DNA from: Spirochaetota bacterium
GTDB lineage: Bacteria > Spirochaetota > UBA12135 > COTS27 > CBDBHE01
Length of the DNA: 64,000 nt
Direction: 5' to 3'
Assembly (NCBI GenBank): GCA_965205605.1
Contig: CBDBHE010000006.1
Location: 128,001 to 192,000 of the forward strand
Shown here: positions 1 to 64,000 of the stretch, one piece after another
How the letters are laid out: each line of letters begins with the position of its first letter
How positions within the stretch are numbered: the first letter of the stretch is position 1
Notes under the pieces: model-generated
Databases searched by the model: none
What the model was told of the DNA's origin: nothing
The model's input: the letters and a program-made list of their open reading frames with translations, nothing else
Position numbers and translations under genes: made by a program

Positions 1-351
1 AGCGCCTGCTTTTAAGTGATCTTCTGATTTTTCTTTCGTTAAAAAAAGACCTGTTGATTCGACAATGTATTGGGCACCGATTTCTTTCCAATTTAAATTA
101 GCAGGATTTTTTTCTGAAGAAACTCTAATTTTTTTTCCATTCACAACTAAGTGTTGATCACTAATCTCTACTGTCTGTTTAAAACGACCGTGAATAGAAT
201 CATAAGCCAACATATAGGCCATATATTCTGTTGAAATCAAATCATTAATGCCTACAATTTCAACTTCTTTTAATTTTGGATTTTCAAAAGTAGCTCTAAA
301 AAACAGTCTTCCAATGCGACCAAATCCATTAATTCCTACTTTAATTGCCAT
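1..351 (-). CDS. gap: Type I glyceraldehyde-3-phosphate dehydrogenase, 5' part (runs off window start)
   Basis: Manual translation from ATG at 351: [16 protein letters not shown]...YDSIHGRF...VESTGLF; AGGAG upstream. Not in the ORF track because it is truncated. Confidence 0.95.
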
Positions 352-477
352 GATAAATCATACTCCTAGATTAAATATTTTTTATTTTTTGAAAAGGAAA
401 ATAAAACTATTTTCTAATAGTATATAATGTTTAAAGAAAAAGGTTAATGAACAGAGTGTTGTATCAGCAATCATCTT

Positions 478-1509
478 TTATGAAAAAAGGGTTTTCCCGT
501 AGGATTTTAAGTTGTGACAAGCTTTGATGACTTCTTGTTTCATTCCATCTTCTGCTTTTTTTAGATAGGAGCGAGGGTCGTAGTATTTTTTGTTTCCTAC
601 ATTACCATCGATCTTTAAGACGCTGTCATAGTTTATAAAAAAATGCTCTGCAATGGGTCTTGAGAAAGCATATTGACAGTCTGTGTCGACATTCATTTTA
701 ACGACACCATATTGAAGTGTTTGATGAATATCCTCCAAACTAGATCCGGAACCTCCGTGAAAAACTAAGTCAAAAGGATTAGTTTTATCATATTTTTTTC
801 CAACGGCTTCTTGTCCATCTTTTAAGATTTGAGGTTTTAATTTAACGACCCCTGGGTTATAGATGCCGTGGACATTTCCAAAAGTAGCAGCTAAAAAATA
901 CCTGCCATTTTCACCTAACCCCAGTTTGTTGGCAACAGCTAGCATATCGTTATTGTTTGTGTAGAGCTTGGCTCCTTTTTCTGCTTTGACGTCGTCTTCT
1001 TCTCCGCCTACAGCCCCGATTTCAATTTCTAAAAGGATTTCATTGTCATGACAAGTTTGAAGGAGTTCTTTTGAAAGTTTTAAATTGTCTTTTAGAGTAA
1101 TCGTAGAACCATCAAACATGTGGGCATTAAATAAATTGGGCAATCCTTTTTTTCTTCGTTTTTTTGTTTCTTCAATAAGAGGTTTGACAAAAAGATCAAG
1201 CTTGTCTACTAAACAGTGATCTGTATGAAGTGCAACATAAATCCCATATCTCTTAGCAACAAGGTGGACGTGATTGGCAAGACTAATAGCACCTAAAGCC
1301 ATGTCTTTTACACTTTGTCCCGAAATGAAAAGACCACCACCTGTAGAAACTTGAATAATCCCATCAGACTTGCTTTCTGCTAGTCCCATTAAAGCGGCAT
1401 TGGCAGAAGAATAAGAAGTGACATTAAAAGCAGGGAATGCATAATGGTTTTTTTTTGCTTTGTCGAGCAATTTACAATAAGTTTGATAATCAGCTACAGG
1501 CATAGTCAA
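478..1509 (-). CDS. fbaA: Class II fructose-bisphosphate aldolase
   Basis: LHTDHC, HMFDGS, GNVHG, VFHGGSG, KMNVDT, YDPR motifs; adjacent to gap. Confidence 0.93.
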   Translation of the reverse strand: MTMPVADYQTYCKLLDKAKKNHYAFPAFNVTSYSSANAALMGLAESKSDGIIQVSTGGGLFISGQSVKDMALGAISLANHVHLVAKRYGIYVALHTDHCLVDKLDLFVKPLIEETKKRRKKGLPNLFNAHMFDGSTITLKDNLKLSKELLQTCHDNEILLEIEIGAVGGEEDDVKAEKGAKLYTNNNDMLAVANKLGLGENGRYFLAATFGNVHGIYNPGVVKLKPQILKDGQEAVGKKYDKTNPFDLVFHGGSGSSLEDIHQTLQYGVVKMNVDTDCQYAFSRPIAEHFFINYDSVLKIDGNVGNKKYYDPRSYLKKAEDGMKQEVIKACHNLKSYGKTLFS

Positions 1510-1530
1510 ATATGATTGTAAGCTATTATT

Positions 1531-2691
1531 TTATTTTTTAAAAGTAGTTTCTAGTTGTTTAGCAGCTTTTTCCCAAGAAAAAGATTTGATTTTTTTAAGA
1601 AGATTTTTATTTGAAATCTCAAAAGGTTTTTTTGCTAAGGTTTCAATTTTTTCAAGAAGTTTTTTTCTTAAAGTATTGGTAGAATAAGGATCAAAAAAAT
1701 CCCAAGAAGCACCTAATAATTCTCGATTAGTAGGAATATCAGAAACAACAGGGTACGTTTTAGCCCAAAGGGATTCGATGACAGGAAGGCCAAAGCCTTC
1801 GTATAAGCTAGGGTAAACTGAAATTAAAGCTCCTGCAAGAAGCATGCTAAGAGTTGTTTCATCTTGTTTATTTAGAAAATAAATATGATTTATTTTTTTT
1901 TCTTTTTTTCCCAAAACAATCAATGGGTATTGTTTTTGAATTATTTTTGGAAGTTTTAAGTAAGCTTGATAAAGTCGGTTTGTGTTTTTTCTAGCAGTGT
2001 GTCCTCCAAAGTAAAGCAGGTAATGTTTGTAATCAACTTTAAAAGATTTGAGATAAGGTTCACATTGTTTTTTTGAATAAGGTTTAAACTGTTTGGAAAT
2101 ACCATTATAAGAGACAATAATTTTTTTTTCATTAATAGAAGGACAAATGTCTATCATATTTTTTTTTGTTGTTTGGCTGATGGTAATAATTTTTTCGGAA
2201 AGTTGATTGATTTTTTTTAAATTAAAAAAGCCTCTTATTCCAAGAAGCGTGATCATAGAGAGAGGTGTTTTGCCTTTGAGTAAAAAAGAAGGTTTTAGAA
2301 ACAAGGTAGGGATGACGTCGTGAATAACGGTAATGATTTTTGTTTTTGATAATTTTTTTGGAAAGGTATCTACGTGGGGCAAAAAAAGAAAATCAAAGTT
2401 GATTTTTTTAAAAGAATGACTAAGAGTAATTTTTTTAGAAAAAGAAGACAAAGACTTTTTATGATAGAGGGGAATGATTTGATAAAAAATAGGGATATCA
2501 AGTACTTTATGAAAGTGGGTATTTGTTTTTTTAGGAGTGGTTGCTTTTTCAAATAAAGGAATAAAAATAATATATTTATTTTTGGTATTAGTTTTAGATA
2601 ACGCTTCAAGAAGGTTTTTTAAGTAAGAATGAAACCCTGAGCCTTTATAATATTTTGTGAGGTAAACTCCATTTATGGCTATTTTTTTCAT
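1531..2691 (-). CDS. Glycosyltransferase family 4 (GT-B)
   Basis: TVIHD, RKN and PSLYEGFGLPVIE motifs. Confidence 0.88.
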   Translation of the reverse strand: MKKIAINGVYLTKYYKGSGFHSYLKNLLEALSKTNTKNKYIIFIPLFEKATTPKKTNTHFHKVLDIPIFYQIIPLYHKKSLSSFSKKITLSHSFKKINFDFLFLPHVDTFPKKLSKTKIITVIHDVIPTLFLKPSFLLKGKTPLSMITLLGIRGFFNLKKINQLSEKIITISQTTKKNMIDICPSINEKKIIVSYNGISKQFKPYSKKQCEPYLKSFKVDYKHYLLYFGGHTARKNTNRLYQAYLKLPKIIQKQYPLIVLGKKEKKINHIYFLNKQDETTLSMLLAGALISVYPSLYEGFGLPVIESLWAKTYPVVSDIPTNRELLGASWDFFDPYSTNTLRKKLLEKIETLAKKPFEISNKNLLKKIKSFSWEKAAKQLETTFKK

Positions 2692-2698
2692 GTTATTT

Positions 2699-3910
2699 TT
2701 AAAGTGTTTTTTTAAAGTATTGATCTAAAGTGAGGATGACTTTTTCGATTTGAGTTGTTTTCATTTGGGAGAAAAAAGGGAGAGAGATTTGAGAAGTAGC
2801 TAGTTGGTCAGTTTTAGAGAATGAGGTTATGGAGTAACCTAATTTTTTATAATAAGTCATTTTCGGTAAGGGAATATAATGCACATTGGCTTCAATTTTT
2901 TTTTTTTTAAGAAAATCGATAACGTGGTTTCTTTTTTCTTCATTGATATTTTTCAGCCTAATAGAAAGTAAGTGACAAGCGGAGGTTGTTTTTTGGCAAA
3001 GAGTAGGTCTTAAAAGAGCCCAAGTTTTTTTCTGAAGCTGTTTAACATAGTAATTTTTTAAAGACTTTCTCTTTTCAAGTAAAACGGGGTATCTTTTTAA
3101 TTGGATAAGGCCGATGGCTGCTTGAATATCAGTCATATTATACTTATAACCTAAATCGACAACATCATATTGCCAAGTTTTTTTTTGATGCTTTTGGTAA
3201 GGGTCTTGATCTCTACCGTGAAGAGAAAGTCGCTTGATAATGGTTTCTAATTTTTTTTTATTGACGCCTTTTAATTGGTTTAAAATTAAAGCTCCTCCGT
3301 CACCGGTGGTAATATTTTTAGTGGCATGAAAAGAAAAAATATTAATATCAGCATAGGTACTGGCTTGTTTGTCATTTAAGATGGCGCCAAGTGAATGGGA
3401 AGCATCGGCAATACAGAGGATTCTGCCCAATTGTTTTTGAAACTGATTCTTTGAAGGAGAAAATTTTTTTTTTTTTTCAATGATGATGTTCATAATATTT
3501 TTGTAATCACAAGGATCCCCTGCATAATCAACTGGAATAATGGCTTTTGTTTTAGAAGTAATGGCTTTTTCTATTTTGTTTGGATCGATGTTAAAATCTT
3601 CTCTAATGTCAACAAAAATGGGTTTAGCACCTGTTTGTAAAATTGCAGCAGCTGTTGCAGAAAAAGTCATAGGGGTTGTAATCACTTCATCGCCTTTGCC
3701 GATACCAAAGGCTTTAAGGCTTAAAAAAAGAGAAGCGGTTGCAGAATTAAGGACGATGGCTTTATAGCACTTGGTATATTTTTCAATGGCTGCTTCAAAC
3801 TCTTCTACTTTAGGGCCTCGATTAATCCAATTTGATAACAATACTTTTTTAACTTCATTAACTTCTTGTTGAGTGATGTTGTGAGAAGTGAAGGGAATAT
3901 GAAACATCAA
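2699..3910 (-). CDS. DegT/DnrJ/EryC1/StrS family PLP-dependent sugar aminotransferase
   Basis: NSATASL, DASHS, SFHATKNITTGDGG, GYKYNMTD. Confidence 0.92.
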   Translation of the reverse strand: MMFHIPFTSHNITQQEVNEVKKVLLSNWINRGPKVEEFEAAIEKYTKCYKAIVLNSATASLFLSLKAFGIGKGDEVITTPMTFSATAAAILQTGAKPIFVDIREDFNIDPNKIEKAITSKTKAIIPVDYAGDPCDYKNIMNIIIEKKKKFSPSKNQFQKQLGRILCIADASHSLGAILNDKQASTYADINIFSFHATKNITTGDGGALILNQLKGVNKKKLETIIKRLSLHGRDQDPYQKHQKKTWQYDVVDLGYKYNMTDIQAAIGLIQLKRYPVLLEKRKSLKNYYVKQLQKKTWALLRPTLCQKTTSACHLLSIRLKNINEEKRNHVIDFLKKKKIEANVHYIPLPKMTYYKKLGYSITSFSKTDQLATSQISLPFFSQMKTTQIEKVILTLDQYFKKTL

Positions 3911-3911
3911 A

Positions 3912-5009
3912 TTAGTGTTTAAAGCGATTGATATGTTCGGTAATTTTATTTTGGTCTTTTTTTTTTAAAAAAGCACTTATAGGGAGGCTAATAATGTCTT
4001 TGCTAATTTTTTCTGCTATAGGAAAATCTCCTTTTTTGTAGTTGAGATAATTAAATGCTTTTTGAAGATGAATCGGGGGGGCATAAAAAATAGAATAGGG
4101 AATTTTTTTAGTTTTTAAATGTTTAATAAAATCTTCTCTGTTAGAAATTCTAATAGAATATTGAGCAAAGGTAGACGTTTGGTATCTAGGAATATGAGGG
4201 GTAACGACATTACTAGAAAAAAGCTTTTCGTTATAATCATTTGCGATGGATTGTCTCTTTTTAATTTCGTCATCTAAATGTTGTAGTTTTACGGTTAGAA
4301 TAGCGGCTTGAATATTATCGATACGTCCATTAATGCCAATATACAAGTGGTCGTGTTGAGTTTTCCCATGATTTAAAAGAGCTCGAATTTTTATTTCTAA
4401 TTTTTTATCAGAAGTAAAAATAGCTCCTCCATCTCCATAACAACCTAAGGGTTTTGAAGGATAAAAACTTGTGCAAGCAATTTTAGAAAGATTACAAGAA
4501 TGCTTTGTTTTATACAAAGCTCCAAAAGATTGGCTGGCATCTTCGATAACCGTTAATTTGTGTTTTTTAGCAATTTGATTGATGGCATCCATATTCGATG
4601 TAAGTCCAAAAAGAGAAACCGGTATAATGGCTTTGGTTTTTTTGCTAATTTTTTCTTCAATTAAGTTTGGGTTGATGTTGTAAGTGAGTTCATCAATATC
4701 AACAAAAACAGGCTTTGCTTTTAAAATAGCAATGGCTTCGGCGGTTGCAATGAAAGTAAAAGGGCTTGTAATAACTTCGTCTTTTTCTTTAATGTCAAGA
4801 GCCATTAAAGCTAGTTGTAAAGCCGTCGTCCCACTCGAACATCCCATCGCAAAAGAAGCTCCTGAATAGGTTGCAAGAGAAGATTCAAAATCTTTTAAAA
4901 TCTTTCCTCCTAAAAATTGAGTACTTTTGATTGTTTTATTAATTGCTTTTTTAAGAGATCGTTTATACGAAGAATATTGAGATTTTAAATTGACAAAAGG
5001 GATTGTCAT
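3912..5009 (-). CDS. DegT/DnrJ family sugar aminotransferase (WbpE/WlbC-like)
   Basis: SSGTTAL, TFIATAE, EDASQSFG, SFYPSKPLGCYGDGG, NGRIDNIQAA. Confidence 0.92.
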   Translation of the reverse strand: MTIPFVNLKSQYSSYKRSLKKAINKTIKSTQFLGGKILKDFESSLATYSGASFAMGCSSGTTALQLALMALDIKEKDEVITSPFTFIATAEAIAILKAKPVFVDIDELTYNINPNLIEEKISKKTKAIIPVSLFGLTSNMDAINQIAKKHKLTVIEDASQSFGALYKTKHSCNLSKIACTSFYPSKPLGCYGDGGAIFTSDKKLEIKIRALLNHGKTQHDHLYIGINGRIDNIQAAILTVKLQHLDDEIKKRQSIANDYNEKLFSSNVVTPHIPRYQTSTFAQYSIRISNREDFIKHLKTKKIPYSIFYAPPIHLQKAFNYLNYKKGDFPIAEKISKDIISLPISAFLKKKDQNKITEHINRFKH

Positions 5010-5171
5010 AAGAATTTACTTTTTAATAAAATTTAAAAAATTAAGAAAAAAAAATCAAATTTAAACAAATAGATTTTTTATTGATTTTATCTCTTTCTTT
5101 AAATGCTTAATGATTTCATTATATAATAAAAAATAATAAATTCAATAATTTTATATGTTTAAGACGTTAGT

Positions 5172-6296
5172 GTGAAGTTTACTTGTTTAAAAGAAGAGCT
5201 ACTTAAAGTTGTAGGTGCTAGTGATGTGATTACAGGTCATAAAGGAAATTATTCCATTTTGTCTAATATCTTATTTGAAGTCATTGGAGATAAAGTCTTT
5301 GTAAAAGCCAATAATATGAATATGTCTTTAGAAGCATCTCTTAAAAAAGCCACTATTGAAAAAGAAGGGGCTATTACGCTTTATCAAAATAAATTTTTTA
5401 ATCTTGTCAAAGAAATTCCTGAAAAAGAAATTCTCATTGAAGTGGTTGATGATAATAAAGTCCTCATTAAATCTTTAGATAAAAAAAGGAACGTCAAAGC
5501 CGTGATGATGGGGATTTCAAAATCCGAGTTCCCAGAGTTGCCAAAGATTATGGATCAAATCAAGCTTATTTCTATCGATAAGATTTTGTTTAAAAAAATG
5601 ATTCAAAAAACGATTTTTGCTGTTTCACACTCCAACACACAGTATACGCTCAATGGTGTTTATATGGAATATAAAAACAATATGTTAAAATTTGTTGCCA
5701 TTGATGGTAGGCGTCTTGCTTTATTTAAAACGTTGCTCTCTGAAAATGAACACGAAGAGTTTGAGGTTATTATTCCCCAGGAGTTTTTTGCTCATCTTCA
5801 AAAAATCATTTTTAATGAGGGGCCGATGCAATTTTGTTTTCAAGAAAATCGATTTTTTTTTCTTTTTGATAACATGTGTTTGTCTTCAAATGTTTTAGAA
5901 GGTAAGTTTCCAAATTATAATTTATTTATTCCAAGTAAACACGAAAATCAGTTTTTTGTTAAAACTAAATCTCTTTTATCAGCGGTTAATTTTGTTTCGA
6001 CTTTGATTGATGAAGAATCGCATAAAATGATTTGGGAGATTGAAAATAAACAATTAAAAATATTTGCCAAAAATTCAGATTACGGAGAATCAGAAGAAAG
6101 CCTTGATATTGTTTATTCAGCTAAGCCTTATAAAATAGGACTTAATTACAAACTGATTAGTGATGTGATAAGGCAAATTGAAGTAGAAGAAGTTGAGTTT
6201 CAATTTAATAATCAGCTCTCTCCTATTTTAGTTAAAGAAAAAAATCGAGATGAATATTATTTTATTGTGATGCCTATGAAACTTGAAGAAATTTAA
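5172..6296 (+). CDS. dnaN: DNA polymerase III beta sliding clamp
   Basis: 374 aa; LNGV, VAIDGRRL, EGKFPNY, C-terminal VMPM; GTG start. Confidence 0.93.
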   Translation: MKFTCLKEELLKVVGASDVITGHKGNYSILSNILFEVIGDKVFVKANNMNMSLEASLKKATIEKEGAITLYQNKFFNLVKEIPEKEILIEVVDDNKVLIKSLDKKRNVKAVMMGISKSEFPELPKIMDQIKLISIDKILFKKMIQKTIFAVSHSNTQYTLNGVYMEYKNNMLKFVAIDGRRLALFKTLLSENEHEEFEVIIPQEFFAHLQKIIFNEGPMQFCFQENRFFFLFDNMCLSSNVLEGKFPNYNLFIPSKHENQFFVKTKSLLSAVNFVSTLIDEESHKMIWEIENKQLKIFAKNSDYGESEESLDIVYSAKPYKIGLNYKLISDVIRQIEVEEVEFQFNNQLSPILVKEKNRDEYYFIVMPMKLEEI

Positions 6297-6302
6297 ACAG
6301 GC

Positions 6303-7397
6303 ATGTTTATTCATGAAGTTTTTTTAAGTTATTTTAGAAATTATGATCATTTACACTGCACGTTTGATCATTGTTTTAATTTACTCATTGGTAGTAATGC
6401 TCAAGGAAAAACCAATTTTTTAGAAGCCATTTATTTTTCTTATTATTTAAAATCTTTTCGTGCTTTAAATACAAAAGAGTTGATTAAAAAAGAAAAAAAT
6501 GAATTTATTATTCAATTGCTTTTTTCTGAAAATAAAACTAAGCAATCTTTTGTAAATAAACTACTGATTAAACATTCTAAAAACAAAAAAGAGTTTTTTT
6601 TGAACCAAAAAAAAGCCTCTGCGGAAGAAATTAAAAAAGAACAACTAAAAGTACTGCTTTTAAATAATGATGATGTTTTACTCACAAGGGCTTTTCCCTA
6701 TGAAAGGAGAGCTTATTTTGATTCGATTATAGGGATTTTAAAACCAGAATATTATTTTGCTTTAAAGCAATTTCAGAAATCACTTGTTAACCGAAATCTT
6801 GATTTGAAGAAAAATCATCAGGCATCAAAATGGGATGAATCAATGGCTCAATTTGGAGCAAAAATTATTAATGCTCGAGTTTCTTTTTTAAAAGCCATTG
6901 AAAACCCTCTTGCAAAAATTTTTCATCAGTTGACTTTAATTAATGAAAAAGCTTTTATTATTTATCAGAGTACCAAAAAAGAGGGGAGGGCTTCTTGTTC
7001 TATAGGAGTGGAAAATTATCTTTTAAAATTAAAGGAAACTTGGAAACAAGATCAACTTTATAAAAAAACTCATTTTGGCCCTCATTTGGATGATTTTATT
7101 TTTTTTATTGGAGATTCGAAAGTCAAAATAAGTGCTTCTCAAGGAGAATCAAGATTATTTTCGTATGCTTTGAAATTTTCAATTTTTGAATATATTTGTC
7201 ATTTCGTTAAAAAGCCTCCTCTTTTATTATTAGATGATATTTTTTCTGATTTAGATCCAAAAAAGATTGATCTTTTTTTTCAGTTTATCAAAAAAGGATC
7301 TCAAGTATTTTTAGCTTGTGCTAATTTGGATTTGATTAAATCAAGGACAAAGGGTTTTAAAATATATCAAGTTTCTAAAGGAATGATTAGCGAATGA
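6303..7397 (+). CDS. recF: DNA replication/repair protein RecF
   Basis: FRNY, GSNAQGKTNFLEAI, GPHLDD, SQGE, LLLDDIFSDLD; follows dnaN. Confidence 0.93.
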   Translation: MFIHEVFLSYFRNYDHLHCTFDHCFNLLIGSNAQGKTNFLEAIYFSYYLKSFRALNTKELIKKEKNEFIIQLLFSENKTKQSFVNKLLIKHSKNKKEFFLNQKKASAEEIKKEQLKVLLLNNDDVLLTRAFPYERRAYFDSIIGILKPEYYFALKQFQKSLVNRNLDLKKNHQASKWDESMAQFGAKIINARVSFLKAIENPLAKIFHQLTLINEKAFIIYQSTKKEGRASCSIGVENYLLKLKETWKQDQLYKKTHFGPHLDDFIFFIGDSKVKISASQGESRLFSYALKFSIFEYICHFVKKPPLLLLDDIFSDLDPKKIDLFFQFIKKGSQVFLACANLDLIKSRTKGFKIYQVSKGMISE

Positions 7398-8029
7398 GAG
7401 GCAGGGGACATTTTTCTTCTTTAAAGATGGTTTTAGAACAAGTTTTAAAACGACATCGATATGAAATTAACAATCAAAAAATCTTTATGCAATGGAAAAA
7501 AATAGTTGGTGATAAAATTGCTTCTATTTCTAGACCTTATAAAATTTTTGATAATAAGCTTTATGTTGCTTTAAAATATAATCATTGGATGCTAGAACTT
7601 TCTTATGCTAAAGATGAAATGATAAAAAAGTACATCGCTTTATTTCCTTTTTTGAAATTAAAAGATATTTATTTTAAGTTTGATCCTAATCGGAATTATT
7701 CTTCTTTAGAGGATGAAAAAAATGATTTTAAGTTTTCTTTAGAAAATATTGAGTTGGATGCTGAAGAGTCTGTTGTAGAGATTCCTTGGCAAGAAGATGA
7801 TAAAGAAGTTGCTAATCGTATTGAGAGTCTTAAAAAAACTTACTTGAAAGTTAAAAAATATATTGCAAAAGAAAAAGATCCATATCGCAATGTTTTAGAC
7901 TTTAAAAAAGAAAAAAATCGATCTAAAGACATTGTCAGTGAGCTTGATGATCTTTATCCTACTTATGGCATTAGTAGTCAATTTTTAGTTCAAAAAGATG
8001 ACTTTCAATCTTTTGATTTGTATTCGTGA
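7394..8029 (+). CDS. DUF721/DciA-like protein with C-terminal extension
   Basis: WKKIVG..IA...P.....KLYV.....W..EL pattern; conserved position after recF, ATGA overlap. Confidence 0.75.
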   Translation: MRGRGHFSSLKMVLEQVLKRHRYEINNQKIFMQWKKIVGDKIASISRPYKIFDNKLYVALKYNHWMLELSYAKDEMIKKYIALFPFLKLKDIYFKFDPNRNYSSLEDEKNDFKFSLENIELDAEESVVEIPWQEDDKEVANRIESLKKTYLKVKKYIAKEKDPYRNVLDFKKEKNRSKDIVSELDDLYPTYGISSQFLVQKDDFQSFDLYS

Positions 8030-9174
8030 ATCCGGCTATTTTTTTTGAAGAAGCTTATAAAGAAGCAAAGAAAGCCAAACTCATTTGTCGCCCTAATCCA
8101 GCTGTTGGAGCTATTATTGTTAAAAAATCTATCATCATTGCTAGAGGATATACGCAAGTTTATGGTGGTTTTCATGCAGAAAAAATAGCTTTTAATCAGG
8201 TGGGAGATAAAAAAAAATTAAAAGGAGCTGAAATGTATGTCACGCTAATGCCTTGTTGTCATTATGGTAAGACGCCTCCTTGTAGTGAATTAATACGAGA
8301 TTACCAAATTGCCAAAGTATGTATTGCCACTCCTGATTTAAACCCGATGGTTATGGGTAAGACAGAGTCTTTTTTTAAAAAAAACAACATTGTATATACT
8401 TATAATTTTCCAAAAGAAATTGCCTTAAAACTTTTTGAACTTAATAAAGATTTTTTTTATAGACAAGTTTTTAAAAAACCTTTTGTTATTGCTAAGTATG
8501 CGATGACATTGGATGGGAAGATGGCTACTTATAAGGGAGATTCAAAATGGATTACAGAAAGAAAAGCAAGGGAAAAGGTGCATTTGAGTCGAGCGGTTAG
8601 TGATGGGATTGTCATTGGTGCTAAAACAGCCATCAAAGATGATCCGTTGTTAAGTAGTCGGCTTAGCTTAAACGTAAAGCAACCCCTTAGGATTGTTGTT
8701 TGTACTCAAAATAAGTTTTTAAAAAAATGTAAAAATTTATTTTCAAATCAAGCTAAAACTGTTTTTTTATCAAAGAAATCTTTTTGGTTTCTTAATTATC
8801 AGTTAAAAAAAAATAAACAAACCATTTTTTTTTATAAAAAAACTCCTTATTCTAAAGAAACTTTAATGGCTTTAGCTCAAAGATTTAAATTAAATTCTAT
8901 TTATATCGAAGGGGGAGCTAAAACGTTAGGTGCTTTTTTAGAAGAAGAGGTTTTAGATCAAATGGATGTGTATATTGGTTTAAAAATTTTAGGAGATGGT
9001 AAATATGCGCTTTCGCCTTTTATTAGGAAGATGAAAAAGCAGTGGATTAAAGAAGCTTTTAGTGTTATCAAGCGTAAAGTCGTTACGTTTGATGACACTG
9101 TTTTTATTTCTGTTTATACAAAAGAAAAAGCGATGGAGCGTTTAAAAAAAAAAGTCCTTAAAGTAAATAGATAA
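8026..9174 (+). CDS. ribD: Bifunctional riboflavin biosynthesis deaminase/reductase
   Basis: PNPAVGA, HAE, PCCHYGKTPPC, AMTLDGK, IEGG. Confidence 0.93.
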   Translation: MNPAIFFEEAYKEAKKAKLICRPNPAVGAIIVKKSIIIARGYTQVYGGFHAEKIAFNQVGDKKKLKGAEMYVTLMPCCHYGKTPPCSELIRDYQIAKVCIATPDLNPMVMGKTESFFKKNNIVYTYNFPKEIALKLFELNKDFFYRQVFKKPFVIAKYAMTLDGKMATYKGDSKWITERKAREKVHLSRAVSDGIVIGAKTAIKDDPLLSSRLSLNVKQPLRIVVCTQNKFLKKCKNLFSNQAKTVFLSKKSFWFLNYQLKKNKQTIFFYKKTPYSKETLMALAQRFKLNSIYIEGGAKTLGAFLEEEVLDQMDVYIGLKILGDGKYALSPFIRKMKKQWIKEAFSVIKRKVVTFDDTVFISVYTKEKAMERLKKKVLKVNR

Positions 9175-9184
9175 ATCAATTTTT

Positions 9185-12010
9185 TTATAAAGCTGTTTTA
9201 GCTTGTTTTTTTTCTATATTAGAAAAATTAATCGAAAAAGCTTTGCTGATACCTTCATTCATGGTGATACCATAGGCGTAGTCAATAATTGAAAAAGTTT
9301 TTTCGTTATGTGAAATAATAACGAATTGAGTTTTGTCTTTAAAATCTTTAAAAAGTTTTAATAATTTGCGTATATTTTCTTTATCTAAAGCAGCATCGAC
9401 TTCGTCTAATAAACAGATGGGAGATGTTTTGACAAGGAAGATGGCAAACATGAGGGAAATAGCAATAAGTGATTTTTCACCTCCTGAAAACAAGTGAATA
9501 CTTTGAAATTTTTTTCCAGGAGGTTGGATCATAATATCGATTCCTGAGTTTAAAGGGCTTTGAGGGTCTATGAGTTTTATAATGGCTTTTCCACCATTGA
9601 ATAAACGACAAAAAATTTGATCAAAATTATTTTTAATAAGATTAAAAATTTGAATAAATTTTTCAGAAGATTGTTTTTCAATTTGCTTTAAAATTTCTTG
9701 TAAATCTGACATCGCTTTTTCGATATCTTCTTTTTGTTTTTTGATTTCAGTCAAACGATTTAAGATATTTTCATATTCTTTTTTTGCAAGAGGGTTAATA
9801 GGGTGGAGAACTTTTATTTTTTCAGCAATTTCTTTTAGGGTTATTTTGATCATTTTTGGATCTAAGTTTAAAGTAATTTCTTTTTTTGAGTATTGGCTTA
9901 AGTCTTCTGAAAACTGTTCTTTAGCATTTTGACTTAAGTTTTCTTGATCTCGATTAATTAATTGAATTTGTATGGTGAAATCGTTTTTTTTTTTTTCAAT
10001 TTCTTTTATAGTCCTTAAGTCATTTTCTCTTTTAATTTCTAATTGGTTGAGAATGAGACTTTCCTTGCCCATTTGGTGCATTGATTTTGTTAGTTTTTCA
10101 GTATTGATCTCATTTTTTTTTGTTAATTGATTGAGCTGGACATCGGTTTCTTTTTGTTCTTTTTCTAAATCACTAAGAGTATTGCTGACTCTTTTTAGTT
10201 CTAAATGACTGGATCTTTTTCTAGTCTCGATTGTGTTAATATTGGAAAATTTTTCTTCTCGTTCTTTTTGAGCGATGGTAATAACTTGATAAATCATTGA
10301 AGCTTTATTTTTCAAATCGATAATTTTTCTTTCTAATTGTTCTTGTTCATTTTTATAATTATTTTTTTGTTGAGTTAAGGCTTCGATTTGTTGCTCAAGG
10401 TTCTTATGTTTTTTTTTATTTAAAAGAAGGTTTTGATCGATTTTTTCTTTTTTAGCATAAGCCCCTTCCGTTGAGAAAATAAAATGATAAAAAGGATCTT
10501 TTTCTTCTAAGAACGCTTTAAAAAATTGTTCTTTTTCCAATAAAATATTTTTGATTTCGCCTACTTGAAAAGTTAGTATTTCAAATTCTTTTAAGATTTC
10601 CCCTTGAGGTTTTTTTTTGATTTCATTGAGATAGATTGTGTATTTTTTTTTATCTTTTGGGATTGAAATGAGACGAGTTTTTTGAGTGAGGTCTTTAAAG
10701 TAAGATTCCATGTCTTCTTGATATTTTTGATTGGACTTTTCTCTTTCTTTAAGATGATTTTTAATTTTATCGATTTCTTCAACGACTTCTTCAATAATGA
10801 GAAGGTGTTGTTTTGTTAGGCTTTCTTGTTCTTTTTTAGTGGTTATGAGAGCTTCTTTTGTTTGCCCGATATCGATTGTTAGAGAATGATTGTTATGTTT
10901 CAATTCTTTAATTTTTTTTTCAATGGTTTCAATTTTTTTTAACAAGCTTTCTTTGTCGCTAGATTTTTCTTCAATTTTTTTATTTAGATTTTCGATAGTT
11001 TGTTGTTGTTGTTCTTTTTCTTTTTTAAACTGTTCGATGTCTTCTTTTCTAAATCGAATACGATCGATGATATCTTTATAGCGCTTATTTAAGATTTCTT
11101 TGTTTTGTTTGAGGCCTCTAATTTTTTCTTGAAAAGAGATTTTTTGATTTTCCATTTGCTTGTTATTTTCTTCATTTGACTTGATGATTTTTTCGATATC
11201 GTTAATTTTTTTTTCAATGGTTTTTAGAAAAGTTTGTTTTTTCTCTAAGTCATCAATTTGTTTTTTATTTTTTTCTTCTAAATGGTTCTTTTGCTTTTCT
11301 AACAAATTTTTTTTATAAAGGAGATATTTAACTTCTTCTTGTTTGAGTTTTTTATTAAGAGTGAAATAAGATTCACTGGCATCAGCTTGAGTTTTTAATT
11401 GTTTTTTTTGTTTTTCTAGCTCGTGGCTTAAGTCATTAATTCGAGAAAGATTTTCGGTTATTTTTTCGATTTTTTTTTCATATTCTTTTTTTTTTTCTCG
11501 GTAATTAGAAACAGAAGCTGCTTCTTCAAAAATAAAGCGCCTTTCTTCTGGATTTTGACTTAAGACTTTATCAATACGACCTTGAGCAATAATAGAATAA
11601 GTTGTTTTTCCTATTCCTGTTCCCATAAAAATTTTTTGAATATCTTTAAGTCTACAAGTGTTTTTATTAATGAGGTATTCAGATTCTCCGGATCGATAAA
11701 GGCGACGCGTAATGGCAATTTCTGTATATTCTAAAGGCAAAATCAATTTTTCGTTATTAATTACAAGTTCGACTTCTGCCATATTACTTGATTTTTTATT
11801 CTCGGATCCATGAAAAATCATTTCTTCGACTCGTTCACTTCGAAGCTCTGACATTTTTTGTTCTCCAATAGCCCATTTAATGGCATCAATAATATTACTT
11901 TTTCCACATCCATTAGGGCCTATAAATCCACCGATTCCTCCTTCAAAATGAATGGTGGTTTTTTCAGCAAAAGCTTTAAAGCCGTTTAAAGTGATTGATT
12001 TTAAAAACAA
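9185..12010 (-). CDS. smc: Chromosome segregation SMC protein (short, spirochete P115-like)
   Basis: Walker A GPNGCGKS, IIAQG Q-loop, long coiled coils, FSGGE signature, LLDEVDAALD Walker B/D-loop; TTG start. Confidence 0.9.
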   Translation of the reverse strand: MFLKSITLNGFKAFAEKTTIHFEGGIGGFIGPNGCGKSNIIDAIKWAIGEQKMSELRSERVEEMIFHGSENKKSSNMAEVELVINNEKLILPLEYTEIAITRRLYRSGESEYLINKNTCRLKDIQKIFMGTGIGKTTYSIIAQGRIDKVLSQNPEERRFIFEEAASVSNYREKKKEYEKKIEKITENLSRINDLSHELEKQKKQLKTQADASESYFTLNKKLKQEEVKYLLYKKNLLEKQKNHLEEKNKKQIDDLEKKQTFLKTIEKKINDIEKIIKSNEENNKQMENQKISFQEKIRGLKQNKEILNKRYKDIIDRIRFRKEDIEQFKKEKEQQQQTIENLNKKIEEKSSDKESLLKKIETIEKKIKELKHNNHSLTIDIGQTKEALITTKKEQESLTKQHLLIIEEVVEEIDKIKNHLKEREKSNQKYQEDMESYFKDLTQKTRLISIPKDKKKYTIYLNEIKKKPQGEILKEFEILTFQVGEIKNILLEKEQFFKAFLEEKDPFYHFIFSTEGAYAKKEKIDQNLLLNKKKHKNLEQQIEALTQQKNNYKNEQEQLERKIIDLKNKASMIYQVITIAQKEREEKFSNINTIETRKRSSHLELKRVSNTLSDLEKEQKETDVQLNQLTKKNEINTEKLTKSMHQMGKESLILNQLEIKRENDLRTIKEIEKKKNDFTIQIQLINRDQENLSQNAKEQFSEDLSQYSKKEITLNLDPKMIKITLKEIAEKIKVLHPINPLAKKEYENILNRLTEIKKQKEDIEKAMSDLQEILKQIEKQSSEKFIQIFNLIKNNFDQIFCRLFNGGKAIIKLIDPQSPLNSGIDIMIQPPGKKFQSIHLFSGGEKSLIAISLMFAIFLVKTSPICLLDEVDAALDKENIRKLLKLFKDFKDKTQFVIISHNEKTFSIIDYAYGITMNEGISKAFSINFSNIEKKQAKTAL

Positions 12011-12089
12011 AATAGTCTATTTTTTTGTAAATTATTTAAGTTGTAATTTTAGTATGGATACGTAATCTTATGTTTGAGATAAAAATGAA

Positions 12090-13295
12090 TTATAAAAGAT
12101 TTTTATTTTTTTTTATAATAATGAGGATCGTTACTATAAAAAGAGCGATTATCACCAAAATAGTGTGGTAAATCCATCTTTGATTGTAATGAATAGGCTT
12201 TTTATATTTTTTTTTAAAAGAAATGCTAAATACATCGTTATCTAAAAATTTATTTTTAGAGCCAATTAGTAAAATTTTTAGTGGATCGATTGGGTGAAAT
12301 ACAAAAGACTGGATAGAATGAAAGTCTTTAAAAGTAAGAATAGTTGGTTGGTTTTTTTTTTGATGGTTAAAAATAGCGCTTGGATAAGCAATTAATTGGT
12401 TATGATTTTTATTCATGGTGTGAATAAAAAAAGAGCCATCTGCATTTCCTTTAATAGAAAAAAAGTCTAAAGAAGGTTTTTCTTTGATAGATAAGAATGT
12501 AGAAAAAGAACTCCCGTCATTTAATAAAGCATATAGCTTATAAGCGTAGGAAGTTTTTTCTGATCTTTTTTGAGGAAGAAGTCCTATAAAAAAAAGAGAT
12601 TTTTTTTGTTTCCAATAATAAGGGTTATAATAATGGGCAAACGAATTATCTTTAGGTATAGGGCGTATTGAGTTTTTAAGATCCCAATGAAAAAGGTTGT
12701 AAAAATCATTGGTACGCATGACAAAGTAAAGACCATTATCACTGAACTCTGGGTAGTAAGTATTGAAGTGAGTGTTGGGTAACCAAAAAATTTGATTGTT
12801 TTTTTTAAATTGAATCGATGTTACCTTTTTTTCTTTAATTAATTTTTGGCTTTCTTTTGCACTCAAGTTTCCATAACTTATTGGCAATTGAACGTAGGGG
12901 CTATTATTTAAAAATGAATGGGAAGTGGCATTGAGTTCAAAAGAAATTTTTTCTTTTTTATTTTTGGGAAAAAGAAAAAGTCCTTCGAATTGTTTGGTTT
13001 GTTGATTAAAGTAGAAAGCGACGGCTTGGTGGTTTTTTGTAAAACCAATATCAATAAAATTTTTTGAGTTATTAATTGGTTTTATAGAATCAATCACGTA
13101 AGTTTCATACGAATGACTTGTTAGATATTTAATAATACTTGCTATTGGAGGGTAGAGGCTTAAGAGAATGCCTAAGACGAGGAAAGAAATAAAAATGTTA
13201 TTAGACTTTGTTTTTTGATTTTTTTTAAAAGAGACGGCAACCCAAGTACAAAAAACAAGGAGGGAAATCATTAAAAAAATAAGTTCAAGGTTCAT
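12090..13295 (-). CDS. Hypothetical membrane protein with a probable beta-propeller-like periplasmic region
   Basis: Two N-terminal and one C-terminal hydrophobic segments; YYPEFSDNG resembles a TolB/PD40-type repeat. Confidence 0.55.
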   Translation of the reverse strand: MNLELIFLMISLLVFCTWVAVSFKKNQKTKSNNIFISFLVLGILLSLYPPIASIIKYLTSHSYETYVIDSIKPINNSKNFIDIGFTKNHQAVAFYFNQQTKQFEGLFLFPKNKKEKISFELNATSHSFLNNSPYVQLPISYGNLSAKESQKLIKEKKVTSIQFKKNNQIFWLPNTHFNTYYPEFSDNGLYFVMRTNDFYNLFHWDLKNSIRPIPKDNSFAHYYNPYYWKQKKSLFFIGLLPQKRSEKTSYAYKLYALLNDGSSFSTFLSIKEKPSLDFFSIKGNADGSFFIHTMNKNHNQLIAYPSAIFNHQKKNQPTILTFKDFHSIQSFVFHPIDPLKILLIGSKNKFLDNDVFSISFKKKYKKPIHYNQRWIYHTILVIIALFIVTILIIIKKNKNLL

Positions 13296-13305
13296 GTTAA
13301 AAAAA

Positions 13306-14250
13306 CTAATTAAGTAGGTAATGATCCATCTTATTTTGGATTAAAATTTGAGCTTCTTCTTTAGAGATTTCGTAAAAGAGAGGGTTGTTTAAAGCATTGG
13401 CATAAAAAGTTTCTTGATATTTGTAAATGAGGAGATCTGTTTTTTTGAGAGATTTTTTTTTATTTTTTGAAGTGATTTTTAAAAGTACTGGGTTTTTTTT
13501 TTTGATTTTTTCAATTAGTTGTTGATTGTCGATGACGTAAAGAGGGTCCATAAAGCCGATGGTTTGAGCTAAAGCGTCAGCGTGTTTGTAGTTTACAATT
13601 TTAAGCTTAGGGTTTTTTTGCTTGTTTTTAATTTGAGCTTGCCATTTTTTATTAGCTTGAATCAAGGTGAGTTTGTTGATAATGATTGTTTTTATGTTTT
13701 CTGGTTCGATTTGAAGGAAATCTTTTTCTCTTAACGCTTTAAGAGGTTTTTGAAGTGCCAAAATCACCCAATCTTCTACTGCATACACGTGAGAGGAATG
13801 GCTATAAGTAATGTAAAATCCTTTTGGTACTTTAATAGGGTTCCCTTGATAGAAAGTATGAGCGATATTTTTGCCTTTATTGTTTTTAAGTTCGATTGTG
13901 TAGTAAGGGCTGTTTTTATTAATTCCCCATTTTGAAGCATTGGTCTTGGTGTCTACAATCGTTTGGTACATCATGGTGTTGAAATTTTTAACATTAGCGA
14001 TAGCTTGGCCTTGATCGGCTTTGTATTTTTTAGGGTAAATAATTTCCCAAATATTGTGTTCATTTTTTTTAAGGCTAATTTTGTTTTTTTGATAAAAAAC
14101 AGTCCATTTAAAAGCGTTGTTTTCTTGAAAAGAAAAGATTTTATTTTTATTTTCTTTAGAACTCGCAGATTTTTTTTTATTGGTATAACCATAAAAAACA
14201 GCAACAAGTAAACATAAGAAACCAATTAATAAAAGAAAATTTTTTTTCAT
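13306..14250 (-). CDS. DUF4340-like membrane-anchored protein
   Basis: N-terminal TM helix; W.I..P....ADQ, WGI..P, LREKD pattern. Confidence 0.65.
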   Translation of the reverse strand: MKKNFLLLIGFLCLLVAVFYGYTNKKKSASSKENKNKIFSFQENNAFKWTVFYQKNKISLKKNEHNIWEIIYPKKYKADQGQAIANVKNFNTMMYQTIVDTKTNASKWGINKNSPYYTIELKNNKGKNIAHTFYQGNPIKVPKGFYITYSHSSHVYAVEDWVILALQKPLKALREKDFLQIEPENIKTIIINKLTLIQANKKWQAQIKNKQKNPKLKIVNYKHADALAQTIGFMDPLYVIDNQQLIEKIKKKNPVLLKITSKNKKKSLKKTDLLIYKYQETFYANALNNPLFYEISKEEAQILIQNKMDHYLLN

Positions 14251-14281
14251 AAATCATTTAAAAAGTAAAAATAATTTTTAT

Positions 14282-14310
14282 ACTTTAACAATATAAAAAT
14301 TGTTTGTCAA
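14282..14310 (-). promoter_or_regulatory. Sigma70-type promoter upstream of the DUF4340 gene
   Basis: Minus strand TTGACA-17 nt-TAAAGT with a TG extended -10 element. Confidence 0.5.
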
Positions 14311-14321
14311 TGGAAGGGAAG

Positions 14322-15641
14322 TTATTTATGTACGTAGCGATTAAGCTGGACATTAAAAACAATCCCTATTGCAATTAGAGATGTCCATAAAGTAGATCCC
14401 CCATATGTTAAAAAAGGTAATGGCAAGCCTGTAACAGGAGCTACCCCAAGAGTCATTCCAATATTAATAAAAGCTTGAATCGCAAACATTGAAGCAATTC
14501 CAAAAACAATTAAACTGCCTAAGTAATCTTTGCTTCTTTTAGCAATGCTAAAAAGTCGACTAATAAAAAAATAAAAAATAACAATAAAAACAACTGAGCC
14601 AATAAAACCAATTTCTTCGCCGATAACTGAAAAAATAAAGTCAGTATTTCTTGAAGGAAGATAGCCTAATTGACCTTGAGTGCCTTGAAAAAGACCTTTA
14701 CCAAAAAGCCCCCCAGAGCCAATCGTAATTTGAGATTGTATAATATTGTAACCTAAATCCCATCTTGAAACTTGAGGATTAAAAAAAACAATGAGTCTTT
14801 CTTTTTGATATTGTTTTAAAAGGACGTTTTCAACTAATAAAGCACATATAAGACCAATCAAAATAAATGATGAAGCAAGAGCAATATTTTGAATCGATAA
14901 ATTACGCATCCAAATACTGAGCCCAAAAAGTAAAATTGTTGTAATTAAAAAAAAAATAATTAAAATAATTTGATAACGATTGTTTAAAAGATTGGAAACA
15001 ATGGTGTTTTGTTCTTGAGTCATTTGGATGTAAGTTAATCCTAAAGGAATTAGTATCGAAAGAGTGGTGATGACAGTAAGACCTGAGAAATACTTCATAT
15101 TGACTCCCCCCATAAAAAGCATCATTGCAAAAATAATTAAATAAACCATCATTGTCCCTAAGTCAGGCTGTAGAAAAATAATTAAAAGAGGAGGAAGATA
15201 AATCCCTATAATAATAAAAATATGTTTGGCTTCTTTGATGGTTTCACGATATTTATTTAAATAATTAGAAACAATAATAATCATTGCAATTTTAATAAAT
15301 TCAGAAGGTTGAATACTAAAAAAATCAAAAGAAATCCATCTTTTTGAATGGTTAACAATTTTTCCAAAAAAAAGAGTATAAAGTAAAATTAAAATACAAA
15401 CAATATAAATAAAGATTCCATGAGAGGCTATTTTTTTATAATTAAAAAGACTTACTATCCACATCAAAAGAACTCCAGAAATAAAATAAAGGGTTTGTTT
15501 TAAGTAAGTGATTTGGTATTTTTTTTCATTAAGTTCTTCAATTAAAATAACAGAAGAGTAAGAAAAAACAATACCGGCTAGAGATAAAATTAAAACATAA
15601 ATTAAAAGAGGAATATCAAAAAAAAAATATTTAGTTTTCAT
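14322..15641 (-). CDS. rodA: Rod shape-determining SEDS glycosyltransferase RodA
   Basis: IQPSEFIK, QPDLGT, YQKERL, QSQITIGSGG, TDFIF, TGLPLPFLTYGG; downstream of mrdA. Confidence 0.93.
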   Translation of the reverse strand: MKTKYFFFDIPLLIYVLILSLAGIVFSYSSVILIEELNEKKYQITYLKQTLYFISGVLLMWIVSLFNYKKIASHGIFIYIVCILILLYTLFFGKIVNHSKRWISFDFFSIQPSEFIKIAMIIIVSNYLNKYRETIKEAKHIFIIIGIYLPPLLIIFLQPDLGTMMVYLIIFAMMLFMGGVNMKYFSGLTVITTLSILIPLGLTYIQMTQEQNTIVSNLLNNRYQIILIIFFLITTILLFGLSIWMRNLSIQNIALASSFILIGLICALLVENVLLKQYQKERLIVFFNPQVSRWDLGYNIIQSQITIGSGGLFGKGLFQGTQGQLGYLPSRNTDFIFSVIGEEIGFIGSVVFIVIFYFFISRLFSIAKRSKDYLGSLIVFGIASMFAIQAFINIGMTLGVAPVTGLPLPFLTYGGSTLWTSLIAIGIVFNVQLNRYVHK

Positions 15642-15654
15642 TGTTTATGTTAAT

Positions 15655-17715
15655 TTAAAGATCCTCTTTTTTTAAAAGAAGTTCTTTTTCTTCTTGTTTT
15701 TTAATCTCAATATCAAGAAAAGGTTCTTGATTGTTTTCTTCTTTTTGATTATTTTCTTCTTTAGGCTTAAAAAAATCATCAGAAAGTCTTTTAAGCCCTT
15801 TTGTTTTTAGCCACTGGTCATAAATAGCTTTTTTAGTTGTCCATGGTTGCATGATTCTTCTATAAGTTGTTAAAGGGTTAGCATAAAAAAAGATGCCTTC
15901 TAAAATTGCTGTTGCAAAAGGAGCTGCAGCTTCAGCTCCGTGACCCCCATTTTCAATTAAAACTGTGACCGCTAAAATATCTTCTTTTTTTTCACTCTCA
16001 TAAGGAGCATAGCAAGTAAACCAAGAATGAGATTTGTCTTTAGCATTTTGAGCAGTGCCAGTTTTTCCTGCAATCCTTAGTCTAGAAGCAGCTCCTTTTC
16101 TAGCGGTTCCTTTTAAAACAACTTTTCTAAGAGATTGTTGAATTTTTTCAATTTTTTTTTGTGAAAGAGGCAACTTAATAATAGGTTGTTTTTGATAAAT
16201 ATAAATATCTTTTTTTGTTTCAGCAGATTGATATTTAGATAATAAATGAGGTTTATAAGCAATCCCATTATTTGCAATAGCAGAAATAAGAGTGTTCATT
16301 TGTAAAGGAGTACTGGATAAGAAGCCTTGTCCAATAGAAAGATTTGCGGTATCACCATCCCACCAAAGAACTCCTTTTTTTTCGATTTTCCATCTTTGTG
16401 TAGGAACGTGTCCTTTTTTTTCGTATGGTAGATCAATACCAGTTTGTCTTCCAAGATTGAAATATTCTTTGGAAAAGTTCATCATTTTTTCAGGGCCGAT
16501 TTTAACTCCTGTTTTGTAGTAATACACATTACAAGAGTTTGCAAGAGCATTGGGCATATTTTGTCTTGAATGCCAACCTTCACATTTAAAATATTGAGTC
16601 CCTATAAAAATTCCTCCTTGACAAGTTTCATAATTATTTTCAAAATTAACTTTATTAAGAGATAATGCCGCTATAGAAACAATGATTTTAAAAAGTGAGC
16701 TAGGTGGGTATTCTGCTTGAATGATTCGATTAAGAAAAGGTTTATTGGGATTTTTAATATATTCGTTAAAAGTTTTTTGATTGACTTCTCCAATGAAAAC
16801 ATTAGGGTCATAACTGGGGTAACTATACATAGCAAGAATTTCTCCCGTTGTTACTCGTGTGACAATCGCAGCACCTGTATAGCCTTTTAAAGTATTATAG
16901 ACAATATTTTGAATACGAGAATCAATGGTTAAATAAAGATTGTTTCCTGGAATGGTTTTACTATCAGGAGGACTAATTTCTTTTTTAATACGATTTTTAA
17001 CATCAACAATTTGTATTTTATAACCATCTTTTCCTCTAAGCTCGAAGTCATAAAATCCTTCTAAACCAGAATTCCCAATCATTGAATCTGCGTGATAGCC
17101 TAAATAATACTTTTCTCTTAATTGTCTAGAATTGATTTTTCGAATATAACCGATAATATGTGCATATTTGTTACCTTCAAAATAGTGTCTTTTCGATCCC
17201 CCAATGTACAAACAACCGGGATATTGATCAAGATTTTCTGCCAAATAAGTTATTCTTTCAAAGGGAACATCTTTTTTAATTAAGTAAGATTTGTAAGGAT
17301 TAAATTTTCTTTTCGAAAAAATTTTATAAATGTTATTTGTATTAATATCAAATTTTTTAGAAAGTTTTTCAACAAATTCTCTTCGTTTGTTAGAATTGCG
17401 ATAAGCTTTTTTAAGCTGGTAAGGAATCATATAAATCCCAAAAGAAGGTTGATTTTCAGTAATTTTTTTCTTCCCATTATCAACATAAATTTCCCCTCGA
17501 TAAGCTGGAATGTTGAGTAGATGTTGTTTATTATTTAAAGCCATTGATTTATATTTTTTGGTATTGACGATTTGTAGTTGAAATAGCTTTAAAACTAAAA
17601 GAGAAAAGAGAAGTAGGCTAATAATTTGAAATAAAGCTATTTTAATTAAGAATATTTTATTTTGATAAGGTTTGAAAATTTTTGTTGAAGAGTTTTCTTG
17701 ATTAAAATGGATCAT
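15655..17715 (-). CDS. mrdA: Penicillin-binding protein 2
   Basis: N-terminal TM, RGEI, SLFK (SxxK), SCN (SxN), KTGTAQ. Confidence 0.92.
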   Translation of the reverse strand: MIHFNQENSSTKIFKPYQNKIFLIKIALFQIISLLLFSLLVLKLFQLQIVNTKKYKSMALNNKQHLLNIPAYRGEIYVDNGKKKITENQPSFGIYMIPYQLKKAYRNSNKRREFVEKLSKKFDINTNNIYKIFSKRKFNPYKSYLIKKDVPFERITYLAENLDQYPGCLYIGGSKRHYFEGNKYAHIIGYIRKINSRQLREKYYLGYHADSMIGNSGLEGFYDFELRGKDGYKIQIVDVKNRIKKEISPPDSKTIPGNNLYLTIDSRIQNIVYNTLKGYTGAAIVTRVTTGEILAMYSYPSYDPNVFIGEVNQKTFNEYIKNPNKPFLNRIIQAEYPPSSLFKIIVSIAALSLNKVNFENNYETCQGGIFIGTQYFKCEGWHSRQNMPNALANSCNVYYYKTGVKIGPEKMMNFSKEYFNLGRQTGIDLPYEKKGHVPTQRWKIEKKGVLWWDGDTANLSIGQGFLSSTPLQMNTLISAIANNGIAYKPHLLSKYQSAETKKDIYIYQKQPIIKLPLSQKKIEKIQQSLRKVVLKGTARKGAASRLRIAGKTGTAQNAKDKSHSWFTCYAPYESEKKEDILAVTVLIENGGHGAEAAAPFATAILEGIFFYANPLTTYRRIMQPWTTKKAIYDQWLKTKGLKRLSDDFFKPKEENNQKEENNQEPFLDIEIKKQEEKELLLKKEDL

Positions 17716-17732
17716 TTTTGATTAATGTTTAA

Positions 17733-19106
17733 TCATTTTTTTTTTTTGATCTTTATCACCATCAACCTGCCTGGGTAAAGAGAATTAGGATTTTTCATCT
17801 CGTTCCATCGCATAAGATCAAGTAAACTAACTTTGAATTTTTTGGCTATTTTATAAAGAGTGTCTTTTTTGTCAATAAGGTGGAAAAAAATATAGTCTTC
17901 ATTATTGATTTTTTTGATGCGTTGTGCTTGTAGAGGGTTAGTTTTTATTTTTTTAGTGGTTTCTTTTCTTTGTTTATCAGATTTATTAGCATTTTTTAAC
18001 CCTCTAATAGGGATAATAATATACGATCCTGCTGTAATGCGATGAATGGATCGAAATTTATTGAGTTGAGCGATTGGGTTAATAGGGACATTATATCGTT
18101 TTGCAATCGTTGATAGAGAATCTCCAACATTCACAAAAGCTCTTCTAAAAGTAATTCTGTTTCCGGGAAGAATTTTTTTAAAGTTTTCTAAAAAAATAGC
18201 TTCTTTCTCTTCTGGAATATAAACTTTGAATTTCACCTCTGGGGGGGTAAACCAATGTTTTAAAGCAGGGTTATATTTTTTAATAAGAGAGTAAGGAATC
18301 TTTGCACAATCAGCGATTAATTTTAAATCAGTTGCATCTTCTATAATGACTTTTTTAAAACTAATGGGATTTTTTGGAATATTAATATTGATATTATATT
18401 GCCTTGGATTTTTTGCAATGAGAGTTGCTGCAATAAATCTAGGAACATATTCTTTAGTTTCTTTTTTTAAATAACTATACTTTATTAGTTCCCAAAAATT
18501 TTTTGTTTTATAGCGTTTGATGGCTCTAGAAATTTTCCCCGATCCTGCATTATAAGCTGCTAAAACTAAAAGCCAATTATCAAATTGTTTGTAAAGATAT
18601 TTTAAATGGTAAGCAGCAGCTACGGTTGAAAGAAAAATATCACTTCTATCATCATACCAATAATTTCCTTTTAATTTATAAATTTTACCTGTTTGATACA
18701 TAAATTGCCAAATTCCTCTCGCTCCTGCGCTAGATACGGCTTGAGGACGAAAACTACTTTCAATGATCGGAAGATAAATTAAATCTTTAGGGATTCCTTT
18801 TTCTTTAAAAATTTGTCTAATAATAGGAATATAAACAGCGCCTCTTTCAATAGAAACAGCAATGGCTTTTTTTCTTTTATTTTGGTATCGATTTAATTGT
18901 TTAATCACACTTGGATGCTTATAATCAGAGATACTAAATCCTTTAAGTGAAACTTTGTCTAATTTGTTTAAATCAACAGTATCTGTTCCATAATTAGCAA
19001 TTTGAGCAACATTTCTTCCTTCTAGTCCATAGCGCAAATATTGAAAACTTCGACAATTAATAAAAAAGATAAAAGTAAGCATTACTAATAGAAAAGCAAG
19101 TTTCAT
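17733..19106 (-). CDS. MltD-like lytic transglycosylase with LysM domains (probable lipoprotein)
   Basis: IIESSF, AGARGIWQFM, LAAYNAG, ETKEYVPRF, two LysM motifs (GDSLSTIAKRY, DTLYKIAKKF). Confidence 0.88.
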   Translation of the reverse strand: MKLAFLLVMLTFIFFINCRSFQYLRYGLEGRNVAQIANYGTDTVDLNKLDKVSLKGFSISDYKHPSVIKQLNRYQNKRKKAIAVSIERGAVYIPIIRQIFKEKGIPKDLIYLPIIESSFRPQAVSSAGARGIWQFMYQTGKIYKLKGNYWYDDRSDIFLSTVAAAYHLKYLYKQFDNWLLVLAAYNAGSGKISRAIKRYKTKNFWELIKYSYLKKETKEYVPRFIAATLIAKNPRQYNININIPKNPISFKKVIIEDATDLKLIADCAKIPYSLIKKYNPALKHWFTPPEVKFKVYIPEEKEAIFLENFKKILPGNRITFRRAFVNVGDSLSTIAKRYNVPINPIAQLNKFRSIHRITAGSYIIIPIRGLKNANKSDKQRKETTKKIKTNPLQAQRIKKINNEDYIFFHLIDKKDTLYKIAKKFKVSLLDLMRWNEMKNPNSLYPGRLMVIKIKKKK

Positions 19107-19135
19107 TTTTTAATGCTCATAAATTAATAACTAAG

Positions 19136-20053
19136 TTAGTAGACAGGAGTTAGCCAACTGAAAGTATCTTCTTTGGTTCCTTTGATGATTTCAAAAAAGT
19201 GATTTTGGATTTCTTTGGTCACGGTTCCGATTTTTTTCTTATTAATAATAAGATGATCGACTTTAAAAACAGGAGTGATTTCAGCAGCGGTCCCTGTAAT
19301 AAAAATTTCATCTGCGATGTAAAGCTCTTCTTTTAAGACAGGTCTTTCTTCAATTGGTATTTTTTTTAATGTAGCTATTTTAATAATTGCATCTCTTGTA
19401 ATCCCAGGAAGGATTGATTGATTAATCGATGGAGTAATGATTTTTTTTTTACTGACAATAAAAATATTTTCACCAGAACATTCTGCTACAAACCCCTGTG
19501 AATTAAGAGCAACCCCTTCATCATATCCATCATCCATAGCTTCAAGTTTAATTAGTTGTGAATTAAGATAACCACCAGTGGATTTAATTAAACTAGGAAT
19601 CGCATTAGAGTGTACTCGTTGCCAAGAAGAAATTTTTATAGAAACCCCTTCTTGTGAGCTGTCTTTTTCAAAATACTTTTTCCAATCCCAAGTAGCTATC
19701 ATCATAGAAATAGGGCATTCTAAAGGATTAATCGATAAATCTTTATAGCCTCGATAAACTAAAGGTCGAATATAAGCAGATTTGATTTTATTAACTTTGG
19801 TAGTTTCAATAATGATTTTTTTAATTTGATTAGAAGAATATTTAGGGAGCATTCGATAAATATTACAAGTTTGCAGTAGTCGTTCAATATGTTCGTCTAA
19901 ACGAAAAATAACGCTTTGATTTTTTTTTTTTTTGTAAAGTCTAATCCCTTCAAAAGCCCCACTGCCGTAATGAATCACATGAGAAAGAATATGAATTTTA
20001 GCATCTTTCCAAGCAATAAAGTTACCATCTAACCATATTTTTTGACCATTCAT
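19136..20053 (-). CDS. ilvE: Branched-chain amino acid aminotransferase
   Basis: HYGSGAFEGIR, YIRPL, ECSGENIF, ILPGITR, EIFITGTAAEI. Confidence 0.94.
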   Translation of the reverse strand: MNGQKIWLDGNFIAWKDAKIHILSHVIHYGSGAFEGIRLYKKKKNQSVIFRLDEHIERLLQTCNIYRMLPKYSSNQIKKIIIETTKVNKIKSAYIRPLVYRGYKDLSINPLECPISMMIATWDWKKYFEKDSSQEGVSIKISSWQRVHSNAIPSLIKSTGGYLNSQLIKLEAMDDGYDEGVALNSQGFVAECSGENIFIVSKKKIITPSINQSILPGITRDAIIKIATLKKIPIEERPVLKEELYIADEIFITGTAAEITPVFKVDHLIINKKKIGTVTKEIQNHFFEIIKGTKEDTFSWLTPVY

Positions 20054-20164
20054 TTTTAAAATCTAACCAACGTTATTTTAGGCACAATTTTACAATTAAC
20101 CATTTTTTTTTACAAACTTAGCAATAAAAATAGTAAACTCTTATTTAATAAAATAAGAGTTTAC

Positions 20165-22153
20165 ATGCACTTCTATATTAACAAAGAACTATCTCCCAAA
20201 GGAGATCAAAGAAAAGTAATTGATTCTATTTCCAAGGGGGTTAAGAAAGATCTAGATTTTCAAACGATTGTTGGTGCAACGGGTACTGGGAAAACATATG
20301 TGATGGCAAAAATTATTGAAGCAACCAATAAACCAGCTTTAATTTTAGCTCATAATAAAACATTGGCTGCTCAATTATTTCGAGAGTTTAAATATTTTTT
20401 TCCTCAAAATCATGTAGAATATTTTGTTTCTTATTATGACTATTATCAACCAGAAGCTTATGTAGCTAAAAGAGATTTGTATATTGAAAAAGATGCTTCG
20501 ATTAATGAGGAAATTGATCGAATGCGTCTTAGAGCGACGGCATCTTTAATTGAAAAAAGAGATGTGGTTATTGTAAGTTCGGTTTCTTGTATTTATGGTT
20601 TAGGTTCGCCAGATCATTATAAAAATATGTATGTTTCTCTTCAGGTAGGTTCGCTTATGAATCGAAAAACCATTATGGAAAGGCTTGTTAACATTCAATA
20701 TCAAAGAAATGACAATGTTTTTTCACGTGGGACTTTTAGAGTGAGAGGGGATGTACTTGACATTCATTTAGCGTATCGAGATATGGGGGTAAGAGTTGAG
20801 CTTTTTGGAGATGAAATCGAACGCATTACACTAATTGATGTTTTAAGCAACCAAGCCATCGAATCAAAAAAATTCTTTATGATTTTTCCAGCTAAGCATT
20901 TTGTTATGCCAGAAGAAAAAATGGGAAAAGCTTTAGATGAAATTACTAAAGAATTAGAAGAGCAGGCTCGCTATTTTCAAGGTCAAAATAAAATTTTAGA
21001 AAAAGAACGTTTAGAAAGTCGGACAAAATATGATCTTGAACTTATGAGAACAGTTGGTCATTGCCCTGGTGTTGAAAATTATTCTAGGCATCTTTCGGGA
21101 AGAAAGGAAGGAGAAGCTCCAGATACTTTGTTGGATTATTTTTTAGATGATTTTATTACTTTTATTGATGAAAGTCATGTCACACTTCCACAGCTTAGAG
21201 GGATGTTTAATGGTGATAGAAAAAGAAAAGAATCTTTAGTTAATTATGGGTTTAGGCTGCCTTCTGCTTTAGATAATAGACCTCTTTATTTAGAAGAGTT
21301 TATACAAAAAAAAACAGGATCGATTGTTTTTGTTTCAGCAACACCCCAAGAATACGAAAAGAAAATGTCTGTTAATACAGCTTCTTTAATTAATCGCCCA
21401 ACAGGGCTTTTAGATCCTGTGATTACAATTAAACCTTCTGAAGGGCAAATTGATGATCTTTTTATGGAAATTAAACAAGCCATTAGTCAAAATAATCGTG
21501 TTTTAATTACAACGTTAACTAAAAAAATGGCAGAAGATTTGACCCTTTTTTTAAAAGAACATCAAATTAAAGTGAATTATTTACATTCAGATATAGAGAC
21601 GATTGAAAGAGTTGAAATTATTAAAAGTTTAAGGGAAGGAAGCATTGATGTTTTAGTGGGAATTAATCTTTTAAGAGAAGGACTCGATCTTCCAGAAGTA
21701 AGTGTGGTGGCTATTTTAGATGCAGATAAGATTGGGTTTTTGCGTTCGAAAACTTCTTTGATTCAAACTATTGGAAGAGCAGCAAGGAATATAGATGGAA
21801 AAGCAATTATGTATGCAGATAAGATTTCAGATGCAATGAAAGAGTGTATTGAAGAAACAAAGAAAAGAAGAGAAATCCAAATGGAGTTTAATCAAAAAAA
21901 TAACATTACTCCTAAAAGTATTACCAAGAAAATTTCTGATATTTTAGTCCGTGAAAATAAAAAAGAAACAGAAAATGATTTGGAAAAAAGAAATGGCCAA
22001 ATTAGTCTTAAAGTAAAAAATAAAAAAGAAGCTCAAGCTTTATTAAAAAAGCTTGATTTTGATATGAGACTGGCAGGAGATCATTTAGATTTTGAAAAAG
22101 CCATTGAGCTAAGAGAAGCCATTAAAAAGCTTAAACTAAAAATGTCTCTTTGA
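20165..22153 (+). CDS. uvrB: Excinuclease ABC subunit B
   Basis: GATGTGKT, HNKTLAAQL, YYDYYQPEAY, DESH, LREGLD, GRAARN, C-terminal UVR domain. Confidence 0.97.
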   Translation: MHFYINKELSPKGDQRKVIDSISKGVKKDLDFQTIVGATGTGKTYVMAKIIEATNKPALILAHNKTLAAQLFREFKYFFPQNHVEYFVSYYDYYQPEAYVAKRDLYIEKDASINEEIDRMRLRATASLIEKRDVVIVSSVSCIYGLGSPDHYKNMYVSLQVGSLMNRKTIMERLVNIQYQRNDNVFSRGTFRVRGDVLDIHLAYRDMGVRVELFGDEIERITLIDVLSNQAIESKKFFMIFPAKHFVMPEEKMGKALDEITKELEEQARYFQGQNKILEKERLESRTKYDLELMRTVGHCPGVENYSRHLSGRKEGEAPDTLLDYFLDDFITFIDESHVTLPQLRGMFNGDRKRKESLVNYGFRLPSALDNRPLYLEEFIQKKTGSIVFVSATPQEYEKKMSVNTASLINRPTGLLDPVITIKPSEGQIDDLFMEIKQAISQNNRVLITTLTKKMAEDLTLFLKEHQIKVNYLHSDIETIERVEIIKSLREGSIDVLVGINLLREGLDLPEVSVVAILDADKIGFLRSKTSLIQTIGRAARNIDGKAIMYADKISDAMKECIEETKKRREIQMEFNQKNNITPKSITKKISDILVRENKKETENDLEKRNGQISLKVKNKKEAQALLKKLDFDMRLAGDHLDFEKAIELREAIKKLKLKMSL

Positions 22154-22174
22154 AAAAGAGAAGGGTAAAATTTT

Positions 22175-23014
22175 TTAGTATTTTAAAGGATATTGGTGTT
22201 CTTTAGCGATTTTCTTAAGCTTTGAAATAATATTTTTTTTATTATTAGTGCTCCAATCATATTTAATATTGGTATCAAGACCGATAAATTTTTTGACTTG
22301 TTTTGGACCATGTTTTTGGACAAAATCAAGAACCCCGTTGTAAGGTTTATTTCTAAAGTCAGCACTAAACCAAGAAAAAAGCTGAGTAGCACTTATTTTT
22401 TTAGCTCCTTTAAGAAAAGTTTTGTTTTCAATTCTTATGTTTAAAGGACTTTTTAAGGCATTTTGAGCAAGAGCATTCATTTGTTTATTATAGCTTGCAG
22501 CTTTTATCAGCTCTTTACTAATAGAAGGACACCCTACAGAGGCACAATTGATAGCAAAATGAATACGGGGGTCTTTTAAAGGACGAATAATTTTGTGTTC
22601 TATTTGATCTAAGCTATATTTTTTTCCATTAACTTTGAATTTTTTCTTTTTCCAACCAATTTTTTTCATACTTTTTACGGGGTAATTTTTATCCATATCA
22701 ACTAAAGTAAAAAAATTATATGCATTAATCCAAAAAGCAAGTGCTTGGATTCTCTTCTTTGGAGGGGAAATTGATTTAAGCTTTAATGTTTGATGTTTTA
22801 ATAATTCTTGGATTTCTTTGTTTTGATTCATCAATTTGTAATCTACAGCATTTTGTTCAAAAGTCCCAAAAAGACTTTCGAATTTTAAAGGGATAACAAC
22901 TTGTTTTAATATAAGAGCATAATTTTCCCATACTTCTTGCCCAAAACCTTTTTTTTGAGGAATAAAAATTAAACAAGTAAAAAAAGATAAAGAAAATAAA
23001 ATTCGTTTTAACAC
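22175..23014 (-). CDS. DUF547 domain exported protein
   Basis: Signal peptide; AFWINAYN, SLDQIEH, DPRIHFAINCASVGCP, YDWS. Confidence 0.85.
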   Translation of the reverse strand: MLKRILFSLSFFTCLIFIPQKKGFGQEVWENYALILKQVVIPLKFESLFGTFEQNAVDYKLMNQNKEIQELLKHQTLKLKSISPPKKRIQALAFWINAYNFFTLVDMDKNYPVKSMKKIGWKKKKFKVNGKKYSLDQIEHKIIRPLKDPRIHFAINCASVGCPSISKELIKAASYNKQMNALAQNALKSPLNIRIENKTFLKGAKKISATQLFSWFSADFRNKPYNGVLDFVQKHGPKQVKKFIGLDTNIKYDWSTNNKKNIISKLKKIAKEHQYPLKY

Positions 23015-23055
23015 TTTTTAAATGATATTCTTTTTTTTTAATTTTTTCAATCAAT

Positions 23056-24045
23056 TTATTTTAATTTTTTTAAAGTTAGGTTGGAAATAAAAGTAGCTTT
23101 AATTTGATCCATACAATTTTTTTTACAATAGCGATTGTAACAAGAAGAACAATTTTTTGCTTTAACGATTTGATAATGTTGCCCAATAGGACCAACACGT
23201 GATTCTAGAGTAGGGCCAAAAAGTACGAGAAGTTTTTTTTGTAAAGCACAAGCTAGATGAGCTGGAAAACTATCACAAGAAATAATTAAGTCTGATTGTT
23301 GCATTAAAGCAGAGAATTGTTCTAAAGTCAGCTTGCCAACTAAATTGATGCATTGATTGTTTTTGATGTTGTTTAAAATTGTTTTGGTTGCCTGTAGATC
23401 TTTTGAAGCTCCTGAGATGACGACAGTCACTTTTTTGTGAACTAAAGAAATAAAATGCTTGATTTGTACGAGACTCCAGTTTTTTGAAGGCCATTGGGTA
23501 AAAGGAGCTAAAAGAATAACTTTTTTTTTTGAGGTTGTTTTTATGAGTTGTTTGACCTCTTTTAAAGAGGCTAAATCATGGAAATATTCCATATTGATTT
23601 CTTTAGAAGCAATGCCTACTTTCATAATGAGCCTTTTCATCTCTTCGATGGCATGGAGATGTTTATTACGATAATGTGGGGTAAAAAAATAATGAGTTTT
23701 CCCTATTTTAATTTTTGATTTAGAAAAATAAAGAAAAAGAAGGCTCCTTAAAAGCCCTTGTAAATCAATGGCTAGATCAAAATAATCGGCTCTTACTTTT
23801 TTGAGAATAGAAAAAAAATGACGTAAGACTTTAAAAGGGTGAGAGGGAAAATTTTTTTTGGCATAAAACAGATCAATTAAAATAAATTCATCAATTAGAG
23901 GATTATTTTTTAAGATAGGAAAGCTATTTTTATCGGTTAAAAAAGTAATGATCGCTTTAGGGTATTGATTTTTAATCAGTCTTAAAGGCACAGTGGAATG
24001 TAAAACATCACCAAGAGAACTTTGCTTAATAATAAGAATTTTCAT
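23056..24045 (-). CDS. Glycosyltransferase family 9 (LPS heptosyltransferase-like)
   Basis: SSLGDV, DLQGLLRS, KNWS, DSFPAHLA, LFGPT. Confidence 0.9.
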   Translation of the reverse strand: MKILIIKQSSLGDVLHSTVPLRLIKNQYPKAIITFLTDKNSFPILKNNPLIDEFILIDLFYAKKNFPSHPFKVLRHFFSILKKVRADYFDLAIDLQGLLRSLLFLYFSKSKIKIGKTHYFFTPHYRNKHLHAIEEMKRLIMKVGIASKEINMEYFHDLASLKEVKQLIKTTSKKKVILLAPFTQWPSKNWSLVQIKHFISLVHKKVTVVISGASKDLQATKTILNNIKNNQCINLVGKLTLEQFSALMQQSDLIISCDSFPAHLACALQKKLLVLFGPTLESRVGPIGQHYQIVKAKNCSSCYNRYCKKNCMDQIKATFISNLTLKKLK

Positions 24046-24047
24046 TT

Positions 24048-24707
24048 TTAAATCATTTTTTTCAAATAAATGATGACTTGTTTTATTAGCTTTTCTTTTG
24101 ATTGATTTGCATTTAAGACTTGAATATGGCGAGCATCTTTTTGACGCAAAAACTCAATAGACTTTAAATATCTTTTAGAAATTTCTTTTAAAGAAGCTAG
24201 ATTATCAAAGACTTCTTTTGGGTGGCTTCTTTGTTTGATTCTTTTATAGGCTTGTTCAGGATTAATTTTCAAAAAAAAAGTGACATTAGGAATGTGGGTG
24301 CCTTTTTTAGAAAAATAACGATGCTTTTTATAAATTTTTTCAAAAAAATCTTCTTGTAGCCCTTGATAAGCATATGTCGATAAGTCATACCTAGAGCATA
24401 AAACAATGCCGTTTCTTTTAAGGAACGTTTTTATAAAAAGAGAATGTCGAATGCGATCATTGATATAGTCGTTAATTCTTTTCTTTTTTTGATTTTTTTT
24501 AAGAGGTTTTGAATTTAAAAAGTGAATTAGTTTTTTACCAGAGTTTGTTTGGAAGGTAGGTTCTCGAGTTTTAAGGATTTCTTGATATTTGCTGATTAAA
24601 AGAGGAAGTTTTTCAGAGAAAAAAAGAGGAAAGAGTTCATTAATTAAGGTGTCTTTTCCACAAGCGTCAATTCCTTCAAAAACAATTAAGAATCCTTTTT
24701 GTTTCAT
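24048..24707 (-). CDS. tmk: Thymidylate kinase
   Basis: FEGIDACGKDT P-loop, TREP, SRY (for DRY), STYAYQG. Confidence 0.85.
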   Translation of the reverse strand: MKQKGFLIVFEGIDACGKDTLINELFPLFFSEKLPLLISKYQEILKTREPTFQTNSGKKLIHFLNSKPLKKNQKKKRINDYINDRIRHSLFIKTFLKRNGIVLCSRYDLSTYAYQGLQEDFFEKIYKKHRYFSKKGTHIPNVTFFLKINPEQAYKRIKQRSHPKEVFDNLASLKEISKRYLKSIEFLRQKDARHIQVLNANQSKEKLIKQVIIYLKKMI

Positions 24708-24728
24708 TTTTTAATAAAAAAAATCTTT

Positions 24729-25880
24729 TTATTTTTTTATTGAAAAAAAAGAAGTGATTTCATTAATAAGACTTTTGTTTTTTTCTTCATTAAATTTTGA
24801 AGTATTGTCATAAACCCAAAGATGACCAAAGAGATCTTGTTTCAAAATATTTTGAATTGCTTCTTTTTTTTCTTGATTATTTCCTGAAAGTAAGATACGT
24901 TTTTTAGCCACACTTTGTTTTAAGTGATCTCGTTTTTCAAGTCGTTTCAATTGTTGTTGTTCATCAATAGTAATTAGTAAAACTTGATTGTGAGTGATGT
25001 GCAACAACTTGTATTCACCAATCATAGCAGCATTGATAAAGATAAGCCCTTTTTTATTTTTGAGAGCTTTTCTTAGCCTTGTCATTAACGCTTGTCTTAA
25101 TGTTTTTTGAAGAAAACAAAGAGCTTCTTTTGATTGATTTGTTTCAAAAACAGTTTTTCTAAGAGAAGAAAGATCAATGCCTTTACTAGAAGAGTCAATG
25201 ACTTGCTTACCAAAATATTCTTTTATTTTTTGAGTAATGGATGGATATTCGCCTTTTTGAGTCGCTTGATAGATATTTTTGACTTCTAAGTCCATATCGA
25301 TTTCGTGAGATTCGATAGATTCTTTTTTTAATAAATTGATCATTTGTTTACAAATAAATGATTTTCCACTAGCGATTGTTCCAGTGACAGCGATTAAAAA
25401 TTGCTGCTTTAGCTTTTGTTGTAAAGCTTTACTGACAACTAAAGGGACATAATCTTTAATGTTTCCATTATCAATAGCGATTGCTTTTGCCATTGAAGAA
25501 GTTATTTGAGAATATTTTTCATCAGCGAGAAGGTAAATCGTTTCTAAATTTTTCCACTGAGATTCATTAGCTTTTAAAAGTTTTTGTTCATAATCTAAAT
25601 CATTGGGATTTCTAATCCCTCTAAATTGAATCGCAATCCCTTTTTTATAAGCAAAATCAACAAGTAGTTCATCGGATGTTTCGATGGTAATTTTATCAAA
25701 ATGTTTGAGGCTTTTTTTTACTAAACTTAATCTTTCGTCTTCTGAAAAAAGATACTGTTTTTCTGGGTTACTAAAAATCACAACCCAAAGTTTTTCAGTT
25801 AAAAAACTAGCTCTTTTAATTAAATTAAGATGCCCCAAAGTAATTGGGTCTGCTGAAAATCCATAAATACCTTGCTTCAT
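24729..25880 (-). CDS. coaD: Fused pantetheine-phosphate adenylyltransferase (CoaD) and dephospho-CoA kinase (CoaE)
   Basis: N-half SADPITLGH, NPEK, RGIR, ITSS; C-half IAVTGTIASGKS, IDMD, LRKTVF, RLEKRD; one continuous ORF. Confidence 0.85.
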   Translation of the reverse strand: MKQGIYGFSADPITLGHLNLIKRASFLTEKLWVVIFSNPEKQYLFSEDERLSLVKKSLKHFDKITIETSDELLVDFAYKKGIAIQFRGIRNPNDLDYEQKLLKANESQWKNLETIYLLADEKYSQITSSMAKAIAIDNGNIKDYVPLVVSKALQQKLKQQFLIAVTGTIASGKSFICKQMINLLKKESIESHEIDMDLEVKNIYQATQKGEYPSITQKIKEYFGKQVIDSSSKGIDLSSLRKTVFETNQSKEALCFLQKTLRQALMTRLRKALKNKKGLIFINAAMIGEYKLLHITHNQVLLITIDEQQQLKRLEKRDHLKQSVAKKRILLSGNNQEKKEAIQNILKQDLFGHLWVYDNTSKFNEEKNKSLINEITSFFSIKK

Positions 25881-25885
25881 TTTAT

Positions 25886-26893
25886 CTAAGGGTAATAAAC
25901 AATAACCCCACCTCCTTGTTTTTTGGCATTATCAAGTGCGATATTAGCTCTTGTACACATTTCTTTATATTCAAATGTATTTTTGTTATAATTAATAGAA
26001 GAAGATGTTCCTATTGAAATTTTTACTTCAATTTTGATTTCTTCTTTAAAAAAAAATAGTTTTTCCTCAATTTTTTTTTTGAAACGAGCCACTGTAATAG
26101 TAATATTTTTAGGATCGGTTCTTTTATAAAAAACCCAAAAGATTTTATTCTTATTATCAAAAGAAGCAACATCGTTAACTCTAATTAATTTTTTTACTAT
26201 ATTGACTAATTGAAGAACAATAAAATTTTCGCCTTCTTTTTGATGCTTGTCTTGAATGTCTTTTAGGTTATCAATACTAAAATAAATAAGAGAACAATTA
26301 TCCTTATATCTAAAGGCTTCTTCTAAGTAGATTTTAGCAGTGATATGAAAATTGTTTTGAGTAGGAAGCTGAGTAAATGTATCAAAGAGGTTAGTTGCTT
26401 GAATATGTTGGTTTAAGATTTCAATTTCTTCTTTTTTTTTAGTGACACTTTCTTTTGTTTGTTCAAATTCTTTTCTAAGATTTTTGTATTTTTCTTTACT
26501 TTCGATAGCAATTTTTTTAATCACTCTCATGTACTGCATATTTTTTATAGTCAGGTAAATCTCTATTTCTAAAAAATAAGAAGTCACTAAAAAATGACTT
26601 ATTTCTAAATCATCAATTATTTTAATATCCTTTAGTGAATAATGTTCAGGTAGAGCAAGAATAATAAAAATATCTTCTTTTAATGCTTTTATGGATTCTA
26701 GCGCATAGCCTTCTTTTATCAATAAAAAATATTCAATGATCGCAAAAGATGGTTTTTCTTTTTTTAAAACTTCTGTAACATTCTTAAAAATAGTCGTAAT
26801 AATATCCTTGGTAAATTTTTTTTCTAGAAAATATTTTAAACCTTTAAATCTAATATTTAATGGATCAATATAAAGAATGATGTCTTTTTTCAT
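25886..26893 (-). CDS. Degenerate REC/coiled-coil/GGDEF-domain protein
   Basis: DTFTQLP, SIDNLK, RVND I-site, KISIG, ALDNAKKQGG; no GG(D/E)EF motif. Confidence 0.7.
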   Translation of the reverse strand: MKKDIILYIDPLNIRFKGLKYFLEKKFTKDIITTIFKNVTEVLKKEKPSFAIIEYFLLIKEGYALESIKALKEDIFIILALPEHYSLKDIKIIDDLEISHFLVTSYFLEIEIYLTIKNMQYMRVIKKIAIESKEKYKNLRKEFEQTKESVTKKKEEIEILNQHIQATNLFDTFTQLPTQNNFHITAKIYLEEAFRYKDNCSLIYFSIDNLKDIQDKHQKEGENFIVLQLVNIVKKLIRVNDVASFDNKNKIFWVFYKRTDPKNITITVARFKKKIEEKLFFFKEEIKIEVKISIGTSSSINYNKNTFEYKEMCTRANIALDNAKKQGGGVIVYYP

Positions 26894-27840
26894 TGAAATA
26901 AGAGTAAGTCGTCTCCAAATTGGTTAAAAAAGAAGGTTTGTTTTTGATCTTTTATTAAGAGATCACTGATTAGAATGTCATTGGATTTTTCTTTTAATGA
27001 AATGGTTAAAAGATAGGGGACAAATAATTCGATTTTTTTTGTGTTTATTTGGTTTAAAAGAGTTTCTTTTAAATTTTTTGGGTTAGTTAAAATAGAGAGA
27101 GTTAATTGAAATGATTCATTTTTTAGAAGCTTGGTTTTTAAGCTAGCTTGATTTTCTGATGTAAGAGAGGTTTTCACTTGTTTAAAGTAAGCTTTTGTGT
27201 TGTTGTAAAGCGTTTTGTTTTCTTCATTAATCGAGCCAAAAGAGACTGTTTTTATGAGGGTTGTTTTTAAATAATCTTTATAAAATTCAATCTTAAACTG
27301 AACCCAAGAAGGGTTTTTTAAATAAAAAGATTTTTCATGGGTATTTGAGTCAATAAAGGCAACCTCTAAAGTAATATTAATCGGTTTGACTCCTTTTGAA
27401 ATAAGATAATAGGCGAGCTCTGCTAAGAGTTCATCTTTTGAAAGGTTTTCATTGAGTAAAGAATACGCGTAAATAAGAGTGGCTTCGGCGATTTGATAGT
27501 TTTTTTTGAGAGTGTTTATTTGAGATTCTTTTAAAGGCAGACAAGTAGGGTGGGGGTAGAGTTTTAACTTTTCTTTAAAGAGTATTTTTATTTTTTCATA
27601 AAACTCAAAAGGAATCTGATTTTCAAAAAAAATCTCAGTAATTTTGTTGACATTGATCTTATGGTGGATTTCTTCCTCTAATAAAATTTCAACTTTATCA
27701 AGGGAGATTTTTTTTTTACAACAAGGGGTAATCAGATACAAAAGACCTTGATGTTTAATGATCCAGCTATTGGGTATATGTTTATTGATTAAAAGAGCGA
27801 CAAGGGAAGGAGATTGAATAATAAAAGGTTCAGGAATCAC
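26890..27840 (-). CDS. Hypothetical protein, possibly a highly diverged M24 (Xaa-Pro peptidase-like) fold
   Basis: Directly downstream of aroQ; faint M24 spacing (LKESQI..LKK...IAE, KTTLIKTV.FG, ISDLLI); metal ligands absent. Confidence 0.4.
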   Translation of the reverse strand: MIPEPFIIQSPSLVALLINKHIPNSWIIKHQGLLYLITPCCKKKISLDKVEILLEEEIHHKINVNKITEIFFENQIPFEFYEKIKILFKEKLKLYPHPTCLPLKESQINTLKKNYQIAEATLIYAYSLLNENLSKDELLAELAYYLISKGVKPINITLEVAFIDSNTHEKSFYLKNPSWVQFKIEFYKDYLKTTLIKTVSFGSINEENKTLYNNTKAYFKQVKTSLTSENQASLKTKLLKNESFQLTLSILTNPKNLKETLLNQINTKKIELFVPYLLTISLKEKSNDILISDLLIKDQKQTFFFNQFGDDLLLFQ

Positions 27841-27885
27841 AGAGGGGTACTTTGATTAAAGGATTTTTTTTAAAATACTTTGAAT

Positions 27886-28341
27886 TCAATGGTTATTATT
27901 TTCAATAAAGTAACGTAGAGCCATTTCGTAGCCATAGATTCCAAAGCCTGTTATAGTCCCGATAGCAATAGAGCTTAGATGGCTATGTTGTCGAAAAGAT
28001 TCTCGTTTGTAAATGTTGGTGATGTGAACTTCAATAAAAGGAACTTGAGTGGCAAGAAATGCATCATAAATAGCAATCGAAGTATGGGTATAAGCTCCAG
28101 CATTAATAATGCAACTATTCACATTTTTTTTTTTTTGAACAAAGTCAACGATTTCTCCTTCTGAATTACTTTGAAAAGAAACTAGATCAATTTGATTTTT
28201 TTTGGCAATGATTTTTAATTGGGTTAGTAGCTCTTTTAAGTTTACTTGACCATATTTTTTAACCTCTCTTTCTCCTAGGAGATTAAGGTTAGGGCCATTA
28301 ATTAAGGTGATTTTTTTAAAAGAATCTTTTTTGTTTCCCAT
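27886..28341 (-). CDS. aroQ: Type II 3-dehydroquinate dehydratase
   Basis: INGPNLNLLGERE..YG, FQSNSEG, INAGAYTHTS, IEVHITN, RE.FR. Confidence 0.96.
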   Translation of the reverse strand: MGNKKDSFKKITLINGPNLNLLGEREVKKYGQVNLKELLTQLKIIAKKNQIDLVSFQSNSEGEIVDFVQKKKNVNSCIINAGAYTHTSIAIYDAFLATQVPFIEVHITNIYKRESFRQHSHLSSIAIGTITGFGIYGYEMALRYFIENNNH

Positions 28342-28358
28342 TTATCTTTATATCTTAC

Positions 28359-28712
28359 TTAATAAGGAAAATCTTTTGATAAAAGTTTTGTTATTATATT
28401 TTCATTAAAAAAGAAGTTAAAAAATTTTAATTTGGCTATTTTTTTTTCTTTTATTTTAACATAATGAAAAAAGCTTAAATAAAGGCTTAAAATAAGAATG
28501 AAGTTAATTTCATAACACAAATTAGCAAAATTTTCCATAAAAAAAGGAACAACATAATGAAAATAAAAAAAAGCTTGAGAAAAAATAGTATAACAAAAAA
28601 GGCAAAAACTAATTAAAAAAAAACCGACTACTTCTTTTTCTTTTGGCATAAAAGGGTAGATTAAAAAGTTAAAAATAGGCAAAAAAAGTAAATGATACTT
28701 AATCGGTTTCAT
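28359..28712 (-). CDS. Small hydrophobic hypothetical protein
   Basis: 117 aa ORF filling the gap between tRNA-Ser and aroQ; Phe-rich, could be spurious. Confidence 0.35.
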   Translation of the reverse strand: MKPIKYHLLFLPIFNFLIYPFMPKEKEVVGFFLISFCLFCYTIFSQAFFYFHYVVPFFMENFANLCYEINFILILSLYLSFFHYVKIKEKKIAKLKFFNFFFNENIITKLLSKDFPY

Positions 28713-28729
28713 CAGTAGGTTAAAGAAAT

Positions 28730-28817
28730 CGGAGAGAGAGGGATTCGAACCCTCGGTAGATTGTTCACCTACGACGATTTAGCAAACCGCTCCTTTAGAC
28801 CACTCAGGCATCTCTCC
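28730..28817 (-). tRNA. tRNA-Ser (anticodon GCT), CCA not encoded
   Basis: GGAGAGATGCCTGAGTGGTCTAAAGGAGCGGTTTGCTAAATCGT...GGGTTCGAATCCCTCTCTCTCCG; long variable arm. Confidence 0.95.
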
Positions 28818-28920
28818 TTTTATTAATTAGATTTTCTTCTGAAATATAAAAATTATCAACTTAATATTTTTTTTTATTGATAGATTTCAATTTTGTTTTT
28901 AGGTAAAATTAATTTTTAAT

Positions 28921-28949
28921 TTGACGTTTTTTTTAGAAAAGGATACAAT
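28921..28949 (+). promoter_or_regulatory. Sigma70-type promoter of the VOC gene
   Basis: TTGACG-17 nt-TACAAT, ending 5 nt before the ATG at 28955. Confidence 0.6.
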
Positions 28950-28954
28950 TTTTT

Positions 28955-29359
28955 ATGGTTAAATTAGGCTATATTATTACGTATGTCAGTGATGTTGAAG
29001 TAGCTATTTTATTTTTTGAAAGAGCGTTTGGTTTTAAAAAAAGATTTATGGATGAGTCAAGGACGTACGCAGAGATGGCTACAGGAGAGACAATTATTGG
29101 TTTTGCTAGCCATTCTTTAGGAAAAGACAACCTAGTAGAAGGTTATGTTGATGCGGGCAAGTCAAAGCTACCTTTGGGAATGGAGCTAGGATTAACTTGT
29201 GATGACCTTGAAATGACTCATAAAAAGGCAATTGAATGTGGAGCTGTAGAAATTAGCCCTCCTATAAAAAAGTCTTGGGGACAAATTGTTTCGTATCTTC
29301 GTTGTCCTTCAGGGCTTCTTTTAGAGCTTGGAGACGAAATGCAAACAAGTAAAGTTTAA
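28955..29359 (+). CDS. VOC/glyoxalase family protein
   Basis: YVSDV..A..FFERAFG, YAEM.TG, P..KSWGQ.VSYLR.P.G.LLE. Confidence 0.88.
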   Translation: MVKLGYIITYVSDVEVAILFFERAFGFKKRFMDESRTYAEMATGETIIGFASHSLGKDNLVEGYVDAGKSKLPLGMELGLTCDDLEMTHKKAIECGAVEISPPIKKSWGQIVSYLRCPSGLLLELGDEMQTSKV

Positions 29360-29377
29360 ACAAAAAAATTGGTCAAA

Positions 29378-30451
29378 TTAATTTTTATTTTTACAAATAG
29401 TGTAATGTAAGTACTCTATTGTTTTAGTTGATTTATAATTTCTTTTTTTGGCATGATCTGCTTTAAATCGAGAATGTTGTTGCTTAAAACAACCATAATC
29501 TCCCCTAAGACTCATAATTTTTTTGATGTCATCTAAAGCCATCAGACCTTCATTGTTGTAGCTTAAAAAAATATACTTAAAATCTGCATTTAAAATGAGA
29601 TCTTTAAAAACTTCTTTTACTTTTTTAACCTGACAATAAAGAGACTTTTCTTTAGAATAATCTCTTAAACCTGTTTTTCCATGTATTTTAGGATGGTCAT
29701 ATTTGGTGATGGTTTCTAATAAATGATAGTTGGCTCCGTATTGTCTTTGATTGTAAGGAGGATCGAGATATAAAACATCTCCTTTGATTTTTTTGATCAA
29801 TTGATTGGTGTCGCTATTAAAAATTTGATGTTTTTTTGAATTAATAATGAGTGCACTAGGTTTTAAAACTAAAGAATAAGAAGCTGATTTTTTTAGTTTT
29901 TTTAAAAAAGCTCCATAAACAGATGCCGTATTGGCATACTGGTCGATAGAATTAATTAAACTTGCAAGCAAAAAGTAATACTCATCTAAGTTAATTAATG
30001 TTTCATTCTTCCAATGTTCTATGGTTTGACGAATGGCATCACATTTCATGGCATTTTCTTTTGAAAAATAAAGTCTTTTATTATTTTTAGGAGACCCTTC
30101 AAAGCAATAATTTTGATAGATAAAGCCTTTAATATTTTTTACATGGCTGAGGTAGTTACAAACTATTTTTTTTCGATTTTCTATTACTTCATTTTTTAAT
30201 ATAGGAATAACACTTATGAGTTGATTAAAGAGAAGTTTTTTATTGTTTCCAATGAAATGCCTACTTAGAACGTAGCTATAATATTGGATATCATTTGCAA
30301 TAATAGAAAATCCTTTTTTTTTAAAATAAGCACCAACCACGCCTGTACCAGCGAATAAATCACAAAAAATAAGGGAGTCTTTGTTAATAATTTGAGTGAT
30401 AGAAGCATCTAAAAAAGGAAGGAGAGATTGTTTACTACCAATATAATTCAT
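29378..30451 (-). CDS. DNA N6-adenine methyltransferase, M.NlaIII/M.HpyI-like (probable CATG), orphan
   Basis: Start re-assigned to MNYIGSK at 30451; [51 protein letters not shown]. Confidence 0.87.
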
Positions 30452-30484
30452 TGATTTGTTTAAAATAGAAGAGAATAAAAAAAT

Positions 30485-30569
30485 CGGAGAGACAGGGATT
30501 CGAACCCTGGGTACCTTTCGGTACAACGGTTTTCAAGACCGCCGCTTTCGACCACTCAGCCATCTCTCC
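30485..30569 (-). tRNA. tRNA-Ser (anticodon TGA), CCA not encoded
   Basis: GGAGAGATGGCTGAGTGGTCGAAAGCGGCGGTCTTGAAAACCGTTGTACCGAAAGGTACCCAGGGTTCGAATCCCTGTCTCTCCG. Confidence 0.95.
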
Positions 30570-30633
30570 AATAAAAGAGAAGGTTGTATTATATAATAGC
30601 TTTATTAGTTTTTTAAATTAAAATTAAAAACAA

Positions 30634-30891
30634 TTATGGATCTTTTTTAAGGTTTGATTTTATTTTAAAAAAATTTTTATATTGATTGGATCCAAACCAA
30701 TTTGTCCAGCTTTTCCACCCTTTGTTTTGATAAAAGACATCTGGATTGCTCGGAATGTTAGAAGGTTTTTTCTCTTTGTTTTTTAGTTTTCCTTGAGAAT
30801 AATAAAACCAGTCTTTTCGAGTTTTAAGTTTAAGCTTCCAAACATATTTTTGTGCTTGCTTAAAGGAGAGAAAATTTTCTTTTGATGTCAT
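30634..30891 (-). CDS. Small protein consisting of one 'integrase repeat'-like unit
   Basis: FLSFKQAQKY...LKTRKDW..Y.....KPSNIPSNP...Y...GW.SW..WFG; start re-assigned to ATG 30891, which overlaps the upstream TGA (TGATG). Confidence 0.6.
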   Translation of the reverse strand: MTSKENFLSFKQAQKYVWKLKLKTRKDWFYYSQGKLKNKEKKPSNIPSNPDVFYQNKGWKSWTNWFGSNQYKNFFKIKSNLKKDP

Positions 30892-31235
30892 CAGTCTTGA
30901 GATTTGATTTGTTTTAAAAGGAGGAGGATATTTTTTTTGATGAGAAGCCACTCTTCTGAATTCAAAATTAATTGAAGATTTTTTTGAGATTTTTTTGTGT
31001 AATTACTTATGAGCGTATCAATGGTTTCAATAAGTTTTTTTTCTTGCTCATTAAAAAGAGCCTTAAAAATGAAGTCGTCTTTTAAATAAATATCTTCTTT
31101 CCAAAAATTGTGAATTTCTTTTGAATAATTTTTTGAAGGTAGGTTTATTAAATATTGATTTAATCTTTCTTTGGAAGATAAAAGCATTAAGTTTGATTTT
31201 ATTATTTCGGAAACATCTTTTTTTTTTATTTTCAT
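30891..31235 (-). CDS. Hypothetical protein
   Basis: 114 aa ATG ORF, translationally coupled to the downstream ORF. Confidence 0.55.
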   Translation of the reverse strand: MKIKKKDVSEIIKSNLMLLSSKERLNQYLINLPSKNYSKEIHNFWKEDIYLKDDFIFKALFNEQEKKLIETIDTLISNYTKKSQKNLQLILNSEEWLLIKKNILLLLKQIKSQD

Positions 31236-31398
31236 GGATCAACTAAAAGCTTATTTTAATCCCATTTTTTATAAAATAAAGGTAAGATTCATTAAGAAAT
31301 TTAAACATAAAAAGTGTTTTTTTATTAATAACATCAATATTAAATGCTATAAACGGGTAAATGATTTTTTTTTAGAGTTTTAATTTTAAAAATTTTCA

Positions 31399-31983
31399 AT
31401 GTTTTTAATTGTTGGTCTTGGAAATCCTGGAAAAAAATATACATATACACGTCATAATATTGGCTTTTTAGTTATTGATCAATTAGTTTCTAGGCTTAAT
31501 ATAGAGAACTCTTTTAAAAAACATAAAGCAATTATTTTTGAAGGGATGCTTAATAAAGAGAAAATTCTTTTAGCTAAGCCGCAGACTTTTATGAATCTTT
31601 CTGGAAATTCGGTGATGCTTTTGAAACAATTTTATAAACTAGGATCTCATCAAGTACTTATTATTACAGATGATTATTATCAGCCATTTGGTTTTTTAAG
31701 AATACGTTCCAAAGGGTCTTCAGGGGGACATAATGGTTTGGAGTCGATTATCAAACACCTCAGTGAAGATTTTGTTCGTATTCGCTGTGGGGTTGGGAAT
31801 AATCAACAAAAAATCCCGATGGTTTCTTTTGTTTTAAATGACTTTACCTCTAAAGAAAAAAAAGATTTAAATGATTATTTAAAGGTTATTGTTGATTGTT
31901 TAATTTGTTGTCTTCAAGAGGATTTTAAAAAAGCTTCTAACACCTTTTCTAATAAGTATTTTATGGAGCTAACTTCCTTGTAA
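31399..31983 (+). CDS. pth: Peptidyl-tRNA hydrolase
   Basis: LIVGLGNPG..Y..TRHNIGF, KPQTFMNLSG, GGHNGL. Confidence 0.96.
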   Translation: MFLIVGLGNPGKKYTYTRHNIGFLVIDQLVSRLNIENSFKKHKAIIFEGMLNKEKILLAKPQTFMNLSGNSVMLLKQFYKLGSHQVLIITDDYYQPFGFLRIRSKGSSGGHNGLESIIKHLSEDFVRIRCGVGNNQQKIPMVSFVLNDFTSKEKKDLNDYLKVIVDCLICCLQEDFKKASNTFSNKYFMELTSL

Positions 31984-32597
31984 TGATAAAAAAAATTGTG
32001 ATTGCGACTCAAAACCAACATAAATTATTAGAAATAAAAAAATGGTTAAAAAAAGATTTTTATCCTTCTTCTTTAAAAGATTTTACTCCTATTGGAGCGA
32101 TTAAAGAAACGGGGGGCAGTTTTTTTGAAAATGCTTTGATTAAAGCGAAAGCTGTTTTTAAGCATACGAGGATGGCGTCTTTGGCTGAAGATTCTGGATT
32201 GCTTATTGATGCTTTGGGAGGGGAGCCTGGGATTAATTCAGCTAGGTACGCAGGTGAGCATTCAAGTACAGAAAGTCTTATTAGAAAAGTTTTAAGAAAA
32301 ATGAAACCTTATGAAGGTTTAAATAGAAAAGCTTGTTTTCATTCTACATTTGTTTTTTATTTTTGTTCTACTGAAGGTGAGGAAGTTATTTTAAAATCAG
32401 AGGGAAATATTTTTGGTTTCATTGCTAAAGCCCCTCAAGGAAATCAAGGGTTTGGATATGACCCCATTTTTATCCCAAAAGGCTATGAGAAAACATTTGG
32501 ACAGCTTGGAAGTGAAGCCAAAGACAACATCTCTCATCGGGCTAAAGCATTAAAAAAAATGCTTGGTCTGCTAGAAAAAACTAAACACTACATTTAG
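31983..32597 (+). CDS. rdgB: Non-canonical purine NTP pyrophosphatase (RdgB/HAM1)
   Basis: ATQN.HK..E, ENA..KA, EDSGL, GFGYDPIF, SHR. Confidence 0.95.
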   Translation: MIKKIVIATQNQHKLLEIKKWLKKDFYPSSLKDFTPIGAIKETGGSFFENALIKAKAVFKHTRMASLAEDSGLLIDALGGEPGINSARYAGEHSSTESLIRKVLRKMKPYEGLNRKACFHSTFVFYFCSTEGEEVILKSEGNIFGFIAKAPQGNQGFGYDPIFIPKGYEKTFGQLGSEAKDNISHRAKALKKMLGLLEKTKHYI

Positions 32598-33235
32598 TCT
32601 GCATACTCAAAAACATTCCAATCACTGCTTGTGGCTTCTTTAAGTAAAAAGATGTAAATTTTGTCTTCACTATCTTTTAAGAAATCAATACTATTCCTGT
32701 GGGATCCTGAGGCTTGTTCAAATTGTACGCTTTCTCCCGACTTTAACATAATCGAATCTTCTAATGGAGTTTCTAAATCATAAGCGTCGGGTCCATCATC
32801 TTCTTCTTCTGCCTCTACTATTACTACCTCTTCACCATCTTCTGTAAATATATCTATAAGTGTCTCTATAGCTGCTGCTGCTATAAAGTCAAGAGTTGTA
32901 AATTCTCCATTTTGGATGTTTCTGATATAAGCTTTTACGTAAGCTGTTTGATAACCAGGTCTAGAAGCTTCAAAAAGAATGGTACGTTTTTCTATTGTAT
33001 CACCTTCTAAACGAAAAGAGCCATTAGAGTCTGTTGTTGTTGAGGTATTTCCAGAGCGTATTGTGATGCGATTATCGCCTTCTTGATAATCAAAAGTATT
33101 ATCAGTGCTATTGGAGCTGGGGTCTTCTAAAAAAACTTTTCCATTGATGGCAAGAGTTTCGTGAGTACCACAAGAAAAAATTAAAAATAAGCTTACAGAA
33201 AAGATTATTTTTTTATTGTTTCTTATTATCATCAT
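32594..33235 (-). CDS. Acidic lipoprotein with a carboxypeptidase-regulatory-like beta domain
   Basis: Lipobox LIFSC; TTTDSNGSF.L.G...ASRPGY pattern; Asp/Glu-rich. Confidence 0.6.
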   Translation of the reverse strand: MMIIRNNKKIIFSVSLFLIFSCGTHETLAINGKVFLEDPSSNSTDNTFDYQEGDNRITIRSGNTSTTTDSNGSFRLEGDTIEKRTILFEASRPGYQTAYVKAYIRNIQNGEFTTLDFIAAAAIETLIDIFTEDGEEVVIVEAEEEDDGPDAYDLETPLEDSIMLKSGESVQFEQASGSHRNSIDFLKDSEDKIYIFLLKEATSSDWNVFEYAD

Positions 33236-33238
33236 TTT

Positions 33239-34618
33239 TTAAAAATTTAAATTTAATCCCAACTGGTAATGACTTTCTTGGTCATTAAATGTATAAAAAT
33301 AAGGTTTAATAGAAAGATTTTTATTATGGTAAGAAAAAAAGGGATTTTCAGATGCTGGGTAAGTTGCATCAATAATGTTAAAAAAATGAATGATGGCTCC
33401 AATGACAGTGAACGTCCATCCAGTAAAGTGAATCCCAAATAAAATATCTCTTTCTAATTGGCCTTTTCTTGAGGTTTCGTTTCCATTATTGTCAAAGGTT
33501 TTCCCATTTTTTTCAATCACGTCTTCAAATCGTCTTAATGAAGCAACCCCTTCGTCAAAACCTCCCAAAGCCATAGGGAGTCCTATTCCAAAACAGATGG
33601 CTTCGTAAAAAATAAAAGCAAAACCGACGCCACTTTTTCCATTGATGATTTGACTTGCTCCAGGAATGAAGATACTAGCAATACCAGAAGGGAAGTGAAA
33701 TTGTCGTTCAATTACTTCTAGTGTTTGACCGACTTGTAACTGGTGAAAGTCTCCATCAGAAAAGATTTTGGCTTCTGAATAGTTTTCTTCTATTTCTGTA
33801 ACAATTAAAGTGGCGACTTTTTTTTTTAAAAAAACAGTTTTTCCATCATAGTTAATTTTTTCTTTTTTGTAAACCTTTAGATTAGATTTTGCAAATAAGC
33901 CATTTTTTTTTCCTAAGTTGATTATTATTTTTTGATCTTTTTTTTTAAGGGCAATAATTTTTCCAGTAAGCTTCATGTCTTTGATAAGGTTAACAATTAG
34001 ACTTTTAGCTGATTTTTGTAGTAGATTTTTGGTAATTTTTCTTTTTTCGCTTTGACTTAATCTTTTAGGGGCTTTTTTTGAAACGCTCGCTTGACCTGTT
34101 TTAATTTCTGAAACTTCACCTGTTTCTGAATTAATAAATTTTCCAGAAATTTTAGTGGAAAAAGAATAAGGGGTAAAATATTTAACCACTTTTTCATAAT
34201 ACCATTGTGTTTTTTTCTTTCCTTTTTTGTTGTAGGTCACTAATGGTTTTTTGACTAGCTTTACTTTTCTAACTTCATTTCCCTCTACAACGGAAACATC
34301 GACAATATCCCCAATTACTAGGTATTCGATGTTTAAAATTTCACTGATTTCTTTGGTTTCATCCGCTGTCGTTAACCCTGAAAGGACGAGTTCTTTTTCT
34401 TTTAAAACTTTGTCTAAATTTTCTCTGTCAACAATCTTAAATCGCTTTGTTCGAAAAAGATATTCGCTAATAGTTTGATTGACAACAGCTAGATATTCTT
34501 TTGATTTTTTTGTTTTATCACCAAAACCAGTAATTGCAATATTGATTTTTTCTCCTTGTCCAGCCAATAGAGAAAAAGACAAAATTAAAAAAATAAACCA
34601 TTTACTTTTTTTAATCAT
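33239..34618 (-). CDS. CsgG/HfaB-like exported protein with FlgT-C-like domain and hydrophobic C-terminal region
   Basis: Signal peptide; RFKIVDRENLDKVLKE.EL..SGL, IN.ETGEV; INLGK..G; ends YQLGLNLNF. Confidence 0.7.
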   Translation of the reverse strand: MIKKSKWFIFLILSFSLLAGQGEKINIAITGFGDKTKKSKEYLAVVNQTISEYLFRTKRFKIVDRENLDKVLKEKELVLSGLTTADETKEISEILNIEYLVIGDIVDVSVVEGNEVRKVKLVKKPLVTYNKKGKKKTQWYYEKVVKYFTPYSFSTKISGKFINSETGEVSEIKTGQASVSKKAPKRLSQSEKRKITKNLLQKSAKSLIVNLIKDMKLTGKIIALKKKDQKIIINLGKKNGLFAKSNLKVYKKEKINYDGKTVFLKKKVATLIVTEIEENYSEAKIFSDGDFHQLQVGQTLEVIERQFHFPSGIASIFIPGASQIINGKSGVGFAFIFYEAICFGIGLPMALGGFDEGVASLRRFEDVIEKNGKTFDNNGNETSRKGQLERDILFGIHFTGWTFTVIGAIIHFFNIIDATYPASENPFFSYHNKNLSIKPYFYTFNDQESHYQLGLNLNF

Positions 34619-34625
34619 TTTTTTT

Positions 34626-34674
34626 ATTTTACTATTTTACTATACTTTTTTTTTATTTTACTATACTTTTTTTT
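34626..34674. repeat. Tandem direct repeat (ATTTTACTATAC-T8/9) x2 plus a partial copy
   Basis: ATTTTACT (34626-34633), ATTTTACTATACT9 (34634-34654), ATTTTACTATACT8 (34655-34674). Confidence 0.8.
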
Positions 34675-34735
34675 ATCTCTTACAAGAGAGGATGTTTGGT
34701 GATATAGTAAACTCATGAAATAGGGATTTGATTTT

Positions 34736-35152
34736 ATGAAGTTTTTTTATTTTTCTGTTTTTTCTTTAAGTCAGTGTTTTTTGATATTTTCTTGCTTTGG
34801 AGGTGACCGCAAACAAAAAAAAACATTAACCCCTAAAGAACAGCTTATTTCCGAAGGACAGAAGATGTATCATATAAGAGGTTGTGTTAAATGTCATGGC
34901 TTTAAAGGAGATGGAAAAGGGCCTCTTATGATGACGTATCGGGGGACGTATCGGGCACGTGATTTTTCTAATTTAAAAGCGTATCGACAAGGGAGTAATT
35001 TAAAACAAATGATGCAGACCATTAAAGTAGGCATTACCAATGTCAAAACAACGATGCCAGCATTTCCTTACTTATCTGAGAAAGAAAAACTCTCTATAGC
35101 AACTTATATTATTTATCTTAGAGAGCTTTCTTTAAAATCAACTAATTTTTAA
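34736..35152 (+). CDS. Monoheme c-type cytochrome (probable lipoprotein)
   Basis: LIFSC lipobox, CVKCHG..GDGKGP, RDF, MPAF. Confidence 0.85.
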   Translation: MKFFYFSVFSLSQCFLIFSCFGGDRKQKKTLTPKEQLISEGQKMYHIRGCVKCHGFKGDGKGPLMMTYRGTYRARDFSNLKAYRQGSNLKQMMQTIKVGITNVKTTMPAFPYLSEKEKLSIATYIIYLRELSLKSTNF

Positions 35153-35158
35153 TTTGCT

Positions 35159-35980
35159 TTGGAGCCATTGGTTGTTTTCGAATCTATTTTAAAAAGTCCT
35201 CTTTTTAAATCTAAAGAACAGAATTTAAGAAAAAAAATTAGAGGTTTAAAAAAAGTGATTGTTGCTTTTTCTGGAGGGGTGGATTCTTCTGTTGTGGCCA
35301 AAGTGTCTTCACAAGAGCTAGGGAAAGGGGCTTTGGTTTTAATTGGGGATTCACCTAGTCTTTCTAGAGAAAATTTAAAAATAGCCACTCAGATTGCAAA
35401 AGAGCATCATTTTTATTTTAAAACAGTGAATGTTTTTGAGCATTATAATCCAAAGTATTTTAACAATCCTAAAAATAGGTGTTTTTTTTGTAAATTTGAG
35501 CTTTATGAAACTTGTAAGCAAGTCAAGTTGAAAGAAAATTATGAGGCTATTTTAGATGGAAGTCATATAGATGATTTAAGTGATGATCGACCGGGGGAAG
35601 GAGCTGCAAAAAAAAAGGGGGTTGTAAGTGTTCTTAAGCAATTTGAGTTTAACAAAAAAGAAATACGAGCTTTTGCGTATCAATTAAAACTTAAAAATTA
35701 TCAAAAAATAGCTGAGCCTTGTCTTGCTTCACGTGTACTAACAGGAATTAAAATAACAAAAAAGGTTTTAAATAAAGTAGAACAAGCAGAAGCTTTTTTA
35801 AAAAAATTAGGATTTTTAGAAGTACGAGTACGGTATCATGGTAATTTTGCTAAAATTGAAGTTCCTTTTTTAAAAATAAAAAATCTTTTTTCTTTTAAAA
35901 AAATTATAGAAACTCGCTTTAAAAAAATCGGTTTTGAGCATATTACTATTGATTTAATAGGGTTAAAAAAGAGCTTTTAA
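35159..35980 (+). CDS. larE: LarE-like ATP-dependent sulfur transferase (PP-loop)
   Basis: AFSGGVDS, NRCFFCK, DDLSDDRPG, PCLASR, VRVRYH; TTG start. Confidence 0.85.
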   Translation: MEPLVVFESILKSPLFKSKEQNLRKKIRGLKKVIVAFSGGVDSSVVAKVSSQELGKGALVLIGDSPSLSRENLKIATQIAKEHHFYFKTVNVFEHYNPKYFNNPKNRCFFCKFELYETCKQVKLKENYEAILDGSHIDDLSDDRPGEGAAKKKGVVSVLKQFEFNKKEIRAFAYQLKLKNYQKIAEPCLASRVLTGIKITKKVLNKVEQAEAFLKKLGFLEVRVRYHGNFAKIEVPFLKIKNLFSFKKIIETRFKKIGFEHITIDLIGLKKSF

Positions 35981-36079
35981 AGAAGGCTGTTTATTGATTC
36001 TTTCTTAGGGTAGAGATTTAATTGATAGTATAATTTTATTTTTATTTTTAAAAACTCATAAAGAGAGGTTATTGATTTT

Positions 36080-36652
36080 ATGGTTGGAACAAATTATTTA
36101 AAAAAAGGAATTACCATTAAGAAGGTAAATAAATTGTGGTTTGTTATTAGTAGTTTTTTTGTCAAACCTGGAAAAGGAGCCGCTTTTTATAAAGCGAAGC
36201 TTAGGGAAATAAAAACAGGAAAAGTGGTTGAATACACTTTTAAATCAGGTGAGGAAATTGATTTAGTTGATACGGAAAGAAGAAATGTACAGTTTTTGTA
36301 TCAAGGTAGGCAAGAGTATGTTTTTATGGATGAGGAAAATTATGAACAATATCATTTAAAGATAGATATTGTAGGAGAAGAAGTTGCTCGGTTTTTAAAA
36401 GAAGAACAAAAGCTTGTTTTATTTTTTGTTGAAGAAGAGCCGATTAGTATAAGTTTTGTGAAGCAAAAATTATCTTTTAAAGTTGTAGAAGCTCCTCCGG
36501 GAGTAAAAGGAGATACAGTTAGTAATGCCTTTAAAACAGTGACGATTGATTCAGGAGCTAAGATACAAACGCCTCTTTTTATTAAAGAGGGCGAAGAGAT
36601 TATTGTTAATGTTGAAACGGGCGAATATTGCGAAAGAACGAAGGGTAATTAA
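36080..36652 (+). CDS. efp: Translation elongation factor P
   Basis: VKPGKG.AF, QFLY, FMD.ENYEQ, PGVKGDT, PLFI. Confidence 0.95.
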   Translation: MVGTNYLKKGITIKKVNKLWFVISSFFVKPGKGAAFYKAKLREIKTGKVVEYTFKSGEEIDLVDTERRNVQFLYQGRQEYVFMDEENYEQYHLKIDIVGEEVARFLKEEQKLVLFFVEEEPISISFVKQKLSFKVVEAPPGVKGDTVSNAFKTVTIDSGAKIQTPLFIKEGEEIIVNVETGEYCERTKGN

Positions 36653-36664
36653 AAGCAAATTGTA

Positions 36665-37555
36665 TTAAGTTTTATAAAGATAAGCGACTTGTTTTTCATA
36701 GCCATTGTAAGGCAGGGTTTTTTGGATTTTGTTGCTACCGATTAGTCTTTCCCATTTTTGGGACCACCTAGGGTGAGGTACTTTGGGGTTAACATTAGAG
36801 AAAAAGCCGTATTCTTTTGGAGCGACATCGTTCCAAAAAGTGGCTGGTTTTTTATTGGTGAATTCGATTGAAACAATACTTTTAATACTTTTATAGCCAT
36901 ATTTCCAAGGAGTAATGATTCTTACAGGGGCTCCATTTTGTTTTGGAAGTGCTTTCCCATACATTCCAATCGTCAATAAAGTAAGAGGATTTAAGGCTTC
37001 ATCTAGTCGCAGTCCTTCATAATAAGGCCAAGGATAATAGGGGGCTGTTTTAATACCAGGCATTTGTTTGGGTTTGTAAGCGGTTACAAATCGAACATAT
37101 TTTGCTTTTTTAAGAGGCTTGGCGTCTTTTATAATATCTCTAAAAGCGATTCCCATCCAAGGTACAACCATTGCCCATTTCTCAACACATCGAAATCGAT
37201 AGATCCTTTCCTCAACATTAAAACGCTTGGTATATGAATACAAATCTACTTTTTTTTGATTTTCACAAAGACCTTTAATTTCTATTTCCCAAGGATTGAT
37301 TTCAAATCGACGTGTGTTTTTTATTACTTTTTCTTTATCAAGACCAAACTCATAAAAGTTATTATAACTAGTTGCTATTTTTTCGTTTGTTATTTGTAAG
37401 TTAGTTTTTTTTTTGGCTTTAATAAAGGAAGCAAGACTAAAAGTAGTTGCTAAAAGAGCTGTTTTTTTTATGAAGCTTCTTCGATGATTAAAAATAGATT
37501 CATCAGTAACGTCATTTTCAGTTAAAGCCCATTCTTTTTTTTGATGATAATGCAT
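36665..37555 (-). CDS. msrP: Periplasmic protein-methionine-sulfoxide reductase, molybdopterin catalytic subunit
   Basis: Tat signal HRRSFIK, YNNFYEFG, RFRCVE.W, QNGAP.R, PWKYG.KS.K, HPRWSQ. Confidence 0.94.
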   Translation of the reverse strand: MHYHQKKEWALTENDVTDESIFNHRRSFIKKTALLATTFSLASFIKAKKKTNLQITNEKIATSYNNFYEFGLDKEKVIKNTRRFEINPWEIEIKGLCENQKKVDLYSYTKRFNVEERIYRFRCVEKWAMVVPWMGIAFRDIIKDAKPLKKAKYVRFVTAYKPKQMPGIKTAPYYPWPYYEGLRLDEALNPLTLLTIGMYGKALPKQNGAPVRIITPWKYGYKSIKSIVSIEFTNKKPATFWNDVAPKEYGFFSNVNPKVPHPRWSQKWERLIGSNKIQKTLPYNGYEKQVAYLYKT

Positions 37556-37592
37556 TTTTATAGGATTTGCTTCTTAAAGAGAAAACGAATCA

Positions 37593-38951
37593 TTATTCTG
37601 GAAAAATTTGATTACCTGCCTTTAGGTCAGAAACAACCGATATATCTTTTAAGGTTCTTTTTTGAGAAGGCCCATTTTCTAAATTAAGCACCCCTCTAGG
37701 GCAAACAGTAGAACACAACCCGCAACCTACGCAAGAAGATCTTACGATATTTTGTCCTCTTTGAGCGTACCATTTAACATCGATACCCATTTCACAATAA
37801 GTAGAACAATTGCCACAAGAAATACAAAGAGAACCATTAGTGGTGATTCGAAATCTTGAAAAAAACCGTTGTAAAACACCTAAAATAGCAGCTTGAGGGC
37901 ATCCAAATCGGCACCAAAGCCGTGTCCCAAAAATTGGATAAAATCCTGTCCCAACAACACCTGCAAAGACCATCCCAATCAAAGTCCCATAAACCATTCG
38001 AAATTCTTTTGATAAAGGACCAAAAATGGAGTTGGGTTTCATTAGATCAATCCATAAGAAAACGGTTGTCGTAATAATAAAAAGAAGCACGCTATAAATA
38101 CTAATTCTTTCTATTTTCCAAGAAATAAGCTTCTTAGAAGATAATTGTCTCCAAGGATCCCCAAGAGTATTGGCAAGGCCTCCACAACCACAAACCCAAG
38201 AACAATACCATCTTTTACCATAAAAATAAGTTAAAATAGGAACGGCAACAAAAGATAACGCAATCGACCAAGCGAGTAAAAAAATGCTTAATTTACCTGG
38301 ATGATTTAGCATATAATCAATATTACTTGGAAAAATGTCTTGATAACTTAAAGGCCAAAAATAATTTACGTATTTTTGAGGTTCTTTTAAAAAAACTAAA
38401 ATAGCTGGGATTAAATAAGCAAAAATAGATTGAAAAAAGATAACTGATAAGGTTCTAATAATTTGATAAGCACTGTGTCGATATTTTACGATTGCCCTAA
38501 TTCCCATCATGAAAATTAAAAAAGTATACAGAGAGCCATATAAGAAATATTGATCAGACCCCCTCCCTCTTAAAGAGTAAGAGAAAGCATCTGTCATTTT
38601 AATCAGATGTTTTAAAGTAAAAGGGAACCAATACATTAAAATATAAAACCCGGTTAAAAAAAGACACAGCATCCAAGCAAAGGCACCTCGGTGAGTTAAA
38701 AAAGATGTGGTAATGTTATCATTTTTAACCCCCGCAGGAGTTTTTAAGTAATGTTTTAAAATATAAATAAGAGCCCCTACACTTATAAAACTAAGGCTTA
38801 AACCAAAAAAAAGTTTTGGTTGATGACTGCCTCCACCAAAAGCACCAATAAAAAATAAAAAAACCCCAATAGAAAAAATAAAAAGACCACTTTTTTCTAT
38901 AAAGCCTAAAGAATAATCTTTAATAAGACTAGTTGAATCATTTGTATTCAT
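37593..38951 (-). CDS. Polytopic membrane 4Fe-4S binding protein (NapH/YccM-like polyferredoxin)
   Basis: Many TM helices; RWYCSWVCGCG, RLWCRFGCP, CISCGNCSTYC, CVGCGLCSTVCP. Confidence 0.88.
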   Translation of the reverse strand: MNTNDSTSLIKDYSLGFIEKSGLFIFSIGVFLFFIGAFGGGSHQPKLFFGLSLSFISVGALIYILKHYLKTPAGVKNDNITTSFLTHRGAFAWMLCLFLTGFYILMYWFPFTLKHLIKMTDAFSYSLRGRGSDQYFLYGSLYTFLIFMMGIRAIVKYRHSAYQIIRTLSVIFFQSIFAYLIPAILVFLKEPQKYVNYFWPLSYQDIFPSNIDYMLNHPGKLSIFLLAWSIALSFVAVPILTYFYGKRWYCSWVCGCGGLANTLGDPWRQLSSKKLISWKIERISIYSVLLFIITTTVFLWIDLMKPNSIFGPLSKEFRMVYGTLIGMVFAGVVGTGFYPIFGTRLWCRFGCPQAAILGVLQRFFSRFRITTNGSLCISCGNCSTYCEMGIDVKWYAQRGQNIVRSSCVGCGLCSTVCPRGVLNLENGPSQKRTLKDISVVSDLKAGNQIFPE

Positions 38952-38980
38952 TTTTAATTAAAACTCCTTGTATTGTGTTA

Positions 38981-40348
38981 TTAATTTCTACTTTGAAAGA
39001 TAGGGAATAATCCTTTTTTTGATTTTAATTTGATTGGATTTTCTTTGTGCAGGTTATTGTAAACATTAAGAACGTTTTTTTCAAAACTTTTATAAAATTC
39101 TGGATCAAAATTAACTTGCCCTAAATGAGCTAGAACATGAGAGAGCTTTTGTTTTTCGTGAATCCATTTTTCACATATTTGGTGTCTCCCTCGAATCCCT
39201 AAAAAATTAAAACCGATAACAGTTTGATTTGACTTTAAGTAGTTGATACGAATGCATCGTTGTCCATTAGGATCTTCCCAATAAATACTGGCTTCATTTT
39301 TTGGGTTTTTGTTTAAAATCATCCCATAAGTTTGATATTCAATATTAAAAAATTTAGCTGAATTAAACCAAATACCAGGAGAATAAAGGGTTTTTTCAAG
39401 AGTAATACTTCTGGCGACACATTCCCCTTGCATTTTTCCAGTATACCACAAAGGTTCACTTGGTTTTCGATTAGGGCTTGGCTTTTTTAAAGCAGAACAG
39501 TCCCCAATCGCATACACATCCTCCATGTTTGTTTGCATATAATCATTAACAAGAATTCCTTTTTTATCAATTTCAAGATCACTATCTTTTAAAAAATCAA
39601 CATTAGCTCTCACTCCTATAGTAATTCCTAAAAAATCACAAGGGATTTCTTCACCTTTAGTGGTAATAATAGCTCTGACTTGTCCTTGTTGATTAGATAA
39701 GATTTCTTTTAATTCTGTTTCAGTTTTAAGGTGAACATGGTGTCTTTTGATTTCTCGGGTAATAAGCTTTGCTTCTTCTTCAGGTAGGGTAGAGCTAAAA
39801 TACAAATGGCTGCGAATAAGAAAAGTGACTTTGATACCTCTAGACAAAAGCATTTCTGCCATTTCTACTCCAATAAGCCCTCCTCCAACAATGACTGCTT
39901 TTTTAATATTTTTAGTATTTTTTTCCATCTGCTCAAGCGATTGATAACTATAAAGTCCTTGGATGCCTTTTGATTCTTTTCCAGGCCAATTTAAAAAAAT
40001 AGGGATTGACCCTGTCGCTAAAATTAAAATATCATAATTCATTTCTTTTTCTTTAGATTTTTTTAAATGAAGTGTTTTATTTGAAAAATTGATTTTTTCT
40101 ACGTAAGCTTTAAGTAAGTTAATTTTATTTTTTTTCCAAAACCAATCTTCATAAGGTTTTGTTTGTTCATAAGTCAAATGCCCCATATAAATGTACATTA
40201 GAGCGGTTCTTGAGAAAAAGTGATCGGTTTCGTTTGAGATAATCGTAATGGTGTGCTTAGAATATTTTCTAATATATCGGGCAGCGGTAATGCCTGAAAT
40301 CCCATTTCCTATAATAACAATGTTTTTTTTAGTATTCACTTTGATCAT
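38981..40348 (-). CDS. NAD(P)/FAD-dependent pyridine nucleotide-disulfide oxidoreductase family protein
   Basis: IIGNGISG, LATGS, IVGGGLIGVE.AE, YAIGDC. Confidence 0.9.
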   Translation of the reverse strand: MIKVNTKKNIVIIGNGISGITAARYIRKYSKHTITIISNETDHFFSRTALMYIYMGHLTYEQTKPYEDWFWKKNKINLLKAYVEKINFSNKTLHLKKSKEKEMNYDILILATGSIPIFLNWPGKESKGIQGLYSYQSLEQMEKNTKNIKKAVIVGGGLIGVEMAEMLLSRGIKVTFLIRSHLYFSSTLPEEEAKLITREIKRHHVHLKTETELKEILSNQQGQVRAIITTKGEEIPCDFLGITIGVRANVDFLKDSDLEIDKKGILVNDYMQTNMEDVYAIGDCSALKKPSPNRKPSEPLWYTGKMQGECVARSITLEKTLYSPGIWFNSAKFFNIEYQTYGMILNKNPKNEASIYWEDPNGQRCIRINYLKSNQTVIGFNFLGIRGRHQICEKWIHEKQKLSHVLAHLGQVNFDPEFYKSFEKNVLNVYNNLHKENPIKLKSKKGLFPIFQSRN

Positions 40349-40536
40349 AACCCTTCAATATTAATAATGCTTTAAATTATAATCTAAAATTTGACTTTTT
40401 TTTCAAAAAGTAAAGTGAAATAAAAATAATCCCAAAAATTACAAATAACTAATAAAGAAGTCTTTTTAAATTTTAAAAAATAGGTTACTTTTTAAGTAAC
40501 TCTTATAAGTTTCAGGATTATTTTTATTTAAGTCAA

Positions 40537-41601
40537 ATGAAATCTAAAAAAAAAATTAAAAAATGGGGAAATTGGGAAAAAATTTCTTCTTTTAAAAAAA
40601 ATAAAAAAGATTCAAAACAAAAAGAGGAAAAAAACAATCAAGGAAAAATCGTTAAAAACTATGATGTGACTAAACTTGATAAGATTAATCTTAAAGCTAT
40701 TAAAGAAAAATATTCCCAAGTTTACTCAAAACAAGTCTCTAAAATCAATGAAATCAAAGCCCCAAAAATATGTTATTTTTGTGGTGTGAGTATTCAAAAA
40801 GAAAGTTTTTTTGTTTTTATTCCTCAAGAAAAAGAAATTTGTCGTGCTTGTTTGCAAACAAAAAATCAATGTAAAAATTGTGGTGTTTTAATTGCGTCTT
40901 TGCAAGTAAAAGGAATGGACCAAAAATATTGTGTTTATTGTAAGCCTCAAACAAAATGTTCGGCTTCTAATAAGAGCTTATTAATTAGCGAAGGAAGTCG
41001 ATTAGAAGGAACTTGTGGTTTTTTTTCTAAAGAAGCCCTTTCGAGAGGAAAAAAATGTTTTTTTTGTCAATTTCCTGCTTTTGAGATATTTTCAAAAGAT
41101 TCCAAAAATCCTTTTCTTTGTTTAAAATGTTCGTCAACTCTTTTAAAAAATGAATCAGATTTTCATTCAGTGCATTTAGACATTACTTCTTTTCTTAGAA
41201 GATATCAGCCGAGACGACTGAGGGCTACTTTTAAGATGCGATTTGTTCTTTTTAAAGCAGATTCTTTAAATTTTTTCAAAAAAGAAAATCGTTTATTTTG
41301 GGTGATAACACCGATGCCCAAACTATTTTTTATCGAATCTTTTTTAATGCATTATTTAAAAGATATTATTTGTCCTTATTATTTGTCTTTAAGAGAACGT
41401 GATCAAAAATTATTTTTTCAATTTGTGTGTTTTATTTTTTATCAATTTAAAGGATATTTACTTGAAAGTCTTAGGGTGAAAAAACAAGCTTTTAGAGGAA
41501 ATGGTTTTGGAGATGCTTTTAGAAATTATTACTTAATGTTAGAAGAAAGTGGCATTAAGAAAACATTAGATGTTCTTTTAAATGATTTGAAAGTAAGTTG
41601 A
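40537..41601 (+). CDS. Multi-CxxC zinc-finger protein with a DA1-like C-terminal domain
   Basis: CYFC, CRAC, CKNC, CVYC, CFFC, CLKC; C-terminal FGDAFR.....EESG. Confidence 0.6.
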   Translation: MKSKKKIKKWGNWEKISSFKKNKKDSKQKEEKNNQGKIVKNYDVTKLDKINLKAIKEKYSQVYSKQVSKINEIKAPKICYFCGVSIQKESFFVFIPQEKEICRACLQTKNQCKNCGVLIASLQVKGMDQKYCVYCKPQTKCSASNKSLLISEGSRLEGTCGFFSKEALSRGKKCFFCQFPAFEIFSKDSKNPFLCLKCSSTLLKNESDFHSVHLDITSFLRRYQPRRLRATFKMRFVLFKADSLNFFKKENRLFWVITPMPKLFFIESFLMHYLKDIICPYYLSLRERDQKLFFQFVCFIFYQFKGYLLESLRVKKQAFRGNGFGDAFRNYYLMLEESGIKKTLDVLLNDLKVS

Positions 41602-41635
41602 AATTAAAAATTAATATTGTTTTAGAAAAAAAATA

Positions 41636-42601
41636 TTAATTTTTTAATTGAGGAATAAGGGATAAATTAGTAAAATCATTTTTATAAAAGGCTTGAATAT
41701 TTTCGATTGTCTTTTGAGCCATTTTTTCATTTGCACAAGCAGTATGAGCGGAAATATGGGGGGTTAAAATTACGTTAGGCAAGGTTCTAAAATCGATTTC
41801 TTTTTTAGAGGAGTAGGGTTCGGTTTTAAAAACATCTAAAGCGGCAGCAGCTATTTTTTTTTCTTTTAAAAAGTAAAAAAGAGCTTTTTCATCAATGACG
41901 TTGCCTCTACTGGTATTAATGAGAAAAGCTTTTTTTTTCATTTTTTTTAAAGTTATTTTATTAATCATATGAGTTGTCTGAGTGGTTAGAGGGACATGAA
42001 TTGAAACAATATCACTATTAGAAAGACAGTCTTCTAAATTGTTATAAAAAAAATCGACCCATTTGATTTGTTTGGCGTCTTTAGGGGGGGTTTTTGTGTA
42101 GACGATGACCTTCATATTTAAGGCTTGTTTGACTACTTTAGAGAGGTGTTTACCGATATTACCAAATCCGATAATTCCAATTGTTTTATCTTTAAGCTCA
42201 ATGCCTTCGATGCGGTCCCAGTGACCGCTGATGATATTTTGATGAGAGTGGAGGATGTTTCTAGCTAAAGAAAGCATAAGTGCTAAAACATGTTCGGTGA
42301 CTGAGTTTTTTAAAATACTAGGAGTATTGGCTACTAAGATATTTTTTTTTAAACAAAGATCAATTGGGATATTGTTATACCCTGTGCCAAAACGAGCGAT
42401 CAAAATCCTTTGTGGAAGAGAAGAGAAAAAGCGTTTACTAAAAGGTCTTGAATCAATAACAATGCATTTAGTTTGATGTTTTTTTAATTTATTTAAGAGG
42501 TCTTCTTCGTCTCTTTTGGAAGAAGAAATGAAGTTGATGGTTGAATTTTTAAAAGTATTTTTGGCTCTTTGATAGAGTTTTTCTTGAATAATGGCTTTCA
42601 C
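41636..42601 (-). CDS. D-isomer-specific 2-hydroxyacid dehydrogenase (SerA-like, no ACT domain)
   Basis: RFGTGYNNI, GIIGFGNIG, HVPLT, INTSRG, ALDVF..EP, TPHISA; start re-assigned to GTG 42601 (GTGA overlap with the DUF368 stop). Confidence 0.88.
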   Translation of the reverse strand: MKAIIQEKLYQRAKNTFKNSTINFISSSKRDEEDLLNKLKKHQTKCIVIDSRPFSKRFFSSLPQRILIARFGTGYNNIPIDLCLKKNILVANTPSILKNSVTEHVLALMLSLARNILHSHQNIISGHWDRIEGIELKDKTIGIIGFGNIGKHLSKVVKQALNMKVIVYTKTPPKDAKQIKWVDFFYNNLEDCLSNSDIVSIHVPLTTQTTHMINKITLKKMKKKAFLINTSRGNVIDEKALFYFLKEKKIAAAALDVFKTEPYSSKKEIDFRTLPNVILTPHISAHTACANEKMAQKTIENIQAFYKNDFTNLSLIPQLKN

Positions 42602-43539
42602 GTTTTGATTTTTTTGGAAACAATTTCGATGATCCAAGGAATAAAAAATCCGATAATAATAAAAACAAAGGCAATAGAAACGAGAGATTTTTCTCCCGTT
42701 AAAGCAGTGAACTTCGAAGGGGAGAGGAATTGTTCGACTAAAGATTGGTGATGTTTTTGATGCTCAATGGCTGCTTTCCATGGCCAAAGTTTGTTAAGAG
42801 AGCCCATCATAAAACCAGAGAGAATAGATAAAGTAGGATTCTTTGCTTTTTTTAACATCCAAGAAATCAGTTTTGAAAAACTAAGCAACCCTGAAAGGCA
42901 ACCTAAAGCAAAAGTAATGATAATAGGAAAGTGATGATTTTTAATGGCAAGTAAAATAAACTCATACTTATTCATAATCAGTAGTAAAAAACTACCCGAA
43001 ATACCAGGAAGCATCATCGCACAAATAGCAATAAATCCTGCTATGAAAATAAAAAAAGTTGTATTAGGTGTTGTAAAAGAAGAAAGGTTCGTGATTAAGT
43101 ACCCCATAGCGATGCCAATGAATAGATAAAAAAAGTATATCCATTTTGAAAAAGAGGTTTGCTTTAAAATAAAAATAGCTGAAGAAAAAATGAGGCCTAA
43201 AAAAAAAGACCATAAAGCAATCGGATAATGCTCTATTAAGTACAAGATTAGATTAGAAAGACTCCACAAACTAAAGAGAATTCCTAAAAAAACAGTGAAT
43301 AAAAAATAAAAATTAAATTCTTGTAAACAATCTTTAATTCCTTTGTTTTTTAGTGTTATTAATAAAGAAAATCGAATCGATTTTAAAGAATCAATCCATT
43401 CTTTGTAAATCCCTGTGATTAAAGCAACGGTTGCTCCTGAAATACCTGGAACAATATCGGCAATGCCCATAAAAATCCCTTTTACAAAAAGAAGCAAATA
43501 GTTTAAAAAAAAAATTCTTCTAGATTTGGAAAGAATCAT
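42598..43539 (-). CDS. DUF368 membrane protein (undecaprenyl-phosphate translocase family)
   Basis: MGIADIVPGISGATVA and AMMLPGISGS internal repeats; GSL.KLWPW. Confidence 0.9.
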   Translation of the reverse strand: MILSKSRRIFFLNYLLLFVKGIFMGIADIVPGISGATVALITGIYKEWIDSLKSIRFSLLITLKNKGIKDCLQEFNFYFLFTVFLGILFSLWSLSNLILYLIEHYPIALWSFFLGLIFSSAIFILKQTSFSKWIYFFYLFIGIAMGYLITNLSSFTTPNTTFFIFIAGFIAICAMMLPGISGSFLLLIMNKYEFILLAIKNHHFPIIITFALGCLSGLLSFSKLISWMLKKAKNPTLSILSGFMMGSLNKLWPWKAAIEHQKHHQSLVEQFLSPSKFTALTGEKSLVSIAFVFIIIGFFIPWIIEIVSKKIKT

Positions 43540-43680
43540 TGAAATCGATGTATTTTGAGAAAAAAAGTAAGAAAAATTATAACATTAAGCAAATCATTTT
43601 GGTAGTGGTTTAAAAGAGTATCATTTATTAATAAATTAAGTATAATTAAAAGTTTATTATTTAAAAAAAAGGAACCTATT

Positions 43681-45171
43681 ATGAAATTAAAAGCACATCA
43701 TCAACTTTCAGAGCATATAGAAAATCAAGTTTTTTTTACTTATGAAGGGCCAAAAGCAAATCAGTTTAAGGTTTTTTGTGAAGAGAGATTGATTTACAAT
43801 ATGATCTACCCTTTATATGTTGCAGGAGATTATGGAACAGAAAATTTTGAAGTCTTTACCTTGCATCAAGAAGGTCGCTTTAAAAGAATCAGTTTTCTTC
43901 ATTTTCTTTTTAAAGAAGATAAAAAAATAGAGGCTAGTGATTTTAGAAAAGCTTCTCATGCACTTGTTAATAAAATTAGAGCAACAAAGCATTTGGAAAT
44001 TAATCTTATAGTTGGTGAAGAGATGGAGAAGCTGTTTTCTTTGCCATTAAAAGAAATGGTTAAAGGACTAGGGGAAGGTTTCTTTTTATCGAGTTATTCT
44101 TTTAATAAGTATCAGAAAGAAGAAAAGAAAAGAAAAAAAATTAATAAGGTAACATTTATTACTAAAGAAAAAGAAATCAAAAAAGTTGTTTTAGAAACGG
44201 AGCTTGTTTGTCAGACGGTTTCTTCTGTAAGAGATTGGGTGAATGAACCAAGTAATCACTTTAATGTTAAAGAATTTTCAAAAACAGTTATTGATGAAGC
44301 TAAAAAAAACAAAGTAGCTTATCAAGTCATGGGAAAAAGTGAGATTAAAAAATTAAAAATGGGAGGGTTGCTAGCAGTGAATGCAGGATCTTCACAGCCT
44401 GCTCAAATACTTACCTTAGAACATGGACTTACAAAATATAAAACAAATAAAAAAATACTTTTAGTGGGTAAAGGAGTTGTTTTCGATACAGGGGGGATTT
44501 CGCTTAAACCTTCTTTGGGGATGGGAGAGATGAAAATGGATATGGCTGGGGGAGCGTGTGTACTGGGCACTGTGATGGCGGCAAAAAAATTAGATCTTAA
44601 TGTTAGTTTGATTGGCATGGTGCCTATGACTGACAATAAGCCAGGATCTTTAGCGATTAATCCAGGGGATGTGGTGAAGATGCATAATGGAGTGAGTGTA
44701 GAAATTGATAATACAGATGCAGAAGGAAGGTTAATATTAGCCGATACACTTGCTTATGGGATTAAAAAATATAAACCAAATATTGTTATTGACGTAGCAA
44801 CTTTGACAGGAGCTTGTATTATTGCTTTAGGAAATCATAGGGCGGGACTTTTTTCAAATGAGGTTTCACTCGCTGAAGAATTGTTAAAGGCAAGTATGAT
44901 GGCTGGAGAAAAACTTTGGGAACTTCCTCTGGATGAAGAGTATTTTGAACAAATAAAATCTGATGTAGCGGATATTAGAAATGTAGGGGGTAGAGAAGCA
45001 GGAGCTGTTACAGCGGCAAAATTTTTAGAAAGGTTTGTTGATAAGGTTTCTTGGGCTCATTTAGATATTGCAGGAACGGCTTTTTTAGAAAAACCTTTTT
45101 TCTATTGGCGAAAAGGGGCTACTGGCTTTGGGGTTCGTCTTTTAATTGAGTATTTAAAAAAATTATCTTAG
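43681..45171 (+). CDS. pepA: Leucyl aminopeptidase (M17)
   Basis: VGKGVVFDTGG..LK, MKMDM.G, NTDAEGRL, ATLTGA, HLDIAG. Confidence 0.95.
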   Translation: MKLKAHHQLSEHIENQVFFTYEGPKANQFKVFCEERLIYNMIYPLYVAGDYGTENFEVFTLHQEGRFKRISFLHFLFKEDKKIEASDFRKASHALVNKIRATKHLEINLIVGEEMEKLFSLPLKEMVKGLGEGFFLSSYSFNKYQKEEKKRKKINKVTFITKEKEIKKVVLETELVCQTVSSVRDWVNEPSNHFNVKEFSKTVIDEAKKNKVAYQVMGKSEIKKLKMGGLLAVNAGSSQPAQILTLEHGLTKYKTNKKILLVGKGVVFDTGGISLKPSLGMGEMKMDMAGGACVLGTVMAAKKLDLNVSLIGMVPMTDNKPGSLAINPGDVVKMHNGVSVEIDNTDAEGRLILADTLAYGIKKYKPNIVIDVATLTGACIIALGNHRAGLFSNEVSLAEELLKASMMAGEKLWELPLDEEYFEQIKSDVADIRNVGGREAGAVTAAKFLERFVDKVSWAHLDIAGTAFLEKPFFYWRKGATGFGVRLLIEYLKKLS

Positions 45172-45181
45172 TTGTTTTTTA

Positions 45182-46426
45182 GTGACTTTTGATTCCTCTT
45201 TTTTAAAAAAAGAAGGGCATGGGCCTATTGAAAATGCGATTAAAATCATTGGTATTGGCAAAAAACGTCTTTTATCTTTAGAAAAAGAACTTGTTTTTAA
45301 AGTCATCCAAGCAATCGAAAAAAAACCACTACAAGCTGTTTTAGAAGGTGCTTTGGTGGGATGTCTACTTTGTAAAGAATTAAATCCTTCCGAAAAAGAG
45401 CTTTTAGGTGTTTTAGGGTTTAAAGGAAATTTTTCCCTAGAAGACATCGCTTATCATTTTTGTAACGAAGCCTCTAAAGATATTTTTCAAATCACCCTTA
45501 AATTACTAAAAAAACAAACCCTCCTTAAAGAAGAAGCTTTTCTTTTAGGAGAATATTTATTTTCAAAAAATTGTTCTCAAAAATTTATAGGGTTTATCTG
45601 TATGGTTTTAAGGATTCGTTATGAAACCATAGAAGAGTTTACAGGGCTTTTACAAGCTTTAGAAGCTTCTTTACGAAATTCTTTTAAAAAAAATATTTTT
45701 CAAAAACCTTTTATTCAATGGGCAGAACCAATGGATGGATTTAATAAATCTTATGTACTTTCTCCTCTTTTAAGAAATCATTTTTTAGATAAAAGGTATG
45801 AATCTCTTTTTCTTTGCTGTGAGAGTAGTGGCCCTAAAGAGGGTCTTAATTTAAAAAAAATTGGAGTTTCTTTAGGGATTTCTTTTGTGAAAGAACCACA
45901 AGATTTTTTGAGAAAAATAAATTGGGGCTATTTTGTTGATTTAGAAAATTTGTATCCATCTTTTAGCAAGTGGATTTTTTTGAGAAGAAGTTTAATAAAA
46001 CGACCTTTTTTAGCAACCCTTGAAAAGCTTTTAAATCCTTTTGGAGCTGATATTGTTGTTGCATCTGCTTTTCATGGTCCGTATATGGAAAAAATGGTTT
46101 CCATTGCAGAAGCAAGAAGATACCAAGCTTGTATGATTTCTAAGTGGGGAAATGAGGGGGGATTAATGAGTCGAGGGAATCGATCTATTGAACTGCTTTG
46201 TTCGGTTAAAACAAATGGAGGTTATAAAAGAAAGCTTATTAAGTCTAAAGTAATCAATTCTAAAGTTAAAAAAGATGAGAATTTTGATGGTTCTTTAGAA
46301 TTTAATAAATCTTTAATTTTAAATTATCTTAAAAAAGGAACCATGGGTATTTCGTTTTGGGATGACTTATTTCAAGTTTCTTTGGAAGTGTATTTAGAAG
46401 GACTTGATTTTATTCAATCAAAATAA
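45182..46426 (+). CDS. Anthranilate phosphoribosyltransferase-like (TrpD/YbiB-related) protein of unknown function
   Basis: IGIGKK..L N-terminal motif, LRIRYET..E, EPMDG, GPK.G, KRP.LAT.EK, FH.PY; GTG start. Confidence 0.6.
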   Translation: MTFDSSFLKKEGHGPIENAIKIIGIGKKRLLSLEKELVFKVIQAIEKKPLQAVLEGALVGCLLCKELNPSEKELLGVLGFKGNFSLEDIAYHFCNEASKDIFQITLKLLKKQTLLKEEAFLLGEYLFSKNCSQKFIGFICMVLRIRYETIEEFTGLLQALEASLRNSFKKNIFQKPFIQWAEPMDGFNKSYVLSPLLRNHFLDKRYESLFLCCESSGPKEGLNLKKIGVSLGISFVKEPQDFLRKINWGYFVDLENLYPSFSKWIFLRRSLIKRPFLATLEKLLNPFGADIVVASAFHGPYMEKMVSIAEARRYQACMISKWGNEGGLMSRGNRSIELLCSVKTNGGYKRKLIKSKVINSKVKKDENFDGSLEFNKSLILNYLKKGTMGISFWDDLFQVSLEVYLEGLDFIQSK

Positions 46427-46528
46427 AAAAATTAAAAATTTATTAAAAATTCGCTTCTTTTTTAAAAGTTAATTAAAAAATACTAAATTCCGATGAAATT
46501 AATAAAAGAGCTAACAAAAGAGCTGATC

Positions 46529-46562
46529 TTTGATTTATACTAGGTAGTAGCTATAAATCAAA
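46529..46562. promoter_or_regulatory. Inverted repeat in the leader of the 844-aa gene
   Basis: TTTGATTTATA-12 nt-TATAAATCAAA, 16 nt before ATG 46579. Confidence 0.45.
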
Positions 46563-46578
46563 CTTTAAGGAATTTAAT

Positions 46579-49113
46579 ATGAAAAAAAATAGTAAAAATT
46601 CTAGTAGGTTACAATTTTTGAGGCTTATTTTTTTTTTAAAAAAAAGAAAAAATATGATAAAAAGTATTTTTTTACTTAGCTGTATTTTGATATTAAGTTA
46701 TCCTTTTCTTAACCTTTTATATATTTATGGAGGGACGTTTTTTAAGTCTTATTCTTTAGAAATCGATCAATATGCTAATTTAATCAAACGCTATAGTTTT
46801 GAAGAAAAAGAAGAAAATAAAAATTTTTTAAGTGGTTTTTATCATGAAAATAAAGAACCTTTTGGAGAAATCAAATTAGAAAAAGTATCTTTGGATGGTT
46901 ATTATAATTCTATTTTAGAAGAATATCGATTAGAAGAAGATACAAGTTTGGGAGATTTTTATTTGAGTAGGCTTCGCTTAGGTTTAAAAAGCATCAGTAA
47001 TGAGCGAGTGTCTTTTATTTTTGGAGATAAAGAACCTATTTTAATTGGCAAGGACCCCTCAGAAGTGCTTGCTGATTTGGGAGAGTTAAAAATTTTTCAT
47101 TATTTTGATGGTGTTCATAGTGAAAAAGAAAAAAATACTAATTTTAAAAATTCACCTTCTGATAAAATTGTTAGTAAATTAGATGAAGAAGGTAAGAACA
47201 ATAATTATATTGATACATATGTCGATGATAAATATTTTAAAAACTATAGTTCTGTTATAGATAAAGAGTTGGAGCAAAATGAAAATGATTTTTATACATC
47301 ACCTAATCCAAATAAAGTAAAAACTAATGCTTTAAAAATACTTCAAAGTGTTCAAATTATTTTAAATAAAGCAGCTTACTATTCTTATGAATTAATTAAG
47401 GTTAATTTAGTTTCAAAAAACAGTCTTAATTTAAGTGATTTTAAAATTTATGTAAAACGAAAAAATTATATTTTTCCAAATGTAGGGGGAAGAAATGATT
47501 TCTTTTTTAAATATAAAGGAGATACAATTTATACAACTATAGCTATAGGATATGCTCCTTCACCAGGGGAATATACGGTTTTAGTGAAGTCACTTTCAAA
47601 TCCTTCTTGGCCAGGCATCAAAAAAAAATTTAGAATGCTTAGACGAAAAGTACCTCCTTTAAAGAAAGGGTTTTCTGTTGTTAATTTGGAATACACGATT
47701 CCTTTAAATGGAGTGTCTCTTAAAGGTCCTTATGGGAAAGTAGGAGGTTATGAGAAGTTAGTAGATTGGGTTTCGTATATGGATAATGATGCCTTTTGGA
47801 TGTTAGTTGCACAAACAACTGGATGGGGTTCTTCAATATCTCCTTCATCTCCTTGGATTAAAGGAGGGTTTGAAAATTTAAAACTTTTAGGGCCTATTTG
47901 TAAAGAAAAAAACATTAAACTAGGTGCCTATGTCATGGCTTATTTTACTCCTGGAAATGGAAAAAAAAAAGCTAAATATGATCCTTCCTTAGGGTATTCG
48001 CATCATCGGGGGCTAGAAGATTCGCTTCATATATCACTTAATTCTGAGCAACGGCTCAATGATATTGTTGAAGTTGTCAAAAGATTTGACAAAAACCCAT
48101 ATGTAAGTTTTATTGGGCTTGATTTTATTCGTACAGGTCGAGCGGATGGTTATGAAATGGGGCCTGAGTTTATTGATGATATGAATGTAAGAGTGCCTAA
48201 TTATTATTTTAAAATGAGTTATGTTGATAAAATTAAATGGTTTTCAAAACGTGTTGAAAATCGAAAAAATAGAAGCATCATCATGAAATGGCGTTGGTGG
48301 AGAGCTCATAAAGTTGCCACGATTGTTAATACGATTATTAAAAAAGCGCACTTAAAAAAACCTTTTTGGGTTTTTACCTTAGGATGGGAACATGGTAAAC
48401 AACATGGGCAAGATCCGTATATGTTTTTTGATGCCGGTGTTTTTATAGACGCAGTGATGCTATATGAGGCAAAATTAAAGCAGTTTCAAAATATGATGAT
48501 TCAATGGCCTAATTATATGAGAGATCATCGTAATAATATTGTTATTGGCAATGCTTCTGATATAAGGCTTTTAGATGGTCTTAGCCATAATCCAGCTATT
48601 GAGTATCTTTATAGAACGAAGCGTGGTTATAAAGAAATTTATAGAAATAGTTATGCTAAAGGAATTTTTTTACATGACATCTCTAGGGCTCTTTGGAGCT
48701 CTAAAAGAGGGATTGATGTGGAAGACTGGGCGGTTATTCATGGGCATGCGACTTCGATTTATCGCCATGACTTAGGGTTGATTCCTTATAGGGGTGAATT
48801 TGTTTTTAATGAAGATAAAAAAACTGGATTTATTAAAATTGTTAATAAAAGCGGCAGGCAGATTAATAATATCAACCTTAAAATGGTTAAGTCAAAACAT
48901 TGGCGGAGCTTAAGCCATCAAGGAATAAATACTTTTTCACTAAAGCCTCATGAAGCAAAAATCATTTCTTTTAAAGCCGTTCCTCATACTAAATATAAGT
49001 ATAAAGAAATTTTATTAGGTGCTTATTTAAAACACCCTGTATATCGAAAATTTTTCTTTTTTATCCATCGTTCTAAAAGAAATTTAAAACCTTTTGTTAG
49101 TTATGCCCGTTGA
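46579..49113 (+). CDS. Large membrane-anchored hypothetical protein with a putative glycoside-hydrolase-like TIM barrel
   Basis: N-terminal TM helix; IGLDFIR, W.WWR, GQDP, DAVMLY resemble GHL10-type motifs. Confidence 0.5.
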   Translation: MKKNSKNSSRLQFLRLIFFLKKRKNMIKSIFLLSCILILSYPFLNLLYIYGGTFFKSYSLEIDQYANLIKRYSFEEKEENKNFLSGFYHENKEPFGEIKLEKVSLDGYYNSILEEYRLEEDTSLGDFYLSRLRLGLKSISNERVSFIFGDKEPILIGKDPSEVLADLGELKIFHYFDGVHSEKEKNTNFKNSPSDKIVSKLDEEGKNNNYIDTYVDDKYFKNYSSVIDKELEQNENDFYTSPNPNKVKTNALKILQSVQIILNKAAYYSYELIKVNLVSKNSLNLSDFKIYVKRKNYIFPNVGGRNDFFFKYKGDTIYTTIAIGYAPSPGEYTVLVKSLSNPSWPGIKKKFRMLRRKVPPLKKGFSVVNLEYTIPLNGVSLKGPYGKVGGYEKLVDWVSYMDNDAFWMLVAQTTGWGSSISPSSPWIKGGFENLKLLGPICKEKNIKLGAYVMAYFTPGNGKKKAKYDPSLGYSHHRGLEDSLHISLNSEQRLNDIVEVVKRFDKNPYVSFIGLDFIRTGRADGYEMGPEFIDDMNVRVPNYYFKMSYVDKIKWFSKRVENRKNRSIIMKWRWWRAHKVATIVNTIIKKAHLKKPFWVFTLGWEHGKQHGQDPYMFFDAGVFIDAVMLYEAKLKQFQNMMIQWPNYMRDHRNNIVIGNASDIRLLDGLSHNPAIEYLYRTKRGYKEIYRNSYAKGIFLHDISRALWSSKRGIDVEDWAVIHGHATSIYRHDLGLIPYRGEFVFNEDKKTGFIKIVNKSGRQINNINLKMVKSKHWRSLSHQGINTFSLKPHEAKIISFKAVPHTKYKYKEILLGAYLKHPVYRKFFFFIHRSKRNLKPFVSYAR

Positions 49114-49561
49114 GTTGGCTTTATTTAGGCCTCTTATTCCTCAAAATACAGGAAATATTGGCAGACTTTGTGTTGGTTTTAATGTTTTTTTAAATTTAAT
49201 TGGACCACTTGGATTTAAAATAAATGATAAAAGGATTAAAAGAGCAGGGCTTGATTACTGGCAACATTTAAATTATAAGTTTTATGCTGATTTTGAATCT
49301 TTTTATTTAAATAAAAAAGATAAACGAATTATTTGTATTTCGAAGTATGGAGAAAATCTTTTATGTGATTTTTCTTTTAGTAAAACAGATATTTTACTAA
49401 TGGGCCAAGAAACGGAAGGAGTACCAAAAGGTTTAATTAAAAATTATGGTTTAAAGCGAGTTGCCATTCCAATGGAAGGCTTGATTCGTTCTTATAATTT
49501 AGCCAATGCGAGTGCGATAATTCTTTATGAATCTTGGAGGCAACTTAAAAAATTGAAGTAA
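49103..49561 (+). CDS. trmL: tRNA (cytidine(34)-2'-O)-methyltransferase
   Basis: P.IPQNTGNIGR.C, RAGLDYW, GQET.G, IPM...RS.NL; ATG at 49103 preferred. Confidence 0.93.
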   Translation: MPVELALFRPLIPQNTGNIGRLCVGFNVFLNLIGPLGFKINDKRIKRAGLDYWQHLNYKFYADFESFYLNKKDKRIICISKYGENLLCDFSFSKTDILLMGQETEGVPKGLIKNYGLKRVAIPMEGLIRSYNLANASAIILYESWRQLKKLK

Positions 49562-49570
49562 TAGCTAAAA

Positions 49571-50116
49571 CTAGATTTTTTTTTTAAGATTGATATTAAC
49601 ACGTTTATTATTTTTTTTAATAATTTTTCCTGGATTTCCAATAACAGTGCAATTAGAAGGGACATCATTCATAATAAGTGTTTTAGCTCCTATTTTGACA
49701 TGGTTGCCTATTTTAATAGGGCCTAAAAGAGTAGAGCCAGTGCCGATCATGACATTATCACCAATTGTAGGGTGTCTTTTTCCTTGATAGTTTCCAATAC
49801 CTCCCAAAGTAACCATATGAAACATAAAACAATTTTCTCCAATTTCGGTAGTTTCTCCAATAACACTCCCCATGCCGTGATCAATAAAAAAGCCTTTAGC
49901 GATTTTGGCTCCAGGGTGGATTTCAATACCGGTTAAAAATCTGGCTATTTTAGCAAAGACTTCTGCAATAAAATAAAGCTTAATTTTATATAAAGGATGG
50001 CTAAAATAACGGTGAATAAAGATAACTTGAAATCCGGGAAATAGTAAAAATTGAATTCCTCTAGCAGATGGGTCGTTTTTATAAAGAGCCTGTATATCTT
50101 TAATAAAAGCTAACAT
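49571..50116 (-). CDS. cysE: Serine O-acetyltransferase
   Basis: DPSA, TGIEIHPGAKI, FIDHGMG.VIGET, VTLGG, KRHPT. Confidence 0.92.
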   Translation of the reverse strand: MLAFIKDIQALYKNDPSARGIQFLLFPGFQVIFIHRYFSHPLYKIKLYFIAEVFAKIARFLTGIEIHPGAKIAKGFFIDHGMGSVIGETTEIGENCFMFHMVTLGGIGNYQGKRHPTIGDNVMIGTGSTLLGPIKIGNHVKIGAKTLIMNDVPSNCTVIGNPGKIIKKNNKRVNINLKKKI

Positions 50117-50189
50117 GGTTTAAGAAACTTATTTTTTTTAAGAAACAATTAGGAACATTAACAAAAAAAGAAAACCATTTTAAAAAAAC

Positions 50190-52628
50190 TTATGGTTGTT
50201 CAATTTCTTGAATAACCGCTATGTCAATAACAACGTCACCTTCTTTTACATTAACCAGTTTAGGTCCTTTGGCTTGTCTGCCTAGTTTAGAAATATCATT
50301 ACTATCCATACGAATAATGTTGCCTTTAGAAGTAATTGCTAAAATATTTTCATCTTCTCTAACAGAAGCAATAGCGGCAATATTACCTGTTTTATTATTT
50401 GTTTTCATACAAATTTGGCCTTTTCCAGCACGCCCTTTTGCTGAAAATTCTGAGAAATTAAGTTTTTTTCCAAGTCCTTTTTCAGAAATGAGTAATAAAG
50501 ATTTATTATTATCGACTTTTTGAATTCCGATGACATTGTCTTTAGTTGATAAATTAATGCCAATAACCCCCCCTGAGTTTCTACCCATTTTTCTAAAGTT
50601 TGATTCTTTGGTTCTAATAGCAAGGCCTTTTTTAGAAAAAATCATCAAATCATCTTCTTTTTGGATTTCAACAGTGCTTACAATCGTGTCTCCATTTTTT
50701 AAATTAATCGCTTGAATTCCTCTTTTTTTGGCATTAACAAAATCATTGACACTACATTTTTTAGCAATCCCTTTAGAAGTGACCATAAGAAAATTTTTTT
50801 TTTGTTCAAAATTTTTAAACGTAAGATACCCTTGGATTTCTTCATCGGATCTTAAGTTTAAAATCATTTTGATATGAGTGCCTTTAGCAATTCTTGAAGC
50901 TTGAGGAATTTCATGAATTTTTACATAATAAGCTTTCCCTAGGTTGGTAATAAACATAACGGTATCATGAGTGGTGGCAACAAATAAAAGAGAGACAATA
51001 TTTTCTTGGTTACTTGTTGAAAGATTTTTAATTCCAACTCCTCCTCGATTTTGTTTTTTGTAAGTTTCACTAGGAATTCGCTTTACATGACCTGTTTTAG
51101 TAAGTGAAATAACAACGGTTTCTTTTTCTATAAAATCTTCTTCTTTCAAGTTTTCTCCAAGAGAATCCATGATTTCAGTTTTTCGGTCTTTTCCATAATT
51201 GTCTTTTATGGCGAGAAGGTCTTTTTTAATCAAATCAAAGAGTTTGTCTTTGTTAGCTAGGAGATCTTTACATTTTTGAATAAAGATTTTTGTTTCTTTG
51301 TAATCTTTATTTAACTTATCAATTTCAAGAGAAACCAAGCGAGATAGTCGCATTTCTAAAATAGCGACCACCTGTTCATTAGAAAAGGAAAATTGACTAA
51401 TTAAGTCTTTTTTGGCTTTTTCAACGGTTTCATTGTTCCTAATAATTTTAATGACTTCTTCAATATGGCTGACTGCTTTAATGAGTCCTTCTAAAATATG
51501 GGCTTTGACTTCTGCTTTTTTGAGTTCGAAAGTAATTCTTCTCGTTTCAACTTCAAAACGATGTGCTACAAAATAAGAAATTATTTCTAGCAAATTTAAA
51601 GTCTGGGGTGATCTGTCTACAAGAACGACATTGTTAATTCCAAAACTATCTTCTAAAGGAGTGTGTTTATAAAGTTGATTAATCAATATTTGAGTGAATG
51701 TATTTTTTTTTAGCTCAATAACAACTCGCACTCCTTGTTTATCAGATTCATCTCTAATTTCTGTAATTCCTTTAAGGACTTCGTTTTTAGTCAAGGCAGC
51801 TATTTTTTTAATGAGCTCGGCTTTATTAATTTGATAAGGGATTTCTGTAATAATAATCGCTTCTTGATCTTTTCTAAAAGGTTCGATGTGGACTTTTGCT
51901 CTTATTTTAAAAATACCTTTGCCTGTCTCGTATCCTTTTTTAATGCCTTCTTTGCCATAAATAATGGCACCTGTTGGGAAATCAGGGCCTTTAATAAAAC
52001 GCATCATATCTTTGATAGTGCTTTCTTTTTGATGATTGATATAATAAATAATGGCATCAATAACTTCTCTTAAGTTATGAGGAGGAGAGTTTGTTGCCAT
52101 TCCAACAGCAATTCCTGAGCCACCATTAACGAGGAGATTTGGAAAGGCAGCAGGAAGCACGATTGGCTCTTTTTGAGAATCATCAAAAGTGTTTTGATAA
52201 TCGATGGTATTTTTTTCGATATCTTTTAACATTTGTTCGGAAATTTTTTCTAATCGACATTCTGTGTAACGCATCGCAGCTGCATTATCACCATCCATCG
52301 ACCCAAAGTTTCCTTGCCCGTTAATTAGGACATGACCCATAGAAAATTCTTGTGCCATTCTCACTAAAGCATCATAAATGGCTTGTTCTCCATGGGGGTG
52401 AAATTTACCCAACACTTCCCCTACCACCGTTGCACATTTTTTGTGAGGTCGATTGAAAACCATTCCCACTTTGTACATAGCAAATAAAATCCTTCTATGT
52501 ACAGGCTTAAGGCCATCTCTTACATCCGGTAAAGCTCGAGAAACAATTACGGACATAGCGTAATTTAAATAAGAAGTTTTTAATTCTTGTGAGATATTTC
52601 TAGGAATAATCGTTTCTGGCAAAACCAT
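50190..52628 (-). CDS. gyrA: DNA gyrase subunit A
   Basis: RALPDVRDGLKPV, HPHG, AAMRYTE, GyrA-box QNRGGVG, C-terminal pinwheel repeats. Confidence 0.95.
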   Translation of the reverse strand: MVLPETIIPRNISQELKTSYLNYAMSVIVSRALPDVRDGLKPVHRRILFAMYKVGMVFNRPHKKCATVVGEVLGKFHPHGEQAIYDALVRMAQEFSMGHVLINGQGNFGSMDGDNAAAMRYTECRLEKISEQMLKDIEKNTIDYQNTFDDSQKEPIVLPAAFPNLLVNGGSGIAVGMATNSPPHNLREVIDAIIYYINHQKESTIKDMMRFIKGPDFPTGAIIYGKEGIKKGYETGKGIFKIRAKVHIEPFRKDQEAIIITEIPYQINKAELIKKIAALTKNEVLKGITEIRDESDKQGVRVVIELKKNTFTQILINQLYKHTPLEDSFGINNVVLVDRSPQTLNLLEIISYFVAHRFEVETRRITFELKKAEVKAHILEGLIKAVSHIEEVIKIIRNNETVEKAKKDLISQFSFSNEQVVAILEMRLSRLVSLEIDKLNKDYKETKIFIQKCKDLLANKDKLFDLIKKDLLAIKDNYGKDRKTEIMDSLGENLKEEDFIEKETVVISLTKTGHVKRIPSETYKKQNRGGVGIKNLSTSNQENIVSLLFVATTHDTVMFITNLGKAYYVKIHEIPQASRIAKGTHIKMILNLRSDEEIQGYLTFKNFEQKKNFLMVTSKGIAKKCSVNDFVNAKKRGIQAINLKNGDTIVSTVEIQKEDDLMIFSKKGLAIRTKESNFRKMGRNSGGVIGINLSTKDNVIGIQKVDNNKSLLLISEKGLGKKLNFSEFSAKGRAGKGQICMKTNNKTGNIAAIASVREDENILAITSKGNIIRMDSNDISKLGRQAKGPKLVNVKEGDVVIDIAVIQEIEQP

Positions 52629-52720
52629 CCCCTTTTATTTTACTTAGATTATTGATAACTATTTTTATGCTATTAAAGACAAATAGAAATTCAAGTTAAA
52701 ATTCTATAATGTAACAAAAA

Positions 52721-53404
52721 TTATGTCAAAATCTTAAGAGCTCCTTCTTTAAGTTTATAAATTTTGTGACACTTCTTTGATAAACTAAGTGAATGAGTGA
52801 CAATAATAACGGTGGTTTTGTTCTTTTTGCTTAAAGCTAACAAAAGATTAAAAATTTTTTCACTATTTCTTGTATCTAAATTACCCGTAGGTTCATCAGC
52901 TAAAATGATTTTTGGCTTATTGATAATCGCTCTTGCAATAGCAATACGTTGTAGTTCTCCACCAGAAAGCTCTCCGGTAAGATGATTTTTTTGTTCTAAT
53001 AAATCAACTTTTTTTAAAAGAGAGAGTGCTTTTTCCTCGGCTTCTTTTTTGTTTTTTAAATAAATCATTTGAGGAATCATTAAATTTTCAAAAGCTGTGA
53101 AATCTTTAAGTAAATGATGTTGTTGAAAAATAAAACCAATATTTTGATTGCGATAATAAGCAAGTTTTGATTCTTTTAAGTTTGTAATCGCTTGATTATT
53201 AATAATAATCGATCCTTTGTCTACTTGATCCAATCCCCCAACCACATTGAGTAAAGTTGATTTTCCAGCACCACTTTCACCTACAATAGCGATGAGTTCT
53301 CCTTGAGTAATTTTTAAGTTAATATTTTTTAAAATAGTGTTTTTTTTTTCTTTCGAAGAATAACTTTTATCAATTTCTTTGATTTCAATAAAGTGATTAT
53401 TCAT
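52721..53404 (-). CDS. lolD: Lipoprotein-releasing ABC transporter ATP-binding protein
   Basis: GESGAGKST, GFIFQ.HHLL, LSGGE.QR, ADEPTGNLD. Confidence 0.88.
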   Translation of the reverse strand: MNNHFIEIKEIDKSYSSKEKKNTILKNINLKITQGELIAIVGESGAGKSTLLNVVGGLDQVDKGSIIINNQAITNLKESKLAYYRNQNIGFIFQQHHLLKDFTAFENLMIPQMIYLKNKKEAEEKALSLLKKVDLLEQKNHLTGELSGGELQRIAIARAIINKPKIILADEPTGNLDTRNSEKIFNLLLALSKKNKTTVIIVTHSLSLSKKCHKIYKLKEGALKILT

Positions 53405-54710
53405 ATCGCATCACTTCTACAGGTTTTAATTTAGCAGCTTTCGAAGAAGGAAGCAGTCCTGCCAAAACAGATAATATCATCGCTAAAACAACTAGTAAAA
53501 AAGCTCTGCTAAGACTGATATCAATGGGAATCTTTTCAAAATAATAAACTTCTTTTGGAAAAAAATAAAAAGAAGTTGTTTCCAATGAATTGGAAGTAAA
53601 AAGGTTTAAAAAATAAAAAATTCCTTTTTTAAAAAAATTAATGAGTATTTCAATAACAAAAAGCACTTGTTTTAAGTATTTTGCCAAAATCGTTCCCATC
53701 AAAGCCCCTAAACTTGCACTAACACTAGTAATCATTAATCCTTCTATTAAAAATATTTTTTTTATATGAGTTGGTCCCATGCCTAATGTTTTTAAAATCC
53801 CTATTTCTTTTTTCTTTTCAATGACCAGCATAATTTGAGAACTCATCACGTTAAAAATAGCAACAACTAATACCATCGCCATAATTACCCACATTAAAGT
53901 TCTTTCTGTTGCAAGGGCTTTAAAAAGATTGGCATTACTATTTTGCCAAGTTGAAAAATAATACCGATACCCATATTTTTGAGTCAATTTTTTAATAACA
54001 GGTTTGGTTTTCCAAATATTTTTAACTTTAATATCAATAGAATTAACTTTGCTTCCTAAATTAAACTCACTTTGAAGTGTTTTTAAAGAAAGATAAATCA
54101 CAGAATTATCATATTCATAATAACCGGTTTTAAAGATACCTGTTGGGTATGCTTTTAAAATAGTAGGTTTTTTTGCTAAAGAAATGGTGTCTTTCATTGT
54201 GATAATAGATAAGCGAGTGTGAAGATTAATAAAGTGATTTTTGGCTAATTCATTTCCTATAAGAGCATAATATTTTCTAGAAAGATCTTTTTTCCCTCTT
54301 TGAATGTAAAGAATTTTTGAAAGCTCAGGATCTTGTTTAAAACTATTTTGATGAAGCCCTCGAATGACAATTGGTTTTAATTCTTGATCAAGTTTAAGCA
54401 TGCCTTGAGTTTCTATGTAAGGGATAACAGAGGCCACATTTTTGATCTTAGAAATTTCTTTAATAAGAGTAGGGTAGTTTTGGAAGTTTTTGTTTCTTTT
54501 TGCTTGAATCGTAATATGTCCTTGAATTCCCAAGATTTTTTCTCTAATTTCTTTTTGAAACCCTGAAAAAACAGACATAATTAAAATAGGCCCTAAGACA
54601 CCTAAAAAAACACCAATAAAAGCAAAAAAACTAACAAGAGAAAGAAGATTCTTTTTCCTCCCTTTATTAAGAAGGTAGCGATAACTAATAAAAAATTCTA
54701 CCGGCATCAT
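53397..54710 (-). CDS. lolC: Lipoprotein-releasing ABC transporter permease (LolC/E)
   Basis: RYL..., MSVFSGF, GIFKTG..EYD, EKKKEIGILKTLG, P.EVYY, P.EVMRYE. Confidence 0.85.
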   Translation of the reverse strand: MMPVEFFISYRYLLNKGRKKNLLSLVSFFAFIGVFLGVLGPILIMSVFSGFQKEIREKILGIQGHITIQAKRNKNFQNYPTLIKEISKIKNVASVIPYIETQGMLKLDQELKPIVIRGLHQNSFKQDPELSKILYIQRGKKDLSRKYYALIGNELAKNHFINLHTRLSIITMKDTISLAKKPTILKAYPTGIFKTGYYEYDNSVIYLSLKTLQSEFNLGSKVNSIDIKVKNIWKTKPVIKKLTQKYGYRYYFSTWQNSNANLFKALATERTLMWVIMAMVLVVAIFNVMSSQIMLVIEKKKEIGILKTLGMGPTHIKKIFLIEGLMITSVSASLGALMGTILAKYLKQVLFVIEILINFFKKGIFYFLNLFTSNSLETTSFYFFPKEVYYFEKIPIDISLSRAFLLVVLAMILSVLAGLLPSSKAAKLKPVEVMRYE

Positions 54711-54795
54711 TGTTTTAATTATACTTTGAAGTTAGCTCAAAAAAATTCATTGAGACAAAATTTATAAAACGTCTTTTTAAAGAATAAAGAAAAAA

Positions 54796-55281
54796 TTAAA
54801 AAAATTTTTGAAGCCAAGTTTTTTTAGCTTCTACTTCCCATTTTCCTAAGCGAAGTTGTTTAAGTGTACTAATGCTATTATCAAAAATAATTGTATTAGA
54901 GGAAATGATTTTTTTTCTTATCAGTAAATTAATATCAAAGCGATTGAAATGATCGATCTTATTTTTTTTGTCTTGATAAAAAATAAGACTTTTATCAAGA
55001 GCTTTTAAATGATATGTTGATTCTAAATCTTTAAAAATTCTAACACTGCTGTCTATTGAGCAACCACTGATCATTTTTTCTTCATTAACTAAAAGTGCAA
55101 ATTGATCATAAATGATTTGATAACTCCCTTTAGTTTTTGTCTCATGGCTCATCCAGTGTTGAGTAAAATCTTTTAGAGTTGTTTCAACAATTGCTTTTTC
55201 TTTTTTATTTAAAGGATCACAAAAAGCATAAACCCACAATTTGGAACTATCTTCAAAATTAGAAAAAAAAGTTTTTAGCAT
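54796..55281 (-). CDS. Conserved 'SGCSIDS' family hypothetical protein (often mis-annotated as ABC transporter ATPase)
   Basis: SKLWVY, F..HW.SH, SGCSIDSS, IFDN, W; no Walker motifs. Confidence 0.7.
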   Translation of the reverse strand: MLKTFFSNFEDSSKLWVYAFCDPLNKKEKAIVETTLKDFTQHWMSHETKTKGSYQIIYDQFALLVNEEKMISGCSIDSSVRIFKDLESTYHLKALDKSLIFYQDKKNKIDHFNRFDINLLIRKKIISSNTIIFDNSISTLKQLRLGKWEVEAKKTWLQKFF

Positions 55282-55284
55282 CTC

Positions 55285-57849
55285 TTATTTTAGTATGTTA
55301 CTAATAATTTCGTTTAAATCTTTAGAAATAGGCTGACTTTGAATCCTTAACATTGCTTTTTCCATTTTTTCCTTTATGGAAGAAGGGAGGTTTTTAAAAT
55401 AATTAAAACTACTGGCTATTCGAGCTGCAATTTGAGGGTTGTAAACATCTATCTTAATGATTTTTTTTGCCAAAAACTCATACCCTTTTCCAGAAGGATG
55501 ATTAAAATAAAGCAAATTAAATTGACTAAAATTTTTATAAAGAGCCATTAATTTATTAGGACTATAAATATCAAAAGAAGGGTGATTTTCTAAAGAGCTG
55601 AGTCTTTTAAAAATAGAAGGCTCTTCGATACGTGCTTGAATAGAAAAGTATTTGTTCATGACTAACGAATCATTTTGGTATTTTTTTTCGAAAATTTTTA
55701 TAGCTTTTTCATGATAAGGTGTGTAAAAAACAAGATAAGAAAAATTAATTAATCGAGTATTCATTGTTTTAGCATCTTGAAATTGCTTGTAAACAAGGTC
55801 AAAATATTCTTGTTTTTTGAGAATGACTAAGAAGTAAAGCAATCGATTTTTCCATGCTCTTTCTTGATAAGTAAGCTCTTCAAATGATTTTTTGGCATAT
55901 TTTTTGTAATTTTCTAAAAAAAAGTCTTTGTTTAAATTAGCAAAAGCAAAATCAAATTTTTTACAAAAAGAATGGATTTTTTTGATATCGATAACCTGCT
56001 GCTTGTTGAGATAGTGAAGAGGACTTGGAAATGTAAAACACTCTGATTTATAGTCTGGATCAAATTTTGGGTTTTGAGCGATTTGAAGTAAGGTTTCATT
56101 AAATGTTTTTGGGACTTTGATTTTATTGTCTTTAGAATAATTTAAAAAAAGCCTATCGACGATATTCATGGTGAGCTCCCATTGATTAAAAAGGTTTTTT
56201 TCAAAAGGATATTTTTGAAGCAAGTCTTTTAAATGGTTTGATTCTTTAATAATAACAGGGCAAATAAAATCTTCGTTAATAGATAAGAAAGGTTTTTGAG
56301 AAATGTTTTTAAATATCATTTTTTTTTTTCTTTTATTAAAAAGAATCAAAGAAGAAAAAATAGTTTTTTTAGAAGTAAAAAGAGATATTTTTAAAGGGAA
56401 AAGGAGTGGTTTTTCAAGCTTATGTTTTTTAATAGATTGGTGAATCTCAAGGATAAATTGTTCTTTTTTTTTAGAATATTCTTTGTTAATGGTTAAAATA
56501 GGGGTTCCTTTTTGATGGTACCAACGTTTAAATTGTTTCAGTTTTATTTTAGAAACGCTTTGCATTGAATGTAAAAAATCTTCAATGGTACTTGCTTTCC
56601 CGTCATATTTTATCAGATATTTTTTAATGCCTCGATAAAAAACGTCTTTTGTAAGAAGAGTAAATAGCATTCGAATCACAGCAGCTCCTTTTTCATAAAC
56701 CGTTGTTGTGTAAAAATTTCTAATTTCTAAGTATTCACTAGGTTGAATGGAATGAGCATGGTTACTGAGGTCTTCTGTAAATTGATTTTGTTTGATAACA
56801 ATGGCGTCTTGAATGCGCTTTACTGTTTTTGAGTGAAAAGATGCTGTAAAGCATTGGTCTCTAAAAACAGTCAAACCTTCTTTTAAAGTGAGCTGAAACC
56901 AATCTCTTATTGTGATTCGATTTCCTGTCCAATTGTGAAAATATTCGTGAGCGACAATGTTTTCAATTCTTACATATTCAGCATCTGTTGTGGTATCAGG
57001 GCTGACCAAGATCAAATTGGCATTAAAAATATTTAGCCCTTTATTTTCCATTGCTCCTGAGTTAAATGATTCAATGGCTACAATATTATAATGTTTCAAA
57101 TCATATTCTAATCCATAAACTTCTTCGTCCCATTTCATTGCTTTTTTGAGCGAACTGGCAGCATGGTGACATTTATGTGTTTCTCCTTTAGTTGTATAAA
57201 TTTTAATATTTACCTTTTTTTTACTTTTAGTTTCATAATAGTCTTGATAAAACAGTAAGTCTCCTGCAACAAGAGCATATAAATAAGAAGGTTTTGGTAA
57301 AGGGTCTTTCCAAATAGCCCAGTGAGTTTTGTCTTTATTTTCTCCAAAATTTTCTAAATTGCCATTTGATAAAATCACAGGGTATTGATCTTTGTTAGCG
57401 GTAATACGTGTTGAAAAAATAGCTAAGTTATCAGGTCTATCAATAAAAAAAGTAATTTTTCTAAATCCTTCTGCTTCATTTTGAGTACAAAGGATATTTC
57501 TAGCGAGATAAAGTCCTTCTAAGGACTTGTTATTTTGAGGGTACAGCCTTACGGTGCTTTCTAAAGTAAAAGCATCGGGTGGATTTTTAATAATCAAGTG
57601 AGAATCTTTTTTAATATATTGCTTTTTTCTAAGAGAGGTTTCATTTAATGAAAGAGATAAGCATTCTAAATTTTCTCCGTCAAGGACAAGGTTTTGTTTA
57701 AAAAGAGTTTTAATTTTTTTTTTTACAAAAAGTTTGCTTTTTACTAAAGTATGTTGTTTTTTAATAACAATATCCAAATCAATTTTAGAGATTGAAAAAA
57801 TAGAAGGTGTATAATCTTTTATGAAAGTTTTTTTAATTTTTTTTGACAT
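55285..57849 (-). CDS. pepN: Aminopeptidase N (M1)
   Basis: TQNEAEGFR, GAMENKGLN, HEYFHNWTGNR, NFYT.TVYEKG, NPQIAAR. Confidence 0.95.
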   Translation of the reverse strand: MSKKIKKTFIKDYTPSIFSISKIDLDIVIKKQHTLVKSKLFVKKKIKTLFKQNLVLDGENLECLSLSLNETSLRKKQYIKKDSHLIIKNPPDAFTLESTVRLYPQNNKSLEGLYLARNILCTQNEAEGFRKITFFIDRPDNLAIFSTRITANKDQYPVILSNGNLENFGENKDKTHWAIWKDPLPKPSYLYALVAGDLLFYQDYYETKSKKKVNIKIYTTKGETHKCHHAASSLKKAMKWDEEVYGLEYDLKHYNIVAIESFNSGAMENKGLNIFNANLILVSPDTTTDAEYVRIENIVAHEYFHNWTGNRITIRDWFQLTLKEGLTVFRDQCFTASFHSKTVKRIQDAIVIKQNQFTEDLSNHAHSIQPSEYLEIRNFYTTTVYEKGAAVIRMLFTLLTKDVFYRGIKKYLIKYDGKASTIEDFLHSMQSVSKIKLKQFKRWYHQKGTPILTINKEYSKKKEQFILEIHQSIKKHKLEKPLLFPLKISLFTSKKTIFSSLILFNKRKKKMIFKNISQKPFLSINEDFICPVIIKESNHLKDLLQKYPFEKNLFNQWELTMNIVDRLFLNYSKDNKIKVPKTFNETLLQIAQNPKFDPDYKSECFTFPSPLHYLNKQQVIDIKKIHSFCKKFDFAFANLNKDFFLENYKKYAKKSFEELTYQERAWKNRLLYFLVILKKQEYFDLVYKQFQDAKTMNTRLINFSYLVFYTPYHEKAIKIFEKKYQNDSLVMNKYFSIQARIEEPSIFKRLSSLENHPSFDIYSPNKLMALYKNFSQFNLLYFNHPSGKGYEFLAKKIIKIDVYNPQIAARIASSFNYFKNLPSSIKEKMEKAMLRIQSQPISKDLNEIISNILK

Positions 57850-57914
57850 TATTTTAGTTTTATTTTTTAAAAAGAAATTTTAATACGTTGTTTTTTTTAA
57901 AAGAAAAAAAAGCT

Positions 57915-59015
57915 TTATTGATAAAGAGAATTATATTGCTCTATGATTTCATTCATGGCAAATCGTTTTCTAGCTGAATCATAAGCGTTTTTTGATAAAA
58001 CTTCCCATTTTTTAGGGTTGTTAATAAGGCTAAGAGCAATTTCAGTAGCTTTACTAATGTCTTTTGGCTCAAAAAGATACCCGTCTTTTCCTTCGATAAC
58101 GACTTCGCTCACTCCCCCGACTCGTGTTGAAATCACAGGGACTCCACAAGCCATTGCTTCTAAAGCAGCTAGTCCAAACGATTCGTCTTGACTGGTTGAT
58201 AAAAAGAAAGAAGCTTTTTTTAAAAAATGGGCTGGATTTACTTGAATCCCTAAAAATTTTACTTTATCTTCAATATTAAGTTTTTTACAAAGAGTAAGCA
58301 TACGATGTTCTAAAGGCCCTTCACCTACTACCCAAAGAAAACATTTTTTTGAAGTTTTTTTTTGAATTTGATCAAATATTTTAATTGTCTCAAGGGGATT
58401 TTTAACAACTCTTAAGTTGGAAGAATGAAAGAAGATAATGGGGTTTTCTAATTTTTTATTTTCTTTCATTTTATAATAATTTGGATTGACGAAATTATAA
58501 ATTGTTTGAATTTTATTTGGATTAATTTGAAAAAATTTCTCTGTTTTTTCTTTTAAATAATTACTAACAACAGTGATTTTATCGGAATTTTCGATGGCAT
58601 ATTTAGTAATGTGAATCATGGATGAATGAGACCCTACAATTGTAATGTCGGTGCCGTGTAAAGTTGTAATGCATTTAACTTTTTTTTTTGATATTTGTTT
58701 TGCTAAAATCGCTGCAATAGCATGAGGGATGGCGTAATGACTGTGAATAACATGAATGTTCATTCTTTCAACCAGCTCGGCTAATTGAGAAGCTAAAGCA
58801 AGAGTATAGGGTTGAAAATCAAAAACAGGGTATTCTTTTATAGAGATTTTGTGATAATGAATTTTTTCATTAAAATTTTCTTGATATCTAAAAGGATGTT
58901 GAAGACCAACAAAATGAACATGGTAATTTTTTTTCTCTGCCATGGCTTTACCAATTTCGTAAGCGACAATACCAGATCCACCCAATCGATGAAAATTTAA
59001 AATAGCAATATTCAT
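57915..59015 (-). CDS. bshA: N-acetyl-alpha-D-glucosaminyl L-malate synthase
   Basis: GGSGIVA.E.G, YPVF...PY, HSHYAIPHA, TTLHGTDIT.VG, SN.R.VK, ESFGLAALEAM; clustered with bshB1/bshC. Confidence 0.92.
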   Translation of the reverse strand: MNIAILNFHRLGGSGIVAYEIGKAMAEKKNYHVHFVGLQHPFRYQENFNEKIHYHKISIKEYPVFDFQPYTLALASQLAELVERMNIHVIHSHYAIPHAIAAILAKQISKKKVKCITTLHGTDITIVGSHSSMIHITKYAIENSDKITVVSNYLKEKTEKFFQINPNKIQTIYNFVNPNYYKMKENKKLENPIIFFHSSNLRVVKNPLETIKIFDQIQKKTSKKCFLWVVGEGPLEHRMLTLCKKLNIEDKVKFLGIQVNPAHFLKKASFFLSTSQDESFGLAALEAMACGVPVISTRVGGVSEVVIEGKDGYLFEPKDISKATEIALSLINNPKKWEVLSKNAYDSARKRFAMNEIIEQYNSLYQ

Positions 59016-59016
59016 T

Positions 59017-59742
59017 TTATTTTTTTTCTATATGAGCTAAAGGATCTTCTATTTTTAAAGGAGCATTAAAAAAAAACCCTTCTGCATAAGGCACACCGAT
59101 TAAACTTCCAAAGTACTTTGATTTTGAAATCAAAAGTTGCCAAAAGTGTGTTGATTTAATAAAGGTTTTGCTAGGCTGCTTTTCATCTTTTTCAGTGAAG
59201 ACCTGACTTTGATAACATTTTATAGCTTCTAATTTTTTTTCCCAAACAGGAGTAATATCAATAATAAAATCAGGTCTTTGAGTTGAGAAAAATTCGTTAA
59301 ATTGAAACAAGGTTTTTGGTTTATGTGCTTTTGTGTCTTTAATGTTTATTTTTTGAAGTCCAGAGAGAAAAAAACATTCTTGGATCATTTGGCCTGTGTA
59401 ATAATGATCTGGATGCCGTATCAGAGATCCTCCAAAACTAATCAGTGCTTGGGGTTGATAAGTGCGAATAACTTTAATAATTTTTTTTCTTGATGCTTCG
59501 TTATTTCTGATATTGCCATCGGGCAAATCAAGAGTAATTCTTTTGTCCAACTGTAAAGTTTTAGTTGCGTTTTCTGTTTCTTTTTTTCTTTTTTTTTCAT
59601 CTCCCAAGGTCCCTGCTTCTCCTTTGGATAAGTCACAAATGCCAATAGTATATCCTTTTTTTTTTAACATCATTAAGGTCCCACTTACAAAAAATTCACA
59701 GTCATCTGGGTGAGAACCAATAGCAAGATAATCTATTTTCAT
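59017..59742 (-). CDS. bshB1: Bacillithiol biosynthesis deacetylase
   Basis: HPDD.E, DLS.GEAGT.G, RHPDH, Y.SQ, G..IGVPYAEGF. Confidence 0.9.
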   Translation of the reverse strand: MKIDYLAIGSHPDDCEFFVSGTLMMLKKKGYTIGICDLSKGEAGTLGDEKKRKKETENATKTLQLDKRITLDLPDGNIRNNEASRKKIIKVIRTYQPQALISFGGSLIRHPDHYYTGQMIQECFFLSGLQKINIKDTKAHKPKTLFQFNEFFSTQRPDFIIDITPVWEKKLEAIKCYQSQVFTEKDEKQPSKTFIKSTHFWQLLISKSKYFGSLIGVPYAEGFFFNAPLKIEDPLAHIEKK

Positions 59743-60974
59743 TCCTTTGTTATTTCCAAAATATCAATCGTTTTTTTTTGAAAATCATAGATGTTTTCAA
59801 TTTTCTCAATAAAGTTTAGTCCATATAGGTTGAGATAATAAAATAAATTAAAAATTCTTTCTTGCGGTTTTCCATAAGGAGCTAATGAAGCAGAAATAAA
59901 TTGAAGATTTTTAATTTCTTTTTCTCTTTTTTCTTTTAATTTTTTTCTTTTTGCTCCAATAATTTCTTTTGATTTTTGAAATAACCATTTTTCTATTTCT
60001 TTTTTTTCGATATTAAGATTTTCTAATTGTGTAAAATAATGATGGTTTATTTTTTGAAATTTTTCTTTCAATTGGGATAAATTAACGTCTCCTTTAAAAA
60101 TAAAATAATCTTTTATTAAGTTGTCTTGCTCTTTGTTTAGAAAAAAATCCCAAGAAAGGCCTAATTTTTTAAGGATTTTTTTTATAGAGGGTTCTATCAA
60201 AATAGCAGACATTCGTTTTTGAATTTTTGGTAGTTTGACTTGATGAAAATGATATTGTGCTTTTAAATTTTTTAAATAAACCTCTTCACTTGGACCGGTG
60301 ATATAAGTATGAGTTTTGAAGTAAGCATCTTGGAGGACGCTTCTTGTTTTAAGGTGAGGGAGTAAGGAATGGTTTTCAATAGAGACTACTTGATTGTTTC
60401 GATCTACGAATTGGTTGTTTTTTTTAAAAAGGGTTTTTCTTTGGTCGTTAATAGAAACAAATAAATTGCATTGATTGCCTTCAGGAGTTTTATGAGCTTC
60501 TTTGATTAAAAAAGGTTTTGCAAAGTTTAGGAAAGATTTTTCTGAAGGATCAAAAAAAACAAGCGAATTATTTTTAAAAAGTTTTTTGGCTAATTTGAGG
60601 GAAGCTTTCATAAGAGTGTTTCCTTTAATATAGCAATCAAAGCAAAGAGATTTAAGAAAAGAAGTGTTTTCTGTTTGGTGGATGTCATCAAAAAAAATAT
60701 TTAAAAGCTTGATTAAATGTTCATCAATGATGACTTTTCCAATTGAAAGTCCATGAGTTTTTTTTTCCCATTTTAATTTTTTTAAAACATTTTTTTTATT
60801 AAGATAATCGATGGTGTTAATTTCATTAAAATCAGCATCATTAGATTCCATCCAATAAATAGCGGTTCCTTTTAGTTGTTTGGCTAACTCCAAAGAGCCT
60901 AAAACTTTATAAGTAGTAAAGAGAGGCCCTCCCAAGAGGCCAATTTGTTGACCGGTAACAATATTTGGTTGCAT
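59739..60974 (-). CDS. bshC: Bacillithiol biosynthesis cysteine-adding enzyme (compact form)
   Basis: VTGQQ.GL.GGPL.T.YK, WM...D.DF.EI, Y..GP.E..Y, P.G.PQER..N. Confidence 0.85.
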   Translation of the reverse strand: MQPNIVTGQQIGLLGGPLFTTYKVLGSLELAKQLKGTAIYWMESNDADFNEINTIDYLNKKNVLKKLKWEKKTHGLSIGKVIIDEHLIKLLNIFFDDIHQTENTSFLKSLCFDCYIKGNTLMKASLKLAKKLFKNNSLVFFDPSEKSFLNFAKPFLIKEAHKTPEGNQCNLFVSINDQRKTLFKKNNQFVDRNNQVVSIENHSLLPHLKTRSVLQDAYFKTHTYITGPSEEVYLKNLKAQYHFHQVKLPKIQKRMSAILIEPSIKKILKKLGLSWDFFLNKEQDNLIKDYFIFKGDVNLSQLKEKFQKINHHYFTQLENLNIEKKEIEKWLFQKSKEIIGAKRKKLKEKREKEIKNLQFISASLAPYGKPQERIFNLFYYLNLYGLNFIEKIENIYDFQKKTIDILEITKE

Positions 60975-61109
60975 TTTTTTTGATAGCAGAAAATAAATAA
61001 TAGATATTTTGCTATGGAACAGCTTTTGTTAGAAGCTTAAGTAAGAATTTTCTTTTTAAGAAAAATGGAAAAGAAAAATATTTTTTTTTATCTAAAAGAA
61101 GGTTAACAA

Positions 61110-61880
61110 TTAATACTTGGGGACTTGTTGATCAATTTTCTCAGACCAAGCTTGGATACCACCGGTCATTTTAAAAACATTTGTAAACCCTTGTTGATTG
61201 AAAAAACGAACGGCTTGATGACTATGTTTACCTTGATGACAATATAAAACAATCAAAGTATCTTTAGACCAATTTTTTAAAATATTTTGGAAATAGGCTT
61301 CGTTTAAAAATTCGCTTCCTTCAATAAAAGCTTTTTTTCTTTCCCATTGGGCACGAGAGTCGAGTAGTTTGATTTCTTTTTTTTTAAGTTTTTCTTTGAC
61401 TTCTTCAGGAGTCATTTCTAAGGCTTTAGAAGGATCTTTAATTTGAATAGATTCATTAATTTTTTCGCCATAAAATTTATCGTAAATACTTGTAATAAAG
61501 GTTAAAAGAGAAGCTGGATTAAATCCTTCGATTTGATGACGCTCAATCATATAAATTAATTGTTGATCTTTAAAAAAAGCAATCGAAGGGGAAGACGGTG
61601 CATAGCCTTCAAAATATTTTCTTGCTTCTTCTGTTGCTTCCATATCGACTCCGGCAAAGACAGTATAGATTTTTTGAGGCGTGAGTGGGTTTTTTAAAGA
61701 TTCGATCAAAGCTGGTCTTGCAGAGGCCGCAGAGCATCCACAAACAGAATTAACTAAGACAACATAACTTCCTTTTTCATTGGATAAGCTTTGATTGACT
61801 TGTTGGGAGCTTGTAAGCTCTTTAACCCCATTACGAGTTAATTCCTCTCGCATTGGTTGAGTGATCGTTGGATTATACAT
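61110..61880 (-). CDS. BrxA/BrxB bacilliredoxin fused to a C-terminal rhodanese domain
   Basis: PMREELT, VNSVCGCSA..ARP, TVFAGVD, PSSPS.A.FK, ERHQIEG; then LLDSR...IEGS...YCHQGKHS...GGIQAWS.KID..VPKY. Confidence 0.88.
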   Translation of the reverse strand: MYNPTITQPMREELTRNGVKELTSSQQVNQSLSNEKGSYVVLVNSVCGCSAASARPALIESLKNPLTPQKIYTVFAGVDMEATEEARKYFEGYAPSSPSIAFFKDQQLIYMIERHQIEGFNPASLLTFITSIYDKFYGEKINESIQIKDPSKALEMTPEEVKEKLKKKEIKLLDSRAQWERKKAFIEGSEFLNEAYFQNILKNWSKDTLIVLYCHQGKHSHQAVRFFNQQGFTNVFKMTGGIQAWSEKIDQQVPKY

Positions 61881-62011
61881 GTATTATTATAAGATAAATT
61901 TACTTTTTTTAAAAATTTATTGAAATTAACAAGTTATTTTCTATTTTAAAATCAATAATTGTGGGTTTTTTATGAAAATAAGTTTAAACTATATCTAGAG
62001 GTTTTTCTTAA

Positions 62012-63892
62012 ATGTTTTTTTTTCCCTTTCAAAAGAAATTTTTAAAGATTATTTTTATTTTTACTCTTATTCCTTTGCTTTATGCGATTCCTAAAGAAAG
62101 CAAAAATATTGATAAACTCATTAAAAAAAATCTTTTAAAAAAAGGAATGACTCTATCTCCTTTAGCAACAGATACCACTTTCCTAAAGCGTGTTTATCTA
62201 GTTGTTGCAGGGCGCATTCCTCACTATAAAGAAGCAAAACGTTTTCTTAATTCTACAGATAATTTAAAAAGAGAAAAGCTTATTAAAAAGCTTCTTAAAA
62301 GTGAGGATTATGTCAATAGTTTTTATAATTTTTGGGCAGATTTATTGGCTATTAAACCAGTTGATTTTGGTGGGAAAATGGGGGATTATAGAAAAAATTT
62401 TTTTGATCAATGGATGAAAAAAATGATACGAGAAGATCAGTCTTATCGAAAAATAGTTGAAAAAATCATTTCTGCTGAAGGGGATATTTTTAATAACCCA
62501 CAAACTTATTACTTCATTCAAGATGATAGAAAAAATATGCTTTTGGAAAAAACGGGCATGATGGCTCAATCTTTTCTTGGTACTCGTATCGGTTGTGCCC
62601 AATGCCATGATCATAAAAGTGATAAATGGACACAAGAGCAATTTTATCAAAACGCTGCTTTTTTTTCTGGGCTTACTTTTAAAAATTATAATACTAGACA
62701 AGTTAGAACTGTAAGAAGAAATTTAGGAAAAATCGAGAAATCTATTTCTAAAAAAGAAAGAAAGAAAATTAGAAGATTTTTAAGAACCCTAGAAGGAAAT
62801 TACCTTATTAAAGAAAACAAAAAAAATAATCTTAAATACCCAGATAATTATATTTATGATAAAGGAAAACAAGGAAAGGTTGTTTCGCATAAAGTATTAT
62901 TTGGTCGTTTGAGAGAAAACCCAGAAGAAACAAAAAGAGAAAATTATGCTGCTTGGCTGACGTCCGCTTATAATAGGCGTTTTACTAAAACCATTGTTAA
63001 TCGCTTGTGGAGAGAAGTGATGGGACAGGGATTTTTTGAACCCGTCGATGATCTCAAGGATAACAATCTTGTTTTTAATCGACCTTTATTTGATTATTTA
63101 GAAAGATTAATGAGAAGAAAAAATTATAAAATTAAATCTTTCTTGTCTATTTTACTCAATTCAAAAGCCTTTCAAATGGATTCTAAGATTTTTGATAAAG
63201 AAGATTATCAAGGAGAAGGGTATGTTTTTAGAAGAATGACTCCGTATCAAATTTGGGATTCTCTTGAGTTAATAAGATTAGGAAAATCTGTTTTTAATAT
63301 TCCTGTTAAAGATAAAATTGTTTCAGTTGAAGAAGATTTGAAACGAACTTCTTTTATTAGAAAAACACTTGAAACTTGGAAAGTTGATTTTAATTTAGCT
63401 TATAAAAATATAGAGCAAAATGAAGAATCGTTTCAAAAATTAACTAAAACAGCTAACGATTATTTTAATTTTTCAAAACGAAAAAAAGGAGAAAATATAC
63501 GATTTATATTTTATCCGAGTTCGTATATAAGCTATTTTCCTTATCGATTAAAACAAGGTAACTTTTTAAAAGAATTTGGTATGACAGATAGAGAAAGTGT
63601 TAGCCACTGCTCTATTGAGCCAAGTATCCCGCAATCTCTTTTTTTAATGAACAGCTTTTATGTTAATAAGTTGGTTCTTAATGCCAGGACTTTAAGGGTT
63701 TCTTTTGAAGGACTGGGTTCTTTGAAAGAGGTCCTTGATTTTGTGTATTTATCTGTTTTGAGTCGTTTTCCTTTAGATGAAGAAATGCGTATATGGCAAG
63801 AGCATTATAAAGGAAAATTTAATAAAAATAAACATTACAAGCAGATTTTATGGACGGTGATTAATAGTCGAGAGTTTATTTTTATTCAATAA
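62012..63892 (+). CDS. DUF1549/DUF1553 (PSD1-type) exported protein
   Basis: FLKRVYL...GRIP, WADLL, FLGTRIGCAQCHDH, VNRLW...MG.G..EPVDD, QSLFLMN, W...NS.EF.F. Confidence 0.88.
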   Translation: MFFFPFQKKFLKIIFIFTLIPLLYAIPKESKNIDKLIKKNLLKKGMTLSPLATDTTFLKRVYLVVAGRIPHYKEAKRFLNSTDNLKREKLIKKLLKSEDYVNSFYNFWADLLAIKPVDFGGKMGDYRKNFFDQWMKKMIREDQSYRKIVEKIISAEGDIFNNPQTYYFIQDDRKNMLLEKTGMMAQSFLGTRIGCAQCHDHKSDKWTQEQFYQNAAFFSGLTFKNYNTRQVRTVRRNLGKIEKSISKKERKKIRRFLRTLEGNYLIKENKKNNLKYPDNYIYDKGKQGKVVSHKVLFGRLRENPEETKRENYAAWLTSAYNRRFTKTIVNRLWREVMGQGFFEPVDDLKDNNLVFNRPLFDYLERLMRRKNYKIKSFLSILLNSKAFQMDSKIFDKEDYQGEGYVFRRMTPYQIWDSLELIRLGKSVFNIPVKDKIVSVEEDLKRTSFIRKTLETWKVDFNLAYKNIEQNEESFQKLTKTANDYFNFSKRKKGENIRFIFYPSSYISYFPYRLKQGNFLKEFGMTDRESVSHCSIEPSIPQSLFLMNSFYVNKLVLNARTLRVSFEGLGSLKEVLDFVYLSVLSRFPLDEEMRIWQEHYKGKFNKNKHYKQILWTVINSREFIFIQ

Positions 63893-63918
63893 CAATAACA
63901 ATAAGAAGGAGAAAAGCG

Positions 63919-64000
63919 ATGATGTTTTTTAATGATTTAAATAGGCGTGATTTTATTAAAATAGGAGCGGAAGCTTTTTTGGGAGTTAGCTTTTTAAAAA
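63919..64000 (+). CDS. Tat-exported protein, 5' end (probably DUF1501 family), runs off window end
   Basis: AAGGAG RBS, then MMFFNDLNRRDFIKIGAEAFLGVSF; DUF1501 genes usually follow DUF1549/1553 genes. Confidence 0.65.
   Translation, partial: MMFFNDLNRRDFIKIGAEAFLGVSFLK

Follow-up and report, generated by a model that had tools for sequence, protein, structure and literature searches.

The question raised by this locus is how an exported methionine-sulfoxide reductase, MsrP, could be supplied with electrons where no msrQ lies beside its gene. MsrP is described in reviews as requiring MsrQ (PMC13488963, in excerpt). It has been argued that MsrP needs a low-potential donor fed by cytosolic NAD(P)H and that quinols are unable to serve (PMC12525009, in excerpt). 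A sequence-only reading of the window, the whole 64,000-nt stretch of DNA analysed here, had proposed that electrons pass from NAD(P)H to a flavoprotein, then to a membrane polyferredoxin, and from there to MsrP. The features of the locus are as follows.

40379-40406, minus strand: promoter-like site TTGAAA, 16 nt, GATTAT; candidate operon promoter 5′ of gene 1 (consensus match only)
38981-40348, minus strand: gene 1, cytoplasmic NAD(P)H/FAD oxidoreductase of the ferredoxin-reductase-like Pyr_redox_2 class, 455 aa (PF07992 189 bits, PF00070 66 bits)
38952-38980, minus strand: gap between genes 1 and 2, 29 nt; AAGGAG at 38969-38964, 12 nt ahead of the gene 2 start
37593-38951, minus strand: gene 2, polytopic membrane polyferredoxin, 452 aa, about 8 TM helices (Fer4_5 and 4Fe-4S dicluster families)
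37556-37592, minus strand: gap between gene 2 and msrP, 37 nt; weak purine-rich AAGAAG at 37575-37570
36665-37555, minus strand: gene 3, msrP, by sequence the catalytic subunit of a Tat-exported molybdopterin methionine-sulfoxide reductase, 296 aa (NF003767 405.7 bits versus a cut-off of 207; PF00174 101.7 bits)
36080-36652, plus strand: efp, an ORF (TIGR00038 192.6 bits versus a cut-off of 185.8); 3′ boundary of the trio unit

The three genes had been described as co-oriented with gaps of 29 and 37 nt, and these coordinates match the ORF listing exactly. It had also been noted that msrP converges on efp with no msrQ 3′ of it. The efp gene does occupy that flank on the plus strand, and the two stop codons are 12 nt apart. 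A sequence scan of both gaps found no promoter-like or terminator-like site in either one, and hence no independent promoter in the 37 nt ahead of msrP. Promoter-like matches are by consensus only, 12 being found in the region versus 20.4 expected from shuffles. The flavoprotein, polyferredoxin and msrP genes probably form a single, co-transcribed unit.

Gene 3 passes the whole-protein equivalog cut-off for MsrP (NF003767), which belongs to the YedY branch of the sulfite-oxidase fold. A twin-arginine motif, RRSFIK, is located at residues 25-30, and R25 and R26 are invariant among 54 homologues. The equivalog score and the invariant twin arginine uphold the assignment of a Tat-exported MsrP. 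C123, N65, N66, Y68, E69 and F70 are also invariant in the homologue alignment. C123 is presumably the molybdenum ligand, and the YNNFYEF-type stretch is taken to be the active site. The genome encodes TatC (170.1 bits) and MoeA (MoeA_N match), so export and maturation of MsrP are possible.

The identification of gene 1 as a cytoplasmic NAD(P)/FAD oxidoreductase was confirmed by the Pyr_redox_2 match, a GxGxxG motif at residues 13-18, and the lack of a signal peptide in the translation. None of the NCBIfam equivalogs reaches its cut-off for this protein. CoA-disulfide reductase came closest (173.7 versus 578.8), and it is joined by NADH oxidase and NADH peroxidase among the best NCBIfam and PDB matches. 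These three were rejected on the score and on the stretch HFFSRTALMY, which contains no cysteine; we take the redox-active cysteine of these enzymes to lie near residue 42.

Gene 2 matches Fer4_5 (PF12801) with 28.9 bits versus a cut-off of 22, and its AF2 model consists of eight long helices with a mean pLDDT of 66.6. The cysteines are arranged as C250-x3-C254-x-C256, C347-x3-C351-P352, C376xxC379xxC382xxxC386 and C407xxC410xxC413xxxC417-P. The two Cx3C-type motifs (one CX3CxC, one CX3CP) and the two 4Fe-4S motifs ascribed to this polytopic protein are thus present, the latter close to the C terminus. All 15 motif cysteines are invariant in an alignment of 61 homologues, and the same alignment contains no invariant helix histidine. 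Neither FMN_bind nor a periplasmic redox domain is found among the 14 Pfam matches of gene 2, and FMN_bind is likewise absent from those of its neighbours. All predicted cofactors of gene 2 are on the cytoplasmic side, where NapH homology and the positive-inside pattern would place the 4Fe-4S clusters. With no helix histidine, FMN_bind or periplasmic redox domain, there is no visible path across the membrane. NapH and MauN are the best named NCBIfam matches, but their scores are far too low for assignment (56.5 versus 213.05 for TIGR02163; 48.6 versus 234 for NF007013). CcoG/FixG was also rejected, as Fer4_18 and the FixG C-terminal domain are missing among the Pfam matches at E<=0.01. More distant relatives of gene 2 in L008 and L009 do match Fer4_18.

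The genome was searched for msrQ with two models. The assembly comprises 1.69 Mb in 8 contigs and is 91.19% complete. PF01794 had no match at E<=1 anywhere in the assembly, and our own HMM, built from 50 MsrP-linked MsrQ ORFs, gave a best score of 12.7 bits (E 0.022). Neither model therefore found an msrQ in this 91%-complete assembly. Both flanks of msrP are taken by other genes, namely gene 2 and efp.

Homologues of genes 1 and 2 were then sought in other genomes. We define a module as the membrane polyferredoxin plus an NAD(P)H flavoprotein that is either encoded directly upstream (pair type) or fused N-terminally (fused type); the family is unnamed. It has 211 cluster representatives at E<=1e-30 in 1.84 billion. 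A flavoprotein homologue precedes the membrane gene in 78/80 loci of other genomes. A sister family carries a Pyr_redox_3 flavoprotein and the membrane domain in a single fused protein of 750-800 aa (L104, L003-L007, L214, L215 and 12/12 further sampled matches). The membrane parts of the two types are 31% identical over 433 residues. The flavoprotein parts are merely 24% identical, which suggests that the flavoprotein input was recruited on two occasions.

The trio itself did not recur. msrP was within 5 kb of the pair in 0/80 loci, and in 43/60 genomes with the pair no MsrP passes the cut-off. The pair is thus not dedicated to MsrP, and the suggestion that the trio would provide a function for the flavoprotein/ferredoxin pair in general was too narrow. 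The module is widespread, and MsrP would be one client among others. The fused type was found beside msrP in three places. In L104 the fusion is followed after 108 nt by msrP, with msrQ absent within 6 kb. In L214 (G677) msrP comes first and the fusion 856 nt later, with a response regulator and a kinase beyond it, while L215 (G532) has msrP, a 228-aa ORF and then the fusion. Including the window there are four juxtapositions, with three gene orders and two module forms. Among 80 metagenome msrP loci, only one lies near a gene of the module. In Bacteroidota-titled records the neighbours of the pair are glycosyltransferases, DUF547 and rhodanese, with no periplasmic reductases.

Module presence was scored at E<=1e-25 in two phyla. 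In the phylum of G406 the module occurs in 21/23 MsrP genomes versus 18/128 MsrP-less genomes (20/22 versus 17/127 minus the unpublished G554 and G498), and in the phylum of G410 it occurs in 70/80 versus 30/71, all of these being raw counts from related genomes, with no correction for phylogeny or genome size. The MsrP genomes lacking the module number 2/23 and 10/80, respectively. Many of the MsrP-less, module-less genomes in the phylum of G410 are small.

MsrQ has the opposite distribution. PF01794 is absent from 20/23 and 75/80 MsrP genomes of the same two phyla, and the remaining 3 and 5 matches are unlinked frames of 347-465 aa. When seven genomes with both MsrP and module were searched singly (G406, G410, G962, G966, G967, G974, G978), 0/7 had a PF01794 match; two of them, G974 and G978, are single-chromosome records. 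The MsrQ HMM had 0 matches in 16 MsrP loci of pair-bearing genomes. msrQ is present at 66/80 unselected metagenome MsrP loci. Neither pair nor fusion was found in 8 MsrP genomes from MsrQ-carrying lineages (0/8), and in six of these (G015, G126, G175, G755, G770, G833) msrQ adjoins msrP. An anticorrelation with msrQ, which the sequence-only reading had put forward as a check, was thus observed. These distributions suggest that several bacterial phyla use the iron-sulfur module in place of MsrQ. In 36 inspected loci, the MsrQ-less msrP has no other membrane redox gene beside it. Neither module nor MsrQ was found in G863 and L202 (G588), nor nearby in the metagenome loci L098, L159 and L169, which have adequate flanks.

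In the MsrP tree a single branch parts 67 MsrQ-linked sequences from all 47 others, with an SH-aLRT of 100 (99 on a 64-row subset). The 47-row side contains no MsrQ-linked row, and it holds the MsrP of the window and all four adjacency cases. The MsrP of the window has a long branch and odd composition, and an AU test did not reject its placement as nearest neighbour of the MsrQ-linked clan (p 0.79). G013 has a fusion and no PF01794, yet its MsrP falls within the MsrQ-linked clan on a long branch. Given their separate position in the tree, the MsrQ-less MsrPs may have a shifted substrate.

We give roughly even chances to the proposal that the trio encodes an MsrQ-independent supply line, running from NAD(P)H through FAD, cytoplasmic 4Fe-4S clusters and the membrane to MsrP. 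The flavoprotein would oxidize NAD(P)H and reduce the pair of 4Fe-4S clusters that gene 2 is predicted to carry at its cytoplasmic C terminus. Electrons would then cross the membrane domain of gene 2, possibly using a site formed by the paired CX3C motifs, and reach MsrP, which would reduce methionine sulfoxide in envelope proteins. The direction of flow, the membrane crossing and direct transfer from gene 2 to MsrP are presumed. Of the sequence-only reading, the anatomy and the absence of msrQ are borne out, while the transfer from gene 2 to MsrP stays putative, no periplasmic-side cofactor being predicted. NapH-like proteins have been described as modular transmembrane electron conduits for periplasmic reductases (PMC8238504, in excerpt). 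More tentatively, a heme-free NAD(P)H-driven module may be the general replacement for MsrQ in an unrecognized clade of MsrQ-less MsrPs. This clade would extend over five or more lineages of phylum rank, namely this genome, the phylum of G406, that of G410, and records whose titles name Rhodothermia/Rhodothermales and Kapaibacteriota. Where MsrP is missing, the module would pass electrons outward to other acceptors in the periplasm.

Co-regulation alone is a possible but not a likely explanation. The module would serve a separate purpose, such as reduction of quinones by NAD(P)H or another membrane reductase activity in oxidative stress, and would share only regulation and lifestyle with an MsrP that is fed by another donor. 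The many carriers without MsrP, the 0/80 pair loci with msrP, the pair neighbours in Bacteroidota-titled records and the wholly cytoplasmic cofactors are all consistent with this, and the closest relative with a name, NapH, figures in the literature as a subunit of a quinol dehydrogenase (PMC5449189, in excerpt). Since the counts are uncorrected for phylogeny, common descent or an aerobic way of life could also account for the co-occurrence of module and MsrP. The four independent msrP juxtapositions argue against co-regulation alone, as do the clean complementarity of module and MsrQ among MsrP genomes and the 36 loci in which no other membrane redox gene lies beside an MsrQ-less msrP. Since quinols are held to be too oxidizing to drive MsrP (PMC12525009, in excerpt), a quinone reductase alone would leave the link unexplained.

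A chance juxtaposition, in which a small genome acquired msrP and the pair horizontally and they came to lie side by side without functional meaning, is improbable. Both are foreign to the lineage: MsrP over the cut-off occurs in just 6/401 genomes of the phylum, the pair type was found in 0/40 relatives, and the nearest homologues are just 58-65% identical and come from other phyla. The trio is found in no other genome. However, its shared orientation and short gaps are operon-like, and a homologous module adjoins msrP in three further places. On a rough estimate, assuming 1-2 module genes per 3000-5000 genes, chance would produce about 0.05 adjacencies per set, for the 80-locus and the 70-genome set alike. 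The phyletic patterns of module, MsrP and MsrQ also speak against chance. We regard it as very improbable that an ordinary msrQ sits in the ∼9% of the genome that is unassembled or is too divergent to detect. Absence from an incomplete assembly of 8 contigs is not proof, but msrQ is usually found beside msrP, where both flanks are occupied here, and neither model finds it. In addition, this MsrP is not nested within the MsrQ-linked clan, and the same MsrQ-less state is seen in the single-chromosome records.

MsrP is common in two phyla that are nearly without MsrQ and has its own part of the tree, which makes its reduction route a directly testable question. The window offers the clearest candidate because it combines the genes for MsrP, for a flavoprotein using NAD(P)H and for a membrane polyferredoxin in one probable operon. 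If the supply line is real, a large uncharacterized protein family would gain its first client, and the feeding of MsrP by cytosolic NAD(P)H rather than quinols would receive independent support. It would also sharpen an old question, namely by what means NapH/NosR-type proteins carry electrons over the membrane. General replacement of MsrQ would imply a transmembrane electron conduit of a new class, one that needs neither heme nor flavinylated domains for the crossing. The literature searched, whose coverage did not extend to subscription journals, yielded no paper that connects MsrP with a polyferredoxin.

One close comparison is with MsrPQ (YedYZ) and Fre of Escherichia coli, which has the same catalytic subunit, Tat signal and conserved cysteine. 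The logic is also the same, with cytosolic NAD(P)H feeding a flavoprotein, a low-potential membrane relay and periplasmic MsrP (PMC12525009, in excerpt). Here, in contrast, there is no MsrQ (PF01794), and the membrane partner is of the iron-sulfur kind and lacks histidines for heme ligation. In place of Fre there is an operon-encoded Pyr_redox_2 enzyme, and MsrP lies outside the clan of MsrQ-linked MsrPs.

NapH of the NapGH quinol dehydrogenase resembles gene 2 in being polytopic, with two CX3CP-type motifs, two C-terminal 4Fe-4S motifs and Fer4_5. It has 4 helices (PMC5449189, in excerpt) versus about 8 in gene 2. Unlike NapH, gene 2 has no NapG-like periplasmic ferredoxin beside it, its neighbours being the cytoplasmic flavoprotein and msrP. 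In NosR, PceC and the NapH-like flavinylated systems of Meheust et al. (2021), modular use of a NapH-like iron-sulfur protein for a periplasmic reductase has been proposed, as it is here (PMC8238504, in excerpt). Those systems have an ApbE-matured extracytosolic FMN-binding domain in or beside the protein, whereas the module added here is an NAD(P)H flavoprotein of the cytoplasm, encoded on its own or N-terminally fused.

MsrP-type domains join varied membrane carriers, as in the MsrQ-MsrP fusion Sco3746 (PMC5449189, in excerpt) and the algal MsrP-cytochrome b561/DOMON proteins, and those carriers, unlike gene 2, are all heme proteins. A survey of 50 long MsrP-containing proteins gave 0 MsrP-ferredoxin fusions, 18 MsrP-MsrQ fusions (PF01794) and 3 proteins with PF03188.

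Genes 1 to 3 of the trio are co-oriented on the minus strand, and ORF prediction returned positions identical to those given by the sequence-only reading.

38981-40348, minus strand: gene 1, Pyr_redox_2 flavoprotein, 455 aa (ORF and Pfam)
37593-38951, minus strand: gene 2, membrane polyferredoxin, 452 aa (ORF, motifs and Fer4_5)
36665-37555, minus strand: gene 3, msrP, 296 aa (ORF and NF003767)

Gene 1 and gene 2 are separated by 29 nt, and gene 2 and msrP by 37 nt. A consensus scan detected one promoter-like site upstream of gene 1 and no promoter-like or terminator-like site in either gap, including the independent promoter in the 37-nt gap that the sequence-only reading had named as an argument against itself. 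Gene 2 is preceded by AAGGAG. The efp gene is convergent with msrP, and the two stop codons are 12 nt apart.

Two further ORFs flank this region on the plus strand. A 354-aa ORF with many CxxC pairs (40537-41601) is divergent from gene 1 at a distance of 188 nt. It has no Pfam or NCBIfam match and no relative among the 164 fetched loci searched, and is unrelated to the zinc-ribbon ORF between msrP and a fused flavoprotein-membrane protein in locus L215. The other ORF (34736-35152; PF00034, 32.3 bits), 1.5 kb beyond efp, encodes a small c-type cytochrome that has a signal peptide and is a conceivable candidate for a periplasmic electron carrier.

Gene 3 was identified as MsrP using NF003767 (405.7 bits vs 207) and carries the twin-arginine motif RRSFIK. 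The genome also encodes TatC and MoeA at other sites. Score, signal and conserved residues place the protein in the MsrP family, but it departs from the usual pattern of an MsrQ partner. The assembly (1.69 Mb, 8 contigs, 91.19% complete) was examined for PF01794, the family of the heme protein MsrQ, which generated 0 matches at E≤1. An MsrQ HMM was then built from 50 ORFs located 3' of msrP in metagenome contigs, two of which were confirmed as PF01794. This HMM recovered 64 ORFs at E≤1e-10 in those metagenome contigs, and its best match in a six-frame translation of the window's genome scored 12.7 bits (E 0.022). Neither model thus detected an msrQ, within the bounds of a 91%-complete assembly.

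Long MsrP proteins were inspected for fusions to ferredoxin, and 0/50 were found. The negative result weighs little, since the gene 2 product probably has its C terminus in the cytoplasm and MsrP is exported. Several long proteins (P0255-P0257, P0263, P0266, P0273, P0278 and P0279) combine an MsrP-type domain with cytochrome b561 and/or DOMON, and some of them are named green-algal by their sources. Alongside 18 bacterial MsrP-MsrQ fusions, cytochrome b561/DOMON represents a third type of membrane partner for enzymes resembling MsrP.

Gene 1 matches Pyr_redox_2 with 189 bits and falls below every NCBIfam equivalog cut-off, the best being CoA-disulfide reductase (173.7 vs 578.8). Among proteins of solved structure it is closest to CoA-disulfide reductases, NADH oxidases and ferredoxin reductases. 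There is no cysteine in the stretch of gene 1 that corresponds to what we take to be the redox-cysteine site of the thiol enzymes among them, and for this reason we read gene 1 as a putative ferredoxin-reductase-type enzyme.

Gene 2 matches Fer4_5 and dicluster families. An AF2 model, good for helix count only (mean pLDDT 66.6, Fe-S domain <50), has eight long helices. The motifs C250x3C254xC256, C347x3C351P, C376xxCxxCxxxC386 and C407xxCxxCxxxC417P were recognized, and all their cysteines are invariant in 61 homologues. The helices contain no invariant histidine, and the protein has no FMN-binding or other periplasmic redox domain. The invariant residues of the membrane part are tyrosines and tryptophans in helices 3-5, together with Y194, Y197, W199 and P200 in a periplasmic loop; a role for them as quinone site, hopping chain or docking surface would be speculative. 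Foldseek comparison of the model with the PDB returned nothing at E≤0.001, and a sequence search of the PDB matched generic ferredoxin domains only. Gene 2 would work like NapH/NosR-type proteins, but the defining scores and domains of NapH, NosR and CcoG exclude it from those families, with just 56.5 bits on NapH/MauN against a cut-off of 213. Complex prediction for gene 2 and mature MsrP gave a best score of 0.14 where the mark is 0.32, a result that weighs neither way on binding. Among the cluster representatives for the membrane protein of the pair type, several (P0293-P0300) are 580-660 aa long, with the match beginning near residue 180-200; the extra length is either an added N-terminal domain or the product of over-long gene calls in GC-rich genomes.

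Species genomes were scanned with gene 2, which generated 554 relatives, and 80 loci with 48-61% identity were kept. A gene 1 homologue lies upstream on the same strand in 78/80 loci, and msrP lies within 5 kb of this pair in 0/80. In the converse approach, 80 metagenome contigs were kept from 592 relatives of the window's MsrP, and only one of them, L104, has a gene 2 relative nearby. The expected recurrence of the trio therefore failed to appear, and the exact trio is unique to the window's genome. 60 of the 80 pair-bearing genomes were searched whole, and MsrP was over the cut-off in 17/60 (0/5, 2/5 and 15/50 in three sets). With no msrP within 5 kb at any of the 80 loci and no MsrP in most carriers, the pair is a conserved two-gene module that stands by itself and does not serve MsrP exclusively. 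The neighbors of the pair (GT2, GT87, DUF547, rhodanese, NAD kinase and Mg-chelatase-like) gave no clue to function.

L104 encodes a 754-aa protein in which an N-terminal Pyr_redox_3 flavoprotein is joined to a membrane domain that shares 31% identity with gene 2 over 433 residues, along with the same four cysteine motifs. The fusion is followed after 108 nt by msrP, and there is no msrQ within 6 kb. Five genomes belonging to the phylum of the window (L003-L007) have fusions of 750-800 aa, and the same architecture was seen in 12/12 further sampled matches from two other phyla. A classification of the 750-800 aa relatives as NosR was rejected, as they are flavoprotein fusions. UxuA-like and DUF3179 genes near the fusion were likewise uninformative about function. 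The flavoprotein parts of pair and fusion show only remote kinship (24% identity, 26 bits), so a flavoprotein input was attached to the membrane protein on two occasions, which links the two components in function.

Juxtapositions of msrP with the module, meaning either pair or fusion, number four including the window, in three gene orders. In L215 (genome G532) a 228-aa ORF comes after msrP, and the fusion and a YjeF_N gene come next. In L214 (genome G677) msrP, the fusion after 856 nt, an OmpR-type regulator and a histidine kinase follow one another on the same strand. The response regulator and HAMP histidine kinase directly 3' of msrP and the fusion (L214:204-2436) presumably resemble the HprSR two-component system beside msrPQ in E. 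coli.

Whole genomes were then classified for MsrP, PF01794 and the module, the last called as pair or fusion at E≤1e-25. The genomes counted are mutual relatives, and all figures are raw for ancestry and genome size. In the phylum of G406, a record titled KSB1, MsrP was over the cut-off in 23 of 151 sampled genomes and the module was present in 39, comprising 21/23 MsrP genomes vs 18/128 others (20/22 vs 17/127 without the unpublished G554 and G498). PF01794 was found in 19 of these genomes, including 3/23 with MsrP, each time on a contig other than that of msrP and in frames spanning 347-370 aa. The phylum of G410, a record titled Latescibacterota with related loci under Gemmatimonadota titles, yielded MsrP in 80 and the module in 100 of 151 genomes, with the module in 70/80 MsrP genomes vs 30/71 others; many genomes without either are small. 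There, PF01794 was identified in 12 genomes, 5/80 of the MsrP ones among them, unlinked and in frames of 363-465 aa. The phylum of G407 (titled Terrimicrobiaceae) has MsrP in 5 of 251 genomes and the module in none, and PF01794 was present in four, directly beside msrP in three of these. In the window's phylum MsrP was detected in 6/401 genomes. In G015, G126 and G175 msrQ adjoins msrP and the module is missing. The G168 genome is fragmentary. PF01794 is missing both from G013, which carries the fusion, and from the window's genome, which carries the pair.

PF01794 was absent from seven pair-bearing MsrP genomes tested singly, two of them single-chromosome records, and the MsrQ HMM returned nothing at 16 msrP loci of pair-bearing genomes. 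As a baseline, 80 unselected metagenome msrP loci contained 66 with msrQ, ten whose flank was too short, three with neither partner, and L104. These results favor the predicted anticorrelation with msrQ. Counted by lineage, about four or five have MsrP and the module without MsrQ and two have MsrP and MsrQ without the module, a complementarity that is suggestive and falls short of proof. In G013 the msrP (L095) is a long-branched member of the MsrQ-linked clan, the fusion (L003/L217) is on another contig, and the best PF01794 score is 22.5 bits, below the cut-off. This genome may represent a recent replacement of MsrQ, or may owe its profile to an assembly gap.

Inspected loci with an MsrQ-less msrP contained no other membrane redox protein beside it. 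The genes found there were citrate synthase-like, methyltransferase-like, a ∼290-aa signal-peptide ORF, amidohydrolase_2, HNH, MOSC and a TonB receptor. One msrP type in the phylum of G410 has the conserved ∼290-aa ORF 5' on the same strand and the amidohydrolase_2 gene 3' (L190:485-1360, L203:5349-6245, L213:5415-6242 and relatives). The ∼290-aa protein carries paired cysteines and a signal peptide, matches no Pfam family, and looks like a β-barrel. BLASTP at E≤1 found no counterpart of it in the window's genome.

MsrP trees were quick maximum-likelihood trees, unrooted and with SH-aLRT support only. In a tree of 120 MsrP proteins one branch (SH-aLRT 100) divides 73 rows from 47. The 73 rows comprise all 67 MsrQ-linked proteins, 5 whose flanks are short, and the long-branched protein of G013. 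Of the 47 rows, 38 come from genomes that bear the module, 5 have short flanks, 4 have neither partner and 0 are MsrQ-linked; the window's MsrP and all adjacency cases are among them. A 64-row subset again placed the MsrQ-linked rows on one side of a branch (support 99). That the window's MsrP is not nested among MsrQ-linked MsrPs is a robust observation. The branch of this protein is long and its composition deviates. It may be part of the MsrQ-less group or may branch off between both groups. An AU test did not reject it as the immediate neighbor of the MsrQ clan (p 0.79), and the tree under that constraint scored 22.7 log units above the quick free tree. Another AU test (p 3e-5) was set aside as badly posed, because short-flank rows and L095 are nested on the MsrQ side.

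In the MsrQ-independent chain proposed from sequence alone, NAD(P)H would likely reduce the FAD of gene 1, the FAD would pass electrons to the two 4Fe-4S clusters of gene 2, and the clusters would reduce MsrP. The membrane step is the weak point, as no helix histidine is invariant and an FMN-binding or other periplasmic redox domain is absent. The clusters are likely cytoplasmic, judging from the analogy with NapH (accessible part of PMC5449189), the positive-inside pattern, and the signal-less flavoprotein at the N terminus of the fusion. According to the accessible text of PMC12525009, MsrQ is unusually low-potential, quinols are unable to drive MsrP, and the electrons come from cytosolic NAD(P)H through Fre. 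Low-potential clusters supplied by a flavoprotein are in keeping with this. Excerpts of two papers treat NapH-like proteins as modular conduits for periplasmic reductases (PMC8238504) and propose a conduit likewise for NosR and NosGH (PMC13685413). The available portion of a 2026 review states that MsrP requires MsrQ (PMC13488963). The searchable library held no work linking MsrP with a polyferredoxin, none with 'absence of MsrQ' and MsrP, and nothing relevant on YedY/YedZ phylogeny.

We felt that the chances are about even that the module is the electron supply of MsrQ-less MsrP. The complementarity with MsrQ, the co-occurrence, the four juxtapositions, and the separate MsrQ-less part of the tree argue for such a supply, and to this extent the proposed chain is partly supported. 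The uniqueness of the trio and the lack of dedication of the pair to MsrP count against it. The main rival, in which module and MsrP are co-regulated without direct coupling, seems to us rather unlikely.

In L014, L046, L070 and other records titled Bacteroidota, the pair is flanked by DUF547, family-2 glycosyltransferases and GT87 (23-24/80 loci), and in 8 loci from such records by rhodanese. Where MsrP is absent, this DUF547/glycosyltransferase/rhodanese neighborhood may offer a clue to the function of the module.

Follow-up and report, generated by a model that had tools for sequence, protein, structure and literature searches.

A bacilliredoxin joined in a single reading frame to a rhodanese is encoded at positions 61110..61880 on the reverse strand (as are all features given below) of a 64,000-nucleotide stretch of DNA from a Spirochaetota bacterium, hereafter the window. 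This fusion is real, conserved in the order to which the bacterium belongs, and rare overall. To our knowledge, bacilliredoxins (Brx) have been known only as stand-alone de-bacillithiolating enzymes. The 256-aa product is tentatively viewed as a cytoplasmic two-domain thiol enzyme, in which an N-terminal bacilliredoxin with a CGC motif is followed by a short ordered linker and a GlpE-type rhodanese. Its predicted function, which is plausible if somewhat short of probable, is that of a bacillithiol-dependent persulfide reductase/transferase that doubles as the general bacilliredoxin of the cell.

The gene runs in one frame from an ATG at 61880 to a TAA at 61110-61112 and contains no internal stops. 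Its N-terminal part (aa 2-136, 61473..61877) matches the BrxA/B family in both profile and fold: PF06491 scores 172 bits (cut-off 25), the BrxA/BrxB model TIGR04191 scores 174.1 bits (cut-off 100) over profile positions 1-135 of 136, phmmer aligns 3fhk to this part with an E-value of 7e-32, and comparison with BrxA of Staphylococcus aureus (7rzb) gives Z 24.3 and an rmsd of 0.9 over 135 residues. The translated sequence carries the CGC redox motif (Cys47-Gly48-Cys49, codons at 61734..61742) in the context VNSVCGC, and CGC is present in all 28 fused relatives. A single rhodanese domain, likewise recognised by profile and fold, occupies aa 157-248 (61137..61412; PF00581, 59.6 bits, cut-off 22.2). 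Its active-site loop, Cys214-His-Gln-Gly-Lys-His219 followed by Ser220 (61221..61241), lies in the translated context YCHQGKHS, and its C-terminal tail motif is GGIQAWSEKIDQQVPKY. The profile scan returned PF06491 and PF00581 alone. Frame and profiles thus confirm what a preliminary description of this DNA had claimed, namely that one ORF combines BrxA/B with a complete single rhodanese, and the motifs quoted there, with cysteines at positions 47, 49 and 214, are as described. Judged from the translation, both domains are complete and each has its active-site cysteine or cysteines conserved.

The linker between the domains (aa 137-156, 61413..61472) includes a near-invariant Gly138 and Pro150. 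AlphaFold2 modelled it at block pLDDT values of 91-96, and models of two fusion members that are 40% identical reached a pLDDT of 93.0 with a pTM of 0.79, and a pLDDT of 95.6 with a pTM of 0.89. As modelled, both members are confident as single bodies and, because the linker is well ordered, a fixed interface between the Brx and rhodanese domains is suggested. An assembly chimera or frameshift fusion was ruled out by single-frame homologues elsewhere together with contigs from an independent assembler (run X1, which may be the source sample). The latter contigs are short, fragmentary and of low depth, and they span 61047-61583, including the domain junction at 61413-61472, without indels. A stop or frameshift between the domains, which the preliminary description had named as a possible objection, was looked for and none was found. 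A foreign island was also considered and rejected, as the GC content is 0.27-0.32 over 55-64 kb with no step. A sigma-70-like promoter match (10/12; 61886..61913) lies just 5' of the start codon; it is a consensus match only, and the 22 promoter-like matches in the region are near the chance level given by shuffling (mean 17.9).

Eight of the nine genomes of the order are Brx-positive, each with one PF06491 match, which falls in a frame of 250-277 aa; in the window's genome (G000) that match is the fusion. Full-length, single-frame homologues were found in seven of the eight other genomes of the order, and the fusion was not found in G002, one of the nine. In larger collections, the fusion forms 19 clusters among 5.8 billion proteins (the window's own and 18 further 90% clusters) and, in a set of 1.84 billion proteins, is represented at full length about 10 times. 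A scan of genome contigs with the single fusion protein returned one fused locus (L022) among 80, and a scan of metagenome contigs with alignment A1 returned at least 80 loci, all of the listed ones being stand-alone brx. A common and already characterised architecture had been named in the preliminary description as a possible objection; by these counts the architecture is rare, and no description of a Brx-rhodanese fusion was found in the literature searched. The COTS27 genome paper has none of the words bacillithiol, rhodanese, sulfur or thiol in its text, supplementary tables aside.

Because the fusion is the only Brx in each Brx-positive genome, general de-bacillithiolation must reside in it. 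This favours the main rival explanation, according to which the protein is an ordinary general-purpose bacilliredoxin and its rhodanese an accessory module that carries no sulfur and serves in docking, stabilisation or redox sensing. The rhodanese itself offers evidence on both sides. Its cysteine is retained in 26 of the 28 fused relatives, at just 30-54% identity to the window's protein, Gly217 and Ser220 are invariant across the 26 aligned fused members, and the six-residue loop CHQGKH aligns without gaps to that of GlpE, so that the catalytic geometry of the latter is kept; these observations argue against a purely accessory module. However, the loop sequence is poorly kept among relatives, with some loops ending in Gln, Met or Leu, and serine replaces the cysteine in two relatives (P0127 and P0129). 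Sulfur carriage is therefore not essential to every member. Weighing both sides, an accessory rhodanese is considered unlikely, though it retains appreciable weight.

The end of the loop bears on the choice of sulfur donor. A terminal Arg, Thr or Ser is tied to thiosulfate use by rhodaneses in the available part of PMC8533005, and the loop ends in Arg or Ser in 22 of the 28 relatives. The preliminary description had included thiosulfate handling among the possible functions. For the window's protein, thiosulfate is a doubtful donor, since its loop ends in His219 and not in Arg, Thr or Ser. The length of the loop bears on another alternative, in which the protein is an Acr2/Cdc25-type enzyme with a rhodanese fold (an arsenate reductase or phosphatase) and the Brx domain is its reductant. 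The rhodanese fold does match Cdc25A/B (Z 10.7-11.2), and Acr2-type enzymes use glutaredoxin, but the Acr2/Cdc25 motif is a seven-residue C-x5-R loop, whereas that of the fusion is a six-residue C-x-x-G-x-x loop with no gap relative to GlpE. Additionally, no ars genes were found near the fusion. An enzyme of this type is thus extremely improbable.

As a bacillithiol-dependent persulfide reductase/transferase, the preferred reading, the fusion would begin its cycle with the acceptance of sulfane sulfur by Cys214 from a persulfide or polysulfide donor, yielding Cys214-SSH. Candidate donors would be a low-molecular-weight persulfide, for instance bacillithiol persulfide, or a persulfidated protein, with thiosulfate less likely for the window's protein. 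The Cys214 persulfide would be resolved by the adjacent Brx domain and bacillithiol along either of two routes: the sulfur could be handed to bacillithiol, or sulfide could be released, leaving a CGC disulfide or a Brx-bacillithiol mixed disulfide. Bacillithiol would clear the CGC or mixed disulfide, and in the window's genome YpdA and NADPH would re-reduce the oxidised bacillithiol. Since there is no other Brx, ordinary de-bacillithiolation should fall to this protein as well, and would include the freeing of its own rhodanese cysteine. YpdA of the window's genome scores 383.8 bits (cut-off 339.9); it is above cut-off in only three of the nine genomes of the order, and the proposed recycling step is therefore not order-wide.

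Along with YpdA, the window's genome encodes bshA, bshB1 and a short bshC. The bshC-like gene (411 aa, 59739..60974) lies 135 nt 3' of the fusion, and no terminator-like site was found in the 135-nt gap; its product matches TIGR03998 at 217 bits, under the cut-off of 265.8, beginning at profile position 79. It is followed by bshB1 (59017..59742; 223 bits, cut-off 182.5), with a 4-nt overlap at the bshC stop, and, 1 nt after bshB1, by bshA (57915..59015; 411 bits, cut-off 273.7). The preliminary description had the fusion heading a bacillithiol operon. This stands for the window and for one other genome (G004), the only two of the eight fusion genomes in which the fusion is co-oriented directly upstream of bshC-bshB1-bshA, with the qualification that the bshC is shortened and not canonical. 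It does not stand for the other six, in which there is no bsh linkage and the fusion sits among housekeeping genes (serS/trpS, tig-clpP-clpX, ndk, rpsF).

The arrangement in these two genomes favours a role for the fusion in making bacillithiol with the shortened BshC of the order, for example by supplying or protecting cysteine sulfur at the last step. Similarly, BshC in all nine genomes of the order matches its profile only from near position 39-79 and scores under the cut-off, whereas it is full-length (548-550 aa) and above cut-off in spirochaetes of family f10, which have a stand-alone Brx. However, the fusion and the short BshC co-occur in one lineage only, and therefore count as a single evolutionary event. 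The absence of bsh linkage in the six genomes also speaks against such a role, as does G002, where a methyltransferase gene takes the upstream position in the bshC-bshB-bshA cluster. A biosynthetic role is thus very improbable.

Other neighbourhoods suggest a dedicated electron donor to ribonucleotide reductase, that is, an NrdH-like role in the bacillithiol system. In G005, nrdA, nrdB and the fusion lie on one strand, with the fusion beginning 10 nt past the nrdB stop, and in G001 nrdA lies approximately 3.3 kb downstream of the fusion on the same strand. The tight link is, however, seen in only one of the eight fusion genomes and is absent from both the same-genus genome G007 and the window, and an NrdH-like role would leave the rhodanese domain unexplained. 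It is therefore considered improbable.

The housekeeping neighbours, and a lack of sulfur-gene context, also count in favour of an accessory rhodanese. No sulfide-oxidation genes were found in the scanned 29-64 kb part of the window, and TusA (PF01206) was not found in the window's genome, which is 91% complete. With a rhodanese profile built from alignment A2, matches were obtained in three of 79 stand-alone brx genome loci, the nearest 5.8 kb away, and in none of the 80 listed metagenome loci. The sulfur-relay function put forward in the preliminary description is upheld in part: the intact architecture, both cysteine sites and the bacillithiol genes are consistent with it, while the serine-bearing relatives, and the finding of no brx-rhodanese neighbourhood among 159 listed stand-alone brx loci from other lineages, weigh against it.

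In a 2018 survey, Spirochaetes appear among the lineages without a documented or predicted low-molecular-weight thiol, according to the available part of that source (PMC6282198). The genes described here indicate a bacillithiol system within a phylum listed at that time as lacking any predicted thiol of this kind, and such a system is encoded by marine-type spirochaetes that include a relative recorded as the crown-of-thorns starfish symbiont COTS27 (L022). The fusion is a plausible link between bacillithiol and persulfides. As the sole Brx, conserved across the order, it is an easily expressed 256-aa candidate for connecting bacillithiol to reductive persulfide handling, and the two members in which Ser replaces Cys provide a natural experiment on the rhodanese cysteine.

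Each half of the fusion has well-known counterparts. The N-terminal 136 residues are like BrxA/BrxB (YphP/YqiW) of Bacillus subtilis and S. aureus (3fhk, 7rzb), being a full family member with CGC, and the window's genome likewise has bsh genes and YpdA. BrxA/BrxB are, in contrast, stand-alone proteins, of 147 aa in the PDB entries, whereas the 256-aa protein adds a C-terminal rhodanese and is its organism's only copy. The rhodanese matches the fold of GlpE (1gmx/1gn0; Z 17.2 to 1gn0, rmsd 2.0, 101 residues) and of TSTD1 (6bev; Z 13.5), with a sequence identity in this comparison of only about 23% and with His, instead of Ser or Arg, at the loop end. The GlpE equivalog profile scores 48.4 against a cut-off of 102, and the fusion is therefore not a GlpE orthologue. 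Thioredoxin reportedly interacts with GlpE, a finding attributed to Ray et al. in 2000. GlpE and TSTD1 are single-domain proteins, whereas the rhodanese of the fusion is joined to its presumed thiol partner.

Likeness also extends to larger proteins with a rhodanese domain. The linker and rhodanese of the fusion (aa 133-256) align with the MoeZ model NF005902, over its C-terminal 124 residues, at 51 bits, far below the MoeZ cut-off of 647; the rhodanese-like domain of MOCS3 is a fold match (Z 13.9), and the ID..VP.Y tail of MoeZ/Uba4/MOCS3 is found in one sub-clade of fusions. Unlike these proteins, the fusion has no E1/ThiF domain. A separate ThiF-rhodanese protein of 365 aa is encoded elsewhere in the window's genome.

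CoADR-RHD and Npsr (3ict, 3nt6) resemble the fusion in that an enzyme of a low-molecular-weight thiol carries a C-terminal rhodanese, and the fold of the fusion's rhodanese matches that of the persulfide reductase Npsr (3nt6) with Z 13.0. For CoADR-RHD, a role as CoA-persulfide reductase has been put forward (PMC5790435, available part). At about 550-565 aa, CoADR-RHD and Npsr are flavoproteins that act as disulfide reductases and draw directly on CoA and NAD(P)H, whereas the fusion has no pyridine-nucleotide disulfide oxidoreductase (flavin) domain and would need bacillithiol. Similarly, in CstB and the persulfide dioxygenase-rhodanese PRF (5ve3-5ve5; fold Z 12.4), a rhodanese is joined to an enzyme of low-molecular-weight persulfides, and CstB is described in the same part of PMC5790435 as acting on bacillithiol persulfide. 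The chemistry of CstB/PRF is oxidative (dioxygenase), whereas that of the fusion would be reductive, and the fusion has neither a metallo-beta-lactamase domain nor a cst-like operon. CstB and CoADR-RHD, along with the recurrence of redoxin-rhodanese architectures, are precedents for the preferred function.

The same design is found in glutaredoxin- and thioredoxin-rhodanese fusions, which, like the window's protein, combine a thioredoxin-fold redoxin with a rhodanese-type domain in a chain of approximately 210-330 aa. Atlas clusters of Grx+Rhodanese and Trx+Rhodanese proteins have 51 to 2149 members, with scores of 0.77-0.82 that make them leads only; these scores are below the reliable range, and the likeness is therefore to be read as architectural analogy rather than as established whole-protein homology. 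A frataxin-rhodanese-GRX fusion is noted in the available part of PMC2679010, and MST-GRX fusions are mentioned in that of PMC11763069. The glutaredoxin-rhodanese analogy drawn in the preliminary description fits these examples. Such fusions have been catalogued, with no characterisation found in the literature searched. Their redoxin is PF00462 or PF00085, neither of which matched the window's protein at E-values up to 0.01, whereas the redoxin of the latter is the bacillithiol-specific PF06491. A further-reaching proposal, which is less likely than the enzymatic function preferred here, is that the bacillithiol pool of this order is wired to sulfane-sulfur chemistry through its only Brx, a predicted self-contained bacillithiol:persulfide oxidoreductase that would make or consume bacillithiol persulfide; it would then be the first dedicated reductive enzyme for bacillithiol persulfide and would found a bacillithiol branch within the redoxin-rhodanese fusions. 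Under this proposal, the fusion may have evolved in step with the shortened BshC found in this lineage. By analogy of architecture, the fusion is a PF06491 variant of this recurrent class.

The Brx-rhodanese fusion gene (61110-61880, minus strand) reads as one uninterrupted 256-codon frame, starting at ATG and closing with TAA. Pfam assigns residues 2-136 to PF06491 (Disulph_isomer, the bacilliredoxin family; 172 bits, cut-off 25) and residues 157-248 to PF00581 (Rhodanese; 59.6 bits, cut-off 22.2). NCBIfam labels the N-terminal part as a BrxA/BrxB family bacilliredoxin (TIGR04191, 174.1 bits, cut-off 100), and the rhodanese part has sub-threshold matches only (a rhodanese-related selenoprotein model, the MoeZ C-terminus, and GlpE). 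The motifs are VNSVCGC (Cys47 and Cys49), YCHQGKHS (Cys214), and the tail GGIQAWSEKIDQQVPKY. The scans and the sequence agree with the preliminary description of one frame joining a BrxA/B domain to a single rhodanese with these motifs, both domains being above cut-off.

The fusion is a real gene. Among the 120 matches listed from a search of 5.8 billion proteins, 19 clusters of 247-307 aa carry both Pfam domains, including the window's own, and the two-domain clusters share 46-88% identity with the window's protein; the remaining 101 matches are stand-alone Brx of approximately 140-200 aa. Beyond the window's own genome, whole-genome searches of the order recovered a full-length, stop-free match in seven of eight genomes; the eighth, G002 (82% complete), yielded none. 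Additionally, short contigs from sequencing run X1, which used a different assembler and may represent the sample of the window's origin, cover 61047-61583 without insertions or deletions, a stretch that takes in the domain junction and nearby A/T runs. The X1 contigs and the stop-free matches thus uphold the claim of one intact frame, with no stop or frameshift between the domains.

An exhaustive search of 1.84 billion representatives yielded 4763 proteins that match the fusion at E up to 0.001. Twenty-four of the best 150, picked by length or by match to the rhodanese part, were scanned with Pfam; among the best 150 of 4763 there are ten full-length fusions (P0003, P0008, P0121-P0125, P0127, P0129, and P0145), a fragment carrying both domains (P0128), and no fusion in the reverse, rhodanese-Brx order. 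The architecture is thus rare, and no description of a Brx-rhodanese fusion was found in the literature searched. Other metagenomic Brx fusions were seen, namely Brx+TIR (P0234, 316 aa) and TPR+Brx (P0156 and P0218, 332 and 307 aa). A sample of 401 genomes from the window's phylum contains PF06491 in 10: eight belong to the nine-genome order, with one match each in frames of 250-277 aa, and the others are both sampled genomes of another spirochaete family (f10), with stand-alone Brx frames of 171-172 aa. A named genome record with the fusion is L022, 'Spirochaetes bacterium COTS27'; the available portion of the COTS27 genome paper assigns the organism to a 'marine spirochete' clade believed to form an order of its own, and the paper lacks the words bacillithiol, rhodanese, sulfur, and thiol (PMC7444263). 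In a quick tree of Brx domains (81 rows), a branch with SH-aLRT 94 has on one side 47 of 49 stand-alone sequences and both f10 sequences. Since the opposite side holds all 30 fused sequences together with two long-branch stand-alone rows, a single origin of the fusion is possible, but not proven.

In the window, the fusion is followed on the minus strand, after a 135-nt gap, by bshC-like (59739-60974), bshB1 (59017-59742, overlapping the bshC stop by 4 nt), and bshA (57915-59015, 1 nt after bshB1), and then by pepN. By consensus matching only, a promoter-like match lies just upstream of the fusion ATG and the gap to bshC contains no terminator-like site. The GC content of the region is uniform. 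The statement that the fusion heads a bsh operon holds for the window and for G004, the only genomes of the order with this gene order, but not for the other six genomes with the fusion. In G005, nrdA-nrdB and the fusion form one string (L104:9257-13847, minus strand), the fusion ATG lying only 10 nt past the nrdB stop, and in G001 coaBC and a UPF0176-type rhodanese lie upstream and nrdA approximately 3.3 kb downstream; a role as ribonucleotide-reductase donor is nonetheless quite unlikely. Elsewhere, the neighbours are trpS-serS (L022 and G008), ndk, an RDD protein, and rpsF (G007), or tig-clpP-clpX (G003). At stand-alone brx loci of other lineages, a rhodanese profile match was found in 3 of 159, none nearer than 5.8 kb. 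In G008, a 117-aa gene directly downstream of the fusion (L106:9191-9544, minus strand) is a near-identical copy of its rhodanese part; it stems from a recent tandem duplication or from a repeat in the assembly. Divergent from the fusion in the window, 62012-63892 (plus strand) encodes a 626-aa protein with PSCyt2 (DUF1549) and PSD1 (DUF1553) domains, which is unexpected in a small spirochaete genome because these families are typical of Planctomycetes.

bshA is over cut-off in all nine genomes of the order. BshC matches are likewise present in all nine (59739-60974, minus strand, in the window; L108-L116), but, with frames of 408-488 aa, they begin only at profile position 39-79 and none is over the NCBIfam cut-off; the f10 spirochaetes with stand-alone Brx have full-length BshC of 548-550 aa, over cut-off. 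BshC is shortened across the whole order; the window's BshC matches PDB 4wbd with 84 bits. That the fusion acts as a helper of short BshC has only a slight chance. In G002, the place that the fusion has in the window, immediately before bshC-bshB-bshA, is taken by a gene for a 240-aa SAM-dependent methyltransferase (L110:783-1505, plus strand), a possible N-methyl-bacillithiol synthase like NmbA (PMC6282198). The available part of that 2018 survey lists Spirochaetes among lineages without a documented or predicted low-molecular-weight thiol.

The bacillithiol-disulfide reductase YpdA is over cut-off in three of the nine genomes (the window's own genome, G000, with 383.8 bits, G005, and G007); G004 has a 117-bit match only, and no match at E up to 1e-15 was found in G001, G003, G006, and G008. 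Within G000:C7:263785-265691, the YpdA gene (minus strand) lies approximately 660 nt from a convergent thioredoxin-family gene on the opposite strand. G000 also encodes two thioredoxins, cysteine desulfurases, and three further rhodanese domains, one within a ThiF+rhodanese protein; a genome search detected no TusA. Its best cysteine desulfurase match, outside the window (G000:C6:234487-235597, minus strand), spans two reading frames, its N-terminal piece interrupted by a TGA, and may reflect a homopolymer frameshift. A redox gene cluster within the window (35159-40348) comprises a LarE-type sulfur transferase (35159-35980, plus strand) and, on the minus strand, MsrP (36665-37555, 406 bits), a NapH-like ferredoxin protein (37593-38951), and a sub-threshold flavoprotein resembling CoA-disulfide reductase (38981-40348).

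The CGC motif is invariant in 28 of 28 fused sequences; 26 of them keep the rhodanese Cys, and P0127 and P0129 have Ser instead. The six-residue rhodanese loop aligns without gaps to that of GlpE; an Acr2/Cdc25-type enzyme was ruled out by loop length, and its probability is negligible. The loop ends in Arg in 21 of the 28, Gln in two, Ser in one, Met in one, and Leu in the COTS27-type protein; the window's protein and its 88% relative have His. Since Arg, Thr or Ser is described as needed there for taking sulfur from thiosulfate, in the available part of PMC8533005, thiosulfate, as initially proposed, is a doubtful donor for the window's member; persulfide donors are unaffected by this argument. 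AlphaFold2 modelled both the window's protein (pLDDT 93.0, pTM 0.79) and the 40% identical P0124 (pLDDT 95.6, pTM 0.89) with confidence as one body. The modelled Brx part matches S. aureus BrxA in mixed disulfide with bacillithiol (7rzb, Z 24.3), and fold matches to the rhodanese part include GlpE (Z 17.2), the MOCS3 domain (13.9), TSTD1 (13.5), and the Npsr rhodanese domain (13.0); no solved chain spanning both domains was found by fold comparison.

At the level of sequence, two catalytic modules, their conservation, the sole-copy status of the fusion, and the presence of bacillithiol genes are established. On the preferred reading, whose likelihood approaches even, the protein may handle persulfides with bacillithiol and also perform general de-bacillithiolation. 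Cys214 would carry sulfane sulfur, to be resolved by the adjoining CGC site and bacillithiol through transfer to bacillithiol or reductive sulfide release, and YpdA would regenerate the thiol pool in G000. General de-bacillithiolation would be expected because the fusion is the only Brx. The main rival, less likely, is a plain Brx with the rhodanese as an accessory domain; the Ser variants, the variability of the loop, and the neighbours of housekeeping type speak for it. The proposed coupling of persulfide transfer to bacillithiol is plausible but only partly supported, and the observation behind it was confirmed.

In comparison to known systems, the Brx half belongs to the BrxA/BrxB family by score, motif, and fold, and departs from it solely in not being stand-alone. 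The rhodanese half resembles the single-domain GlpE without being its orthologue. By design, the whole fusion belongs to the recurrent redoxin-rhodanese class, consistent with its description as a counterpart of glutaredoxin-rhodanese fusions: Atlas clusters with Grx+Rhodanese and Trx+Rhodanese provide leads only, and frataxin-rhodanese-GRX and MST-GRX fusions are mentioned in the available parts of PMC2679010 and PMC11763069, respectively. CoADR-RHD and CstB offer further parallels, as far as the available part of PMC5790435 describes them. The Brx-rhodanese fusion is an apparently undescribed form within this already known class.
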